A stretch of DNA of 48,049 bases from a virus (taxonomy: Duplodnaviria; Caudoviricetes): the IMG/VR virus record IMGVR_UViG_3300037484_000103, positions 1-48,049 of that record. The stretch is one strand, 5' to 3'. The position numbers and the translations under genes were made by a program. The notes under the pieces are model-generated. The model searched no databases and was not told the origin of the DNA. It saw only the letters and a program-made list of their open reading frames with translations. Positions 1 through 48,049 of this stretch are shown here, piece by piece (positions within the stretch are counted from its first letter, which is position 1; every line of letters begins with the position of its first letter).

Positions 1-228
1 ATTGTTCTGTCAGATAGCGCCGGGTTACGCTTCCGATTGATTTCAGGATAGACGATTCATCAAGTACCACGGCTCCGAATTGTGAGAAGTCAAGGGCCTC
101 TATCATTTCGTAATTGCACGTATAGATTTGGCAATCCTCTTTTATTTCAGACATGCTCCGAATGTAGCGGATTTCAATTCCTATTTTCTTACCTTCTCTA
201 ATTGTTTGCCGAGTAACAGATAGCGGGG
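1..228. repeat. Terminal direct repeat / circular overlap (copy 1)
   Basis: Matches 47822..48049 with 6 mismatches (positions 11, 26, 65, 68, 97, 101); 102..228 (127 bp) is identical. Confidence 0.95.
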
Positions 229-550
229 CTATTACAATGGCTCGCTCTTCAAGAAGTCGAGCCCATTCCAACTGAATAAATGTTTTCCCTAGGCCGGTAT
301 CCAGGAATATGGCGGCCCGTCCCTTGTGACAAGCCCATTTAACAATATCTCGCTGAAATGGATATAGCTTAGGGTTGATTGCGAAATCAGTAATCTCAAT
401 CCCGGTAAAATCCTGCCGAATCTTTTTAGAGGAAAGGAATTGCTGATAGTCTATTAAAGACTCGGGCCGAGTCCCGTGCCCCGGCGAAGGGGATGTGCCA
501 GCGTAGGCGCACACGGAATCTCGGCCCGAATCATCTACGCTGTTTTTCAA
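1..550 (-). CDS. N-terminal part of SF2/SNF2-like helicase-DNA methyltransferase fusion (continues across the circular junction to 46008)
   Basis: GGAGGT RBS then TTG at 550; reads MKNSVDD...LYPFQRDIV...IFLDTGLGKT (Q motif, Walker A) and joins in frame with MSEIKEDC of ORF 46008..47975. Confidence 0.85.
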   Translation of the reverse strand, partial: MKNSVDDSGRDSVCAYAGTSPSPGHGTRPESLIDYQQFLSSKKIRQDFTGIEITDFAINPKLYPFQRDIVKWACHKGRAAIFLDTGLGKTFIQLEWARLLEERAIVIAPLSVTRQTIREGKKIGIEIRYIRSMSEIKEDCQIYTCNYEMIEALDFSQFGAVVLDESSILKSIGSVTRRYLTEQ

Positions 551-573
551 TCCTACCTCCTCGGGGTTCGCCG
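459..573 (-). ncRNA. C4/CI-like antisense RNA element B with its upstream targets
   Basis: 13-bp basal stem (459..471 / 520..532) and two hairpin loops, CTACGCTG (499..506) and TTCGCCG (482..488), which are exact complements of upstream CAGCGTAG (535..542) and CGGCGAA (567..573). Confidence 0.65.
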
Positions 574-587
574 CACCCGACCCCTGT

Positions 588-616
588 ACATTACTACGGA
601 AGCCGGTTCGTGTCAA
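588..616 (-). promoter_or_regulatory. Sigma70-type promoter for the helicase/replication operon
   Basis: TTGACA (616..611) - 17 nt - TAATGT (593..588). Confidence 0.75.
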
Positions 617-834
617 CCCCATATCCTCACCCCTGCATCCTCCAGCAGCTCCCGCAGTTTGTCCCGTGCTTCCTGGAGCGCCGCCGCCCTGGCCTCCGGT
701 GGGTCGGCGTACTTCAGCTCGCAACGTAGCCAGGTGTCCAGCTCCGAGAGGACCCCCCGCACGGCCTGCGCCTGGAGGGCGGCGGTCAGCTCCTCCTGCT
801 CCTCGGGGAGCGTGAAGCGTAGGGTGGCGGTCAC
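613..834 (-). CDS. Conserved hypothetical phage protein
   Basis: GTG start overlapping the upstream stop; MTATLRFTLPEEQEE...LRCELKY pattern common in phage early genes. Confidence 0.65.
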   Translation of the reverse strand: MTATLRFTLPEEQEELTAALQAQAVRGVLSELDTWLRCELKYADPPEARAAALQEARDKLRELLEDAGVRIWG

Positions 835-922
835 CGTCGCCTCCCCGATACCCCGTAGACCAGCAGGGCCAGCAGCAGGTAGGAGGCGAGGAGGTGGCCC
901 AGCGAGACGGTCAGCAGGCGGG

Positions 923-1078
923 TCACGGGCGACCCCGGGATTTGAGCAACCAGCACAGACGGGCAAACCACAGAAACCGTGAACCCGCTATCCCGCGAGA
1001 ACAACCGCAATAGACTAGCCACTCTCCCAGCCCATTTTGGGTTTCATTTAGGAATCCACACCGCTTGCAAGGCTTCAT
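923..1078 (-). CDS. Small Cys-rich (Zn-finger/Lar-like) protein
   Basis: Read by eye: MKPCKRCG...LVYCGC; GGAGG RBS; coupled junctions. Confidence 0.5.
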   Translation of the reverse strand: MKPCKRCGFLNETQNGLGEWLVYCGCSRGIAGSRFLWFARLCWLLKSRGRP

Positions 1079-1127
1079 CACACGCCTCCCTTTCTCCTTG
1101 CGCCCAGCCGCAGCACCACGAGGCGGG

Positions 1128-1637
1128 TCACCCCCGGCCCCCCGCCGGCATCAGGGGCGCTCCGGGGGCTGGGGCATCGCGTTGGGCGTGTCGTTTCAAT
1201 TCTGCGATTCGCCACATCAGCACGTATTTGAAAACGGACTGCGGAATCCCATGCCACCAGCGGCTCGGCGCTCTTTTCTGGTAGCGAATCCCTTCTCCGG
1301 TTTTCGTCGTCCAGATCAGACCGGCTTCCGCCGGCACGTCCTTCGCCTCGATCAAACCCCAGGGAGTCACGAAATAAAACAGATTGCAGTATTCTAAATA
1401 ATTCATCCACTTCCTGTCGCGCAGGAAATCGGACCTGCTGATTTTCACCTCATAGCCAATGACAGGCTTGACCCAGGAAAAGGGCATGACCCATGCATCG
1501 AGAATCGCCCCGCCATCCCATGGCCCGGTCTTGCAATGAGGCACGAAGATGTCAGCGGTGTGTCTCTTGGCGAGGATAGCGATGATTGATTTCTCGGTCG
1601 GCGCAGTTTCCGGCTCAAGCACAAGTATGTCACTCAC
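1128..1637 (-). CDS. MmcB-like PD-(D/E)xK nuclease
   Basis: D...YEVKISRSDFLRD.KW..YL.YCN.FYFVTP motif. Confidence 0.75.
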   Translation of the reverse strand: MSDILVLEPETAPTEKSIIAILAKRHTADIFVPHCKTGPWDGGAILDAWVMPFSWVKPVIGYEVKISRSDFLRDRKWMNYLEYCNLFYFVTPWGLIEAKDVPAEAGLIWTTKTGEGIRYQKRAPSRWWHGIPQSVFKYVLMWRIAELKRHAQRDAPAPGAPLMPAGGRG

Positions 1638-2056
1638 TCCCGCGCTCCCTTCTCCGCTCCAGGGGCTGCGAGGGGCACCAGCTCCATCGGCTTGCCGCAC
1701 TTCTTGCAGGGCTTCCCGTCAAGCAGCGCCTTGTCGAGCGCAAAATCAAACTGATGCGTCCAGACGGCATCGCAGAGGCTAAGGTAATCGCCGTCCGTGC
1801 GCTGGAACCATTTGCAGGTCACTCCCGCGCTCCCTTCTCCCGCCTTCGGGGCGGGCTTCCCCCTTGCGGCGGGGGGCTCCTTGGGCTGTAGTCCGCTCCA
1901 CCAAGTGTAAGCCTGCCTTGTCTGTCTCGACGGCTCTTTGCCCTGTTCGAGTAATATGGCCGCAGCCTCTAAGCGTTTGTAGGTCGCCCTCGCGGCGTCC
2001 AGTTCTTTGAGCGCCACGGCCAAGCGCATCTCAACCCACTGTTTGAGTGTTAGCAC
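1634..2056 (-). CDS. Hypothetical protein with C-terminal Cys cluster (possibly a fusion of two small genes)
   Basis: Coupled ORF; PCKKCG; internal copy of the 22-bp junction repeat. Confidence 0.55.
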   Translation of the reverse strand: MLTLKQWVEMRLAVALKELDAARATYKRLEAAAILLEQGKEPSRQTRQAYTWWSGLQPKEPPAARGKPAPKAGEGSAGVTCKWFQRTDGDYLSLCDAVWTHQFDFALDKALLDGKPCKKCGKPMELVPLAAPGAEKGARE

Positions 2057-2526
2057 GGCTTCGCCTCCTGCGGCTTCTCGGGGTAGCGGCGTAGGGCTTC
2101 GGCCTCGGCCCATTCCATGAAATTATTGAGTGCGCGCGGATAATCACCTGCTGCCCACATGCGCCACATGCCCGCCACGAACGCCTCCCGCTGGAGCCGC
2201 GCCACCTCCACCCCGCTGCTGCGCTCCCCACGGAGGTAAGTGGCGGCGCGGGCGAGCATGTCGCAGAGCTTGCACCCCTTGGCCTTCTCTGACCCGTGCA
2301 GTTTCAGCAAATAGTCGGCCAGCTCCCGCACCAGGTCCACGGCGGCGGCACGGTCGGCGTCGGGGGCGGCGCGGCGGTGCTCTGCTTCTTCTATCTGTGC
2401 AAGACACCACGCATCGCTATTCCCTGGACAAATGACAATGTCCTCGCAGAATCCATTGTGCTTGTAGATGCACTCGAACTCCCGCCAAGTGGTAAAGGGA
2501 CATTTCAACGGCATATCATTTCCCAT
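2050..2526 (-). CDS. Hypothetical Cys-containing protein
   Basis: GGAG RBS and overlaps with neighbours. Confidence 0.55.
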   Translation of the reverse strand: MGNDMPLKCPFTTWREFECIYKHNGFCEDIVICPGNSDAWCLAQIEEAEHRRAAPDADRAAAVDLVRELADYLLKLHGSEKAKGCKLCDMLARAATYLRGERSSGVEVARLQREAFVAGMWRMWAAGDYPRALNNFMEWAEAEALRRYPEKPQEAKPC

Positions 2527-3025
2527 CGGTATCTCCTTCCTCCTCCCCTCCGCGCTCCTGCGGGGCCACCGTGTTGCCTATTTGCGATTCCAGGTCCAGC
2601 AACCGCGCCTCAAGTGTATTGGCCCGCGCTTCCGCCAGCTCTCTGGTCGCTTTCTCCTCCAGCCACCATGCCTGATGGTCCATATCAGCGGCTTCCGCCG
2701 CTTGCGCCCGGGCCTCGGCAGCTACGGCCTTTGCCGTTTCTCCGTCGCACGCTTTCACGGCTGCGAGAAGTTGCCGCTCGTAAGCGTTGCGCTCCTCCTC
2801 GGCGGCTACGCAGCGGTCCTCCAGCCGGTGGGCGGCGTCCAGGAGCTGGGCGGCCCGGGCCTCGGCGTCACGCACGGCCCGTTGTAATGTTCGAATGGTA
2901 TCCTCTTGAATAACGCATATTTGTTCCGCCGCCTCGAAGTCCCGGAGAAGCGCGTCCAAAAAGGAAAGATCATCTTGATCTGAGTAGACGGCGTAGATGC
3001 GCTTGCGCCACTCGGCAGCCTTCAT
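2516..3025 (-). CDS. Hypothetical coiled-coil protein
   Basis: Ala/Glu/Arg-rich heptads; ATGA overlap. Confidence 0.6.
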   Translation of the reverse strand: MKAAEWRKRIYAVYSDQDDLSFLDALLRDFEAAEQICVIQEDTIRTLQRAVRDAEARAAQLLDAAHRLEDRCVAAEEERNAYERQLLAAVKACDGETAKAVAAEARAQAAEAADMDHQAWWLEEKATRELAEARANTLEARLLDLESQIGNTVAPQERGGEEEGDTDGK

Positions 3026-3597
3026 CGGGATGCCTCCAGGGCGGCGAGGGCCATTTTCAACTTAGTTGCTACCGCCCGCAAAAACAGCGCGAGGGCTTCC
3101 CGGCTAATTTTCCCGTTGTCTTTACCCTGCTCTAAATGCCATGCAATAGCATCAAGATTCCCAGCTTCCAACGCGAGACTGCCATCTCCGTTGAGGATAT
3201 CCCTCAGCCCCGCCATCTTGTCGGCCCCGGCCCCTCTGGCTATGGCGGCGTCAAACGCATCAAGCTTGCAGGTGTCCTCTCCGCAATTGTGAACGCTGTG
3301 TTTTTCGCATCGTTTCCACCATACATCTCGCAACCCCGCCAGCTTGTCGGGCTCGGGGGGCGCGGAGGATAGGGTGTCAAAATGTTTCACCAACAGTTTT
3401 TCTAAATCCCACGGCAAGGTCCAGAATCCAGGGAGTGAGCGCAGTTCGGAGAGAACCAGTGCTTGCGCTTCCCTCACCCCCTGCGCCCGGCTCTCCGCCA
3501 GCGCGGCGGCCACCTCTTCGGCGTCATAGTAGGCCGCCGGCAGGAGCGTCTGTATCGCCGCCATGTGCTGTATCTGCGCTAACGTGTATCGGGTCAT
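3022..3597 (-). CDS. Hypothetical mosaic protein
   Basis: ATGA overlap; internal DKLAGLRD/DKMAGLRD duplication. Confidence 0.55.
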   Translation of the reverse strand: MTRYTLAQIQHMAAIQTLLPAAYYDAEEVAAALAESRAQGVREAQALVLSELRSLPGFWTLPWDLEKLLVKHFDTLSSAPPEPDKLAGLRDVWWKRCEKHSVHNCGEDTCKLDAFDAAIARGAGADKMAGLRDILNGDGSLALEAGNLDAIAWHLEQGKDNGKISREALALFLRAVATKLKMALAALEASR

Positions 3598-3788
3598 GCC
3601 TCGCCCCCCGGTCCCTCGGGCATGGGCCGCCACCAAGTTACGTTGCCGATCCCCGCACGCCCCAATCGCCGGATGTACCACACCCCGCCCTCGTAGGTGG
3701 ATACCTCGATACGCCCCTCGAAGTACACCAGCACCGGCTTGTCGTCAGGCGGCAACTCAACCGGAGCAATGCGACGCCATTCGCTCAT
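3594..3788 (-). CDS. DUF551-like small phage protein
   Basis: MSEW....ELP....VLV...VT.W.P.PE.P pattern. Confidence 0.7.
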   Translation of the reverse strand: MSEWRRIAPVELPPDDKPVLVYFEGRIEVSTYEGGVWYIRRLGRAGIGNVTWWRPMPEGPGGEA

Positions 3789-4003
3789 GACTTGCCTCCA
3801 GCCCGAATCTCGCAGCGCAGAATATCGGCTTTCTCTAATACGTCCTGCTCGGGACGCGGCCATTCATGCGTGTTGATGGTTGCCCACCGAAGAGCCGTTT
3901 CTACGGCATAAGCTATGCGACACACAATCTGGTCCGGGCTTGAATCAATCAACGCCCGAAGCGCCATGATTGATTTCTGTATGCTTTCCTGTGATTGCTT
4001 CAT
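3785..4003 (-). CDS. Hypothetical protein
   Basis: GGAGG RBS; coupled overlaps. Confidence 0.55.
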   Translation of the reverse strand: MKQSQESIQKSIMALRALIDSSPDQIVCRIAYAVETALRWATINTHEWPRPEQDVLEKADILRCEIRAGGKS

Positions 4004-4299
4004 CCTCTTCCTCCTTTTTGCTCAACCAACCGCAGGCGCTCCCCGCCTGTCTCCGAGAACTGCGATACGATGACCTCCAGCCGCTTGCTGATGCGCTTCT
4101 CTGCGGCCAACCGCTCCTCGCATTGAACCAAGGCAAACTGCGCTTGCTGCGTCTCGGCCTTCCATACATCGGCCCGGAGATTGAGGCCCCGGCGCTTACC
4201 GATTTGGTAGGCCACGACGCAGAACAGCGCCAGCTCTGCCTGTAGCGCGAGGAAGGCCCACGGCAGGGCCCGCAGGACGCCCCCGATGGCGTGGGTCAT
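4000..4299 (-). CDS. Hypothetical membrane-anchored protein
   Basis: N-terminal hydrophobic helix then coiled coil. Confidence 0.55.
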   Translation of the reverse strand: MTHAIGGVLRALPWAFLALQAELALFCVVAYQIGKRRGLNLRADVWKAETQQAQFALVQCEERLAAEKRISKRLEVIVSQFSETGGERLRLVEQKGGRG

Positions 4300-4532
4300 G
4301 GGCGGTACGCCCCGTCGCCGCTGTTCAGGGCCTCGTCAAGAACAGCACGCATCTCATCGTCTTGGCAGGCCCATGAGATTGTGCCATAGACCGTGTCCAT
4401 TTCGTGCGAAGAAAGGTGACGGCGAATCACTTCCCTTAGCCGTTCCACCTCTGCCAGCAGCCAAGTTTTGTCAGCGTCCCCGCCCCCGGCCTCCGCGTGC
4501 CGGGAACGGATTAAAGCAAGACGGTCAGCCAT
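4296..4532 (-). CDS. Hypothetical phage protein
   Basis: GGAGG RBS; WLLAEVERLR and ALNSGDGAYRP motifs. Confidence 0.65.
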   Translation of the reverse strand: MADRLALIRSRHAEAGGGDADKTWLLAEVERLREVIRRHLSSHEMDTVYGTISWACQDDEMRAVLDEALNSGDGAYRP

Positions 4533-4688
4533 GGAGGCCTCCTATCGTTATGAATAACGGGAAGCAGGGCACTCGGCCCCGCCCCCCGCCTACCTCGACC
4601 CCCGGCAAGCGCACTCCGCTGCCGTCAATGATCGGCTCGTTCCCCGGTCGGCGAACCTGTCCCGGGGCATCATTGGGCTTCCGCCCGT

Positions 4689-4785
4689 TGGGGGCACCGG
4701 GACTCGAACCCGGATGCGCAGTAAGCTTGCCTGGCAGGGGTGTGCACACTTCCAGCCCCCATGTCTCCCTTTCCATCATGCCCCC
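4689..4785 (-). ncRNA. Class II (Leu/Ser-like) tRNA-like RNA with an expanded anticodon loop
   Basis: Acceptor GGGGGCA/TGCCCCC-A; D arm ATG-GAAAGGGAGA-CAT; T arm CCGGG-TTCGAGT-CCCGG; long variable region; 15-nt anticodon loop. Confidence 0.6.
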
Positions 4786-4952
4786 GTGAGTGCCGGGGCA
4801 GACCACCCGCCCCGGCGATTGTGGAATAGCTGTGGACTTCTCGACCCCGTCCTTGATGGCGGCGCCGTTTCCGTGTATTGAAGCTTCTGTCGGACCTCCC
4901 CTATAACAGCCCGCCCGCGGCCCTGCCAACGGCCGTACCCGCAGGTCGGTAC

Positions 4953-5024
4953 AGGCGGCGGCCGGCATCGAACCAGCGTCCCCGGTGTACAAAACCGGTA
5001 TGCTGCCCACTACACCACACCGCC
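4953..5024 (-). tRNA. tRNA-Thr(UGU), no encoded CCA
   Basis: Acceptor GGCGGTG/CGCCGCC; anticodon arm CCGGT-TTTGTAC-ACCGG; T arm GCTGG-TTCGATG-CCGGC. Confidence 0.75.
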
Positions 5025-5033
5025 TGAAATTCT

Positions 5034-5318
5034 TCACTTACTGCCCCTCTCCGCCGGAATCGTATTTCTGGCGAAAGTACCGAACTGGTCATAGAGCCGG
5101 ATGTTTCGACCCCTGAAGGGATGGTCTTTCCATACGGTCCATTTGCGGCGCCAAGCAATCTGATAACCGCGCCATTCGAAATACCAATATCCTGGGGATT
5201 CGGATATTCGGAATTCTTCTTTCGAATTGAATGGATTGGTAGCTTTGCTTATGTGAAGCCGGCCAGTCCATAAATCCCACCAATCCCCATCGCGCTGAAA
5301 GTCAACGGGCCATCTCAT
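5034..5318 (-). CDS. Hypothetical Trp-rich protein
   Basis: RBS; ATGA overlap; lower GC. Confidence 0.55.
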   Translation of the reverse strand: MRWPVDFQRDGDWWDLWTGRLHISKATNPFNSKEEFRISESPGYWYFEWRGYQIAWRRKWTVWKDHPFRGRNIRLYDQFGTFARNTIPAERGSK

Positions 5319-5527
5319 GCTCCCTCCCTCACCTTGTGCTGCTCGCGGACACGGGGCAGCAACCCCAGCCTCTCGGCTACCTTGCAACCGCTAGCGATTT
5401 CCTCCGGCGTCAGAGCCCTCGGATACATGCATATATGGATCAGGTTGTCTCGGTCCAGCGGGAAGCGCCGGCGAAGGTCCTCGGCGGCGTAGCGGATCGG
5501 GGCACCACAAGCGCGGCAGCGGGTCAT
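5315..5527 (-). CDS. Small Zn-ribbon protein
   Basis: CRACGAPI...PLD...H.C. Confidence 0.6.
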   Translation of the reverse strand: MTRCRACGAPIRYAAEDLRRRFPLDRDNLIHICMYPRALTPEEIASGCKVAERLGLLPRVREQHKVREGA

Positions 5528-5706
5528 GGGCGAGCCTCAAGAGCCTTTTCCACAATACACTTGACATCATGAAATCTTCCCGCGTCGGTGGCATTTAGAC
5601 ATTTTTTTAGAGCTTCCCGCAATCTCTCTGCCTCGGTTTTTGTCTCTGTGTATGCTTTCATATATCCAGCTTCAAACATTTCTGAGTCTCTATCCGTCAT
5701 CATCAT
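5524..5706 (-). CDS. Hypothetical protein
   Basis: Coupled ORF ending in ERLREALK...ALE motif. Confidence 0.5.
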   Translation of the reverse strand: MMMTDRDSEMFEAGYMKAYTETKTEAERLREALKKCLNATDAGRFHDVKCIVEKALEARP

Positions 5707-5996
5707 TACCATCCCCCCTTTTCCACTACACCTTTTTCCGTTATCACATCCCCGCTTAAATTCCAGCAAGGCCAACAATATGAACCATAAGGAGGCCATA
5801 CAAACCAAGCAGAAAAACGATGCCTACATCGTGGACATTTCAGATTATTTTCGATTTCGATGTATTCCTTCCTCATTAGTTCCATTCGTTCTCTACGACG
5901 CAATTTATCTTTTTGGGCAAAATGCTGATATATGATGCCTAAACAAAACGCCAAAGTTAATCCAATAGTTATCGCCATGTACCAATCAATCTTCAT
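5706..5996 (-). CDS. Hypothetical membrane protein with CxxC motifs
   Basis: N-terminal TM helix; CPRC and CWPC. Confidence 0.55.
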   Translation of the reverse strand: MKIDWYMAITIGLTLAFCLGIIYQHFAQKDKLRRRERMELMRKEYIEIENNLKCPRCRHRFSAWFVWPPYGSYCWPCWNLSGDVITEKGVVEKGGW

Positions 5997-6270
5997 ATTG
6001 TACCGCCTCGTAAGTAGCCGCGAAAATGTCCGGCTTGCAGGGATACAATTCGTCTTTCACGCCTCGAATAATCCAGTCTCCAGGATTGGCTCTCATCGTT
6101 CCTTCGAGAGTAATGATTTCAATTCCTCCGTTCTGACAATATTCCCAGCGCCCGTCACCGGCCCGTAGCCATAAAGCTAAAGCGGCTAACTCGATCGGAA
6201 CTCCCTGTCCTGTCCATTCCGGGGGAACCTGCATCGCCTCAATCACCACCGGCTTCTTTCGATACTTCAT
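5986..6270 (-). CDS. Conserved phage protein (KYRKKPV / PGDYG-like family)
   Basis: MKYRKKPVVIEA...TLEG.M.A.PGDWIIRGV..E.YPCKPDIF..TYE. Confidence 0.8.
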   Translation of the reverse strand: MKYRKKPVVIEAMQVPPEWTGQGVPIELAALALWLRAGDGRWEYCQNGGIEIITLEGTMRANPGDWIIRGVKDELYPCKPDIFAATYEAVQYED

Positions 6271-6662
6271 GCGTTTATCTCCCGCAGCAACTCGGCTTTC
6301 ACCTGCGCCCGAAACTCGTTATCGGACAGGCCCGTGTCGGCGAGGTACTGCTTGTAGGTCAGCTTAGCGCGGTCCTCGATGTATCGCTGATACTCCCCCT
6401 CCGCCGCGTAGATGCCCATGCGGTTCGCCGTTTCGTGGCACTCCCCAGCATGGACCGGAACGCCGTTGCGCCAATCAAAGCGCAGAAGCCGATAGCGCCG
6501 GTGCGTGGCGTGGTGACATTCCAGCTTCCCGCCCCCGCCACAGATGGCGCACCTGTATCCGCCGTGCCGAAGAACCGCCCTCCGCCAGAGTGCCATGAGG
6601 CTCGAATCAGACATCCCGCGCTCAATCGCCTTCTTCAAGCGTAACTCCTTCCTCTGCCGCAC
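6267..6662 (-). CDS. HNH/NinG-like nuclease
   Basis: CAICG...LECHH...LRFD..N....H..CH. Confidence 0.7.
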   Translation of the reverse strand: MRQRKELRLKKAIERGMSDSSLMALWRRAVLRHGGYRCAICGGGGKLECHHATHRRYRLLRFDWRNGVPVHAGECHETANRMGIYAAEGEYQRYIEDRAKLTYKQYLADTGLSDNEFRAQVKAELLREINA

Positions 6663-6663
6663 T

Positions 6664-6963
6664 TTATGGAATGACCGACTTTATCAAATCGGCGTAAGTC
6701 GGATACTTGATGCACCAAGACTGATAGTCCACTCGCGGTGTACCTGACGGGAACTCCCATTCATCCCCTTCGCGTCGGATGTTGAGTTTCGTCATGCGGC
6801 CTTCTACATAGTCCAAGAAAAGACCTTTCTTCTCGCAAGTGAAATCCTTTGCCTCGAACACCTTGGGTGTATAGTGCAAGAAACCCAAGCCCATGGGTTC
6901 TGCGGCATTTACTGCGTTCGCCGCAATCTGCTTAATCTGTTCCTCGGTAGCCGTGATTTTCAT
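6664..6963 (-). CDS. Conserved hypothetical protein
   Basis: PMGLGFLH and LDYVEGRMTK motifs; GGAGG RBS. Confidence 0.65.
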   Translation of the reverse strand: MKITATEEQIKQIAANAVNAAEPMGLGFLHYTPKVFEAKDFTCEKKGLFLDYVEGRMTKLNIRREGDEWEFPSGTPRVDYQSWCIKYPTYADLIKSVIP

Positions 6964-7427
6964 TTTGCCTCCTTGTCGTTTTCCTCGATTAGCACTACTC
7001 CCAAATCAAAGGCTGTCCGGTGGCAAATCTCGATTGCTTCCGCGCAGACCTCCATGCTGATATCCGCCTCGCTGGCGTAGAACTTCCGTTGCTTGCCGCG
7101 AAACTCCCTGAACTCCACTGGCCATGACGGGGTGTCCTCCTTGATGGCCTGCATCATCTCGGACATGGTGTACCCGGTGTACTCGCAAAGTTGGCGCGCA
7201 TGACCTCGAATATGGTGGTTCTGGCTCTTCCACCCCGTGGACCGTGGCCGATGGCGCAGGTCCAAGCGCACCGCGAGATACGCCCCGCCTACCCCCTGTT
7301 CGGCCTTCTCCATCAGCACCCGGTGGGCGGCGGCCAGGGGGCCGGTTGGGTTCTTAAGGCAGGTGTAGCCCTTGCGCCAGTCGTTGACTCCGGTAGTGAC
7401 GAAGGCGGTTACGTAGGTAAGGCTCAT
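6960..7427 (-). CDS. NinB/DUF1367-like recombination accessory protein
   Basis: RS...SQN...G....E...K and S.A...E....IE.....A...GV pattern; next to exo/bet. Confidence 0.6.
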   Translation of the reverse strand: MSLTYVTAFVTTGVNDWRKGYTCLKNPTGPLAAAHRVLMEKAEQGVGGAYLAVRLDLRHRPRSTGWKSQNHHIRGHARQLCEYTGYTMSEMMQAIKEDTPSWPVEFREFRGKQRKFYASEADISMEVCAEAIEICHRTAFDLGVVLIEENDKEAK

Positions 7428-8023
7428 GCAACCCCCCCCTTCAGGTAGTCTGCCAGGATGATGCGCCATTCTTCCAGAAGAAACCCGGGATTCTCCAACA
7501 CGGTGAACCGTGGTTGCCCGTTGGCCCCGAGGTTTAACAAGGCTAGGTCATACTCGTAGGCCAGGGCGCCGGCCAGGGCCAGCGCGTAGGCGGCAAGCTG
7601 TAGCTTATATCGCTTTTCCTTTCCGTTGCCGGTCTTTATGTCGGTGAGGATCAGCCGCTCCCGCCCGGGGAGGCGGTATACCCGGTCGAGACGGCCACCG
7701 TAAGAAAAATCCGCCGCCACCACGATCTGTTCCGACAGTTCCACGATCGGTTTGCTCATTTCGATGAAAGCCCGATAGGCACGGCAATAGGGTTCCAGGC
7801 GGGAATCCAGGGCGGTCCAATCCAACGTACTATCGTCGATCAAGCAGCAGGCATCATGGATCATCTTCCCCCGGGTGAGGTAGAACGGGTCGATCTCTGG
7901 CATCGGGTGCACCGTATTGAGAATCTTGCCCACGCTCTTGAGGTAGCGGCCTTCATGGGTGTACCAGTGGCCGCCATCCTCAAAGGGCACCTCTACCAAC
8001 CCCGGGGGGAGAATGTAGGTCAT
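7424..8023 (-). CDS. PD-(D/E)xK exonuclease (RecE/Exo-like)
   Basis: H.Y...SV..IL; RG..IH; E; GGRLDR; DIKTG; QL.AY. Confidence 0.8.
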   Translation of the reverse strand: MTYILPPGLVEVPFEDGGHWYTHEGRYLKSVGKILNTVHPMPEIDPFYLTRGKMIHDACCLIDDSTLDWTALDSRLEPYCRAYRAFIEMSKPIVELSEQIVVAADFSYGGRLDRVYRLPGRERLILTDIKTGNGKEKRYKLQLAAYALALAGALAYEYDLALLNLGANGQPRFTVLENPGFLLEEWRIILADYLKGGVA

Positions 8024-8703
8024 GAGCGAAAGGCCACCGTGCCCGCGTCGAACACGCGCACCCCAGGAATCCGCGTTTCGGCCTTCATCGCCTTGACCAG
8101 CCGTCCGATCTTCACCAGGTCTGGGGTCATGTACTCCCGGGGGACAGCGGCCTCGTCGCTGATCTCGAATTGCCAGTTGGCCCGGGTGCTGGCCCCCTGG
8201 ACCGCCACCTTCGGGGCCGGGGCTTCCACCTTCGCCACTTCTACAACTACCGGGGCCGCCAGCACTTCCTCGGCCTGTTCGGCCATGCCTTCCTTCTCCA
8301 GCCGTTCGGCCAGGGCGAGGCGGTTCTCCTCCTCGATCTTCCGCTTCTCGGCGGCCTCCGCTTCGGCCTTCCTGCGGGCTTCCTCGGCCTCCTTGCGCTT
8401 GCGGGCTTCCTCGATCTGCTGCCAAGAGTAGGCCCGAGAGGATAGGGTTTTCTTGGCCGTTTCCAGGGGGTCGATGAAACTCTTCATCAGCTTCATGACC
8501 TCCTGATATGCTTCGTAAGTTTTCCGTTTGGAGGGGCCAAGACGTTCCTCCACCAGCTTGATCCGAGCCGAGCAGGACTTCCCGAGCTCCATCGCCTGCT
8601 CGAAGGTCACGGCGTCAATCACCTGTAGGGCATTCGCTGCCGCCACCACCGGATGGATCTCGGCGGATAGTTCAGTCCTCTCCGCTACCATGACATCGCC
8701 CAT
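8020..8703 (-). CDS. Coiled-coil recombination-region protein (Gp157-like C-terminus)
   Basis: Long coiled coil; W.FEI.D...VPREY..PD..KI...IPGV. Confidence 0.65.
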   Translation of the reverse strand: MGDVMVAERTELSAEIHPVVAAANALQVIDAVTFEQAMELGKSCSARIKLVEERLGPSKRKTYEAYQEVMKLMKSFIDPLETAKKTLSSRAYSWQQIEEARKRKEAEEARRKAEAEAAEKRKIEEENRLALAERLEKEGMAEQAEEVLAAPVVVEVAKVEAPAPKVAVQGASTRANWQFEISDEAAVPREYMTPDLVKIGRLVKAMKAETRIPGVRVFDAGTVAFRS

Positions 8704-9710
8704 TACACGCCTCCTTGTATGCTCTTGCGCCGCAGCCCGGCGACGCTCTCCAGTTCCTTCTGCACCTCTTGGAGTTCTTCGGGATTCCCCCGGGCTCCGT
8801 CGACCTTATGTTTCCATTCCAGGGCTTCCTGCCCGCCGAAAAGAGATACCATGGGGCCTTCCTTGCTCTTCACCCGCTCGTTGATAGCGGACATGATCTG
8901 TCCGTAAGGACCGGTTGCCGTGGTCGGGAACTTCACCGGGGGCTCACTGATCGGGGCCGCCGGCGCGGGGATGGACGATTCGGTCTGAATTGCCTGCGGC
9001 GCGCGAAGCTCTCCCTTGTCCTCCGGCTCTTCCTGTCCATTCTCGGCGTTCTCGATTTCCGCATCGACGAAGGGCATCCCCCGCAGGATTTCTCGGAACA
9101 CCAGCCGGAAGGCTTGGCCGATGGCGCATTTCTGCGTCATGAAGTGGCCGCGTTTCTGCCACATGGAATTGGGTTGATGTCCCCCCTTGGCCTGGACGTA
9201 CTTCAGGCCCACCGCCTCCACGTAGCGAACGGTCCACTTAAACTCTTTCGGCCAGTCTCGGCGCTTGATGACCAACGTCACCTTGTAGGTGGACTTCCGC
9301 CAATCCTGATTGTCGATCTCCCCGGACTCTTCTATGATCCAGTACTCTAGCCTGCCGGTTTCTTCGGCACGATCGATATAGACTTCGTATCCAACCACCG
9401 GGACTAGCGTTCCCCCGCCGGCTTCATCGTCCTTTCCTACCTGGACGGCGTGGATCTCGCGGCGCAGGGGATTCAAGTTGAATTCCCTGGCCACGGCGAT
9501 GAACAGTTTCTTTTTCTGTTGGTCCAGTTTCGACGTAATCCCCAGCGCATCGAACGCCTCGATGATCTTGGCTTCGGTCATGATCTCGCGCCCATTCACC
9601 GGGGGATGATTCTCTCGCACCGCAGGCAGGCCGGCAGGTGCCGCAATCTGCTTGACTTCGGCCCGGGGCTTGCGCGGGGCCGCCTTCCTTTTCTTCGCTG
9701 TCTTAGGCAT
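8703..9710 (-). CDS. bet: Bet/RecT-family single-strand annealing protein
   Basis: F...A....LNPL.REIH; VVGYE.Y...A; W......M..K.A..QA.R..F. Confidence 0.8.
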   Translation of the reverse strand: MPKTAKKRKAAPRKPRAEVKQIAAPAGLPAVRENHPPVNGREIMTEAKIIEAFDALGITSKLDQQKKKLFIAVAREFNLNPLRREIHAVQVGKDDEAGGGTLVPVVGYEVYIDRAEETGRLEYWIIEESGEIDNQDWRKSTYKVTLVIKRRDWPKEFKWTVRYVEAVGLKYVQAKGGHQPNSMWQKRGHFMTQKCAIGQAFRLVFREILRGMPFVDAEIENAENGQEEPEDKGELRAPQAIQTESSIPAPAAPISEPPVKFPTTATGPYGQIMSAINERVKSKEGPMVSLFGGQEALEWKHKVDGARGNPEELQEVQKELESVAGLRRKSIQGGV

Positions 9711-10068
9711 TTTTTCCCCCCTTCTGTATCAGGTCGTTCATCTCCGACATCGCCCCCACCACGTCAGGAAGCTTCGGCCATGACAGCCGATGCGCCGTTG
9801 ATGGCGGATGCTGAATGCTCACCCACGCTTCCTCGTTCTGCATGTACTCGATGAAGTCGGCGAGAATCGGCATGAGGCCCGCGCACCTCTGCGCCTGCTC
9901 CATCAACTCGGCCCACTTCTCCGCCGTGGCCATGCAGCCATAGTAGCGCCGTATCCGCTCCCGCAGCGCCGCGCAGTAGGTGTACAGCTTGCGGGCGGTG
10001 GCCTCCACGTTCTCCCGGTCCCGGTCCAAGGATACCTGAGCATTGGCAAGGTCAAGACAGGTGCTCAT
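9703..10068 (-). CDS. Hypothetical protein
   Basis: Coupled ORF with RBS. Confidence 0.55.
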   Translation of the reverse strand: MSTCLDLANAQVSLDRDRENVEATARKLYTYCAALRERIRRYYGCMATAEKWAELMEQAQRCAGLMPILADFIEYMQNEEAWVSIQHPPSTAHRLSWPKLPDVVGAMSEMNDLIQKGGKNA

Positions 10069-10406
10069 TCCTTGCTCCCTGTGGGTCCCTCGGCCCTGGC
10101 GATGGCGATGCTTGTGATAGCCTTGATTTCCGAGATAGGATCTTTATACTGTTGCCAGAATGCACGGTTGATTGTCTTCAACGCTTCCAGCAGCTCCGGC
10201 GCGGCCGCGATCAGCACGGCATCGACCTTGGCTTGCTCAGACATTAGCCAGCGCTCCCCGTTGTAGCTGGCCCCCCGGTCGGAATAATGTATATTCCGGT
10301 CGTCTTCGGAATGGAGCCCCGGGGTGTCGCCCTTTCTTGATTTTGGATAGACCGCGAGGCACCCACCGCGAAAATCAGCCACCCACGGTCCCGGTGTGTG
10401 TTTCAT
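10065..10406 (-). CDS. Conserved phage protein (HTPGPW family)
   Basis: MKHTPGPW...LIAAAPELLEAL...AIARAEG. Confidence 0.75.
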   Translation of the reverse strand: MKHTPGPWVADFRGGCLAVYPKSRKGDTPGLHSEDDRNIHYSDRGASYNGERWLMSEQAKVDAVLIAAAPELLEALKTINRAFWQQYKDPISEIKAITSIAIARAEGPTGSKE

Positions 10407-10620
10407 CAGAATATCTCCGGCTGCCGCTGGTCGCCTTCGGTCTTCTTCTCCCCCTCCTTCTCCGTACCTTTCTCCCCCTCCACCGCAGGCTCCGGCTCTT
10501 CCCGCTCCCCGCACTCCCCACGCTGGAGGCAAACCAAACAGAGGCCGGTGTCCAGCTCAGCGGGGAGCTTCAGGATCGCCCCGCAACCCGGGTTGCTGCA
10601 AAACTCCTCATGCCGCTTGC

Positions 10621-10624
<4 letters not shown>
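10406..10624 (-). CDS. Small Zn-finger protein
   Basis: CSNPGC...CLVC. Confidence 0.5.
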
Positions 10625-11156
<532 letters not shown>

Positions 11157-11160
<4 letters not shown>

Positions 11161-11309
11161 GCTTTCCCTCCTGTCCTCGCCTCGCGGCGGGCGTACAGCT
11201 CGGCCATGACCCGCGCCATGCAGTCCCCACAGACGCCATGAGACACGCCGGCCTGGAGCGGGTACTTTGTGCCCAAGTCCTTCTGGCAGTAGCAGCACAC
11301 GATTTTCAA
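11157..11309 (-). CDS. Small Zn-finger protein, first gene of the early operon
   Basis: GGAGG RBS and TTG; C.YC...SHG.C.DC. Confidence 0.65.
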
Positions 11310-11328
11310 GATGCCCTCCTGAAACACA

Positions 11329-11440
11329 AGGGGCGAGTCACCTGCTGTAGAAGTGGGACTCCACCGCCGAAGTAACGGTGTGCCCAGCAACAGATTGACT
11401 CGCCCCTGGCGTCTACTTCGTTTGTCATAGCAGCTTCTAC
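11329..11440 (-). ncRNA. C4/CI-like antisense RNA element A with its upstream targets
   Basis: 12-bp basal stem (11329..11340 / 11396..11407); apical loop TACTTCG (11368..11374) complements CGAAGTA (11414..11420); bulge CTTCTAC (11347..11353) complements GTAGAAG (11434..11440). Confidence 0.7.
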
Positions 11441-11455
11441 CCTGCTCATGCTCTA

Positions 11456-11484
11456 ACTATAGACCCCCCGCGTGGAAAACGCAA
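11456..11484 (-). promoter_or_regulatory. Sigma70-type early promoter
   Basis: TTGCGT (11484..11479) - 17 nt - TATAGT (11461..11456). Confidence 0.7.
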
Positions 11485-11492
11485 GGATTATC

Positions 11493-11750
11493 TTAGGTAT
11501 TCTCGTCTCTTTTTTTGGTAAGTTTCCTGTACCACGATATGGCGGTATTTTTCGTCACGCCCAAAGCCTCGCACAAGTCCCCGTGGTTCGTCTTCGGCCA
11601 AAACTCCACCAACGCCGCCTGCTGTTCCAGCGTCAACGGGCAGGGCCGCTGATACCGGCCCGCAGGCCGGCAGGATTCCAACCTTGCCAGTAAGTCGGCA
11701 GAGTACTTGATACTCACCGCGGCGGGGGCTTTCAATTCGCGGCGAGGCAT
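11493..11750 (-). CDS. Small HTH-like protein
   Basis: DLCEALGVTKNTAISWY helix-turn-helix-like segment; AGGAG RBS. Confidence 0.55.
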   Translation of the reverse strand: MPRRELKAPAAVSIKYSADLLARLESCRPAGRYQRPCPLTLEQQAALVEFWPKTNHGDLCEALGVTKNTAISWYRKLTKKRDENT

Positions 11751-12523
11751 ACATACTCCTTCGGCACAACATACTTCAACGGCATGAGCCTGGGCCGGAT
11801 GTATACCTCCCCGGAGTTGTCGATTTCCACGTAGATGAATCCAAAGTCATAGTACAGGCCGCGCAGTTTGCGGGCGTAGATGGATCGCCCCCGTTCGGGG
11901 TCAGGCAGGAACAGGCAAGGAATCGACACCCCGCGCCGGCCAGCCAGTCGGAGCTCAAAGAAGTAGTGGGTATGCGCTCTCGCCAAAACATCCGCAGGCT
12001 TGAAATCTTCAAGAAGCGATTGGAGCATTTCCCGGATAATCTCTTTCCCGAGTTGCGCCCCCTGGCCGGTGGGAACATCGGAGCGCCCCTGGACATGGCG
12101 AATGTTGAAGCGGACTTCCCATTTCGGTCCTTGCACCTTCAACCGCAGGGTATCACGGATTTCCGCATCCAGCCGGCGGGCTACCAGATTTTCGATGCTC
12201 AAAGAGGAAACGGTGTGAAGCGGCGTACCATAGCAAACGTATTTTTCTTTCGCCCGCACGATGCTCAGTGCTTGCGCGGCGGCCTCAGCCTGCTCTTCTA
12301 CATCTGTCGTCCAGAGGCCGAGCGTTTCTTTCGTTCCCGGGCCGTCTATCAAATCTCCGTCAAATACGGCAAAGTCTACAGGGCCGATAGTCTTTATCTC
12401 TGCGGCCCACCAATCCCACGCCTGCCTCTGGATTCCCTTGCAGCGCCCTTGCCAAAACTCCGGGGGCGTCAATCCCAAAACGTGCCCGGTATGTGGATCG
12501 GCAGCAAGAATGCCTTTTGTCAA
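11732..12523 (-). CDS. Calcineurin-like metallophosphoesterase
   Basis: ADPHTG, GDLID, GT..H, RH and AHTH motifs; GGAGG RBS and TTG. Confidence 0.8.
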   Translation of the reverse strand: MTKGILAADPHTGHVLGLTPPEFWQGRCKGIQRQAWDWWAAEIKTIGPVDFAVFDGDLIDGPGTKETLGLWTTDVEEQAEAAAQALSIVRAKEKYVCYGTPLHTVSSLSIENLVARRLDAEIRDTLRLKVQGPKWEVRFNIRHVQGRSDVPTGQGAQLGKEIIREMLQSLLEDFKPADVLARAHTHYFFELRLAGRRGVSIPCLFLPDPERGRSIYARKLRGLYYDFGFIYVEIDNSGEVYIRPRLMPLKYVVPKEYVCLAAN

Positions 12524-12669
12524 AAGTCCTCCCGTCTGGGCTTTCGCCCGAGTCGCTGAGATATTCGCAGCAGCCCGCACCCCAGCCAGCAGCAGGCCCA
12601 GAACAGCCTTCGGGCCGCCGCAAGCCGTAGCCGTTGCAGCAGGTTACGCAGCTCGAAGCCGAGTGTCAT
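12520..12669 (-). CDS. Small basic hypothetical protein (49 aa)
   Basis: Read by eye: MTLGFELRNLL...; ATGA/TTGA overlaps. Confidence 0.45.
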   Translation of the reverse strand: MTLGFELRNLLQRLRLAAARRLFWACCWLGCGLLRISQRLGRKPRREDF

Positions 12670-12916
12670 GCCCCACCCCCTACGCCCTCGCCCCACCCGC
12701 CGCTCCAGTCGTACCCCGCATTATGCAGATTTTGCACATTGGTAGGGTAGGGCTCACGCAGCGAGCGCATGTCTCCCCACGTCGCTACCAGTAGAGGAAT
12801 CCATATCGCAACTGTGGCGGCCCCCAGGGCGAGAACGAGGACAACCCCCTGCTTCCATATTTGTTCCCTTTGCCATGCGCGTGGCAAATCTTGTAACAAA
12901 ACGTAGGCACTTATCG

Positions 12917-13276
12917 TTAAGTGCCAAAGTCTTGTTTCCCGTACTTGCCCTTGAGCCACCGCTTGACGTTCGGGCCAGCGAAGGCCGCCAAGCCCTCGGC
13001 GAGAATCGCCCCGATCAGCGGCGTCAGCAAGCGCCCGAACAACTCCAGGCGCACCGGGTCTAGGACCACCACGTACACGCTCACTACAAGCATCAGCAGC
13101 ATCAACTCGCAGACCCAGGCCACCTGAATAAACCCCAGCGCCCGAGACTTGCGGGCCGTGGCCCCCGCTGCCCGTTCGTCCTTCTTCTGCTCGCGCTTCT
13201 CTTCGGCGGCTTGTTTTCGGGCCTTTGCCAATTCTTCTTTGAGTTTCCGATTTGCTTCTCGTTGTGCTTTGGTCAT
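12917..13276 (-). CDS. Membrane protein, lysis accessory candidate
   Basis: Charged N-terminus plus two TM helices; in the lysis cluster. Confidence 0.55.
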   Translation of the reverse strand: MTKAQREANRKLKEELAKARKQAAEEKREQKKDERAAGATARKSRALGFIQVAWVCELMLLMLVVSVYVVVLDPVRLELFGRLLTPLIGAILAEGLAAFAGPNVKRWLKGKYGKQDFGT

Positions 13277-13303
13277 AAATGGGGGCCTTGCGGCCCCCTC
13301 TCC

Positions 13304-13489
13304 TTACGGGAGCTGCGGAATCGTGATCGCGATGCCGATGGCATCTGCCACGAAGGCCACGACCGGGATAACGATGGTAAGCCATGTCGGATTTACCGCC
13401 GTATTCCAGATCACCGCTCCCACGGCGATGAACAGGAGTCCGGTTATACCGAACCCCAGCGCCGTCTTTTTCCTTGCACTCAGAGCCAT
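13304..13489 (-). CDS. Holin candidate
   Basis: 61 aa with two TM helices, right after the lysin candidate; GAGGTG RBS. Confidence 0.6.
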   Translation of the reverse strand: MALSARKKTALGFGITGLLFIAVGAVIWNTAVNPTWLTIVIPVVAFVADAIGIAITIPQLP

Positions 13490-13515
13490 GATACACCTCT
13501 TCGCGAAAAGGTTTG

Positions 13516-14034
13516 TCAGCTGCCAACGGCAGCATTATCCCACACCCGATACAGCAGGCGCTTGTCCACCACCCGCTTGCGAATCTCGTACAAGTCCTCC
13601 AGCCCCGCGACTCCGATTGCTTCCTCTCGGTTCCACGGGTCGTACAGCTCGAATCCTTCATGGTCGAACAGAGTCCAGTGGCCGTCCGGCCCGCATGTAA
13701 CCCAATGGCCTACCATATACTGAAACGGAACTCGCGCATTCCAGTATACAGGATTGTCGCCTTTCATTCTCCCTACTTGGCGGGCGCGAAAGGTTGGCAT
13801 CCCCAACAGCGCGAAAGCATGTTGCATGAGCAGGTGTTCATTCTTCCCGGTGCGACAGTTTTCGCCAATCGCCGTAGGGTCCGCTTTGCCAACTCGGAAT
13901 ATCGCCATGACCTGTTCCACGCTCAGGGACCGTTTCGCAGACAACTGCGGAATAGCCAACATGGACATGAAGCGGCAGCCGTAGCGCCGAAGCTCTTGCG
14001 GGAAGGCTGGATTGGTCTGGTGGAGTAGGTTCAT
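13516..14034 (-). CDS. DUF261-like / papain-fold peptidase, candidate endolysin
   Basis: Q...YGC.F.S (Cys), GHW (His), YDP (Asp); position between membrane proteins after the tail genes. Confidence 0.55.
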   Translation of the reverse strand: MNLLHQTNPAFPQELRRYGCRFMSMLAIPQLSAKRSLSVEQVMAIFRVGKADPTAIGENCRTGKNEHLLMQHAFALLGMPTFRARQVGRMKGDNPVYWNARVPFQYMVGHWVTCGPDGHWTLFDHEGFELYDPWNREEAIGVAGLEDLYEIRKRVVDKRLLYRVWDNAAVGS

Positions 14035-14234
14035 ACCTTGAGAAAAGTTCGCACGATGGCGAAAGCCAGGGTCAGGATAATCCCCGTGAGTACAGCATAG
14101 GTCAGCTTTTCAAGACCTCCCACCTTCTCCTTGAGCACGTCAAGTTTCGATTCCAGGCCGTTGAATACCTTTTCCTCCAACTTCCCAAACCGATCCATGC
14201 AGGCCGGATTCTCGATGTGCTTCTTTGATGCCAT
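14031..14234 (-). CDS. Coiled-coil plus single-TM lysis protein (XhlA/holin-like)
   Basis: GGAGG RBS; short coiled coil and C-terminal TM helix. Confidence 0.55.
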   Translation of the reverse strand: MASKKHIENPACMDRFGKLEEKVFNGLESKLDVLKEKVGGLEKLTYAVLTGIILTLAFAIVRTFLKV

Positions 14235-14235
14235 G

Positions 14236-14613
14236 TCATGCCTCCCGGTAGGATTGTAGTTTGTCGATAAGGGCCTGGAATGCCGGCTGCCGTGGCTTGG
14301 CGTCGGGCCGCAGGTATTCGATTTCGCGGACAATAATCTCGATAGCTTTCAACATCTGTAGGTCTCGCAGCAGCCGCGCCTCTGCCTCGGCGTCCAGCTT
14401 CGCGGCCAACTCCTCGGCAGGCAGCGGGTAGGGTTCGTGTACCTCGGTTTGCAACACTTCATCCCAATGCATCTCGCGCCTAGGCCACCCCGGCCACGGC
14501 TCCGTCTTTGCCGTGCGGAACTCTTGGCCCGCCGCCAGCGTATATAGCGCCTCGCTGGTCCCCACGCTCACGATGCGCCGCTTATCCCCGGTTCCCTCAA
14601 TAACGAATACCAC
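14236..14613 (-). CDS. Hypothetical tail-associated protein (possible fibre chaperone)
   Basis: Follows the tail spike ORFs. Confidence 0.45.
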   Translation of the reverse strand: MVFVIEGTGDKRRIVSVGTSEALYTLAAGQEFRTAKTEPWPGWPRREMHWDEVLQTEVHEPYPLPAEELAAKLDAEAEARLLRDLQMLKAIEIIVREIEYLRPDAKPRQPAFQALIDKLQSYREA

Positions 14614-14621
14614 GTTGCCCC

Positions 14622-14984
14622 CTATCCGAGAAAAAACACCTTGACTTTATAGTAATAGTCCTCGGTGTCAATCGTATTCACACCACCAGACCCGTTGGAT
14701 TGATAGAATCCGACCGCCCCGGTATGCACTTCGATGTTATTCAAATCTACTTGCCTGACTTGCGCCCCGACTACGCCGGCAGAATAGTCATGCACCAAAA
14801 ACGCATTCGCATCCGTGCCATCCGTGCTGCACCAGACTTGCACCAATAGGCTCGCCAGCGGCGCGTTGAGGTTGTGGGTGACGTTGCTGTCCGTGTTCAG
14901 CGTGGTGTCGCTGCCAAGGTGGACGTTGGTCCAGTCAGAGCGGTTGATCCATCCGGTATCGTATCGGTATTGCCAAGAGTTCAA
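14622..14984 (-). CDS. Tail fibre/spike C-terminal-type domain
   Basis: YDTGW...VTHNL...V.V..S and YYKV.V pattern typical of fibre tips. Confidence 0.55.
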   Translation of the reverse strand: MNSWQYRYDTGWINRSDWTNVHLGSDTTLNTDSNVTHNLNAPLASLLVQVWCSTDGTDANAFLVHDYSAGVVGAQVRQVDLNNIEVHTGAVGFYQSNGSGGVNTIDTEDYYYKVKVFFLG

Positions 14985-14987
14985 AGG

Positions 14988-15515
14988 CTATACTCCTGCA
15001 TAGGTTCTTGAGCTACTATCCCAGAAATTCTGATTATATAAATTATGCTCCCCAATTGGTTGCAGACGAAGATTGTCTACGAAAATTATTTCATCCGTAG
15101 AAGCAGCGGCTTCAATCCGAATTAATGCTTTTGCCGATTTAGCTCCAGAAGGAATTAGGATATTCGTTGTTCCGCAAGCATTCCAGGCATCTTTTCCCGT
15201 AGATACAATGCCACTTGTTTCGTGCCAGGCTCCTCCGGTAGAGGTAGTATATCCGAATATGAATACTACTTCTGCCGTAGTAGGTGAACCAGTAGCCAAG
15301 AGGTAAGTATAGCCAGAGAGTGCATATCGAGTCCCCGGATATAAACCATGCAAATCATTCTTGGCTATGTTATCACACAACCTATATTCCCCGGTGGAAG
15401 CTCCGGTAAGAATGATCTTCAAAGACTTTGCTCCCTTATAATATTGTTCCGTACTTAGTTCGGCAGTACAACCCGATAAGGAATATGTATCATTCAGAAT
15501 ATATGGCAAACTCAT
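14988..15515 (-). CDS. Carbohydrate-binding (CBM4/9-like) tail protein
   Basis: STE....G.KSLKI; G..Y.LS.Y; W; FVDNL.L; low GC. Confidence 0.6.
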   Translation of the reverse strand: MSLPYILNDTYSLSGCTAELSTEQYYKGAKSLKIILTGASTGEYRLCDNIAKNDLHGLYPGTRYALSGYTYLLATGSPTTAEVVFIFGYTTSTGGAWHETSGIVSTGKDAWNACGTTNILIPSGAKSAKALIRIEAAASTDEIIFVDNLRLQPIGEHNLYNQNFWDSSSRTYAGV

Positions 15516-17266
15516 TCGCAAGCTCCATTAACAATTAGATTCCCATTGTCCTTCGAATAATTGGAATTAACAATATTCCCTTCCGAAAAAAGATTATCTA
15601 TAAATATCCCCATTCCGTTGGCTACAGACAAAGACCAGGCAGAGTTTGTATTATCTCCATTATTTTCGACAATATTCCCTCGAATAATATTATTGCCCTT
15701 CAAATCTTGTCCGGGAATAACTTGTATACCAGTTGCTCCATTTGTGCGAACGATATTATTCTCTATCGAAATATTCTTTCCGCATCCCATAATCCCATAT
15801 TGCCAATTGTTTTCACTGATACAATTGGAAACTAAAAAATTATCTCCATCACTCGTGATTGCAATACCATAGATGTGACAGTTATTGGCACGACATTCTA
15901 CTACTATTCCGCTAGAACAGAAGCTGATATTTACCCCCGAACCACGGCAATCTTTTATTTCTGTTTTTGAAATAGTAAGATTGTCGCAGTAAACTATTTC
16001 AATTCCTCCACCATATCCATCATGCAATAGCAGAGAATCGATATTTGCGTAGTCTGCGTAACTGAGATAAATCAAACTTATTGTATTTGTATCTGCCGTA
16101 TTCCGTGTTACAGAAAGGTCCCAAATCTTGGTATTTTCTTTTTCCGTCCCGTTGCCACCGACAATTTCTATTGCATAATCATTACAGTTCTTTTCGATAA
16201 TCGTTCTTGCACCAGCACCCCGTAAGATAATATTCGTTTCCATTTCAATTGCTGCTGTGATATTGAATTGCCCTTCAGTGAGTTCCACCATCCCACCACC
16301 AAAAGCACTTGCCAGATAGTCTATCGCCGCCTGTATCTCGGTCTGGTCCGCCGTGCCGTCGCAGTAGTAGTCCGCCACTCCGAGGTAATCTTTCGCGGCC
16401 ACCACCACGCGCCCGAAGTTGTTCGGCTTCCACCGGGGATCTCCCGTGGCCAGAAACCGCGCCACGGCGTTAGAGTCCTTGACCCAGTTTTGCTCCACCT
16501 CGCGGAAGGCGATATTCGTAGTCCCCAAGTCACCCGCCGCCGCGTCCACCGTCACATCGTAGCACTCCACCACGCTATCGATGTACTCCCGCTGGCCGGC
16601 CCCGCCCACTTGCAGCGTGTACCATTCCCCGGGCTCAAACCACCAGCAGCGCCCCGGGATGCTCACCGCGTAGATGTGCTTCGCCTTCGGACCCGAAGTG
16701 GCAATCGTCCCCAGCGCCTTGGCGTAGTAGTCGGCAAGCTGCTCCAGTTGCGCTTTGGTAACTACGAAGTTATTGCCAAACTCGAAAGTGTTCTCCCCGC
16801 TAAGGAAGATATCCTGATAGTCTATAAATGCGTCGTGCGTAAATCCCTGATCCCCAGACATGCGAATAATCGGCTTGGCTTTGATGGCCGCTGCCACAAC
16901 ATATTGCGTACTCCCGCTGTCATTCAGTAATTTGATTTGTGCCGAGTCCGCCCGGGTCGTAGTATCGAACAGCGTCAAGTGCAGGCCGCTGTTCCCGGCG
17001 TCGTCCGTGGAGTTGTCTACCCCACTCTCGGAGGCCCAGAAAAGAATCGCATCAGTAACGCCAATGAGTTCTTTATCTTCGGCGTTGGGCTTGTACTTGG
17101 TCCCGGCATTTGTGGAGCGTCTATATCCTCCGATAGCCCGTGCTCGTTCTGCGGCGGCCCGCTGGGCATCCGTACCGCCTTCCCCGCGCCCACGGGTCGT
17201 AGTTCGGTTCCCAGAATCATAGTTGATATTGATTCCGATGGAGAGTAGGCCCGTCAGCCAGTCCAT
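15512..17266 (-). CDS. Tail spike with right-handed beta-helix (pectin-lyase-like) domain
   Basis: DG.AD...IQAAID...GG.V.L.EG...I.L.GAG followed by GI...N..I.NN repeats. Confidence 0.75.
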   Translation of the reverse strand: MDWLTGLLSIGININYDSGNRTTTRGRGEGGTDAQRAAAERARAIGGYRRSTNAGTKYKPNAEDKELIGVTDAILFWASESGVDNSTDDAGNSGLHLTLFDTTTRADSAQIKLLNDSGSTQYVVAAAIKAKPIIRMSGDQGFTHDAFIDYQDIFLSGENTFEFGNNFVVTKAQLEQLADYYAKALGTIATSGPKAKHIYAVSIPGRCWWFEPGEWYTLQVGGAGQREYIDSVVECYDVTVDAAAGDLGTTNIAFREVEQNWVKDSNAVARFLATGDPRWKPNNFGRVVVAAKDYLGVADYYCDGTADQTEIQAAIDYLASAFGGGMVELTEGQFNITAAIEMETNIILRGAGARTIIEKNCNDYAIEIVGGNGTEKENTKIWDLSVTRNTADTNTISLIYLSYADYANIDSLLLHDGYGGGIEIVYCDNLTISKTEIKDCRGSGVNISFCSSGIVVECRANNCHIYGIAITSDGDNFLVSNCISENNWQYGIMGCGKNISIENNIVRTNGATGIQVIPGQDLKGNNIIRGNIVENNGDNTNSAWSLSVANGMGIFIDNLFSEGNIVNSNYSKDNGNLIVNGACE

Positions 17267-19431
17267 TATTTCACCTCTCCATATTTCGCCCAGAAGTCCC
17301 CGTAGGTCGTCGGGTCCGGGAAGGTGCTGCCGTTCGTCACCGTAACCCGTGGCTTACCCCCACCCGTGACAAATGCCGGCACCGCCTCCAGCATCCACAT
17401 GACTTGAATAGCGGTGTACACGTCTACCTTGACGCCATGGCCGATAATCTTATTTGCCTTCGCCATCTCCAGCACGCTATCCACGCTGCTAACCGCCGTC
17501 ACCGTTTCCAAACTGGAGGGGTCCGCATAGCCCGTTGCCAGTTTGCAGCGCAATTTGAGCGTGCCGCAGCCGTCCATCCCGAAGTACATCGGCCCGCAGG
17601 CGTCGGCCAGCTCCTTGAGATGGTCCCATACCGAGGTAGTCGCCGGGATAAACACATAGGGATGCGTCACGTTCACCGCGTCCACGTCAAAGCCCACGGT
17701 GTCGTAGCTATCGTAATCCGCATCGTCGGCGCTCTCCACCGCAGCGGCCCCGTCGTTGTCATTGAGCACCCACCATGCTGGCGCCCGGTCGCCCTGTATC
17801 AACATCGCGCCGTCGACGGATAACGTCACATTTTCATTTAATCGAAAATAAGCAATCAATCTATCACTAGTCGAATCGCTTATGGTATGCGTGACCTCAA
17901 AACGTTTCCAACCTTCCCCGCCAGCCAAAACAATAATAGTTGTATTACCCGATTTCCAAACACCGCCAGCGCGTTCTTCTAGGCAGATATAACTCCCAGC
18001 ATTACTTATTGCATTTGCGCATTTGCAGAATATTGAAAAGTTGTAACTTTCACCCTTATTAAGTTTCTTTGTCCCGATGAATGTCACGGTTTGACTTGCT
18101 GCACAGGCGGCAGCAGCATAATCCAATTGTCCTTCATTACTACCGAATATCCCCCCCGCAGCACTGGCGAAGGTTGCCCCGGCCCCGCTCACCACCCAGC
18201 TATTCGCTATCGTCGCATTCTCAAAGCTGCTATTCGCCAAGTAGTTGTATACATCCTTCGACGTGGCCAGCCGGGCAATCAGGTGTACCAGGCTATCCGC
18301 CTCGGTGGCATCCGATAGCTTCTTTCCGGTGAAGGACCGGGAGCGCCGCTTCATCTCGCGGGCGATGTCCCCCACCCCGTCATCAGCGGATATCTCCACA
18401 ACGCTCAGACCGTCCACAACGGAATGCCGGCGGAAAAGGTTGTTGTCCAGCCGACCGATAAAGAATGGTTCCCAAGTTGTCCCGTACCAACTCTCGGCCT
18501 CTACTCGCGCTTGTTTCTGGAGGTACTTCTGCGCCGAGGTTCCGTTGAATTGCTCAGCGGTCGGGTCGAAGGCGGCATACTGATCATCCGCATATTCCCC
18601 GCCGTGAGAATGTAACTCCGCGAATAGCCGGTTCGCCCCCTGCGCCCCGTTACTCGGTTCCTCCACGCGACGCTCAATCCCAAGACTCCGCACATGGCGC
18701 TTGACATTACAGCGCGTGCGCCCGCAGCCCTCGCCGTTGAGGTTCCAAACGATTTCCTCTTCTTCGAGGTCACGGAATACATTCGCTACTTGTGCCGCCG
18801 TGGCTACTTTGTTCGGGTATAGTCGAACCTGGTTGACCGTCCAATCTCCGACAACCGCCGCCTCGTGCAGCAGAGAGAATAGCGGATACTCCATCCCCTT
18901 GGCGTCGATGTTCCCGCTCCACGCCGCGTCAACAGAAGCCTCGTTAATATAGAGCGCACTCCCCGCCGTACTCCCCGTGGTGGAATCGAAAGCGATGGCG
19001 ATGTTATGCCAGACCTGGAGACTGACGGTGGAAACATAGGCCGCACTGGCAAGCTCTCGCTCCGTGCCGCCGTCCTTCCAGATAGCCTTTATCTTATCGT
19101 CTGCGCTTTCGTAATACAGCAGGAAGTGGTTGTCCGCATCGACATACCACCCGGCCAGGGGTTGGTCCCCGGCTACATCATAAGCAAACGCGGGAAGACA
19201 GCGGATGAATAGCGTGAAGGTCGAGGGCATGGCAAGCACGTAATCCGCGCTGCCGCCCGTGAGATTGTGGCTACCCGGCTGGTTGTCGCCAGAGCCGATA
19301 AGGGTATAGGTGAGGTCGTCGTTGATTGGGGGATAGATATATTGCCGGAAGTCTATATAGGTTCGCTCGTACTTATAGGCAGATGTCTTCTCTTGTGCTT
19401 TCCATGCCGCGCCGATCCACTTGATTGCCAT
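17266..19431 (-). CDS. Tail tip/hub protein with LamG-like and CBM-like domains
   Basis: Directly after the tape measure; WH.IA..F...LYIN (LamG-like); NYL.N.SFE...W (CBM-like). Confidence 0.65.
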   Translation of the reverse strand: MAIKWIGAAWKAQEKTSAYKYERTYIDFRQYIYPPINDDLTYTLIGSGDNQPGSHNLTGGSADYVLAMPSTFTLFIRCLPAFAYDVAGDQPLAGWYVDADNHFLLYYESADDKIKAIWKDGGTERELASAAYVSTVSLQVWHNIAIAFDSTTGSTAGSALYINEASVDAAWSGNIDAKGMEYPLFSLLHEAAVVGDWTVNQVRLYPNKVATAAQVANVFRDLEEEEIVWNLNGEGCGRTRCNVKRHVRSLGIERRVEEPSNGAQGANRLFAELHSHGGEYADDQYAAFDPTAEQFNGTSAQKYLQKQARVEAESWYGTTWEPFFIGRLDNNLFRRHSVVDGLSVVEISADDGVGDIAREMKRRSRSFTGKKLSDATEADSLVHLIARLATSKDVYNYLANSSFENATIANSWVVSGAGATFASAAGGIFGSNEGQLDYAAAACAASQTVTFIGTKKLNKGESYNFSIFCKCANAISNAGSYICLEERAGGVWKSGNTTIIVLAGGEGWKRFEVTHTISDSTSDRLIAYFRLNENVTLSVDGAMLIQGDRAPAWWVLNDNDGAAAVESADDADYDSYDTVGFDVDAVNVTHPYVFIPATTSVWDHLKELADACGPMYFGMDGCGTLKLRCKLATGYADPSSLETVTAVSSVDSVLEMAKANKIIGHGVKVDVYTAIQVMWMLEAVPAFVTGGGKPRVTVTNGSTFPDPTTYGDFWAKYGEVK

Positions 19432-21158
19432 TACCAGCCGCGCCTCTGCCTAGCCAGCACCGCCCCGATGCGCCGGGCGATCCCCTCTTCCTCCATGACA
19501 GAGCCGTTAATCACGATGGTGAGATTGCCGCCCATGTTCCCCATCTTATTCAGCGGTATCACGGCCTCCGGGCCCGCCTCGCCTATCAGCGCAGTCGTTG
19601 GCTTCGTAACGATACCGCCCTCGGCCATGGCCCGCACTACGCCGGCTCCCACCATGGCGGCTAGGCCCGCAGCAGTCCAGGCGGCGGCGGCAGGGAAGTT
19701 GAGTGTAGCGGCGGCGGCAAGCGCCCGGACAAAAGCCTCTTTCGCCAGCATTTCTAGGACTGCGGCTATCGCATCCTTCGCCGCCTCCTTGAACATCTCC
19801 CAGCCCTTCTCCGAATCCTTGGCCATCATGCCGATAGCGTCAGAGAAGGGCCGAATCGCAGCTACGGCATTCGCGGCGGCGGCACGATATTTGTCCATCA
19901 ATTCGATCTGTTGTCGAATCACATCTTGCTGTTTCTGGAATGCGATTTCCGCCGTTTCGACTCTCTCTGCCAAATTATCTGTTTCTTCCGCCGCCTTTCT
20001 GGTAGAGGCAATCGCCGAGTCATTCCGATTTTCCATCGAGGCGATGTTCCCGGCCAAATGCCGGTACATCAGCGCAGCACGTTCTACCGCCGCAGCCCTC
20101 GCGTCTTCTCGGGCAGCAGATTTCTTGGCCTGTTCAATATTATCCGCTTCCACATTGGCTTGTTTTTCCAGAAGCGGGATCACTTGATGAATCATATTCA
20201 AACGGTCTTTGAGCAATTTAATCCGCGCTTCCTCTGTCCCCCGGTATCGCCCCTGTGTTTTCAGCAGTCCTTCCGTGCGCTTGATTTCCTCGTTGAGTGC
20301 CTCTACTGCATCCCTGGCCTTGGGGAGACTGGAGATTGCTTCCGCCATTCCGGCGTTAGTGAGAATGGATTTCGAAAAGCGCGTACCCCCAAGAGCATCA
20401 TTCATGCGCTGGAGTGTCGGAATTAAGCCCTCAATCATCGGACCGATTCCCTTAAGGAATACCTCGCCTGCGACTTCTTTCAAATCGCTGAGAGCATTCT
20501 GAAAGCGGACGACCTGGCCGGTGGTTGTGGTCCCGAGAGTTTGCGCCATCCCCCCGAACTTGTTATTTAGTTCGTTTGTGAGTTGAGTAAGCTTTGTTTG
20601 TTTGTCTGCGGTAGCGTCAATCTGGATGCCGTAGCGAGATAGGGCATTCGTGGAACTTCCAAGTGTCTTGCCTACCAGAGAGGCGGCGGTCTGGAGGTCT
20701 ACGCCCATGGCTGCCGCAAAATCCTGGACATGGGGGATGAGTTGCTTTAATCCACGCTCATCAAGATTCGCCAACTGCTGTAACATCGCCGCCGCAGAGA
20801 TGGTAACATCATCCGCAAACGTAGTTGTGCGCTGTAACTCGCTGGCGAGTCTGCCTATACTCTTCGCGGAAATCAGTCCTTCGTTTCCGGTAGCCTTGAT
20901 TGCGGCGCGGAGTTTCGCCTCGGCGGTTTCCTGTTTTTGGTATTCTACGATGGAGCTCTTAATGGCATTCGCAAGTTGATGAAAGCCAAAGATGATTCCG
21001 CCGGCGGCAAGCAAAGACTTGCCGAATTGCATAAGCCGATCCTGAAGATGGGCAGAACGGGTACGGGCATCATCCGCCGAAGAAGAAAAACGCTTCAAAT
21101 TGGAAACAGCGTTTTCCACTTCGGCCTTGATGATTAGTTTCAACTCTTCGGCAATCAC
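19431..21158 (-). CDS. Tail tape measure protein
   Basis: EELKLIIKA N-terminus; helical Ala-rich body; AEGGIVTKPT.ALIGEAGPEAVIPL C-terminus; GTG at 21158 preferred. Confidence 0.9.
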   Translation of the reverse strand: MIAEELKLIIKAEVENAVSNLKRFSSSADDARTRSAHLQDRLMQFGKSLLAAGGIIFGFHQLANAIKSSIVEYQKQETAEAKLRAAIKATGNEGLISAKSIGRLASELQRTTTFADDVTISAAAMLQQLANLDERGLKQLIPHVQDFAAAMGVDLQTAASLVGKTLGSSTNALSRYGIQIDATADKQTKLTQLTNELNNKFGGMAQTLGTTTTGQVVRFQNALSDLKEVAGEVFLKGIGPMIEGLIPTLQRMNDALGGTRFSKSILTNAGMAEAISSLPKARDAVEALNEEIKRTEGLLKTQGRYRGTEEARIKLLKDRLNMIHQVIPLLEKQANVEADNIEQAKKSAAREDARAAAVERAALMYRHLAGNIASMENRNDSAIASTRKAAEETDNLAERVETAEIAFQKQQDVIRQQIELMDKYRAAAANAVAAIRPFSDAIGMMAKDSEKGWEMFKEAAKDAIAAVLEMLAKEAFVRALAAAATLNFPAAAAWTAAGLAAMVGAGVVRAMAEGGIVTKPTTALIGEAGPEAVIPLNKMGNMGGNLTIVINGSVMEEEGIARRIGAVLARQRRGW

Positions 21159-21861
21159 TTCTTTTTTCTCCCGCGCACCGGATGCATTTTCCCCTGCGCC
21201 GCCTGCTTCGCATTCTGCCAAGCTGTATGCTCGTTCTCGAAGAGCCGGATAATCTCGATGATCTGCGCCGGCTGTCGTGCATAGCCCCCAGCATAGGGAA
21301 GCCCAAATCGCTTGTAGTCCGACCAGATACGGAATGCCCGGGCAAAATCCTCGGTGAAGTAATTCTCGATATCCCGCCGCCGGACCGCATGCCCCCCCAA
21401 CACGTCCTTACGATTGAGGGGCTGTGTCCGCATTCCCTTGATCGTTTCTTCCTCGGCGTAGCCTTCCGCCCAAGCGTGGAAGGCTATCCTCAGTTTTTTA
21501 AGTCGGCCTCCGTTAGCCCGCGCTTGATCTCGGCCACTACCTCAGTAATGAGGCTATACATCCCGGGGATCTCGGCTACCTTCTTGGGGTCCGCAATCTC
21601 CGCCCCGTTCTCGTCCTGTAGGCCGTTCACTTTCTTGACACATACCCGCCAGATATCATTCGCATGGATATCATAGTTGACGGCAATCTCCTGTGTCTTC
21701 CCATCGGCCATGTTGTAGACGGGCCGGATCAAAGAAAACCGCTCCTCCTCCTCGCTGGTCATAAAGCGGTATTCCACTTTGACCTGTTCCGATTCCGGGA
21801 GCGAGCGGTTGCCGTTCCAATTCGGGACATAGATATCTGTGCGCGAGAGTTTAATCTTCAC
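21155..21861 (-). CDS. Tail assembly chaperone, -1 frameshift (G-T-like) long form
   Basis: A AAA AAC slippery site at 21499..21493; the -1 frame reads KKLRIAFHAW... into ORF 21155..21433 (LPYAGGY..QP). Confidence 0.75.
21490..21861 (-). CDS. Tail assembly chaperone (short form)
   Basis: Between tube and tape measure; ends LKN*. Confidence 0.8.
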   Translation of the reverse strand: MKIKLSRTDIYVPNWNGNRSLPESEQVKVEYRFMTSEEEERFSLIRPVYNMADGKTQEIAVNYDIHANDIWRVCVKKVNGLQDENGAEIADPKKVAEIPGMYSLITEVVAEIKRGLTEADLKN

Positions 21862-22042
21862 GTTCCATCCTTTCTAATAGTCTATGCAATCCACATGTTC
21901 TGAAAACGTTCCTCACCCATGGCTTGATAACGACACTCCGCATCGGATAGCCATGGGCGTTTAGAGTATCTACCTTGACGCGCTCGAACCATCTCAGGGG
22001 ATACCGTCCGAGGTATTCCCAGAATGAGGATTCGTAACTCAC
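21851..22042 (-). CDS. Small hypothetical inserted in the tail operon
   Basis: Coupled overlaps at both ends. Confidence 0.45.
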   Translation of the reverse strand: MSYESSFWEYLGRYPLRWFERVKVDTLNAHGYPMRSVVIKPWVRNVFRTCGLHRLLERMERED

Positions 22043-22440
22043 ATCGTGCTCACGCCGCCGTTGAATTGGAGATTGGCGGAGAAGGTCTGCACCCCGTCTA
22101 CGGGGACGCCGATAGTAACCCCGGTTACAATCGCATTCCCCTCATAGCCGGCGTTCGCACCCGTACCATATTTCAACTTAATTGCCACCTGCGCGGGCGT
22201 GCGGGTGCTCATGCCGTTGAGGAATAGATTCCTCTGGCCGGTGGAATCTTCCTCGAAATACCCGCTTACCGTGGCCGTCGCGCTCCGCAGGCCAGGAACA
22301 AAGGCCCGATCCCAGCCGTCCCCAAACGCGGTTGTTTCCAGCGCATCCTCTACCATGCTCAATTCCCAGTTGGTTATCCGGGCGAGAGTATCATTCGTAG
22401 AGGAAACAACATCCCCATCTTTTCCGTAATTGATTGCCAT
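22039..22440 (-). CDS. Tail tube protein paralogue 2
   Basis: MAINYGKDG...WELS...LE.TAF...GLR.AT.T.SGY...DG.QT.S.NLQF.G. Confidence 0.8.
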   Translation of the reverse strand: MAINYGKDGDVVSSTNDTLARITNWELSMVEDALETTAFGDGWDRAFVPGLRSATATVSGYFEEDSTGQRNLFLNGMSTRTPAQVAIKLKYGTGANAGYEGNAIVTGVTIGVPVDGVQTFSANLQFNGGVSTM

Positions 22441-22450
22441 GCTTTACTCC

Positions 22451-22876
22451 TTAGCTTGAAGCGGCAGTGGTATGCACTCCGCCGTCGAATTGCAGATTCC
22501 CGCTAATCGTCTGTAGTCCGTCAACTGCGTTGCCCAGCGTGATTCCCGTCAGGACCGCCCCGCCGGCAAAACCCGCGAACGTCTCCGAGGTCAGGTAGTA
22601 GTAGAATAGACTCGCCGCTACCGTGGAGGGCGTACCCGTGCTCAACAGGTAGGATAGGGCTTGATATTGCCCCGTGCTGGTGTCCTCGTAGTACCCGGAG
22701 AAAGTCGCCGTAGCATTCCGCAATCCTGCAACGAAGGAACGGTCAAACGGGGTCGTGCTGCTGAATGCGGTTATCTCCAGCGCATCGTCAGCAACGCTCA
22801 ACTCCCAACTGTTGACGAATAGCATCTTCTCCCCGGCAAGATGCAAGTACCCGTCTTTCCCATAATTTATAGCCAT
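22451..22876 (-). CDS. Tail tube protein paralogue 1
   Basis: Same motifs as 22039..22440. Confidence 0.8.
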   Translation of the reverse strand: MAINYGKDGYLHLAGEKMLFVNSWELSVADDALEITAFSSTTPFDRSFVAGLRNATATFSGYYEDTSTGQYQALSYLLSTGTPSTVAASLFYYYLTSETFAGFAGGAVLTGITLGNAVDGLQTISGNLQFDGGVHTTAASS

Positions 22877-22888
22877 CGCTTCACCTCA

Positions 22889-23302
22889 CTAACTCGCGTC
22901 GATATAGATAGGCAGCACGTCGATGCTTGCCTGGTACACGTTTTCATCCGGGTCGCGCAGGAGAACGGTCCCGCCCACGTCGAGCTTGTGGACCGTGATT
23001 CCGTCCATGCTCCCGGAGTAGAACCGCAACCGCTTGCGGATTTTGTGGGCTATCTCCAGGGCGTTGAAACGGTCATCGTCGTACACGCTAATCTGGATTC
23101 GGGGCTGCCCGCTGTTAGCTTCCCCGAAAGCGAATGGCATATGCTGGTCGCTGACTGTATGCAGCACAGCATAAGGCTTTGCGGTTGCCGGTTCGGCCTC
23201 GGCGAAGAACACCTTCTTCCCCAGTTCGGCGTAGACTTCCGAAGAGCTGGACGAGCTGCGTAACAGCGTCACAAGGGCCTGCTCGATATAGCTACTGGCC
23301 AC
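22889..23302 (-). CDS. Tail terminator/completion protein (DUF3168-like)
   Basis: PYAV...S; RIQIS.Y...A..I...L; position. Confidence 0.75.
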   Translation of the reverse strand: MASSYIEQALVTLLRSSSSSSEVYAELGKKVFFAEAEPATAKPYAVLHTVSDQHMPFAFGEANSGQPRIQISVYDDDRFNALEIAHKIRKRLRFYSGSMDGITVHKLDVGGTVLLRDPDENVYQASIDVLPIYIDAS

Positions 23303-23684
23303 GGCGTTGTAACTCCTTGCTTATCTCTTGGGCATAAGCCATATCGACATTCACCCGCTGAATATCCAAAGCCGCACGGAGATAAGATTGGGCTGCCATC
23401 CGGCGAGTCCCGTACTCCACATATGGCGCATATTCAACATTCGTCCCAACGTGGAGCGTGTAGTCATCGGTCGGCGAACTCACCCCGTCATCGGCCCCCG
23501 CTTCTCCGCTGGGATTCGATCGCACCGATTGCGTAGCGTAGGTAATGCTTCCCTTGAGCCGACCCGTGTCCACAGGCACAAGCCGCACCGCCTGGCCCTC
23601 GATGATAATCCCGGCCTTCACCAGTCCCCGGCGGGCCGCCGCAAGCATCGCATCATCCCATTTGATTTTCGTCCACCCGCTCAT
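23292..23684 (-). CDS. HK97 gp10-like neck protein
   Basis: PVDTGRL..SI; VGTNVEYAPYVEYGT..M.AQ.YLR.A. Confidence 0.85.
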   Translation of the reverse strand: MSGWTKIKWDDAMLAAARRGLVKAGIIIEGQAVRLVPVDTGRLKGSITYATQSVRSNPSGEAGADDGVSSPTDDYTLHVGTNVEYAPYVEYGTRRMAAQSYLRAALDIQRVNVDMAYAQEISKELQRRGQ

Positions 23685-23998
23685 AGCGATATCTTCTTGA
23701 GCAGGCATAGCAGATGGTGGCCACGGTCCAATGTGTTCTTTACGAACGTCACGTCAAAGCTGCTTCCGTTCCACCGCACCCGGTCGTGCTCTGAGATGCT
23801 CACCGTAGACCCACAAAAAAGCTTGTAATCCGCCCGTGGCGTCTCCTTATCATTCCGTATCAGGATCGCCCCGGAGTTGGGGTTGACCGCCGCCGAGAAG
23901 GTCGTCGGCGAGGTGCTCCACCCCGGCTCGCTCCAACCGTCCGTGCTGGTCGTGGGAGACACAAGCACCACGGATTCGGTGTAATAGTCGCTTATCAC
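23681..23998 (-). CDS. Head closure/stopper protein
   Basis: Size, position and I...DRV...G..F.V..V...HH pattern. Confidence 0.7.
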   Translation of the reverse strand: MISDYYTESVVLVSPTTSTDGWSEPGWSTSPTTFSAAVNPNSGAILIRNDKETPRADYKLFCGSTVSISEHDRVRWNGSSFDVTFVKNTLDRGHHLLCLLKKISL

Positions 23999-24675
23999 GA
24001 ATAGATTCTCCGCAGTTTCGCCATCGCCCGGATCGCGCCCTCGTACTGGTACATCTCCTGTACGCTGGCATCCACTTTCGCCCTCGCCTGAGTCATGCCC
24101 TTCTGGAACTCCATACCCATCTTGCGAATCTCGGTGAGCATCGTGCTCTCGGTATCGTAGCCATACAAGAACTTGGCGCTACAGATAGAGCTCCGGTCAG
24201 GGATCACAACGACAATCCCCATGCCATTAGCCACACCGACCCAATACTCCATCGACTGCCGCTGATTCCCATATTCCTCATCCGCCGCCATGTGGACCCC
24301 GAAGAGCGCGATCTGCTCCCACCCGCCCACGTACAACGCATAGGCCAGCATGAAAGCTATCGTGCTGGTGAAGTATCTGGCGCCGGCCATACCCTTAACC
24401 TGATAATGTGCAATCATACCCTCCAGGGGTAATGCCTCGCTCAAAGGGACTTCCTCGTACTTGCGCTGCATGACCACGGGTACCTTCGCCTCATTCATGC
24501 GCTTCACGGTTTCCTTGTCCTGCCATACGGGCCGGTCGTGCAGCTCAAAGATACGATCCACTCGCTTGCAGGCAGGATAGGTAATCGCCGGCTGGCAGGC
24601 CCATACCGTCCAGTTCTTGTCGTCAAATGGAGCCTGCGCCATACTGTCAGCGGTCCCGAGGATTATGAGTTTCAA
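23995..24675 (-). CDS. Putative sialyltransferase-fold (GT42 Cst-II/Maf-like) glycosyltransferase, paralogue 2
   Basis: N-terminal IILGT..S...AP; FTSTIAFMLAYA...G.EQI.LFGV.M; EEY..QR...EYW.G. Confidence 0.6.
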   Translation of the reverse strand: MKLIILGTADSMAQAPFDDKNWTVWACQPAITYPACKRVDRIFELHDRPVWQDKETVKRMNEAKVPVVMQRKYEEVPLSEALPLEGMIAHYQVKGMAGARYFTSTIAFMLAYALYVGGWEQIALFGVHMAADEEYGNQRQSMEYWVGVANGMGIVVVIPDRSSICSAKFLYGYDTESTMLTEIRKMGMEFQKGMTQARAKVDASVQEMYQYEGAIRAMAKLRRIYS

Positions 24676-25277
24676 ATGAGTATCGCCCTCCTATATGGCC
24701 TCAACCCTGAGATCACCCGCTCGGGATAGGCATGTTGCCCAGCATACGTCACTGAGTAGTCGTCTATCCGTTCGCTCTGCACATCGCCCTGTTTCGGCTT
24801 ATCCAACAGATACCAGGCCATCTTAGCCGCAATCGGCTTCACCGCCCGGGGCCACTTGATCCGGGCAATCAATAGCGGCCCCACAGTGTTGTAAGACGCA
24901 TCCGGGTCTTGACTCTCAATCTCTCCCGTGGAGGTGAGCGTCAAGGTGTCTGTGCTCACGGCGGCCAGGCTGTAGATTTCCTCATTTGACCCGCCGGCCA
25001 CCACGATATCCATCCCCGCGCGAAAGCCGCTTGTGGAAAATCGGTCCTCGCCATCCGTGATCGTGTCCGGCGAAGTGGAAGAAGTCAGCGTGCTCCCGCG
25101 AACAAATGCCACCGATCCGTTGTCATGCACATAGACCACAGTATCCGCGAAGTAGTTATTGCAGTAGGCACAAACGTCCCGTTCCACATACGGAATCATC
25201 GCCGTGAGTTTGGCGTCATAGCTGTTATCTGCTATGCCCAAAATCTCTTTGCATTCGTCAACCGTAAGTAGCGCCAT
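24672..25277 (-). CDS. Head-tail adaptor (gp6/gp15-like) with inserted S/T-rich beta domain
   Basis: LLT..E.K..LGI...YD..L...YCNN.F; SE.I.DYSVTY...L.PY.R. Confidence 0.75.
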   Translation of the reverse strand: MALLTVDECKEILGIADNSYDAKLTAMIPYVERDVCAYCNNYFADTVVYVHDNGSVAFVRGSTLTSSTSPDTITDGEDRFSTSGFRAGMDIVVAGGSNEEIYSLAAVSTDTLTLTSTGEIESQDPDASYNTVGPLLIARIKWPRAVKPIAAKMAWYLLDKPKQGDVQSERIDDYSVTYAGQHAYPERVISGLRPYRRAILI

Positions 25278-25618
25278 TAGAGCACCGCCTGTAGATTCTG
25301 CACCGTGAATCGGACCTGCTCATTTAACGGGAGGTCGCTTCCTTCGGTGGAGTCATAGATTGCCTTCACCGTGAGAATCAGGGAACGATCCCGCCCATGG
25401 GGACAGCGCAAGTCGTCTCCTGAGAGCAGAATGTCGATGGACTCTGCCGGAACGAGAACCGCCTCATCTTCTCGGCTATTGACGATATTCCCCGCCGCGT
25501 CGGTGAGCGTCCAGGTAATCGTGTTCGGGACAACCGCAACACCCGCCGCATCCGTAAAGCTGGCCGTGATGATATAGGTGGATTGTTCTACCGCTTTTGT
25601 CGTCAGGACCGTAGGCAT
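25277..25618 (-). CDS. Ig-like virion accessory protein
   Basis: F.D..G....P....W...D beta-sandwich-like pattern in the structural operon. Confidence 0.5.
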   Translation of the reverse strand: MPTVLTTKAVEQSTYIITASFTDAAGVAVVPNTITWTLTDAAGNIVNSREDEAVLVPAESIDILLSGDDLRCPHGRDRSLILTVKAIYDSTEGSDLPLNEQVRFTVQNLQAVL

Positions 25619-25627
25619 ACGCTCTCC

Positions 25628-26128
25628 TTAAGTGGAGGTATCATCCGACCCAACGAAGGTGTAGGTGACAATCACCTTGTCCCCCGAGTCCCCTTCCTTC
25701 GCCCCGCCCGTGAATGGCGCCCCGGACATGAGGATTCCCGCCGTGCTGCCTATGGTATTACTGGAACAAAGGAAAGCACCCTCAACCGTGGTGCCATCTT
25801 TGTTAATGGTAAACGTGCTTTTTGCGGCGGAGTTTGTCAGCGTGTTCGCGCTGCGCGTCTCAACATAAATCGGGCGGTTAGCATTACTGATTTCCGTGGC
25901 CTCGGAAATATTGCCCATGGTATACGTCGATGTAATAACCGTAGAGGCCATCAGCCCGGTATACCACGGGCTAATATAGGTATCCCCGGTAAAGCCCACA
26001 TCGAGCAGATATTGGATACCCTGATTCACGACCTTGTTATGAGCAATCCGTTTCCACTTCAGCCGACCAGTATTCTTCTCATAGCATTCCGCCACGAAAA
26101 TCCCACCGAACCTAACTCCTGATTTCAT
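25628..26128 (-). CDS. Virion structural protein (fibre/collar base-like), S/T-rich
   Basis: W....HN.VVN.G...LL..F; GAFL; GD...VTY pattern. Confidence 0.6.
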   Translation of the reverse strand: MKSGVRFGGIFVAECYEKNTGRLKWKRIAHNKVVNQGIQYLLDVGFTGDTYISPWYTGLMASTVITSTYTMGNISEATEISNANRPIYVETRSANTLTNSAAKSTFTINKDGTTVEGAFLCSSNTIGSTAGILMSGAPFTGGAKEGDSGDKVIVTYTFVGSDDTST

Positions 26129-27153
26129 TATCCGTCTCCTTCTATCGACATTCCGGGTTGCCCCGTTCCAAAATCTACCCCCGGCTCATCCGCCCCGAAT
26201 CCTGTACCTGGGCCCGTCCCCAAGAATCCTGCCCCGGGATTTCTTACCGTGAACGTCAACCCCGCGCCCTTCACCCCGATGCTGATATTCAGCAGTCCCG
26301 TAGCCGGACGATTCGACCCTGGCCGATCCCTGAACTTCACCCCATCGGAAAGCGAAGTAAAGTAATGTAGGATGCGAGTAACTAGATCCCCGAATCGCAC
26401 CCCGTCCGCTAAAGACACCTGCCAGGTCATCGTAATGTCCCCGGCGTCCCCGAACTTAATCTCATCGGCGGTGCGGGCCAGCATCTCCGCCGCCGCCAGC
26501 GCCCCGTCTCCTAGTTTCAAGCCATCGGTTACGAATACATCCGCGTCGCCAGAGAAAAGAACCACGTCCCCGAAGCGAACGCCATCCAGAGCTCCCGGAT
26601 ACCAGATCGCCCCCGCAGCTCCGGCTTCTCCGAACTTTACTCCGTCCTGCGCGGTGGCATACTGCGCGAGGATGGTATAGGCCGCATCCCCGACCTTGAT
26701 CCCGTCCACCGCAACCGTGAAGGAATGGACCTGCTTCCCGATTCCATCCCCGAGCCGTATCCCGTCACCAGATAGTGTCTGCCAGACCGCGTTCATCCGG
26801 GAGACTTCGCCGAACTTTATCCCGTCGATAACCTCCCCGCTAATACTGCTGGTTTCAAGAATGGCATCTGTGATATCGCCAAGTTTGATTCCTTCGAGGA
26901 TAGCGGAAATAATTTCTCTTAGACCCGCCCCTATCTCTCCGAATTTCACTCCATCCAGAACCGTCCCCTGGTACTCTCCTGTTCCTCCATTTAATTCGCC
27001 GAATCGGATACCATCAATTACAGACACTTCGTGAGTAGTAATTCCCCCGCCGAAAATAAAAACATTATGAAGATAAGCGTCTACTTCAGCTCCACCAACG
27101 GGAGTTCCCGGGAGAAAGGCATCCCTGAGATAGACGTCTACCTGATAGGCCAT
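26128..27153 (-). CDS. Fibrous repeat protein with 12 x 20-aa DGxxFG(D/E) repeats
   Basis: Repeats counted directly in the translation. Confidence 0.7.
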   Translation of the reverse strand: MAYQVDVYLRDAFLPGTPVGGAEVDAYLHNVFIFGGGITTHEVSVIDGIRFGELNGGTGEYQGTVLDGVKFGEIGAGLREIISAILEGIKLGDITDAILETSSISGEVIDGIKFGEVSRMNAVWQTLSGDGIRLGDGIGKQVHSFTVAVDGIKVGDAAYTILAQYATAQDGVKFGEAGAAGAIWYPGALDGVRFGDVVLFSGDADVFVTDGLKLGDGALAAAEMLARTADEIKFGDAGDITMTWQVSLADGVRFGDLVTRILHYFTSLSDGVKFRDRPGSNRPATGLLNISIGVKGAGLTFTVRNPGAGFLGTGPGTGFGADEPGVDFGTGQPGMSIEGDG

Positions 27154-27687
27154 TTACGCCCCTATCAACTCTTCCGGCCAGACCGCCTTCAGTTCCTCCG
27201 GGGTAGACACCGCCTCGATCCTTGGGTCGGCGGGCAAGTCTCGGAGCGCCTGCCGCTGAGCCTCCACGGCGTCCGCATCCTGTTTCTTGCCCTGCCCGGT
27301 GGCCCTCATCCACTCCCCGTCAAGCTGCATTAGCTTCGCGGACCTGGCCGCCCGCAGGTGATCCCGGTGGATTTCCCGGGCGGCGGGCATGTCCACTTCC
27401 AGCCTGCTGCCACGGTCACGCCAAGCCCCCCGGAAGGTGCGGTCTGTCGGCACCTCACCCTCGGTAAGTTTGCGGAAGCCTTTGATTGGAAGCGCCAGAC
27501 CTGCTGTGCGTCCGATTTCATGCTCCAGGTTGGAGGATGTGGGTTCCCGCATCCAGATCGCCGCAGCCTTGTCGGCCCACTTCGCCCCGAATGGCAGCAC
27601 GTCTCCTCTGCCCAGCGTGACGAAACTCATTACGGCGATGGTATCGTCGGCCTGGGTGATTGCTACTTTTACAGTTTCCGGTTTCAT
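27154..27687 (-). CDS. Fibre assembly chaperone-like protein
   Basis: DR.FR.AW; R.AR...L..LD...RQALRDLP...ELK..WP. Confidence 0.65.
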   Translation of the reverse strand: MKPETVKVAITQADDTIAVMSFVTLGRGDVLPFGAKWADKAAAIWMREPTSSNLEHEIGRTAGLALPIKGFRKLTEGEVPTDRTFRGAWRDRGSRLEVDMPAAREIHRDHLRAARSAKLMQLDGEWMRATGQGKKQDADAVEAQRQALRDLPADPRIEAVSTPEELKAVWPEELIGA

Positions 27688-27696
27688 TGTTTCTCC

Positions 27697-28488
27697 TTAC
27701 AACCAGGAGCCGAAGCAGCTCCAGAAATAACTTTGCGGGTCTTGCACCACCATGGTCGTCGTCGTGTGATCGTAGCAGTCAATCCGAAACGAGCCAACGA
27801 GTACGGTCCCGAGTCGAATCGTGCATTCCTCTACACCCGTCGCGGTCAGGGACGTAGCCGACCGCGCGATCTGCGCCACCACCGAATAGTTTGCGTTGTA
27901 GAAGTCCGTTGCGATGTTCACGGTGAGCGCCCCGGTCCCGGTGTCCGTGACGCTCGTCGTGTTGTAGCTCACCGTCAGCGTGCCGGCCCCCGCCGCCTTG
28001 CCCCAGCATTTGCACATCGCCTTGTGGTAGCCCTGGTAGCCGGGAGTCACCACGGTCGCGAGGTCGGTTCCGGCATCCACTTCCCCGGGCCCGGCGATGC
28101 GGATGATCCCCGCCTTTGTGTCGCTGGCGATCCCGATCTGAGAGACCCGCCACCCCCGCCCCGGGCTCCAGGTCAACTCGTTTCCCGCATCCAGTTTCAC
28201 CACCACCAGCTCGCGGATGGTCGTATTATTATTGAACTGCACCGTAACGACCGCCGCCGCGGTATCCTTGTTGTAGATAGTGATGTGCGCGATTGCCCGA
28301 TAAGTAGACGCTCCCGGCGCGGCCACCATTGTGGCCGCCGTGGTGTTATTGCTCGTCCCGTCCGAGTGTCCAGGCGTGAAAGCCGCAGCGGTAATGTCTG
28401 ACCACTCCACGCTGAAAGGGAGTTGGTTCGCCGCTACCGCGCCCGCGAGGTCGATTTCGAGAGTCTGGTTGGTGGCGGCTAAGATCAT
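27697..28488 (-). CDS. Fibre protein paralogue 2
   Basis: MILAATNQTLEIDL; GII.IA...EV..GTD...VTP; K.W...SYN..S..D.GTG...V.....F..ANY. Confidence 0.7.
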   Translation of the reverse strand: MILAATNQTLEIDLAGAVAANQLPFSVEWSDITAAAFTPGHSDGTSNNTTAATMVAAPGASTYRAIAHITIYNKDTAAAVVTVQFNNNTTIRELVVVKLDAGNELTWSPGRGWRVSQIGIASDTKAGIIRIAGPGEVDAGTDLATVVTPGYQGYHKAMCKCWGKAAGAGTLTVSYNTTSVTDTGTGALTVNIATDFYNANYSVVAQIARSATSLTATGVEECTIRLGTVLVGSFRIDCYDHTTTTMVVQDPQSYFWSCFGSWL

Positions 28489-29279
28489 GCCTGATCTCCG
28501 TAGCACTCCCAGAAGTAGTTGGCCGGGTCCTGAGCAACCATGGTCGTTGCCGTGTGGTCAATAGATTCGATCTCGAAGGCGCTTACCGCTGGGCTGGCAT
28601 TTCGAATCGCGCAAAACTCGACCGTCGCCACGGTCAGCGTGGTGGCCACCCTCTCCACCTGCGCCATGATCGCGTAGTTTGCGCTGGAGAAGTCCGTGGC
28701 GATTGTCACCCCGAGGCGTCCGGTGCCGGTGTCGGAAATACTGGTGATGTTGTAGCTCACCGTGAGCGAGGTTCCCGCACCCACAGCCTTTCCCCAGCAT
28801 TTCGCAGCCGCCGGGTGGTACTGGAGCCTTCCGGGTACTACTGCCCGAACAACGTCCGTGCCCGTTTCCATCTCTGCTTGCGTGGCGATCTCAACGATCC
28901 CCGGCACCGTATCGGTAGCGGCCTGCACCGTGAGCACCTGCCAGCCGGCCTCCGGACTCCAAGTCAAGGATTGTCCCGAAGAAAGTGCGATGACAATCAA
29001 CTCCCGGAGCGTGGCGTTGTTGTTGAACTGGATTGTTACGGTCGCCGAGACCGTATCCTTGTTGTAGACGTTGATATGTTTCACCACCCGATAGGTAGAT
29101 CCGGCGGGCGCCGCCAAGATCGTGACTGCCGTGGTGCCATTACTCGCCGCATCCTGGTGCCCGGGGGTGAACGCGCTCGCCGTGATGTCCGTAAACTCCA
29201 CCGACACTGGCAGGTTGTTGCTTGTTATCGCCCCAGCGAGGTCGATCTCCAGGGTTTGAGTGGTAGCTGCGAGGATCAT
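28485..29279 (-). CDS. Fibre protein paralogue 1
   Basis: MILAATTQTLEIDL; colinear with paralogue 2 over its full length. Confidence 0.7.
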   Translation of the reverse strand: MILAATTQTLEIDLAGAITSNNLPVSVEFTDITASAFTPGHQDAASNGTTAVTILAAPAGSTYRVVKHINVYNKDTVSATVTIQFNNNATLRELIVIALSSGQSLTWSPEAGWQVLTVQAATDTVPGIVEIATQAEMETGTDVVRAVVPGRLQYHPAAAKCWGKAVGAGTSLTVSYNITSISDTGTGRLGVTIATDFSSANYAIMAQVERVATTLTVATVEFCAIRNASPAVSAFEIESIDHTATTMVAQDPANYFWECYGDQA

Positions 29280-29331
29280 ATCTCCATTCCCTTTCTGTTG
29301 AATCCGGCGGCGCCGGCCAGCAGAACCCGCA

Positions 29332-29640
29332 CTATAGCAATACCCGGTTGTATGCGATGACCTTTGATGCTTTCTTTGCCCCGCCCACCGTTCCGGTAGA
29401 CAACTTGATTGCCGTAATCTTCCCACCGCCGAACCATGCACCCCGAGGATATGTAGTCCCGGAAGTAATCATCGAGGAGCCCGTGAATCCCGAAGCGGTA
29501 ATCAACGCGATCTGCGCTCCGGTGGATATGATTTCAAATCCATACCAATCCCCGGCTACGCTGCCACTCGTGGAAGTCAATAGGCGCGAGTCTACATTCT
29601 TACTGATTTGCTTATATCCGGCCCTGTCCCCACCATCCAT
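29332..29640 (-). CDS. Small S/T/G-rich virion protein
   Basis: GGAG RBS; G..TAI.L..G..IAY pattern of small head-associated proteins. Confidence 0.6.
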   Translation of the reverse strand: MDGGDRAGYKQISKNVDSRLLTSTSGSVAGDWYGFEIISTGAQIALITASGFTGSSMITSGTTYPRGAWFGGGKITAIKLSTGTVGGAKKASKVIAYNRVLL

Positions 29641-29650
29641 ATGATTCTCC

Positions 29651-30484
29651 TTATTTCAATTCCCCACGTTGGAATTTCCGTAGCCAAAATTCGTCTTCGG
29701 AAATGCCGCCTTCATTCTTTGCCTTTTGCAGCTCCCATTTTTTCACTTCCGCGATGGATTGATTCACGCCGCCCTGAAGCGCGGTAATGCGTTGCCGGAA
29801 ATCCCAGCAAATCGGGTTGTAGTTCTCATATCCATATAGGCCCGCAGCCATCAGAAGCGCACCGCCCGCAGAAGGTTCCACGTCCATCCCCGCGCCCTCC
29901 ATGCGACCTATCCAGTACTCGCAGCACGGACGCTGCTCCCCGTATTCCTCTCCGGCGCTCATGTGAACCCCGAACATCGCTACATGCTTCGGATTGTTAG
30001 TCATAATGAATGAGTGATAGGCCAAGGCCAGCATGTAGGCGATAGAGTTTGTGAAGTACTTCCGGTACTGTTGCACAATCTCTATCGGGTAACGAATCGA
30101 GGTCGGAAACTCCTGAAATATCTGGTGCATGTAAATTGGCACCTTGGCTTCCGATAATCGTTTGGCCACATTCGGGTCTTTCTTCCAGTATCCCTCCGCG
30201 TGCATTTCAAACTGTAGGTCAAGCCGCTTCACATCGGGATAAGAAGTTGCTACGGACACCCCCCAAATCTCGAAGTTCTTATCCTCATATGGAGCTGCCT
30301 GGCGCGTGGGGTCCGCTGTCCCGATAATCGCAAGCAAATCTTTCTTGCAGAAATACGGGACATTCATCCCGCCTTCGGGTTGCCCGGAGGCTATCTCAAT
30401 CAACTCCGAGGTTGACTTCACCGAGGGAACCGCCGGCGCCTCAATATTCTTGACTTTCTTCTGAACCTTCTTTTTCGCAGCCAT
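29651..30484 (-). CDS. Putative sialyltransferase-fold (GT42 Cst-II/Maf-like) glycosyltransferase, paralogue 1
   Basis: AIIGTA...APY; FE.H; YFTNSIAYMLALA...AMFGVHM; EEY.EQRP..EYWIG; clearly homologous to 23995..24675. Confidence 0.6.
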   Translation of the reverse strand: MAAKKKVQKKVKNIEAPAVPSVKSTSELIEIASGQPEGGMNVPYFCKKDLLAIIGTADPTRQAAPYEDKNFEIWGVSVATSYPDVKRLDLQFEMHAEGYWKKDPNVAKRLSEAKVPIYMHQIFQEFPTSIRYPIEIVQQYRKYFTNSIAYMLALAYHSFIMTNNPKHVAMFGVHMSAGEEYGEQRPCCEYWIGRMEGAGMDVEPSAGGALLMAAGLYGYENYNPICWDFRQRITALQGGVNQSIAEVKKWELQKAKNEGGISEDEFWLRKFQRGELK

Positions 30485-30497
30485 GTTGTCCTTTCTT

Positions 30498-30528
30498 CAA
30501 ATAGGGGCGGGCCGCAAAGCCCGCCCCG
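30498..30528 (-). terminator. Stem-loop after the capsid/decoration genes
   Basis: GGGGCGGGC-TTTGCG-GCCCGCCCC followed by a short TATTT. Confidence 0.55.
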
Positions 30529-30539
30529 AATGTGCATCG

Positions 30540-30998
30540 TTACTTAATCAGAATCGGGCAGACGTAAACGTTGCCCGCATCTGCGGCACTCTTCCGCTTG
30601 CAGAACTTGATGTATCCCGCAGAGCTCTTGAACCTTGCGGTTTCAAAGGGCCCGAGGACGGTTAGTTGCGCCTTCCCGCCCGTGCTGGGGAAGGCGGCGT
30701 CCGTGTCTCCGGAGCGAGTAGACTGCACCTGGAGTCTGTGCAACTTGGCGGCACTATAGGGATACGCAAAAGTTGAGCCACTAGCCGCAGAATCGGAAGT
30801 CCCGATATAGAACTTTCCGCAAGTCGCCGTGATCGCAGTGGAGCGGTTATCCATTACCAGCAGAATCAGTTTGCTGCCATCCACGTTATTGGCGTCAATA
30901 TAGACGTTATTCGCACCGCTCGCCAAAGTAGTCCACATCGCCCGCAGAGGGCTAGAAGTGCCGGAGGCGCAAAGGACAGTAGCCTTACCTTGTGCCAT
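30540..30998 (-). CDS. Probable capsid decoration protein, S/T-rich
   Basis: TAATG coupling to the major capsid gene; followed by a hairpin. Confidence 0.6.
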   Translation of the reverse strand: MAQGKATVLCASGTSSPLRAMWTTLASGANNVYIDANNVDGSKLILLVMDNRSTAITATCGKFYIGTSDSAASGSTFAYPYSAAKLHRLQVQSTRSGDTDAAFPSTGGKAQLTVLGPFETARFKSSAGYIKFCKRKSAADAGNVYVCPILIK

Positions 30999-31855
30999 TA
31001 GCTTGCCTCCGCAGTATAATCGGCCCACAGCACGCCGAGATTATTCGGACGAATAACCTTAGCTCCGTAGACCACCAAGCCCTTCACAAGGGTCTTGAAT
31101 CCGATAGTTCCCGAAGATTCCTGCCGTGTCGTAATGACTTGCACCGCAAGACCTATGGAACCCCCAAAACCGCACATGATAGCCGCCCGATCAGTACCCG
31201 AGGCATGGTAGACGTTATTCGACACGAAAATATCGAAGCCATAGAAACTGCGTCCGATATATCCGGCGCCAAGAATACCAGAGTTTTGGGTATCCAAGGT
31301 AATCCCAGCAAGAGTCATTTTCTGCTGGAACCACGGAGGAACCACGATCCATCGTCCCTGCCGAGGAGTATTGGCTTCATCATGTTTCTGCTGCGCCAAC
31401 GAGAGATATTTCAACACGTTGGTGGAAGTAATGTCCACACCAGTAGTAGCGCTGCCACTCACCGCAACGCCCGCCTGAGTATACATGCCGGAAATATACT
31501 CATCGATATTATTCGCCCAACTCCAAGCGGCCTGATCCAGGGCCGCCCCGAGGAGTTTCGGATTCGTCTGCGCATTGTCCTGATCATCCAACCAGAAAGC
31601 ATAATATTTGCTCTGGTTGATGCGAAGCTCTTTCTGCGCATCGTTCAACTGTTGCACGGTCAGCGCACCCGTAGAGGTTGCGCTATATGTATTGACGGTA
31701 ATCGTGCCCAGCTCGTTGATTTTCACAACGTCGCCGTAGCCACGGATTTCACCTTCGTATTCGGTAGTGCATACGTTCCGATACACAAGAGCATCATTCA
31801 GGCGTGCCAGCATCCGTCCACTCCAGATTTCTGGAATGAAATTCTGCACTGCCAT
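30998..31855 (-). CDS. Major capsid protein (P22-coat-like family)
   Basis: NFIPEIWS..L..L; YEGEI...GD.V.I; LD/HD.AN.P..GR..VV.P; KGL.VYGAKV.RP. Confidence 0.9.
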   Translation of the reverse strand: MAVQNFIPEIWSGRMLARLNDALVYRNVCTTEYEGEIRGYGDVVKINELGTITVNTYSATSTGALTVQQLNDAQKELRINQSKYYAFWLDDQDNAQTNPKLLGAALDQAAWSWANNIDEYISGMYTQAGVAVSGSATTGVDITSTNVLKYLSLAQQKHDEANTPRQGRWIVVPPWFQQKMTLAGITLDTQNSGILGAGYIGRSFYGFDIFVSNNVYHASGTDRAAIMCGFGGSIGLAVQVITTRQESSGTIGFKTLVKGLVVYGAKVIRPNNLGVLWADYTAEAS

Positions 31856-31876
31856 TCTTTTGTCTCCTGTTTAGTG

Positions 31877-32518
31877 TTAGCTCTGAGATAACTCTTCGAG
31901 CATGGCATCGGCTTCGGGATTCGTCCCCCGGCCCTTACCACTGTATTGCTCGTAAGTCCATTTCTTCCGCGCTTCTGGACTCATGTTGCGCAAATCTTCA
32001 ACAGTGGTGTTGATTTGCCGGCCGCCGCCTGATTGCGGGCGCGGGCCAACCTTGCGCACATTATCCACCTTATCTCTTTCCTTGACCCATTTGTTTTGCA
32101 GACTCCGGATATCGGTTTCAATCTCTTCTTCCGTCTCCCCGCGTATTCTGTCAATCAGAAAAGCGGGGAAGTTGTCGAACTTAGCAATCACTTTAGTCTT
32201 GAGATTCTCGACCTGTAATCTTTTCAATTCCAGTGTCTCGGCTGTTCTCTGGGCATTCCAAGAGGCTTCTTTTTCGTCAAGTTCCTTCTGCCTGAGTTCA
32301 AGCAGCTGGTCCTTGCTTAGCGTGGTCTTCTCTAATTCCTTTTTGGCATTCATCAATTCAGTAATTTTAGCATCCTTGCCAGCCGAAGCCTTGCGCTCTG
32401 TATCAAGCGCCGTTTCCAGTTTTCTGAGTCTTTCTTCAACGTTTGCTCCCCCCGTACCCGGTTCCTCTGGGTCGGGGACAGCCGCCGCTGCCGCCACGGG
32501 CGGTAGTTTGTCTGCCAT
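31877..32518 (-). CDS. Capsid scaffolding protein
   Basis: Coiled coil; I.GETEEEI; directly upstream of the capsid gene. Confidence 0.75.
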   Translation of the reverse strand: MADKLPPVAAAAAVPDPEEPGTGGANVEERLRKLETALDTERKASAGKDAKITELMNAKKELEKTTLSKDQLLELRQKELDEKEASWNAQRTAETLELKRLQVENLKTKVIAKFDNFPAFLIDRIRGETEEEIETDIRSLQNKWVKERDKVDNVRKVGPRPQSGGGRQINTTVEDLRNMSPEARKKWTYEQYSGKGRGTNPEADAMLEELSQS

Positions 32519-32727
32519 ATTCCACCTTCTCCGTTCTTATATTAGTCGGGCCTCTATGAGTCCCGCCTTTGAGTTACCAGTATTTCGATCCTTGCCGGTG
32601 CATGGCCAGCCCGCGAAGCGGACCGCCGCCCGTGCTAAGGTCATACGCCCGACCGATTTCCTTCACCTCGTCATTATCTGCGGTGCTCCCCCGCGTGTAC
32701 TTGCGGGCAGAGTGCGCCAGCAGATAC

Positions 32728-32955
32728 CTAATCCGCTGCTTTTTCTGCATTATCCGCTCCTTCTGGCATTTTCATTTCCTTGAGGATTTCATGCATCCTC
32801 TGCACCATCCAGTTGTATTCCCCGATGTCTGGCTCTTTGCCCTTGTCAATGAAATCCCGCTCATGTTCCGTGTTCAGGGCGGAGATAACCCGTTTGGAAA
32901 ACTTGCCGTTGATCCACTCCATGAGAAAATCGTGAATGCTCTTTACTTCTGCCAT
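32728..32955 (-). CDS. Hypothetical protein
   Basis: GAGGAG RBS. Confidence 0.5.
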   Translation of the reverse strand: MAEVKSIHDFLMEWINGKFSKRVISALNTEHERDFIDKGKEPDIGEYNWMVQRMHEILKEMKMPEGADNAEKAAD

Positions 32956-32967
32956 AAACTCCTCTTC

Positions 32968-33105
32968 CTATTTTTTCCGGCGTTTCCCGCCGCTGCGATA
33001 TCCATGAGCATAAGCTGCCCGGGCAACACGCGCCGCTTTCTTGCGCGTCTTAAACGGGCCCTTGCTGCCCCACTTGTAGCCGCCCTTCACCTTGCGGATC
33101 GGCAT
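32968..33105 (-). CDS. Small very basic phage protein (45 aa)
   Basis: Read by eye: MPIRKVKGGYKWGSKGPFKTRKKAARVARAAYAHGYRSGGKRRKK. Confidence 0.7.
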   Translation of the reverse strand: MPIRKVKGGYKWGSKGPFKTRKKAARVARAAYAHGYRSGGKRRKK

Positions 33106-34037
33106 TACTTCACGTCCTGCGTCTGCGCCCATTCCTCGTAAGTCTGGTAGGGCGTGATCTGGTTACGCCCCTCGGCGTCCCGCGATATCCGAAACTGCGG
33201 CTCGAAGCCTTCGACCTGGCCGACAAGCCTACATCGGCAATTTATTACTTCCTCCGGCGGACCCTCTATCCCGGGCCCGCTTACCAGGCCCCAGGGCGTA
33301 TGAAACATGCCGTTCTCATCCGCAACTTCACCGTCCATCGCGGCATGTGTTTCACGGGTACGGTCATCCAGGGTTGCATCCCAAATCTGTTGTACTTCGA
33401 TGCCCATTTCTGCCGCACGGTCATAAGCAGCTTTCTGCGCTTCTACGGATAAGCGATGGGCCTCGGTATGTGCAATCCGCTCCGCTTCCCACTTCTTTTT
33501 ATCGACTACTGCCGCTACGCGTTGCGCCATCTTCGGATAGCTTTCGCCCTGGACCATGCCCTGTACGATGGACCGCTCGATATCTGTTAGGGCTCCGGCC
33601 TTGGCCCGTGTCCATATCTGATTCAACGTCAGGCCGCTGTACGGCTTCTGTATCGCTATCTTTATCAGGTCGGGTGGCAGCAGGCCCCAGCGGCCCTCTA
33701 CCTTCGCCCCCTCCATGATCTGCCAGCCCATCCGGAAGTAGCTCGCGTGATAAGCTTCTTCGGCCAGCTTCTTTACGATATGGCCATTCGTGCGGAATGT
33801 CTCCTGGAAGTCCCGTACCAAGTCCGCGTGGAGCGCCTGAAGGCGGTTGTACTTCGTCATCTCCGCATAGGTCAGGCTGCCCTCTTTGGCGTACTTCTCA
33901 TACAGGCGCCAAAGTTTCAGCTTTGTTACCTCCAGCGCCTTGTTATAGTTACGCCGCAGCTCGCGCACCGCTCCCGCAGACATTGCCGCAACAGGGGCGA
34001 GTGCTTCATCGACCTGCGGCGGTTTCTTCCTCACCAA
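33105..34037 (-). CDS. Minor head protein (SPP1 gp7 / Mu gpF-like)
   Basis: AERIA.TE; W.ATLD.RTR.TH..MDG; INCRC. Confidence 0.9.
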   Translation of the reverse strand: MVRKKPPQVDEALAPVAAMSAGAVRELRRNYNKALEVTKLKLWRLYEKYAKEGSLTYAEMTKYNRLQALHADLVRDFQETFRTNGHIVKKLAEEAYHASYFRMGWQIMEGAKVEGRWGLLPPDLIKIAIQKPYSGLTLNQIWTRAKAGALTDIERSIVQGMVQGESYPKMAQRVAAVVDKKKWEAERIAHTEAHRLSVEAQKAAYDRAAEMGIEVQQIWDATLDDRTRETHAAMDGEVADENGMFHTPWGLVSGPGIEGPPEEVINCRCRLVGQVEGFEPQFRISRDAEGRNQITPYQTYEEWAQTQDVK

Positions 34038-34246
34038 AGTTCCTTAACTTGGTAATTAACCGACTCAAGAATTTCCTTTGCACAGTATTGACAGATTGCA
34101 GCAGTAATTTCGTTCCCGTCTCCAAATACAGAGCCGAAACCACCAACGAGATGAATCTTTAGAAACTCTTGGATTTCCAAGTCGCCGTTATATTCTTTTT
34201 GGCACCTATCGCAAGTGAGCCGACTGATAATATTCGTATCACTCAC
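34031..34246 (-). CDS. Small Zn-finger insert
   Basis: CDRC...GFGSVFGDG...ICQ.C; lower GC. Confidence 0.6.
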   Translation of the reverse strand: MSDTNIISRLTCDRCQKEYNGDLEIQEFLKIHLVGGFGSVFGDGNEITAAICQYCAKEILESVNYQVKELW

Positions 34247-35658
34247 GTCTCTTTCTCCACCGTTTGTTTCTCGCCCGGCTTCGGGGGCCCCGCCTCCGGC
34301 TCTTCCTCGTCCGGCGGGTTCATCTTCAGGAACTCTTCCACCTTCGCGTCTTGCTCTTTCTTCAGCCGCGCCATCTCTTCCTCGGCATCCGGTACGAAGT
34401 CGGCAAAGTTCTCCAATAGCGTCTGTTCGCTCACGTGCCCGCTGTACTTCACGAACAGATCCGCCAGCAGCATGCTCTTGTCCGGGTCATTACGGTGCAT
34501 CTCGATGTCGATGTCTTGCGGGTCGCCGGCCAGGTTCGCATAGGCTGTCAGCATCTCGATGCGCTGCTTCAGGCCCCGGCGGTAGTTGGCTTCCTTGATG
34601 CCGGTGAACAGCTCCATCAGGTAAATGAATTTGTCGATGGTCTCACCCGACGCCCCGCCGCCCCACTTGTAGTCATCCAGGTTCGGGATGCCCGCGCCCC
34701 GGTGGATCTCGGCCCGTAGCTGGTCGGACATGAACTTGATAAACTCGATTTCAATCGGCTTCGTCAAGAAGGCGAGGTCCGTATCCTTGTCCCCCGACAG
34801 GGATATGGTCCGCGTCTGCTTTAGATTCTGCACGTCCTCTTTCGTCAGCGTGAAGCCCTTGGCGATAAGATAGGCTTGCGCGAAGCGGTCAAACTCGTTC
34901 ATCGAATCAGACATCAGCACATCGTAGGCGTCAATCAGAGGTTGCACCGCAGCGAAGTCGCCCATCAAGTCGTCGTTGTTCTCGTAGACCACCAGCGGCG
35001 GGCGGTCGTAGCCGTGGGGCTGCTCCTTCATCTTGAACAGGCCGTTTTGGTTCTTCCTGCGCTCATAGTCTATCCTCACGTCTTCGTAGTAGACGCAAAT
35101 GTATTCTGTATCTGCCGCCTCGATGGTGTAGAAGCGGATGAAGGCTTGCAACTTCGGCTGGATGGCGAAATCATAGATAGGGATTGTCTCCTCCACCGGC
35201 ACCCGCTCGAATCTCGGCACCGTGCCCTCGAAAGCCGGCTGCGCGTCGATTGCCGTCTCCGTCTCCCCCTCGCCCTCGTTGTAGAATATCTCGTAACCTA
35301 CGCCATGCACCGTGCTCTGCCAGCCGATCTGATAGTTTTGCAGCGGCTCCTCGTTCAAATCGAATATCTGCTGGAGGGCCTCCAGATACGGCTGGTCCTC
35401 GCTGCTATAGGTAATCAGGCCCGGCAGAAACATGTAGCTCGTAATCAGGCTCACGATGCGCCGGGCGTAGGGCACGGGCACCTTGTTATTCGGTGCCGTG
35501 GACGGGAGTTTGCGCTCCAGGATCGTCGGGTTGTTGCCCTTGGCATAGGCGTTCTTGAGCAGGACTTCCGGCACCACGTCCTTCTTGTAGTCGTCAACGA
35601 TGGTGAGGATCTCTTTATCGGTGAGCCGCCCGCTAAACTCGTGCCTTAGTTTTTCCAT
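34243..35658 (-). CDS. Portal protein (SPP1-type)
   Basis: NNK....A..IV; P.V.Y.NN....GDF..V..LIDAYD...SD..N; SG. Confidence 0.9.
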   Translation of the reverse strand: MEKLRHEFSGRLTDKEILTIVDDYKKDVVPEVLLKNAYAKGNNPTILERKLPSTAPNNKVPVPYARRIVSLITSYMFLPGLITYSSEDQPYLEALQQIFDLNEEPLQNYQIGWQSTVHGVGYEIFYNEGEGETETAIDAQPAFEGTVPRFERVPVEETIPIYDFAIQPKLQAFIRFYTIEAADTEYICVYYEDVRIDYERRKNQNGLFKMKEQPHGYDRPPLVVYENNDDLMGDFAAVQPLIDAYDVLMSDSMNEFDRFAQAYLIAKGFTLTKEDVQNLKQTRTISLSGDKDTDLAFLTKPIEIEFIKFMSDQLRAEIHRGAGIPNLDDYKWGGGASGETIDKFIYLMELFTGIKEANYRRGLKQRIEMLTAYANLAGDPQDIDIEMHRNDPDKSMLLADLFVKYSGHVSEQTLLENFADFVPDAEEEMARLKKEQDAKVEEFLKMNPPDEEEPEAGPPKPGEKQTVEKET

Positions 35659-35664
35659 GAGATT

Positions 35665-35898
35665 TTACTTACTTCGAAATATTTCCAGGGCTCTATTCTC
35701 AATCCATTCCTGTTGCTTGGGAATACCATCCTTCCCGGCATATTTCGTATTCCATTCAGAAATAGCATTTTCCACGGCTTTCTTTATACGATATTCTCTT
35801 ACTAAAGCGCTAATCACTATCTGCGATTCCATCGAATAATCAATTTCCATGCTCTCTCCTATCAATTTTTCCATCTCGGCTGAATTGGTTTTGCCCAC
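35665..35898 (-). CDS. Hypothetical low-GC insert
   Basis: AT-rich ORF between terminase and portal. Confidence 0.45.
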   Translation of the reverse strand: MGKTNSAEMEKLIGESMEIDYSMESQIVISALVREYRIKKAVENAISEWNTKYAGKDGIPKQQEWIENRALEIFRSK

Positions 35899-36037
35899 AT
35901 CATCTTGTCTTCCTCCGGCGTGAAGTCCCGCATCCGCGCTATGTCCGCAAGGTACTGCTGCCGGGTGAACTCGTCGTCTGGCAGGGCCGGCGCCGGCTGC
36001 TTCGGACCCTGCTTGAGTAGCCCTGATATGTCACGGC

Positions 36038-37255
36038 TCATATCCCCAGCACCCCCGCTAACTCGCCCACCTTGCCCCGCGTGTTGTCCAGTTCCATGAC
36101 CATGTAGCGTAGCGCATCCATCGCGTGGTCAGCTTCCTTGTTCGGCTCTTCCTTGTCGTTCCGGTCGGCCTTCGACTCTTGCCAGCGGTAAGACGAAAAC
36201 TCCTTGATGGTGTTCACGCACTTATCGCTAACCAGTAAACGCGGCCATCCGTCCCCTTGGACCTTCAGCCGCGCCTTGACCTTCTGGATTCCAGGAATCA
36301 CGTCCTTCTGCGCGTTACGGGTAAAGACGCCCAACTCCCGAAGCTCCGCGATATCCTGCGCGTCGTGGTCGCTCACGGTCCACAAGTAACTGTGGTTCCG
36401 CCCGCCGATCAGCGCCGCATGGTCCCGGATCAGCGTCCGCGTCTTGTAGTGCTCATCGTAGATGAACAGCCGCCCGTCCCCGTCCACCGCACCCCACAAG
36501 CACACAAAGGGGTTAGTGTAGCCGAAGTCAATCCCCCGCACCCGTGCCAAGCTATCCGGCAGCGGCATGTCCTTGTAGACGTGCAGATTCCGGCTGAACT
36601 CCAGGTATACCAAGCCCTCGAATGCTACAAACTCGCCTTCTATCTCCTGCTTGGCAAACTCCCCGACGTAGTTCGCCTCTAGGTCCGCAAGGTACTCGGC
36701 GGGCAGGTACTTGTTCTCTCGCGTGGAGGAGTGGAACAACGCATAGTTGCTATTCCCCTTCTCTACCCAGTACTTGTAGACCCAATTGAACCCCGCTGGC
36801 GTGGTGCTAATCCATGCTTGCGGGCTCTCCCCCGCCCGTAGCCTACCGAGGATGATTCTCCACACGTCCTCGGACATGAGCGCCGCCTCATCGCAATATG
36901 CCCAGTTCAGGTTGACGCCGCGCAAGCGTTCCGGCGCATCCGCTGACCGGAATAGCACTTGGCATCCGAATACCTGTGCGCTGTTCTCGGCCTTGTTAAA
37001 GCTGTACGGGTAGTTCCCCGCCTCCAGCAGCTCGAAAAAGGTCTTTTGCGTCACGTCCCGCAACATCGGGAAGGTAGGCGCCACAATCATGCCGTCCTGG
37101 CCCGGGCCCGCTTTCTTCAGCGCCTTGATACACCCGGCCATCGTCTTTCCGCTGCCCAAGCCCGCTACATAGGCGGTGTACTTGGCCGGCGAGAAGATGA
37201 AGTCATCCTGTCGAGGTAGTAGCGTTATCCTCGGTAGTCGCCCCTGATCTGACAA
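36038..37255 (-). CDS. terL: Terminase large subunit (PBSX/Terminase_6-like)
   Basis: AG.GSGKT Walker A; DEA; STTP; GIDFG; DHAMDALRY. Confidence 0.93.
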   Translation of the reverse strand: MSDQGRLPRITLLPRQDDFIFSPAKYTAYVAGLGSGKTMAGCIKALKKAGPGQDGMIVAPTFPMLRDVTQKTFFELLEAGNYPYSFNKAENSAQVFGCQVLFRSADAPERLRGVNLNWAYCDEAALMSEDVWRIILGRLRAGESPQAWISTTPAGFNWVYKYWVEKGNSNYALFHSSTRENKYLPAEYLADLEANYVGEFAKQEIEGEFVAFEGLVYLEFSRNLHVYKDMPLPDSLARVRGIDFGYTNPFVCLWGAVDGDGRLFIYDEHYKTRTLIRDHAALIGGRNHSYLWTVSDHDAQDIAELRELGVFTRNAQKDVIPGIQKVKARLKVQGDGWPRLLVSDKCVNTIKEFSSYRWQESKADRNDKEEPNKEADHAMDALRYMVMELDNTRGKVGELAGVLGI

Positions 37256-37526
37256 AGATTAGTCCTATCGGCGTCTCCCCGCCGCTCAACTCTATCGATT
37301 GCTTCGGCTGCCCATCGAAACGGTTCATCAAATCCCGAAAACCCACATCATCCAGTTTTTCCACGTATTCCCGGGCCTTCCTGCGGGCCACCTCTTCCTT
37401 TTGTTCCTCGTCTACCTTGAGCAATTCGTCCCTGACAAGACTCACGATGCTAAACCGTGGTCGGCCTGGCCCCCCGGGGTTGCCCTCCTTGAAGCGGCCC
37501 TTTTCGTCACGATATTCCGTATCCAT
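37203..37526 (-). CDS. terS: Terminase small subunit
   Basis: RDEKGRF..GNPGGPGRP; G.PKQ.IELSG; directly upstream of terL. Confidence 0.75.
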   Translation of the reverse strand: MDTEYRDEKGRFKEGNPGGPGRPRFSIVSLVRDELLKVDEEQKEEVARRKAREYVEKLDDVGFRDLMNRFDGQPKQSIELSGGETPIGLIFVRSGATTEDNATTSTG

Positions 37527-37544
37527 CCGTTTTTTTCGGTCGGC

Positions 37545-37787
37545 TTAGTAGCCCCGCTGTTGCCGTTTGACAACATTTCCAAGCTCTATCGCTACGTCCT
37601 CGGCTGAGACGGTCTCACAGATAATCTGCGGCCAAGGCCATACCGGATACCATGGGGTTGGTGAATATGGCATAGGCACATAAGTTGGCTGCCATGCTCC
37701 AGAGCAATTCGGGCACGTTGAATACTCCGGATTCACGGCTGCCCCGCATTTCGGGCAAATCCAACCCGTTTTCTTCTCTTCGCTCAC
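37545..37787 (-). CDS. Small Zn-ribbon protein
   Basis: GWICPKCG...P....CP.C. Confidence 0.65.
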   Translation of the reverse strand: MSEEKKTGWICPKCGAAVNPEYSTCPNCSGAWQPTYVPMPYSPTPWYPVWPWPQIICETVSAEDVAIELGNVVKRQQRGY

Positions 37788-37893
37788 TTCTTTCCCCCGT
37801 GACGGTGCAGCGTGTGGAACAGCAGCACGAAGATGCTCACCACCTGGACGGCCAGGAGTACAGCTATCAGCATGAAAAAGACAGATACGATAT

Positions 37894-38283
37894 TCATGGC
37901 TTTGCCTCTTCAGGAAATGCCTTGTAATATTTTGTCCAGAAGTCCTTAGTTAGATTCCCAGCCAGATAAGCTGCTCGTTCCCAATAGGGATCGCCAGATT
38001 TCCATCTCTTGCTATCATACCAGAATGTCATAAAATGCTGTAATTCGTGAGCAAAAATCCCTGCTCCAAAGCGCCGCTGGCACATATGGATCTCGGCGAT
38101 CTTCCTCTCCCGGACCCGTCCCCGGGGCGAAACATGAAGTCCGTTGGAGTGGAAGAATGCCAACGTGTCCTTTCCGCTGATTCTCGGTTTCCTCTTAGAC
38201 CATGCCTTCCGAAGCGCTCGGAGATTGGGATGCAATACGATAACCAACCTGTGACTCGGCGGCACCCTTAGCTCAAACCGCAT
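37894..38283 (-). CDS. HExxH (zincin-like) protein
   Basis: FAHELQH...E..AYL.G. Confidence 0.6.
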   Translation of the reverse strand: MRFELRVPPSHRLVIVLHPNLRALRKAWSKRKPRISGKDTLAFFHSNGLHVSPRGRVRERKIAEIHMCQRRFGAGIFAHELQHFMTFWYDSKRWKSGDPYWERAAYLAGNLTKDFWTKYYKAFPEEAKP

Positions 38284-38286
38284 TTT

Positions 38287-38357
38287 GGCCGCTCCAGGGA
38301 TTCGAACCCCGATGAACCGGGTACAAGCCGGCTATGCTGCCATTACATCAGGGCGGC
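38287..38357 (-). tRNA. tRNA-Thr(UGU), one acceptor mismatch, no CCA
   Basis: GCCGCCC/GAGCGGC; GCCGG-CTTGTAC-CCGGT; CGGGG-TTCGAAT-CCCTG. Confidence 0.7.
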
Positions 38358-38442
38358 AAAAAGGACAAGAGGGCTAACCATGGGGATTTGGCCTTCATCC
38401 CCACCTGGGCATATAGTGGCCGGACGAGCCCCTAAGTCCCCG

Positions 38443-38515
38443 CTGTGTGGGCTGGATTCGAACCAGCGCGCTTCGGCTTAACAGGCCGCTGCTCTACCCG
38501 CTGAGCTACCGCACA
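38443..38515 (-). tRNA. tRNA-Asn(GUU), one acceptor mismatch, no CCA
   Basis: TGTGCGG/CCACACA-G; D arm GCTC/GAGC; CGGC-CTGTTAA-GCCG; GCTGG-TTCGAAT-CCAGC. Confidence 0.75.
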
Positions 38516-38565
38516 AAATAAACGGCCCGGGCGCGGAGAGGAGGATGCTCACAGTCACCCGGGCC
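38516..38565 (-). terminator. Terminator-like hairpin in the late leader
   Basis: GGCCCGGG...CCCGGGCC followed by GTTTATTTT. Confidence 0.5.
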
Positions 38566-38697
38566 TATCGAAAGGGAGGCACTGGTCCTCCGTTTTTTCT
38601 AAATGGCGCTCTTTTGGCTTATGGGGAGGGAGTTAGAACGTCGGAGACCCACCCAGGGAACTTTCGCCCCCCTATATACTATGGACGGACAAATGCA

Positions 38698-39108
38698 TTA
38701 TTTAGGACGCCTCTTTAAAATAATCTTTGCCCGTTTTCCAGCCCGGGTGATTCTCTTGCGTTGTCTATCTAATTCTTTCTTAATTACCCAATCTTCCCGA
38801 AACATATCCGCATGACGCTGTTCCTTTTTCCTTAGTCTTTCCGCCGCTCTTGCCCCACAAGAGAGATATGCTTCTTGTTTCAGCCCATTTGGCAACAGTG
38901 AAATTGATAGCCATGCCTCTTGAAGCATATCCTCGCGTAATTCCTCGCCCCGGGCTTGGGCATTAATCATCTCATGCAAGGCCACACGAAATGGTTTGCT
39001 GTTGTAAAGCGACATGAACTCTTCCGTGGTCATTACATTATTGAACTTTCTAGCTGCGGCCATTTTTTCCAGCTTTTCAATTGCCATATATTCTACTTTC
39101 TTTCCCAT
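38698..39108 (-). CDS. Sigma-factor-like (region 2) transcription regulator
   Basis: REDMLQEAWL...AYL...A....LRK; directly upstream of the packaging operon. Confidence 0.55.
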   Translation of the reverse strand: MGKKVEYMAIEKLEKMAAARKFNNVMTTEEFMSLYNSKPFRVALHEMINAQARGEELREDMLQEAWLSISLLPNGLKQEAYLSCGARAAERLRKKEQRHADMFREDWVIKKELDRQRKRITRAGKRAKIILKRRPK

Positions 39109-39126
39109 TTTTCCTCTTTTCTCCAG

Positions 39127-39177
39127 AAAAATAAAAAGGCGCGGGGTCCGGGCATACTTTGCCCAAACTCCGCGCCT
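39127..39177 (-). terminator. Intrinsic terminator after the DUF2292-like ORF
   Basis: AGGCGCGG...GGGCA-AAGTA-TGCCC...CCGCGCCT followed by TTTTATTTT. Confidence 0.65.
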
Positions 39178-39216
39178 CTGTTATTCAGTCAGCGCTTTGC
39201 TTATGTAATATCCGGC

Positions 39217-39381
39217 CTATTTCGGGGGACCGGTTGCCATTGTCTTTATTGTCTCTTTTTTCACTTTCTCAACCCACTCTATCTTTCCGCAGCGTATATG
39301 AAATATCACGCTAATTTCGCCGTATATTAGCTCGTCCAGAGCTTGCTCAATCCACGTGACCAAATTACGGTCTACCCGCAA
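39217..39381 (-). CDS. DUF2292/YezD-like small protein (54 aa)
   Basis: Read by eye: GGAGG RBS and TTG; IEQAL..L.YGEISV.FHIR.GKI..VEK. Confidence 0.65.
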   Translation of the reverse strand: MRVDRNLVTWIEQALDELIYGEISVIFHIRCGKIEWVEKVKKETIKTMATGPPK

Positions 39382-39402
39382 TTTCCCTCCGCATAAAACA
39401 CA

Positions 39403-39411
39403 ATTATAGCA
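39403..39411 (-). promoter_or_regulatory. Extended -10 promoter
   Basis: TG-C-TATAAT, with palindrome CGCTA-TAT-TAGCG just upstream (39416..39428). Confidence 0.55.
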
Positions 39412-39510
39412 TATTCGCTAATATAGCGTTGCACGTTTCAAGAATAATATTCACCTTACGGAGCATGCGGCGGGACTGAAACAGGTTGAATAAGTCCTCA
39501 CCGCTAATGG

Positions 39511-39837
39511 TCATGCTCCTGGTTTTAGCTCTGGATTTTCGTAAACATTTCCCAGGACTTCGCACCATTCCGCCTTCATCCACCACGAGAATCCCGGAGA
39601 GGCTGAAAATGGTTGGAATCCATAGTCCTGATACTCAACAATTTCTATATGACCAACATCTGGGTCCACGGTATTTCTCACTATATCTTTTTCCCAAATC
39701 TCCAGCCCATTCTTGTCTTTCAGGCCAGTGTACTGCATAAAATGCCAGGGCTCTAAAATCCCATACCCAGTGATAGCCCAATCCTTGCGCCATCGTCTCT
39801 GCTCGGCATCCCAAACCCGGAATTTAAGTTCTCTCAC
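39511..39837 (-). CDS. YopX family protein
   Basis: RELKFR.WD; MQYTGLKDKNG.EI.E.DIV; EV.GN.YENPEL. Confidence 0.9.
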   Translation of the reverse strand: MRELKFRVWDAEQRRWRKDWAITGYGILEPWHFMQYTGLKDKNGLEIWEKDIVRNTVDPDVGHIEIVEYQDYGFQPFSASPGFSWWMKAEWCEVLGNVYENPELKPGA

Positions 39838-40526
39838 GCCCTCCCCCTTTCCTGCATCATCCGGTACTTGAGTTCCGCCGTCTCCCAGTCCTCCGGCTCG
39901 TCGATGTCTACGGCCTCGGCTGCCGGGATAATAAGCCCTGCCTTGTTGTCCATCATAAAGGTGTGATTGACAATCAGCGGAGTCCTGCGCGCCCAGAAGA
40001 ATTGACCGGCGATGAAGTAAGAAGCCGGCCATAAGTTGCTCGGCTCCTCATCGTATTGCGGAAAGCGGCTTACCATCTTCTCCCCGCGAGGGAAAAGTGC
40101 CCTCTCCACCGCCGGCCCGCGATACACCGGGAACACCACGTCAAAGCCGCCATGCTTTAGCTTCTTGAATCCCTCGACCACCGTCTCCACCCGCATGAAT
40201 GGAGCACAGGCGTACATCATACAAACATAGTCGTATTGCAGGCCCTCGACACCCTGCGCCCGCAGTACGTCGATTACCACGTCCACCATGGGAACGTGGT
40301 CTTGACTCAACTCTGCGCTACGCTTGTAACAGGAGCATTTCAGGTGTGAGGCGTGGCCGCTGATTCGGCTATCGTCTGTGCTTACCACCACTATGTCAAA
40401 CAAGCCGCTGTTATGCGCTACTTCGATGCTGTAGTCGATTATTGGCTTGCCCATGAAGGGGCGCATGTTTTTGTGGGGGATGCGCCGGCTGCCACCACGG
40501 GCGGGAATGATGCAAATGCTATGCAT
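39834..40526 (-). CDS. CMP-nonulosonic acid synthetase (PseF/NeuA-like cytidylyltransferase)
   Basis: IIPARGGS.RIP.KN...F.GKP.I; VSTDD; AGQF.W; DID..EDW..AE. Confidence 0.9.
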   Translation of the reverse strand: MHSICIIPARGGSRRIPHKNMRPFMGKPIIDYSIEVAHNSGLFDIVVVSTDDSRISGHASHLKCSCYKRSAELSQDHVPMVDVVIDVLRAQGVEGLQYDYVCMMYACAPFMRVETVVEGFKKLKHGGFDVVFPVYRGPAVERALFPRGEKMVSRFPQYDEEPSNLWPASYFIAGQFFWARRTPLIVNHTFMMDNKAGLIIPAAEAVDIDEPEDWETAELKYRMMQERGRA

Positions 40527-41142
40527 CGCCGTATTCCTTCGGCGTCTGCCCGCGTATCCTTGTGCGCTTGCCACTGGACGATATCACGGTTGCGTCGCCT
40601 TCCTCGGTTACCCACGTCACGTCAGAGAAGTTGAAGTACAGGCTCGGCCAGTATACGCCCTCCCAGTATTTCCGCGCCGGGATGCGGCAACTGAATGCGC
40701 CCCACTTGGCAATCAGCCGCTCCCAGAACCGCACCGCCGGAGAACAGGTGTAGCATTCCCCCCAGATGTTGGCAAGATTGAGCTGCTTGAAAGCGCGATG
40801 CAGAAACAACTCCACCGCCTCCATACCATAACCCTTGCCGCGATACTCGGGGGCGATGAGGATGCTGATTTCCCCGAGGCGGTTTTCGTGCTGAATGTTC
40901 TCGATGCCGCCGTAACCCACGAGGTACTTGTCCTCGTCGATGAGAAGATCCCCCGCCACATGCCCCTTGAGTTCGAGTCCCCAATACCGTGTCGTCCCCC
41001 GCCGGTCGCAGATTACCGAGCGGTACCAGTCCTCTTGCTGCTCCCGAGTCAGTGGGAAGGGGGTGCGTAGCGTCTCCAGCGAGGCGTTGCGCCACTGGCG
41101 GATGGGCTCCATGTCTGCGAGTTCAAGCGGGCGCAGAGTCAT
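40519..41142 (-). CDS. GNAT N-acyltransferase (RimJ/PseH-like)
   Basis: LRPLE..D...I..WRN; EISI.I.PEYRGKGYG.EA. Confidence 0.8.
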   Translation of the reverse strand: MTLRPLELADMEPIRQWRNASLETLRTPFPLTREQQEDWYRSVICDRRGTTRYWGLELKGHVAGDLLIDEDKYLVGYGGIENIQHENRLGEISILIAPEYRGKGYGMEAVELFLHRAFKQLNLANIWGECYTCSPAVRFWERLIAKWGAFSCRIPARKYWEGVYWPSLYFNFSDVTWVTEEGDATVISSSGKRTRIRGQTPKEYGDA

Positions 41143-41642
41143 AGAATGGGCCTCAGATTCTCACAACAAAGCTTTTTGCTCAGTACTCTTTTCCCTTGTC
41201 GTGCAATTATACCCGCTATTTCCTGTCTCATAGGATAACGGTCGCTTTCTGTCTTTATGCCACATTGATAAATGGCCTGAGTAACTTGCAAATCCTTTTC
41301 TCTTATCATTTGGAAAATAGGCTTGTATTTGCTATTGAAACCAGCCATCAGTTTCTTAAACTCCCAGTCTGGTAAGCGGGAATGCTTAAAACTCTTTCCA
41401 TCGGCCACGGGAATCATCTCCGTAGCATCAATCCACATGTGTTTTTTCTTATACGAGGAAATCTCTGGGAAATCATAAAACAGGATGTTTTTCAGGGTAG
41501 ACCGTTTCACTCTCCCGGTACCCTTGTTTGGCCACTCCCCGTTTATCTTTATAAGCCAACTAACAAGATGTTCAAGGGTTAGTGAATCCATCCCAATTAT
41601 ATCCATGATTCCTTTTATATGATCCAAATAGTGACCATTCAT
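41139..41642 (-). CDS. Hypothetical low-GC protein inserted in the sugar cassette
   Basis: GGAGGT RBS; ATGA overlap; AT-rich. Confidence 0.55.
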   Translation of the reverse strand: MNGHYLDHIKGIMDIIGMDSLTLEHLVSWLIKINGEWPNKGTGRVKRSTLKNILFYDFPEISSYKKKHMWIDATEMIPVADGKSFKHSRLPDWEFKKLMAGFNSKYKPIFQMIREKDLQVTQAIYQCGIKTESDRYPMRQEIAGIIARQGKRVLSKKLCCENLRPIL

Positions 41643-41650
41643 ATTACCTC

Positions 41651-42292
41651 CTAGAGAATTACGGAAAGTTCCTCCGGCGTGCTGGCGTGCGGCCCAGCGT
41701 CCAGCCCCGTGCTATCACTGAGCTTGAAATGGCGCTCAAAATAAAGCGGCTGGTACTCCCCGAACAGCCGCAGGTCCGGCGAGTGGTCGCTTATCCCTAC
41801 GCTCAGATTGTAGCCGAATAGCGTTTCATAAGCCGTCTGGTTTGCCGGGTACTCCGGGATGCAGTAAAGGAAGCGTAGGTCATACCCCGGGAACATCTCC
41901 CGCAGCAGCGGCGGATAAGCCACATCGCCAACGCTCACGTATATCGGCAGCTCCCGGGGCATGTTCCGCAACAGCATGTACAGATATGGCCGGCAGGCCA
42001 CCTTGAGCGCCGTGGGATGGTAGTCTAACAGGTAGTTAAGCGAAGGGTAGTCGAACACGCTGGCGAAGGTCTGGTAGCCATAAGTCAGGTCGGCATACTT
42101 CACGGCGTAGTCGTACACCTCATGGTCCAGCGGCGGCACTGGGGCTGGCACCTTCGTGAAGAGCTGCCACTTGATGTATACCTCGTGGTGGTGGCCGTCC
42201 ACCGCCGCCAAGGCCTCTATCATCCGGCGCACTTCGGCCTTGTCGTTACGGCAAGTTTCGCCAGAACCAAAGTCTAATATGATTTTTGACAT
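41651..42292 (-). CDS. NeuB/PseI-family nonulosonic acid synthase (TIM barrel only)
   Basis: K.QLF; FASVFD..S; KVA; P...S.G; LYC..EYP; GISDH; ERHF.L...G.D...S.P.EL. Confidence 0.8.
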   Translation of the reverse strand: MSKIILDFGSGETCRNDKAEVRRMIEALAAVDGHHHEVYIKWQLFTKVPAPVPPLDHEVYDYAVKYADLTYGYQTFASVFDYPSLNYLLDYHPTALKVACRPYLYMLLRNMPRELPIYVSVGDVAYPPLLREMFPGYDLRFLYCIPEYPANQTAYETLFGYNLSVGISDHSPDLRLFGEYQPLYFERHFKLSDSTGLDAGPHASTPEELSVIL

Positions 42293-42654
42293 ATGTTTCC
42301 CTGATAGGGGAATTCTCTTCTATGTTGTTTCGCCAAGTTGTCGAGATAATAACTTACAAGGGATTGCTCCACATCAGGCGGCCATTTCGATACAGTCATA
42401 AATCCACCCATGTTTCTGTCTATCGCTATTGTCAAAACAACATGACTCCGTACCCCGCATCGATATGCTGCGAAGCGTAATAGTTCATTACACCAAACGC
42501 CAACCCTCTTTGCTTTCCCGGCATCCCCCGCAAAATATAGCGGTTGTTTTCGTTTTTCAATCCGCATGATTACCAGGAAAAGCGATAGCAGGCTATGGAC
42601 AATCCAGCGGATGATAATCAGCGTAAGTTTTGCTTTCAACTTCTTTTTCTTCAT
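42274..42654 (-). CDS. Hypothetical membrane protein, low GC
   Basis: Basic N-terminus plus TM helix. Confidence 0.45.
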   Translation of the reverse strand: MKKKKLKAKLTLIIIRWIVHSLLSLFLVIMRIEKRKQPLYFAGDAGKAKRVGVWCNELLRFAAYRCGVRSHVVLTIAIDRNMGGFMTVSKWPPDVEQSLVSYYLDNLAKQHRREFPYQGNICQKSY

Positions 42655-43048
42655 TTCTCCCCCATCTCCACAAGGTTTTCACCACCGCCCCGTAACTAAG
42701 TCCCAGCGTCTCGGCTATCTGCTTCCGACTCATGCCGCTGTCCAGTAAGGATTGAATCGCATGGCTGCGGTTATGCCTTCGCTCCACGGCTCTCTCCCTC
42801 GCTCTGGCCGCCATGAGCCTTTGCGTCAACAGCACCTCGTCTCTGGCCCGGACGACAGCCCGCCGCACTTCTCTCGCCTTGCTGACTCTCTCTTCCCGGT
42901 GGATCTCTTTTATCAGTGAATGGTTCGGAGCAACGAAAATATCCCGTGGAGGTTTGCGGCCAGCTCTCGTTTTGATTTCCGCTATCTTCGACATTTCCGT
43001 CTCAGTCCACCGTATCACAAGTCCCTCCGCATATGCAACCTCGGCCAA
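42593..43048 (-). CDS. HTH DNA-binding protein
   Basis: C-terminal GMSRKQIAETLGLSYGAV. Confidence 0.6.
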   Translation of the reverse strand: MAEVAYAEGLVIRWTETEMSKIAEIKTRAGRKPPRDIFVAPNHSLIKEIHREERVSKAREVRRAVVRARDEVLLTQRLMAARARERAVERRHNRSHAIQSLLDSGMSRKQIAETLGLSYGAVVKTLWRWGRNEEKEVESKTYADYHPLDCP

Positions 43049-43055
43049 TCTCGCC

Positions 43056-43544
43056 TCACATTCCGGCTAACAGCGAACGGTGCGTATTCATACTGCGCCA
43101 CATCGAGATGCCGTAGCTTACGGTAGAGGATAGTGCATAGTGCGGGTCATTCGTCACGTCCCGCCCGGTCTGCGGCTCGAATTGCCTCCCCTCGTACAGC
43201 ACCCACCCATGGCCGCCGCCGTAATACTTACCGATTGCCAACTCCGGCCATCCTCCCAGCTCGGTGTGAATCAGGTACATCATCAACAGCGCAAAGTCCT
43301 CGCAGTCCCCGCTCGCCCATACGTAGGTCTGGTCCGGTGACTGCCAGTATTCGCTTTCGTCGTGGATGGCATCGCCGACATAGCGGATATTCTGGTAGAG
43401 CCATACCCCGATTTCCTGCGACGAAGTGGCGCCGGTAGGCTGAATCTCGGGGAACTGCGGGTCGTAGTTGTCTTCCACGTCCCACCAGGGATTGCAGGCC
43501 GCCAGCAACAGAGCCAGTGCGACAACGGCTATCGTGCGGGTCAT
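43056..43544 (-). CDS. Lipoprotein with transglutaminase-like cysteine protease (BTLCP/LapG-like) domain
   Basis: Lipobox LLAAC; YWQSP..T....GDCEDFA; H.W; EP. Confidence 0.75.
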   Translation of the reverse strand: MTRTIAVVALALLLAACNPWWDVEDNYDPQFPEIQPTGATSSQEIGVWLYQNIRYVGDAIHDESEYWQSPDQTYVWASGDCEDFALLMMYLIHTELGGWPELAIGKYYGGGHGWVLYEGRQFEPQTGRDVTNDPHYALSSTVSYGISMWRSMNTHRSLLAGM

Positions 43545-43723
43545 TGTATCGCCTCCAGGTACTCCGCGATAGCTTCAGCGGCCTCCCGTGGGATCTCCGG
43601 CTCCCGGTGGACGGGCCCGCTGCGCCGGCGGCGGTGGCCGTGGCCGTATAGGCCCTTGTTGATGGCGTAGGACATCTCCTGAGCTGCGATGGCAATACTG
43701 TAGTCGTGAAGTAAGTCCATCAT
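43541..43723 (-). CDS. Hypothetical protein
   Basis: RBS and coupled overlaps. Confidence 0.45.
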   Translation of the reverse strand: MMDLLHDYSIAIAAQEMSYAINKGLYGHGHRRRRSGPVHREPEIPREAAEAIAEYLEAIQ

Positions 43724-43977
43724 ATCTCCCCCTTCCTCGACAGGTAGTCTTGCACGCTGTGGGCCGCTATCCGTATCCCGGTGCGGTCCTCCAACTCCTT
43801 TGTCACCACGTACCAGGTCTCGCCGTCCTCCCGCATCTTGCGGACAAGCTCTATCAACTCGTTTGTCCACGGCATCTTCTGGGCGTGGAGCGCCGAGTTT
43901 CCCTTAGGGCTTGCCCGGGTCAAGTCTATCGTGGAGCAAAGAATGTACTCCGGCACGTCAGCGCAGAACCACTTCAT
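43720..43977 (-). CDS. Hypothetical protein with Myb/HTH-like C-terminus
   Basis: WT.E..E.V..MR..G.TW..V..EL. Confidence 0.5.
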   Translation of the reverse strand: MKWFCADVPEYILCSTIDLTRASPKGNSALHAQKMPWTNELIELVRKMREDGETWYVVTKELEDRTGIRIAAHSVQDYLSRKGEI

Positions 43978-44264
43978 TACTGCCCCTTGTCCAGCCCGCC
44001 GGTGGCCCGCTGGGCGATTCGGTTGCGTAGGTGCTCGTTGTAGGCCCGCTCCACGTCATGCTGGATATCCCGGGGTGCGGTCCAAGCAAACCAATTATCC
44101 CGCTTGCCGATGTTGCACCACGGATAATGACGGGGAAGTAGCATTTCGCACTCGGCGCAGTACACCCCGGATACCTTCGGACACACCATGCTATGATACG
44201 GCGGAGTATGGCCGCAGACGTGACATGGTTCCTTGCGAGTCGGGGAAACGTTAGTTTCTGGCAT
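43977..44264 (-). CDS. Cys/His-rich hypothetical protein
   Basis: CHVCG...H...C and C.EC...H...C. Confidence 0.5.
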   Translation of the reverse strand: MPETNVSPTRKEPCHVCGHTPPYHSMVCPKVSGVYCAECEMLLPRHYPWCNIGKRDNWFAWTAPRDIQHDVERAYNEHLRNRIAQRATGGLDKGQ

Positions 44265-44616
44265 CTTGCGCCTTTTTCATCCGGCTCTTGTTCGCGAGTC
44301 TCACAAGCAACTCCTTCAGTTTGCTCGATGCTTCCTCGAACGGCATAAACGGTTCAGTGGACTCCGGGAGTCTCTTTGTCTCTTGCTGCGGCCAGGCCAT
44401 ATCCTTGTCCATGCCGCATTTCACTTCTTCGATGACCGCCACATCGGGAGCAAACCTGAATTTCCCGCTGAAGGTGAGAATGAGTTGCTCGTACAGTGCC
44501 GCCAAGTCCGGATCTGTGAAACGGTTCAGGTATTGCAGCACCGTAGCCTTCTGCGCCGGCCGCTCGTAGCGCCCATAATATGATTCGATTCCCTGGAGAA
44601 ACTGAATGCCAGTCAT
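44251..44616 (-). CDS. Replication accessory protein (helicase loader/inhibitor-like)
   Basis: Follows the initiator; F.P.VA.I pattern. Confidence 0.5.
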   Translation of the reverse strand: MTGIQFLQGIESYYGRYERPAQKATVLQYLNRFTDPDLAALYEQLILTFSGKFRFAPDVAVIEEVKCGMDKDMAWPQQETKRLPESTEPFMPFEEASSKLKELLVRLANKSRMKKAQDARN

Positions 44617-45392
44617 TTCCATAACCCCCCTATGATTTCCTGGACTTCCGGACTCATGGCATCGGCTTGCATGTTTTCCAGCTCCTTCAGCACCCGAGGC
44701 CAGATTCCCCCGGCATTTAGCGCCGATGGCAAGAACGGTTGCTTGCGCCAGAACTTGTCCTCCGAATGCGTCAAGCGCCAAAAGGTAACAAGCACCGCCT
44801 TTGCGAACCCCTCCGGGTCGTCTCGGTCATTTGCCTTTTTCTCAAGCGCAAGGACATGCGGCCCCTCCCGCTTGAAGTTAAACTCGGTATCTCCGTTCCT
44901 AGCCGTGAAGGCGTTGAGAATCAGGTGGTATATCGCCCGGCCTTTGGCGACGCTCTTTTCTTGTTCTTTGTCTTGTTCCTTGGCTTTTTCTTTGTCTTTA
45001 TCTTTTTCTTTGGGTATATGGTTGTGGCATGGTTGCCGCATGCATGCCACATAGTTGTCCCATAGGCCGTGTTTTTGAAGTAAGGCTATGTGGCTAAGAC
45101 GAGCTCGGTTTGTCGTCTCTACGGTCAGGTCGCCGTACTGGAAGAAGCAGAAGTCAGTCAACCACCACTTTCCGTTGTCCAGGACTTGAATGTTTCCGTT
45201 TACTTTGGCCGGGAAGCTTTCCCAATCCACGTGTTCCCCGATAAGAAAATCTGCTTGCTCAAAATCCACCTTGATAACGCCGACGTTGTCGCATTCCGAT
45301 AAGAGATAAGCCCACGCAGATTTTTCTGCTGGCATGAGTTTCCGAAACCATTCCTTTCGCCAGGTAGCCGTATCGGAATAGCGTTTACTCAT
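44613..45392 (-). CDS. Phage replication initiator-like protein
   Basis: KR..DT..W...WFR.L...K..W.YL...CD..G N-terminus; KEKDKDKE linker; C-terminal helical domain. Confidence 0.7.
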   Translation of the reverse strand: MSKRYSDTATWRKEWFRKLMPAEKSAWAYLLSECDNVGVIKVDFEQADFLIGEHVDWESFPAKVNGNIQVLDNGKWWLTDFCFFQYGDLTVETTNRARLSHIALLQKHGLWDNYVACMRQPCHNHIPKEKDKDKEKAKEQDKEQEKSVAKGRAIYHLILNAFTARNGDTEFNFKREGPHVLALEKKANDRDDPEGFAKAVLVTFWRLTHSEDKFWRKQPFLPSALNAGGIWPRVLKELENMQADAMSPEVQEIIGGLWK

Positions 45393-45780
45393 CAGCCCCA
45401 TCTCTTCGAGAGTCAATTTTTTCTCTATATTTTATTCTTCTCTCAACAAGTTCTGCTCTTGTAATCGTTCCTGTGTTGATTAGGTTGATAAGATTTACAA
45501 GGTCATCAAAGAAGAAATGGTAAGCCCTAAGACATTCTATTAGTGATTCTTCGAAATCATCTCTACAGAGTCGCTCTGCCTCATGGCAGTCCTCGCATAA
45601 TGTTGATAGATCTTCTGCATCGTATTCCCATGGGTCTTTCCCTTTTTTGTAGAACCAGTGATGTACGTGAAGGGTATTTTCTGTATCTCCACAGCATTGG
45701 CACGTCCAGTTGTCGCGCTGCAAAATTTCCAATCTCTTCTTCTGCCAGCGCGGGTCTTTTAGTTTTTCCAGATAGGTCAT
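45385..45780 (-). CDS. HNH endonuclease
   Basis: LKDPRWQKKRLEIL.RD..TC..CG...LHVHH...L.TLC..CH. Confidence 0.85.
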   Translation of the reverse strand: MTYLEKLKDPRWQKKRLEILQRDNWTCQCCGDTENTLHVHHWFYKKGKDPWEYDAEDLSTLCEDCHEAERLCRDDFEESLIECLRAYHFFFDDLVNLINLINTGTITRAELVERRIKYREKIDSRRDGADE

Positions 45781-45788
45781 AGCCCCCC

Positions 45789-45998
45789 CTACTCCATGTA
45801 ATAGCAGGCCACATGCGCCCGTCCGCGGGTGGTGGGCACGCAAACCAGATCCATGCCGATGTCGTAGCCCATGCGCCGCAGCTCGTAGATGCGGGCCCCG
45901 AGGCGGTTGCAACCGTAGTCGTGAAGGGCGTCCAGCGGAGTAATGCGCCGGCCTTTCAGCAGGTCGCCGAGGATTTCCTCATTCTGCGTCGTGGTCAA
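45789..45998 (-). CDS. Winged HTH protein
   Basis: Q...IL..L..G..IT..DA...YG..RL.ARI.ELR..GY.I. Confidence 0.8.
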   Translation of the reverse strand: MTTTQNEEILGDLLKGRRITPLDALHDYGCNRLGARIYELRRMGYDIGMDLVCVPTTRGRAHVACYYME

Positions 45999-46007
45999 GG
46001 TTGCCCC

Positions 46008-48049
46008 CTAATCAAACAGTCTCAGTTCCCTGAAATGTGTCTCCGCATATTGGCAATTCTCTACGGCAATTCGGAAATAAGATTCCTTCAACTCGATACC
46101 AATTCCTTTCCTGCCGAACCGGATTGACTGATAGACTTCAGAACCTATTCCCATGAATGGCGTGAGAATCGTCTCCCCGGGATTGCTATACAATTTTATG
46201 CATCGCTCAATCGTCCCGAGTTGTAGCGGGCAGATATGCTTTTCGTCGTCTTTGTCTCTGGCTGATGAATAGCGGAGCACATCGGATTCACTGATTCCGA
46301 ACCAGATACCATGCGCCCAGGCGATCCATGTTTCGTTATCCATTTCCTTGTTTTTCACCGGCTCAATCGGTACTTGATTTTCCCCCGCTTTCTGGAATAT
46401 CAAAACCTGATCTACGATTGCCGGGCGAATATCGGCCGCATCCCTTCGGAGTTGGGCAAACAACAGCCCCTTACTATGCGTCCGGATCGCCTGCGCCTGC
46501 GGATTCTTCTGTACAAACGCACGCCCGCAGAATGTCCAGCCCTCGGACATGTGCGCCCGGATAACTTCTCCCGGGAAATCCTTCATCCCGATATATCCAT
46601 CCTTGACAGCCAGGGCGGGAATATCGCTTGTATGAACGCAAGACAGCCTTCCCGGTTTCGTGACCCGCAGCACTTCCCGAATAATGAACCCGTAATGAAT
46701 AAAAAACTCTCCCCAACCCTTGCTGTTTCCTAAATCATTCTCGCTATTAGTGTAGGTATACAGATCGGCGAACGGTGGGGAGTATACTGATAGGTCAATC
46801 GAATCGTTTTCTATCTTGGAAAGTTCTCGGCATGAATCCCCGTGTATTGCCGTGAAGTTATTTCCTTCTGCGGGTTCGAGATATGTCTCTTCTTTCGCCT
46901 TCCCGTTTCCGTTCAAGTGCAACTCCTTGCGCTCATAAATAGAAATATTGCGTAACAGCTCGGATACCATTAGCTTTGCTACTCGTTCTTTTCGCATGAC
47001 ATTCTGATAGATTTCCTGCTCGGCTTCGGATATGACTATGTAGATGTTCACGGGATGCTTTTGGCCGTAGCGCCACTGGCGGCGGATGCACTGATAATAG
47101 GCTTCCCATGAATCCGATAGTCCAAAGAAAATCGCATTATGGGAGTTCTGGAAGTTCATTCCATGGCCGCAGATTTTCGGCTTACTGACCAAGATTCTGT
47201 ATTTCCTGTCCTGAAAATCCTCGAGGTCTTTTATCTTCTGTTCCTGCGGATCATCTCCCTTTACTTCCCTCGAATCTTTTGCTTCGGCTGACAGGGCCGT
47301 GGTCTCTGATTGCAGTCCGCCCCATAGAATCCACTGGCCCGGGTCTTTCGATAGCAATTCCGATACGATAGACAGCCGACCCCGGATGGTGGCCCTGCGT
47401 ACTTTAGTCCTGTCCTGTATGCCTTTCAGTTTGGAATGGAATAATTCTCCAGAGGGAATATAGTCAGACTTCACGATCATCGGAATAATGTTTAACGGGG
47501 GAAGGATGTACCCCTCGTCACTATAGCCAAGTTCCGAAGGCCGGGTCATGGCAATCGCCCAGGATGCCATCCATTCGTAGAACGGTCCCCGGGCGTGATT
47601 TTTCAATCTCCATTCCTGGCCCTCTTTATTCCCGTGCTTCTTTCGGATAATTGTCCCGTCCTCATATTCATGCTCATCCTGCTTGTTTGCATGAATGAAA
47701 AACATGGCCAGCATTTCAACGGACTTACAAACCCCTAAAAACTCCGCATGGTTTCCTATTTCGCTTTGATCGTTCGGCGCAGGCGTAGCGGTGCAACATA
47801 GGCGATATTTCGTGTTCGCGCATTGTTCTGTGAGATAGCGCCGGGTCACGCTTCCGATTGATTTCAGGATAGACGATTCATCAAGCACTACGGCTCCGAA
47901 TTGTGAGAAGTCAAGGGTCTCGATCATTTCGTAATTGCACGTATAGATTTGGCAATCCTCTTTTATTTCAGACATGCTCCGAATGTAGCGGATTTCAATT
48001 CCTATTTTCTTACCTTCTCTAATTGTTTGCCGAGTAACAGATAGCGGGG
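46008..48049 (-). CDS. SF2 helicase - N4/N6 DNA methyltransferase fusion (C-terminal part; full gene about 787 aa from TTG 550)
   Basis: LDESS, TATP, G.N.Q and R.WRYGQ helicase motifs; then SPPF and PFMGIGS (beta-class MTase). Confidence 0.9.
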   Translation of the reverse strand, partial: PLSVTRQTIREGKKIGIEIRYIRSMSEIKEDCQIYTCNYEMIETLDFSQFGAVVLDESSILKSIGSVTRRYLTEQCANTKYRLCCTATPAPNDQSEIGNHAEFLGVCKSVEMLAMFFIHANKQDEHEYEDGTIIRKKHGNKEGQEWRLKNHARGPFYEWMASWAIAMTRPSELGYSDEGYILPPLNIIPMIVKSDYIPSGELFHSKLKGIQDRTKVRRATIRGRLSIVSELLSKDPGQWILWGGLQSETTALSAEAKDSREVKGDDPQEQKIKDLEDFQDRKYRILVSKPKICGHGMNFQNSHNAIFFGLSDSWEAYYQCIRRQWRYGQKHPVNIYIVISEAEQEIYQNVMRKERVAKLMVSELLRNISIYERKELHLNGNGKAKEETYLEPAEGNNFTAIHGDSCRELSKIENDSIDLSVYSPPFADLYTYTNSENDLGNSKGWGEFFIHYGFIIREVLRVTKPGRLSCVHTSDIPALAVKDGYIGMKDFPGEVIRAHMSEGWTFCGRAFVQKNPQAQAIRTHSKGLLFAQLRRDAADIRPAIVDQVLIFQKAGENQVPIEPVKNKEMDNETWIAWAHGIWFGISESDVLRYSSARDKDDEKHICPLQLGTIERCIKLYSNPGETILTPFMGIGSEVYQSIRFGRKGIGIELKESYFRIAVENCQYAETHFRELRLFD
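47822..48049. repeat. Terminal direct repeat / circular overlap (copy 2)
   Basis: See 1..228. Confidence 0.95.

Follow-up and report, generated by a model that had tools for sequence, protein, structure and literature searches.

The window, a stretch of 48,049 nucleotides, is the whole genome of a circularly permuted tailed phage. Its ends overlap by 228 nt (1-228 / 47822-48049) with 6 mismatches, indicating that the two ends derive from slightly different variants; the overlap falls inside a helicase gene. All called genes lie on the minus strand. Comparison of 77 ORFs with PHROGs identified terminase, portal, capsid, tail, RecT-like, exonuclease and HNH genes and returned no integrase or repressor family. 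Summed across the circular junction, the helicase gene encodes a fused helicase-DNA methyltransferase of ~787 aa, and downstream of it lie a winged-helix gene, an HNH nuclease and then a weakly supported replisome organizer. The start of this gene carries a compact element, here called switch B, which has the following parts and neighbors:

613..832, minus strand: upstream 73-aa ORF, whose TGA stop (615-613) lies inside the -35 hexamer of switch B
588..616, minus strand: promoter-like site, -35 TTGACA (616-611), 17-nt spacer, -10 TAATGT (593-588)
563..584, minus strand: small hairpin bearing target a, CGGCGAA (573-567), fold -10.7 kcal/mol
556..562, minus strand: Shine-Dalgarno GAGGAGG, 5 nt before the TTG
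548..550, minus strand: TTG, likely helicase-methyltransferase start codon, with the Shine-Dalgarno upstream
535..542, minus strand: target b, CAGCGTAG, codons 3-6
459..532, minus strand: three-way-junction RNA, 74 nt, with loops b' and a'
452..458, minus strand: short T-rich tail, including the ATA codon 454-452
2..550, minus strand: N-terminal portion of the helicase-methyltransferase, starting with the 32 extra residues that the RNA element encodes
46008..48047, minus strand: remainder of the helicase-methyltransferase, across the circular junction

The promoter, the two targets and the two-loop three-way RNA of the original prediction were all found on the minus strand where they had been placed. 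The closing stem of the RNA has 20 bp, including 2 G-U pairs. Loop b', CTACGCTG (506-499), is the exact complement of target b, and loop a', TTCGCCG (488-482), is the exact complement of target a. The promoter hexamers exist as described; the -10 hexamer, however, agrees with the consensus at 3/6 positions, and the site is absent from the promoter-scan list. A transcript start is predicted near 581, and the promoter, a predicted site, is the weak part of the evidence for switch B. TTG 550 is the sole in-frame ATG, GTG or TTG with a Shine-Dalgarno ahead of the conserved domain, other candidates being GTG 514 (within the stem) and ATA 454, and TTG is frequent among the starts of this genome (10 of the 47 that are linked to a Shine-Dalgarno). 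Only three T's are present in the tail. The G+C content is 65% in the leader versus 43% in the gene, with a sharp step at the junction. Family and homolog searches with the upstream 73-aa ORF gave no match.

Folding predictions show that the 74-nt core of switch B is unusually stable, at -47.5 kcal/mol versus -28.5 +/- 3.2 for 1000 dinucleotide shuffles (z -5.9), none of which was as stable. In a genome-wide, GC-adjusted scan of 100-nt windows, switch B ranked second and a second element, switch A, ranked fourth. We described the layout by a descriptor that requires two loops within a long stem, each complementary to a 7-nt site further upstream, with thresholds chosen after switch B had been seen; its matches in the window are exactly switches A and B. 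Block-shuffled genomes reached the grade of switch B (20 or more stem pairs with no more than 3 unpaired bases) in 0 of 341 cases, and a looser grade gave a match in 1 of 274. A contig of run X1, which may be the source sample, is identical to the window over 265-576; as it shows no differences, an assembly error is unlikely for the ATA codon and the stem. Together the tests of structure and chance show that switch B is a real structured element. A tRNA or tmRNA remnant was considered as its identity and rejected, as none was detected.

The TTG frame runs through the RNA into the helicase-methyltransferase, giving an extension of 32 codons. We compared 119 homologs, of which 6 are truncated ahead of a conserved Tyr; the remaining 113 include one misaligned fragment. 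At most four residues precede this Tyr in 87 of the 113 and exactly two in 48, versus 34 in the window protein, and the only 2 with at least 31 have sequences unlike that of switch B. Moreover, the ATA at 454, in the T-rich tail directly behind the stem, aligns with the start Met of the homologs. Since the homologs start 32 codons later, the first 32 residues do not belong to the enzyme family. The suggestion that homologs might lack the N-terminal ~30 aa thus held, and a peptide conserved at the protein level was not seen among the 113. This pattern fits a history in which the helicase gene came to sit behind an RNA module and now would start at the module's TTG.

The in-frame extension stays open in 43% of shuffles, times one frame in three, so that an open extension alone is weak evidence. 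TTG 550 is supported by its perfect Shine-Dalgarno and by switch A, in which the start codon has the same +9 offset from site b. It had been claimed that the RNA is translated as the first ~30 codons of the enzyme; the open frame is there, at 32 codons, and we infer translation from that frame.

No switch-like element was found ahead of any helicase homolog locus screened by the layout descriptor, a screen that included wider flanks and 19 genome loci and in which several loci hold little upstream DNA. Inspection by eye of the upstream DNA, at 43 of the 53 viral helicase loci and 20 of the 75 from metagenomes, likewise revealed no such element. That the element is missing before every homolog examined and occurs in one genome only, together with the sharp G+C step, might point to an inserted palindrome or a dead switch copy lying in frame with a newly acquired helicase. 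We consider such a decayed or accidental element very improbable: the 7+8 complementarity is perfect and the 20-bp stem nearly so, the promoter and Shine-Dalgarno are intact, shuffled genomes did not reach its grade, and the stem ends show no target-site duplication.

The second match of the descriptor in the window lies among other genes:

11322..11449, minus strand: switch A, layout as in switch B, with a = GTAGAAG and b = CGAAGTAG

As had been proposed, the start contexts of the two switches are parallel; the layout is common as well, and the b site starts at +9 of the start codon in both. Loop a' of switch A is single-stranded in a 3' bulge, as in the C4 RNA of phage P1, whereas that of switch B has its own hairpin. 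A leader ORF of 40-47 codons runs through the RNA of switch A, and its stop overlaps the start of the next gene. A second in-frame ATG lies at the predicted transcript start of switch A (11449-11306, minus strand); read from there, the ORF would have 47 codons, might be leaderless and would end in a stop that overlaps the TTG of the following gene. In a related phage (run X1 record 4; window 11322-11765) switch A is unchanged and 473 different bases follow its T tail, indicating that the module was reused before another gene. The second gene behind switch A is Imm5-like and holds an Ala-rich low-complexity repeat at 10700-10850 (minus strand).

The two switches had also been described as non-cross-reacting, which the predicted pairing supports in one direction only. 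The loops of switch B pair over at most 4 nt with the leader of switch A versus 7-8 with their own sites. The loops of switch A, in contrast, fit the ribosome-binding region of switch B over 7 and 6 nt, G-U pairs included, but these two matches overlap and so cannot form together. Pairing energies are -7.3 and -8.0 kcal/mol for the cognate loops and -5.4 and -6.1 kcal/mol for the non-cognate ones. By these calculations separate control by A and B is plausible, and cross-talk from A to B is possible.

Descriptor scans of fetched loci (1.11, 1.59, 0.32 and 0.29 Mb, partly overlapping) gave high-grade matches in two further phage records, two in G006 and one in G049:

L386:12344-12453, plus strand: G1, record G006, non-coding, precedes a primase-like gene
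L386:13484-13591, plus strand: G2, record G006, non-coding, precedes an O-like initiator gene
L457:8212 (region 8165-8370), plus strand: G049 element, AT-rich, precedes an operon with DnaB

Like the window genome, the G006 phage has two copies whose b loops differ. G1 and G2 can be aligned (p 0.0005); site a is identical, b differs at 3 of 7 positions, and the changes in b' match. Four double changes were counted among 21 stem pairs, a comparison of two sequences only, in which 33 of 500 shuffles scored as high. Each of the two follows a TATAAT and ends in a T tail, with the replication gene next. The a hairpin of G2 agrees with the Rfam c4-a1b1 consensus at 14 of 14 positions (E 4.5). An extra perfect a word lies 47 nt downstream of G2, within the initiator gene. 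The G049 element has a promoter-like site upstream and a single-stranded a'. As shuffles reach its descriptor grade once per 1.7 Mb, its membership rests on the promoter-like site and the DnaB operon context, and it probably shares the compact layout. The likely Shine-Dalgarno of the next gene in G049 sits in the 3' strand of the long stem.

In all five elements (A, B, G1, G2 and G049) the sense strand folds better, G-U pairs are present, a small hairpin presents site a, and the complementarity of a and a' is perfect. The layout stands mostly before replication genes. Sequence similarity of switch B to A, G1, G2 and P1 is not significant (p 0.08-0.88), and its kinship therefore rests on layout. 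A covariance model built from G1 and G2 only placed switch B top in the window, on the right strand, at E 0.02; an ordinary terminator scored E 0.044 and switch A E 2.5, and switch B was lost under default filters. Scanning 1.5 Mb of loci and 151 genomes of G052's phylum with the same model gave no new element, and the G006-type pattern gave 1 chance-like match in 401 genomes of that phylum, which was chosen as a guess. Descriptor matches at L211, L245 and L444, plus eight and three others, were of chance grade and were dropped, and L439 was set aside as a member because a cis hairpin is its stable fold.

In G1, G2 and the G049 element no coding leader crosses the RNA, the T tails are strong, and the next start lies immediately behind. 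These features would suit control at a terminator, or at a start, behind the stem; switch B would then leave the helicase to begin at ATA 454, a codon that serves as a start in rare cases and lies exactly at the Met position of the homologs, and the TTG extension would be incidental. We hold this to be decidedly unlikely for switch B. ATA 454 has no Shine-Dalgarno outside the stem whereas a perfect one stands 5 nt ahead of TTG 550, the start codon of switch A sits at the same offset from b, and the tail of switch B is weak.

The original prediction had missed the likeness to the C4/CI antisense clan, and with it the Gifsy-1 precedent for an in-frame RNA. According to PMC5320573, C4 loops block a ribosome-binding site in trans, and the specificities of the P1 and P7 C4 RNAs differ by 4-nt changes. 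In P1 C4, measured on the P1 record, a has 7 nt and b 8 nt, likewise in switch B; the distance from a to b is 29 nt (a2-b2) in P1 and 31 nt in switch B, the RNAs are 77 and 74 nt long, and b' precedes a' in both. The C4 family (RF01695) has a long closing stem of ~20 bp leading into a three-way junction within 75-90 nt, compared with 20 bp and 74 nt here. Furthermore, as in P1/P7 C4, targets and RNA lie on one transcript and a few loop letters would give specificity. The order of a b' in a hairpin loop and then a 7-nt a' agrees as well, though a' of switch B lies in a second hairpin.

The differences are equally clear. The first arm of C4, a hairpin capped by a UUCG/GNRA tetraloop, takes no part in antisense pairing, whereas that of switch B carries b'. 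RNase P-type ends (5' GGW, 3' CCACC), seen in P1 as GGTGGG...GCCACC, are replaced by GATTCG...CGAGTC. C4 has a second target set, a2/b2, which covers the ribosome-binding site of the gene downstream; for switch B, a search of 300 nt with 1 mismatch allowed gave neither a b2 nor a paired a2. Only 2 nt separate b from the RNA, compared with ~65 nt in P1 C4. Unlike in P1 C4, the start codon lies between a and b and the RNA is inside the reading frame, and the gene controlled would be the helicase-methyltransferase rather than icd-ant. The C4 model (RF01695, clan CL00128) gave no match to switch B at the gathering threshold or at E <= 10; in the P1 control C4 scored 68.8 bits and IsrK 35.1 bits, and c4-a1b1 was also found by the same tool. 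For none of the five elements did any Rfam family reach a meaningful score. The c4-a1b1 motif (RF03163) presents site a in a small hairpin soon after the promoter, and so does switch B, whose a hairpin, compared by eye, looks like the second one in the c4-a1b1 alignment, a resemblance not significant against P1; the first 7-bp hairpin of the motif is absent, and the model had no match. Likewise, the IsrK leader (RF01394) has its own terminator hairpin, but switch B has none between b and the core and is not matched by that model. Since the Rfam models had no match and the tetraloop arm, the RNase P ends and a2b2 are missing, we do not file switch B as a C4 member.

Closer parallels to the in-frame RNA come from Gifsy-1. 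According to PMC4825925, the Gifsy-1 reading frame orf45 spans a processed CI-like RNA of roughly 80 nt; its stop overlaps the start of the following gene and so couples the two, and in S. dysenteriae they seem to be fused. The overlapping stop-start of this isrK-orf45(STnc1160)-anrP arrangement resembles switch A and the fusion resembles switch B. A translated, even fused, C4/CI-like RNA is already known from Gifsy-1, and alternative cis folds hide or free the start in Gifsy-1 as in switch B. The Gifsy-1 RNA tested in trans there is, unlike in switch B, the IsrK leader, which activates and whose complementarity covers ~30 nt. In satellite phage P4, the CI RNA is excised from its own leader transcript and base-pairs with a site further upstream, which turns the phage's replication genes off (PMC4825925 and PMC3632133). 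P4 CI RNA, with seqA and seqC, also uses the downstream seqC, whereas switch B has upstream sites only and is itself coding.

We followed the predicted folding of the five elements as equilibrium predictions on growing chains, which carry no kinetics. In all five, pairing of b with b' is predicted once b' is made and is lost when the 3' strand of the long stem appears. This pairing has a probability of 0.8-1.0 in nascent switch B, where the a' arm also pairs with the Shine-Dalgarno region (-19.3 kcal/mol). The Shine-Dalgarno is unpaired at 17% when 112 nt are made, at 69% at 127 nt and at 20% at 152 nt; as 30 more bases hide it again, the state with a freed start is not robust.

These cis folds could be the whole switch. 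The loops would pair with their own leader, hide the start and block the long stem with no RNA acting in trans, and the amount of enzyme would be set by refolding or ribosome loading. The strength of the nascent pairings is consistent with such a kinetic switch; processing signals and a second target set are absent, and there is no convincing trans target elsewhere in the genome. On the other hand, pairing of a with a' in cis is rarely predicted (at most 0.04 in switch B), yet a:a' is perfect in all five elements, and site a is displayed in a hairpin like a kissing partner. The finished fold is more stable than the forced cis form, with a margin of 11 kcal/mol in B and of 15-30 kcal/mol in A, G1 and G2. 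Different loop codes in one genome are also easier to explain with diffusing RNAs. We therefore regard a purely cis-acting switch as possible but rather unlikely.

Trans targets were sought in the window genome, where G-U-tolerant pairs of a and b matches besides switch B itself number four on the minus and two on the plus strand and were taken as chance. Whole-RNA cofolding showed no gain, as the program cannot model kissing loops. In the finished fold, the only perfect and correctly ordered targets of the two loops flank the start of the element's own message.

Release of a C4-like RNA onto new transcripts would, by analogy, be the simplest use of the two loops. We lean towards the reading that switch B is a compact C4/CI-like antisense switch, in which RNA released from its own message would shut the replication operon off. 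While the leader is being synthesized, cis pairing of b with b' is predicted, the Shine-Dalgarno being covered by the a' arm; once the 3' stem strand is made, refolding to the three-way form is predicted to free the start. Early in infection, with no free RNA, ribosomes would load at the TTG and translate through the stem. Since ribosomes would unwind and translate the stem, the enzyme would carry a passenger extension of 32 residues. RNA with the predicted 74-nt three-way fold would then be freed from the helicase-methyltransferase message, by RNase III-type cutting of the stem or by termination at the weak T tail. Freed RNA would bind a and b around the ribosome-binding site and TTG of fresh messages, cover the ribosome footprint and turn the replication operon off. 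Untranslated messages would keep the stem and be cut or terminated there, yielding more inhibitor and locking the OFF state. The outcome would be sequence-specific replication shut-off and immunity to phages sharing the loop code.

The opposite sign is also conceivable. According to PMC4825925, IsrK activates orf45 translation in trans, and a leader or core RNA might similarly open the closed cis fold of switch B, which is predicted to hide the start, and turn translation on. We give this little credence, less than any other reading considered: no terminator hairpin lies between b and the core, the IsrK model has no match, and a core RNA at b would overlap the ribosome footprint.

Shut-off by an antisense RNA also recalls the plasmid attenuators. 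In pT181-type attenuators of plasmid replication the antisense RNA comes from the opposite strand and is fully complementary. In the non-coding G006 and G049 versions binding in trans would block the cis pairing of b with b', so that the stem and T tail would form before the replication gene. This likeness fits G1, G2 and G049 best, but unlike pT181 antisense RNA the switch RNA lies on the same strand and matches in two short loops.

Searches for relatives of switch B covered several collections. Its loop pattern occurred at 18 loci in viral contigs, none with site a or the fold, and a pattern of the a hairpin plus a' at 31 loci, none with the fold. For switch A, 119 of ~550 loci with its pattern were examined and held no relative. 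No relative of switch B was returned by blastn against phages and plasmids, or with RecT used as bait; terminase relatives G001-G005 are fragments in which the region is not covered by DNA similarity. In the literature covered, mostly outside subscription papers, we found no report of the compact upstream-only layout or of two such switches per phage. The c4-2 motif of PMC5737381 (Weinberg 2017) may already cover the compact layout, which may bear on its novelty. What appears to be new is a compact variant of the C4/CI antisense design, whose function we infer by analogy.

More tentatively, and with considerable doubt, we suggest that these elements may form a distinct family of compact self-encoded antisense attenuators in repressor-less environmental phages, with paired two-loop codes, modules swapped in front of new genes and, in switch B, a coding RNA. 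If so, separate gating of replication and of early operons would fall to pairs of attenuators that each have a two-loop code of their own; switch B would have become the coding N-terminus of the enzyme that it controls, with translation of the repressor RNA as the ON signal. To our knowledge, C4/CI-type RNAs have been described almost only in proteobacterial phages, and as immunity switches controlling antirepressor or satellite genes. A stripped-down ~130-nt form outside the Rfam models, present twice per genome and before replication genes, would widen the C4/CI family. In phages that have no recognised repressor, such compact switches would provide a means of controlling replication and of superinfection immunity. 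As specificity would lie in two words of 7-8 nt, the five natural versions make a ready panel of orthogonal RNA regulators to test, and in the translated fused form the coupling of translation, folding and RNA release would be testable on one short construct.

Some further features were observed in the course of the analysis. The leader at L439:415-630 (plus strand, record G028) has a promoter, two alternative long folds and a second hairpin, followed by an HNH nuclease gene; an Rfam search of this leader gave no match. Related contigs (L310, L313, L317, L318, L323, L329 and L337, near 1500) share a GGCGAA hairpin with a strong terminator-like hairpin and a downstream complementary word, in a layout that differs from switch B; Rfam searches of L310 and L317 gave no match. 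The window also carries three tRNA genes on the minus strand (4952-5025, 38287-38357 and 38442-38515), two of which are Thr(TGT), and one tRNA stands isolated among early genes.

Follow-up and report, generated by a model that had tools for sequence, protein, structure and literature searches.

The P4 CI RNA has a 79-nt shape made up of a bulge plus a loop, and the eta frame runs through cI. The C4 RNA has a second target pair (a2/b2) located downstream, at the icd ribosome-binding site, and RNase P processes it to ~77 nt with a GGW start. In the CopA/CopT system of plasmid R1, the antisense RNA blocks a leader ORF, tap, whose translation opens the buried repA ribosome-binding site.

C4 of P1 and P7 (immI) is described as a structured RNA of about 77-79 nt within the leader of its own operon, with two exposed segments, one of which lies near a ribosome-binding site (PMC5320573; PMC2864571). 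The upstream target of c4-a1b1 is displayed in a hairpin loop (PMC2864571 supplement). Both P1 C4 and P4 CI are reported to act in trans (PMC8546580, PMC4825925). P4 CI RNA is processed from the early-operon leader, pairs with upstream seqA and brings about premature termination without a repressor protein. The Gifsy-1 RNA IsrK, which is structurally homologous to P4 SeqA, acts in trans to activate its own mRNA; IsrK is a phage leader RNA that is small RNA and mRNA at once, with coupled small ORFs (PMC4825925). The table of PMC2864571 places two-loop antisense immunity RNAs in Proteobacteria and in the phages of these bacteria. In literature searches aimed at the known two-loop systems, no description of the element presented here was found.

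The window (the whole stretch of DNA analysed, 48,049 nt) is a near-complete tailed-phage genome from an IMG/VR-type record, with a completeness of 94%. The phage is uncultured, and its genome is best represented in sediment metagenomes. The two ends of the window overlap (1-228 vs 47822-48049, 228 bp, 97% identical, 6 mismatches, within the helicase gene), which indicates that the genome is circular or terminally redundant; two strains are possibly merged in the record. All recognised genes are on the minus strand. PHROGs assigned structural genes, Bet/RecT-like, exonuclease and helicase-methylase functions among 80 ORFs, and no transposase was recognised among them. Three tRNA genes are present on the minus strand (4953-5024, 38287-38357 and 38443-38515), two with the same anticodon-loop letters, TTGTAC. 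Ahead of the packaging genes, a GNAT acetyltransferase and a weak NeuB-like ORF are found near each other (40519-42292, minus strand).

The sequence-only reading had described this phage as having no visible repressor. This is correct as far as CI-type repressors and integrases are concerned, neither of which was recognised among the 80 ORFs by PHROGs or by Pfam on 30 ORFs and NCBIfam on 24 ORFs, and no partition or integration gene was recognised in the genome. However, three small HTH proteins exist, one of them (11493-11750) directly before the first cassette described below, so a protein regulator is possible. This 85-aa protein, which may regulate the operon that follows, has 3 relatives at 78-83% identity. 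An HTH profile run against two phyla, 401 genomes each, gave one weak match only.

The features of the first cassette (cassette A) and its surroundings, all on the minus strand, are as follows.

11493..11750, minus: 85-aa weak HTH protein just upstream of promoter A (Pfam HTH_36 E 0.011, below cut-off)
11456..11484, minus: promoter-like site A; -35 TTGCGT 11484-11479, 17 nt, -10 TATAGT 11461-11456; predicted +1 near 11450
11426..11450, minus: 5' hairpin with target 1 in its loop; ATG 11449 pairs with ATG 11428; fold -8.2 kcal/mol in the nascent leader
11434..11440, minus: target 1, GTAGAAG, 12 to 6 nt before ATG 11428; unpaired probability 0.87-1.0
11414..11420, minus: target 2, CGAAGTA, starting at nucleotide 9 of the frame from ATG 11428; the register is identical in cassette B
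11306..11449, minus: leader ORF running through the hairpin; 47 codons and stop from a predicted leaderless ATG at 11449
11329..11407, minus: 79-nt bulged hairpin, candidate antisense RNA A; z -6.0; top match of the architecture scans
11368..11374, minus: apical loop TACTTCG, exact complement of target 2
11347..11353, minus: 3'-side bulge CTTCTA(C), exact complement of target 1; fully open in the fold
11322..11329, minus: T-rich tail TTGTGTTT after the hairpin, exactly after which two relatives (X1 and X2) switch to other sequence
11304..11324, minus: hairpin over the first gene's start, hiding most of the Shine-Dalgarno AGGAGG (11320-11315) and the TTG; -6.5 to -7.2 kcal/mol
11157..11309, minus: first gene, a 50-aa protein with two CxxC pairs, at the operon head

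The promoter, both leader segments and the 79-nt bulged hairpin noticed in the sequence-only reading are thus all present on the minus strand in the layout it described. Promoter A is a weak site of the sigma-70 type with 8/12 consensus letters; it is absent from the list of a standard promoter scan, and the relaxed rule that it passes is passed by 23 sites genome-wide. Two other promoter-like sites on the minus strand, 42560-42639 and 14644-14671, have 9-10/12 consensus letters and no loop-target cassette. The HTH gene 42593-43048 ends in the site at 42639.

The leader ORF overlaps the TTG of the first gene at 11309 with its TGA (TTGA), as had been read from the sequence. What the earlier reading did not contain is a second in-frame ATG at 11428, which sits between target 1 and target 2 and provides an alternative start for a 40-codon ORF. 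Nor did it mention the 5' hairpin presenting target 1, the T-rich tail or the hairpin that covers the ribosome-binding site of the first gene. No homologue of the leader ORF protein was found. We infer that leader ORF A is translated. In operon A, the first gene is followed by Imm5-like, Bet/RecT-like and exonuclease genes; the second gene (10621-11160, minus strand) encodes an Imm5-like protein with an alanine-rich repeat.

Folding of 11406-11328 gave -45.9 kcal/mol (z -6.0), and 0/200 shuffles were equally stable. The bulge and the apical loop are exact complements of the two leader segments, as had been claimed, with the qualification that the predicted apical loop consists of ACTTC only (5 nt). 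Its outer T and G pair as a closing G-U with an unpaired probability of about 0.2, so the seventh pair with target 2 needs this G-U to open. When the hairpin was held fixed and the 49-nt leader was dinucleotide-shuffled, 7-nt complements to both loop regions in nested order arose in 272 of 200,000 cases (0.14%). Cassette A is a real, non-random element. The following points count against an antisense role: each target-loop duplex has only 7 bp (-6.7 to -9.3 kcal/mol, computed), and the match between the apical loop and the start of the first gene is limited to 4 nt. This genome has no exact downstream target pair, and a search that tolerated G-U likewise gave no 7+7 pair 3' of the hairpin at the first gene. 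The tail TTGTGTTT is possibly a terminator tail and was not listed by the terminator scan.

A second cassette (cassette B) with the same layout lies before the helicase-methylase gene. It has different loops, which are matched by targets of its own.

457..616, minus: cassette B; promoter TTGACA-17-TAATGT; the helicase-methylase gene follows in a fused frame
573-567, minus: target 1, CGGCGAA, in the loop of a 5' hairpin
TTG 550, minus: start, with a strong Shine-Dalgarno sequence before the TTG
542-535, minus: target 2, CAGCGTAG, beginning at nucleotide 9 of the frame, as in A
531-460, minus: branched hairpin with loops CTACGC(TG) and TTCGCC(G)

A scan for the nested order target-target-loop-loop placed A first and B second of 11 matches. 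A strict architecture scan, whose thresholds were chosen after A and B had been seen, found only A and B in the window and 0 matches in 2,021,980 strand-bases of 131/131 viral loci. With a covariance model built from A alone, B was the best non-self match (19.5 bits, E 0.0049, a rough value). In the A-B alignment, which is fitted to the model, 4 of the 17 scored basal-stem pairs change on both sides, 2 change on one side and 1 breaks. Kinship between A and B is moderately indicated, because by plain sequence alignment B is only seventh among A's best matches in the window. When the fit of the loops was computed over 80 start sites, the own leader start was best in each instance, with -17.0 vs next -13.0 kcal/mol for A and -24.0 vs next -16.5 kcal/mol for B; no other gene start stood out among the 80 as a second target. 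Cross-matching between the two codes extends to at most 5 nt.

Within 450-550 (minus strand), the helicase-methylase gene lacks the start codon of its homologues, having ATA there, and the cassette B leader adds about 32 residues. Most of the 8 homologues read start about 32 residues later than the cassette B frame, at the position of the window's ATA. The frame of cassette B is therefore probably translated from 550 through its hairpin into the helicase-methylase.

The exact pair GTAGAAG (33446) and CGAAGTA (33399) also occurs, in order and 47 nt apart, at 33393-33446 (minus strand) inside the minor head gene. The leader-like AAGCTGCT..ATGAC stands between the two, and target 2 is again found 9 nt into an in-frame ATG. 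Each 7-mer occurs 5 times on the minus strand; a pair of this kind arises in 30/3000 codon-resampled genomes (about 1%), and it does not lie at an annotated start. This pair is probably due to chance.

Relatives of cassette A came from sequencing-run contigs only, in 4 runs of 4 studies (X1, X2, X3 and X11). The soil contig X3 aligns over 11315-11900 with 77 substitutions and is about 87% identical nearby. Among the differences listed (40 of 147), the first stands at 11451, one base before the predicted +1, and, judging from the order of these differences, X3 appears to have no change in the transcribed part, 11315-11450. If there is indeed no substitution in this part, the chance of such a distribution is 3e-10. 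By hand reading, the -35 of the X3 promoter is spared among the differences listed and the -10 stays TAnnnT. X1 and X2 are identical upstream and carry other sequence right after the T-rich tail. The 151-nt wastewater contig X11 (depth 2) matches 11332-11462 without a difference; since it takes in the -10 box and is flagged as probably DNA, it carries no information about expression. No RNA dataset is listed for the phage.

The relatives differ in what follows the leader. In a hand reading of a 30-letter loose end, the leader of X3 ends on a TGA that shares letters with the ATG of another first gene; the opening letters of this gene match the apical loop over 7 nt, with one G-U. In X2, read by hand from a loose end of the same length, the leader frame stays open into a gene that has its own Shine-Dalgarno sequence and a 6-nt apical-loop match. 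According to the hand reading of relatives, the bulge of A can also pair over 5 nt with the Shine-Dalgarno sequence.

Covariation of loops and targets in related phages had been proposed as a check on the sequence-only reading. A and B, whose kinship is moderate (E about 0.005), do differ while keeping matching targets, but no relative with changed loops and targets was found by pattern, protein-anchored or RNA-model searches; loop-target covariation is seen between A and B only. Pattern scans of viral contigs (31, 1 and 21 loci) and of genome contigs (28 loci) returned nothing that resembles A by blastn or inspection, and nor did any of the metagenome-contig matches listed (120 of about 280). 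Scans anchored on the Bet/RecT-like, phosphoesterase and HTH proteins yielded no locus. Neither the 25 Imm5-like loci nor the 53 helicase loci, of which 40 were covered by RNA models, showed a comparable cassette. There was no match of the RNA model in 150 genomes and nothing relevant in annotated phages and plasmids. One locus (L057, 2501-2573) has a strong intergenic hairpin after a phage gene, with a basal stem as in A and without matching leader targets.

We favour, with a probability of roughly 0.55, the reading in which the hairpin RNA is a small antisense RNA that accumulates, binds both leader-start sites on new transcripts of its own operon and shuts the operon off in trans. As long as no free RNA exists, the operon would be read, with ribosomes on the leader ORF melting the long hairpin as well as the one that covers the ribosome-binding site of the first gene. 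Stable hairpin RNA would then build up, either as a terminated leader of ~125 nt or cut to ~80 nt. Pairing of its bulge to target 1, in the 5' loop, and of its apical loop to target 2 would block initiation at ATG 11428. The first gene would lose its coupled translation, and transcription would stop at the T-rich tail or by polarity, giving more RNA. The outcome would be delayed self-repression of the early recombination genes (A) and the helicase operon (B), serving either as a timer in lytic growth or in an immune carrier state; a possible by-product is immunity to phages that share the code. RNA-based control of early genes, as proposed from the sequence, gains support from the shuffle statistics, cassette B and the apparent conservation in X3, although the known RNA families are unmatched.

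The best surviving alternative, unlikely as we judge it, is a folding switch or attenuator in cis, in which target 2 pairs with the future apical loop during synthesis and ribosome traffic on the leader decides between this and the long hairpin with termination at the T-rich tail, without any free RNA. The minimum-energy folds of 84-108-nt prefixes indeed pair CGAAGT with ACTTCG, the long hairpin replacing this pairing from about 114 nt. The position of TTGTGTTT directly 3' of the hairpin, the divergence of X1 and X2 right after it and the absence of exact downstream targets also agree with such a switch. However, the prefix folds leave the pairing of target 1 with the bulge unused, and target 1 is exposed in a hairpin loop in A, as are the c4-a1b1 targets (PMC2864571 supplement). 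Two cassettes with distinct codes fit diffusing RNAs better. When both target-loop pairings are forced in cis, the energy is -46.2 vs -67.0 kcal/mol for the hairpin fold (a cost of about 21), and target 2 stands just 7 nt from the foot of the 31-bp stem, a linker that by estimate cannot reach the top of the stem. Because cis pairing is costly and the linker appears too short, action in trans on new transcripts is favoured.

Trans activation, in which binding of the RNA would keep the nascent leader from an inactive fold so that the operon is read, is rather improbable. IsrK, the P4 SeqA structural homologue, provides a precedent for activation of an RNA's own mRNA in trans (PMC4825925), and the nascent cis pairing does cover target 2 beside the start codon. 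Both targets, however, lie in the ribosome footprint of the leader start, where binding should block initiation, and an incoming phage needs its early operons on before any RNA exists.

A palindrome acting at the DNA level (REP-like, or a single-stranded-DNA hairpin) that happens to lie in the leader, without an RNA role, is very improbable. Palindromes with A's basal stem between GTAG and CTAC flanks occur at three metagenome loci, which were selected by stem (L074 897-986, L081 3001-3090 and L139 301-390); we take these palindromes to be REP-like. The resemblance of the basal stem to these palindromes, together with a GTAG a few nt before both hairpins (A and B), would fit a DNA element. The stems of the cassettes contain several G-U pairs, though, in A as in B the targets keep their place around a start codon, the copy number is just two, no transposase was recognised and the RNA-model scores of the three loci are E 0.06-0.08. 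The weakest candidate, a stable leader or terminator hairpin of the ordinary kind whose 7-nt complements are due to chance, can draw on the shortness of the 7-mers, the five occurrences of each target on the strand and the weak promoter, but is barely credible against 0.14% of shuffles, a layout repeated independently in B and 0 matches in 2.0 million control strand-bases.

Self-repression by an antisense leader RNA would have consequences beyond this phage. If true, a sequence-unrelated two-loop design exists in an uncultured phage group, and the design either arose again or is far older than models detect. Phages classed as lytic because they lack a repressor gene may use RNA to govern their life cycle. 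The cassette measures about 130 nt and comes in two natural codes. As a tentative extension, A and B may form an RNA family of their own, without sequence relationship to C4/CI, whose members target their own leaders and combine leader mRNA, terminator and antisense repressor in a single stretch. With two copies keyed differently, the phage would need no repressor protein: the RNAs would time the recombination and helicase operons or keep the phage in a non-integrated carrier state, and the cassette would be portable before exchangeable first genes.

In comparison with described RNAs, the sequence-only reading had assigned the architecture of C4 and CI to cassette A. The layout is borne out by the leader shuffles, cassette B and the apparent X3 conservation, whereas membership in those families is contradicted by the lack of an Rfam match, a downstream pair, icd and ant. 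The Rfam C4 search put forward with that reading gave no match: the genome has no covariance-model match to the C4 antisense RNA (RF01695) at E <= 10. There is likewise no covariance-model match to sRNA-Xcc1 (RF02221). Rfam against the genome at E <= 1 returned three tRNAs only, and at E <= 10 nothing relevant over A or B.

The proposed function is that of P1 C4 (PMC5320573, PMC8546580, PMC8201110, PMC2864571). Like C4, A is 79 nt long, which fits ~77 nt, lies in the leader of its own operon and has two exposed segments complementary to upstream targets of the a1/b1 type. Target 1 is shown in a hairpin loop, and different cassettes carry different codes. Unlike C4, A is one unbranched bulged hairpin without C4's three stems, which carry a tetraloop, the a' loop and the b' loop, and its stem starts with GGGG, not GGW; B is branched, but both of its loops are target complements. 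A has no exact downstream pair, although the partial sites in X3 and X2 recall that of C4, and no icd or ant family is found among the ORFs downstream of A. The targets of A and B instead stand on either side of a start codon whose ORF extends through the RNA, and the two cassettes head recombination and helicase operons directly.

P4 CI resembles A in the upstream seqA-like target within its own leader. It differs in that A has no exact seqC-like downstream pair (partial in relatives) and no sequence-family match, and in that P4 is a satellite phage, whereas A and B are two cassettes in two operons of a self-sufficient tailed phage. IsrK and sRNA-Xcc1 (RF02221) serve in phage leaders as small RNA and mRNA together, a double role that A and B are predicted to share; neither matches A or B in sequence. 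IsrK activates, whereas the targets of A and B overlap the start site. In CopA/CopT, as proposed for A, an antisense RNA blocks a leader ORF whose translation frees a ribosome-binding site hidden further downstream. CopA, transcribed from the opposite strand, has full complementarity, whereas A lies on the same strand and offers 2 x 7 nt. On these comparisons, A and B likely work like P1 C4 and P4 CI, yet stand outside those families, as a variant of the two-loop antisense switch.
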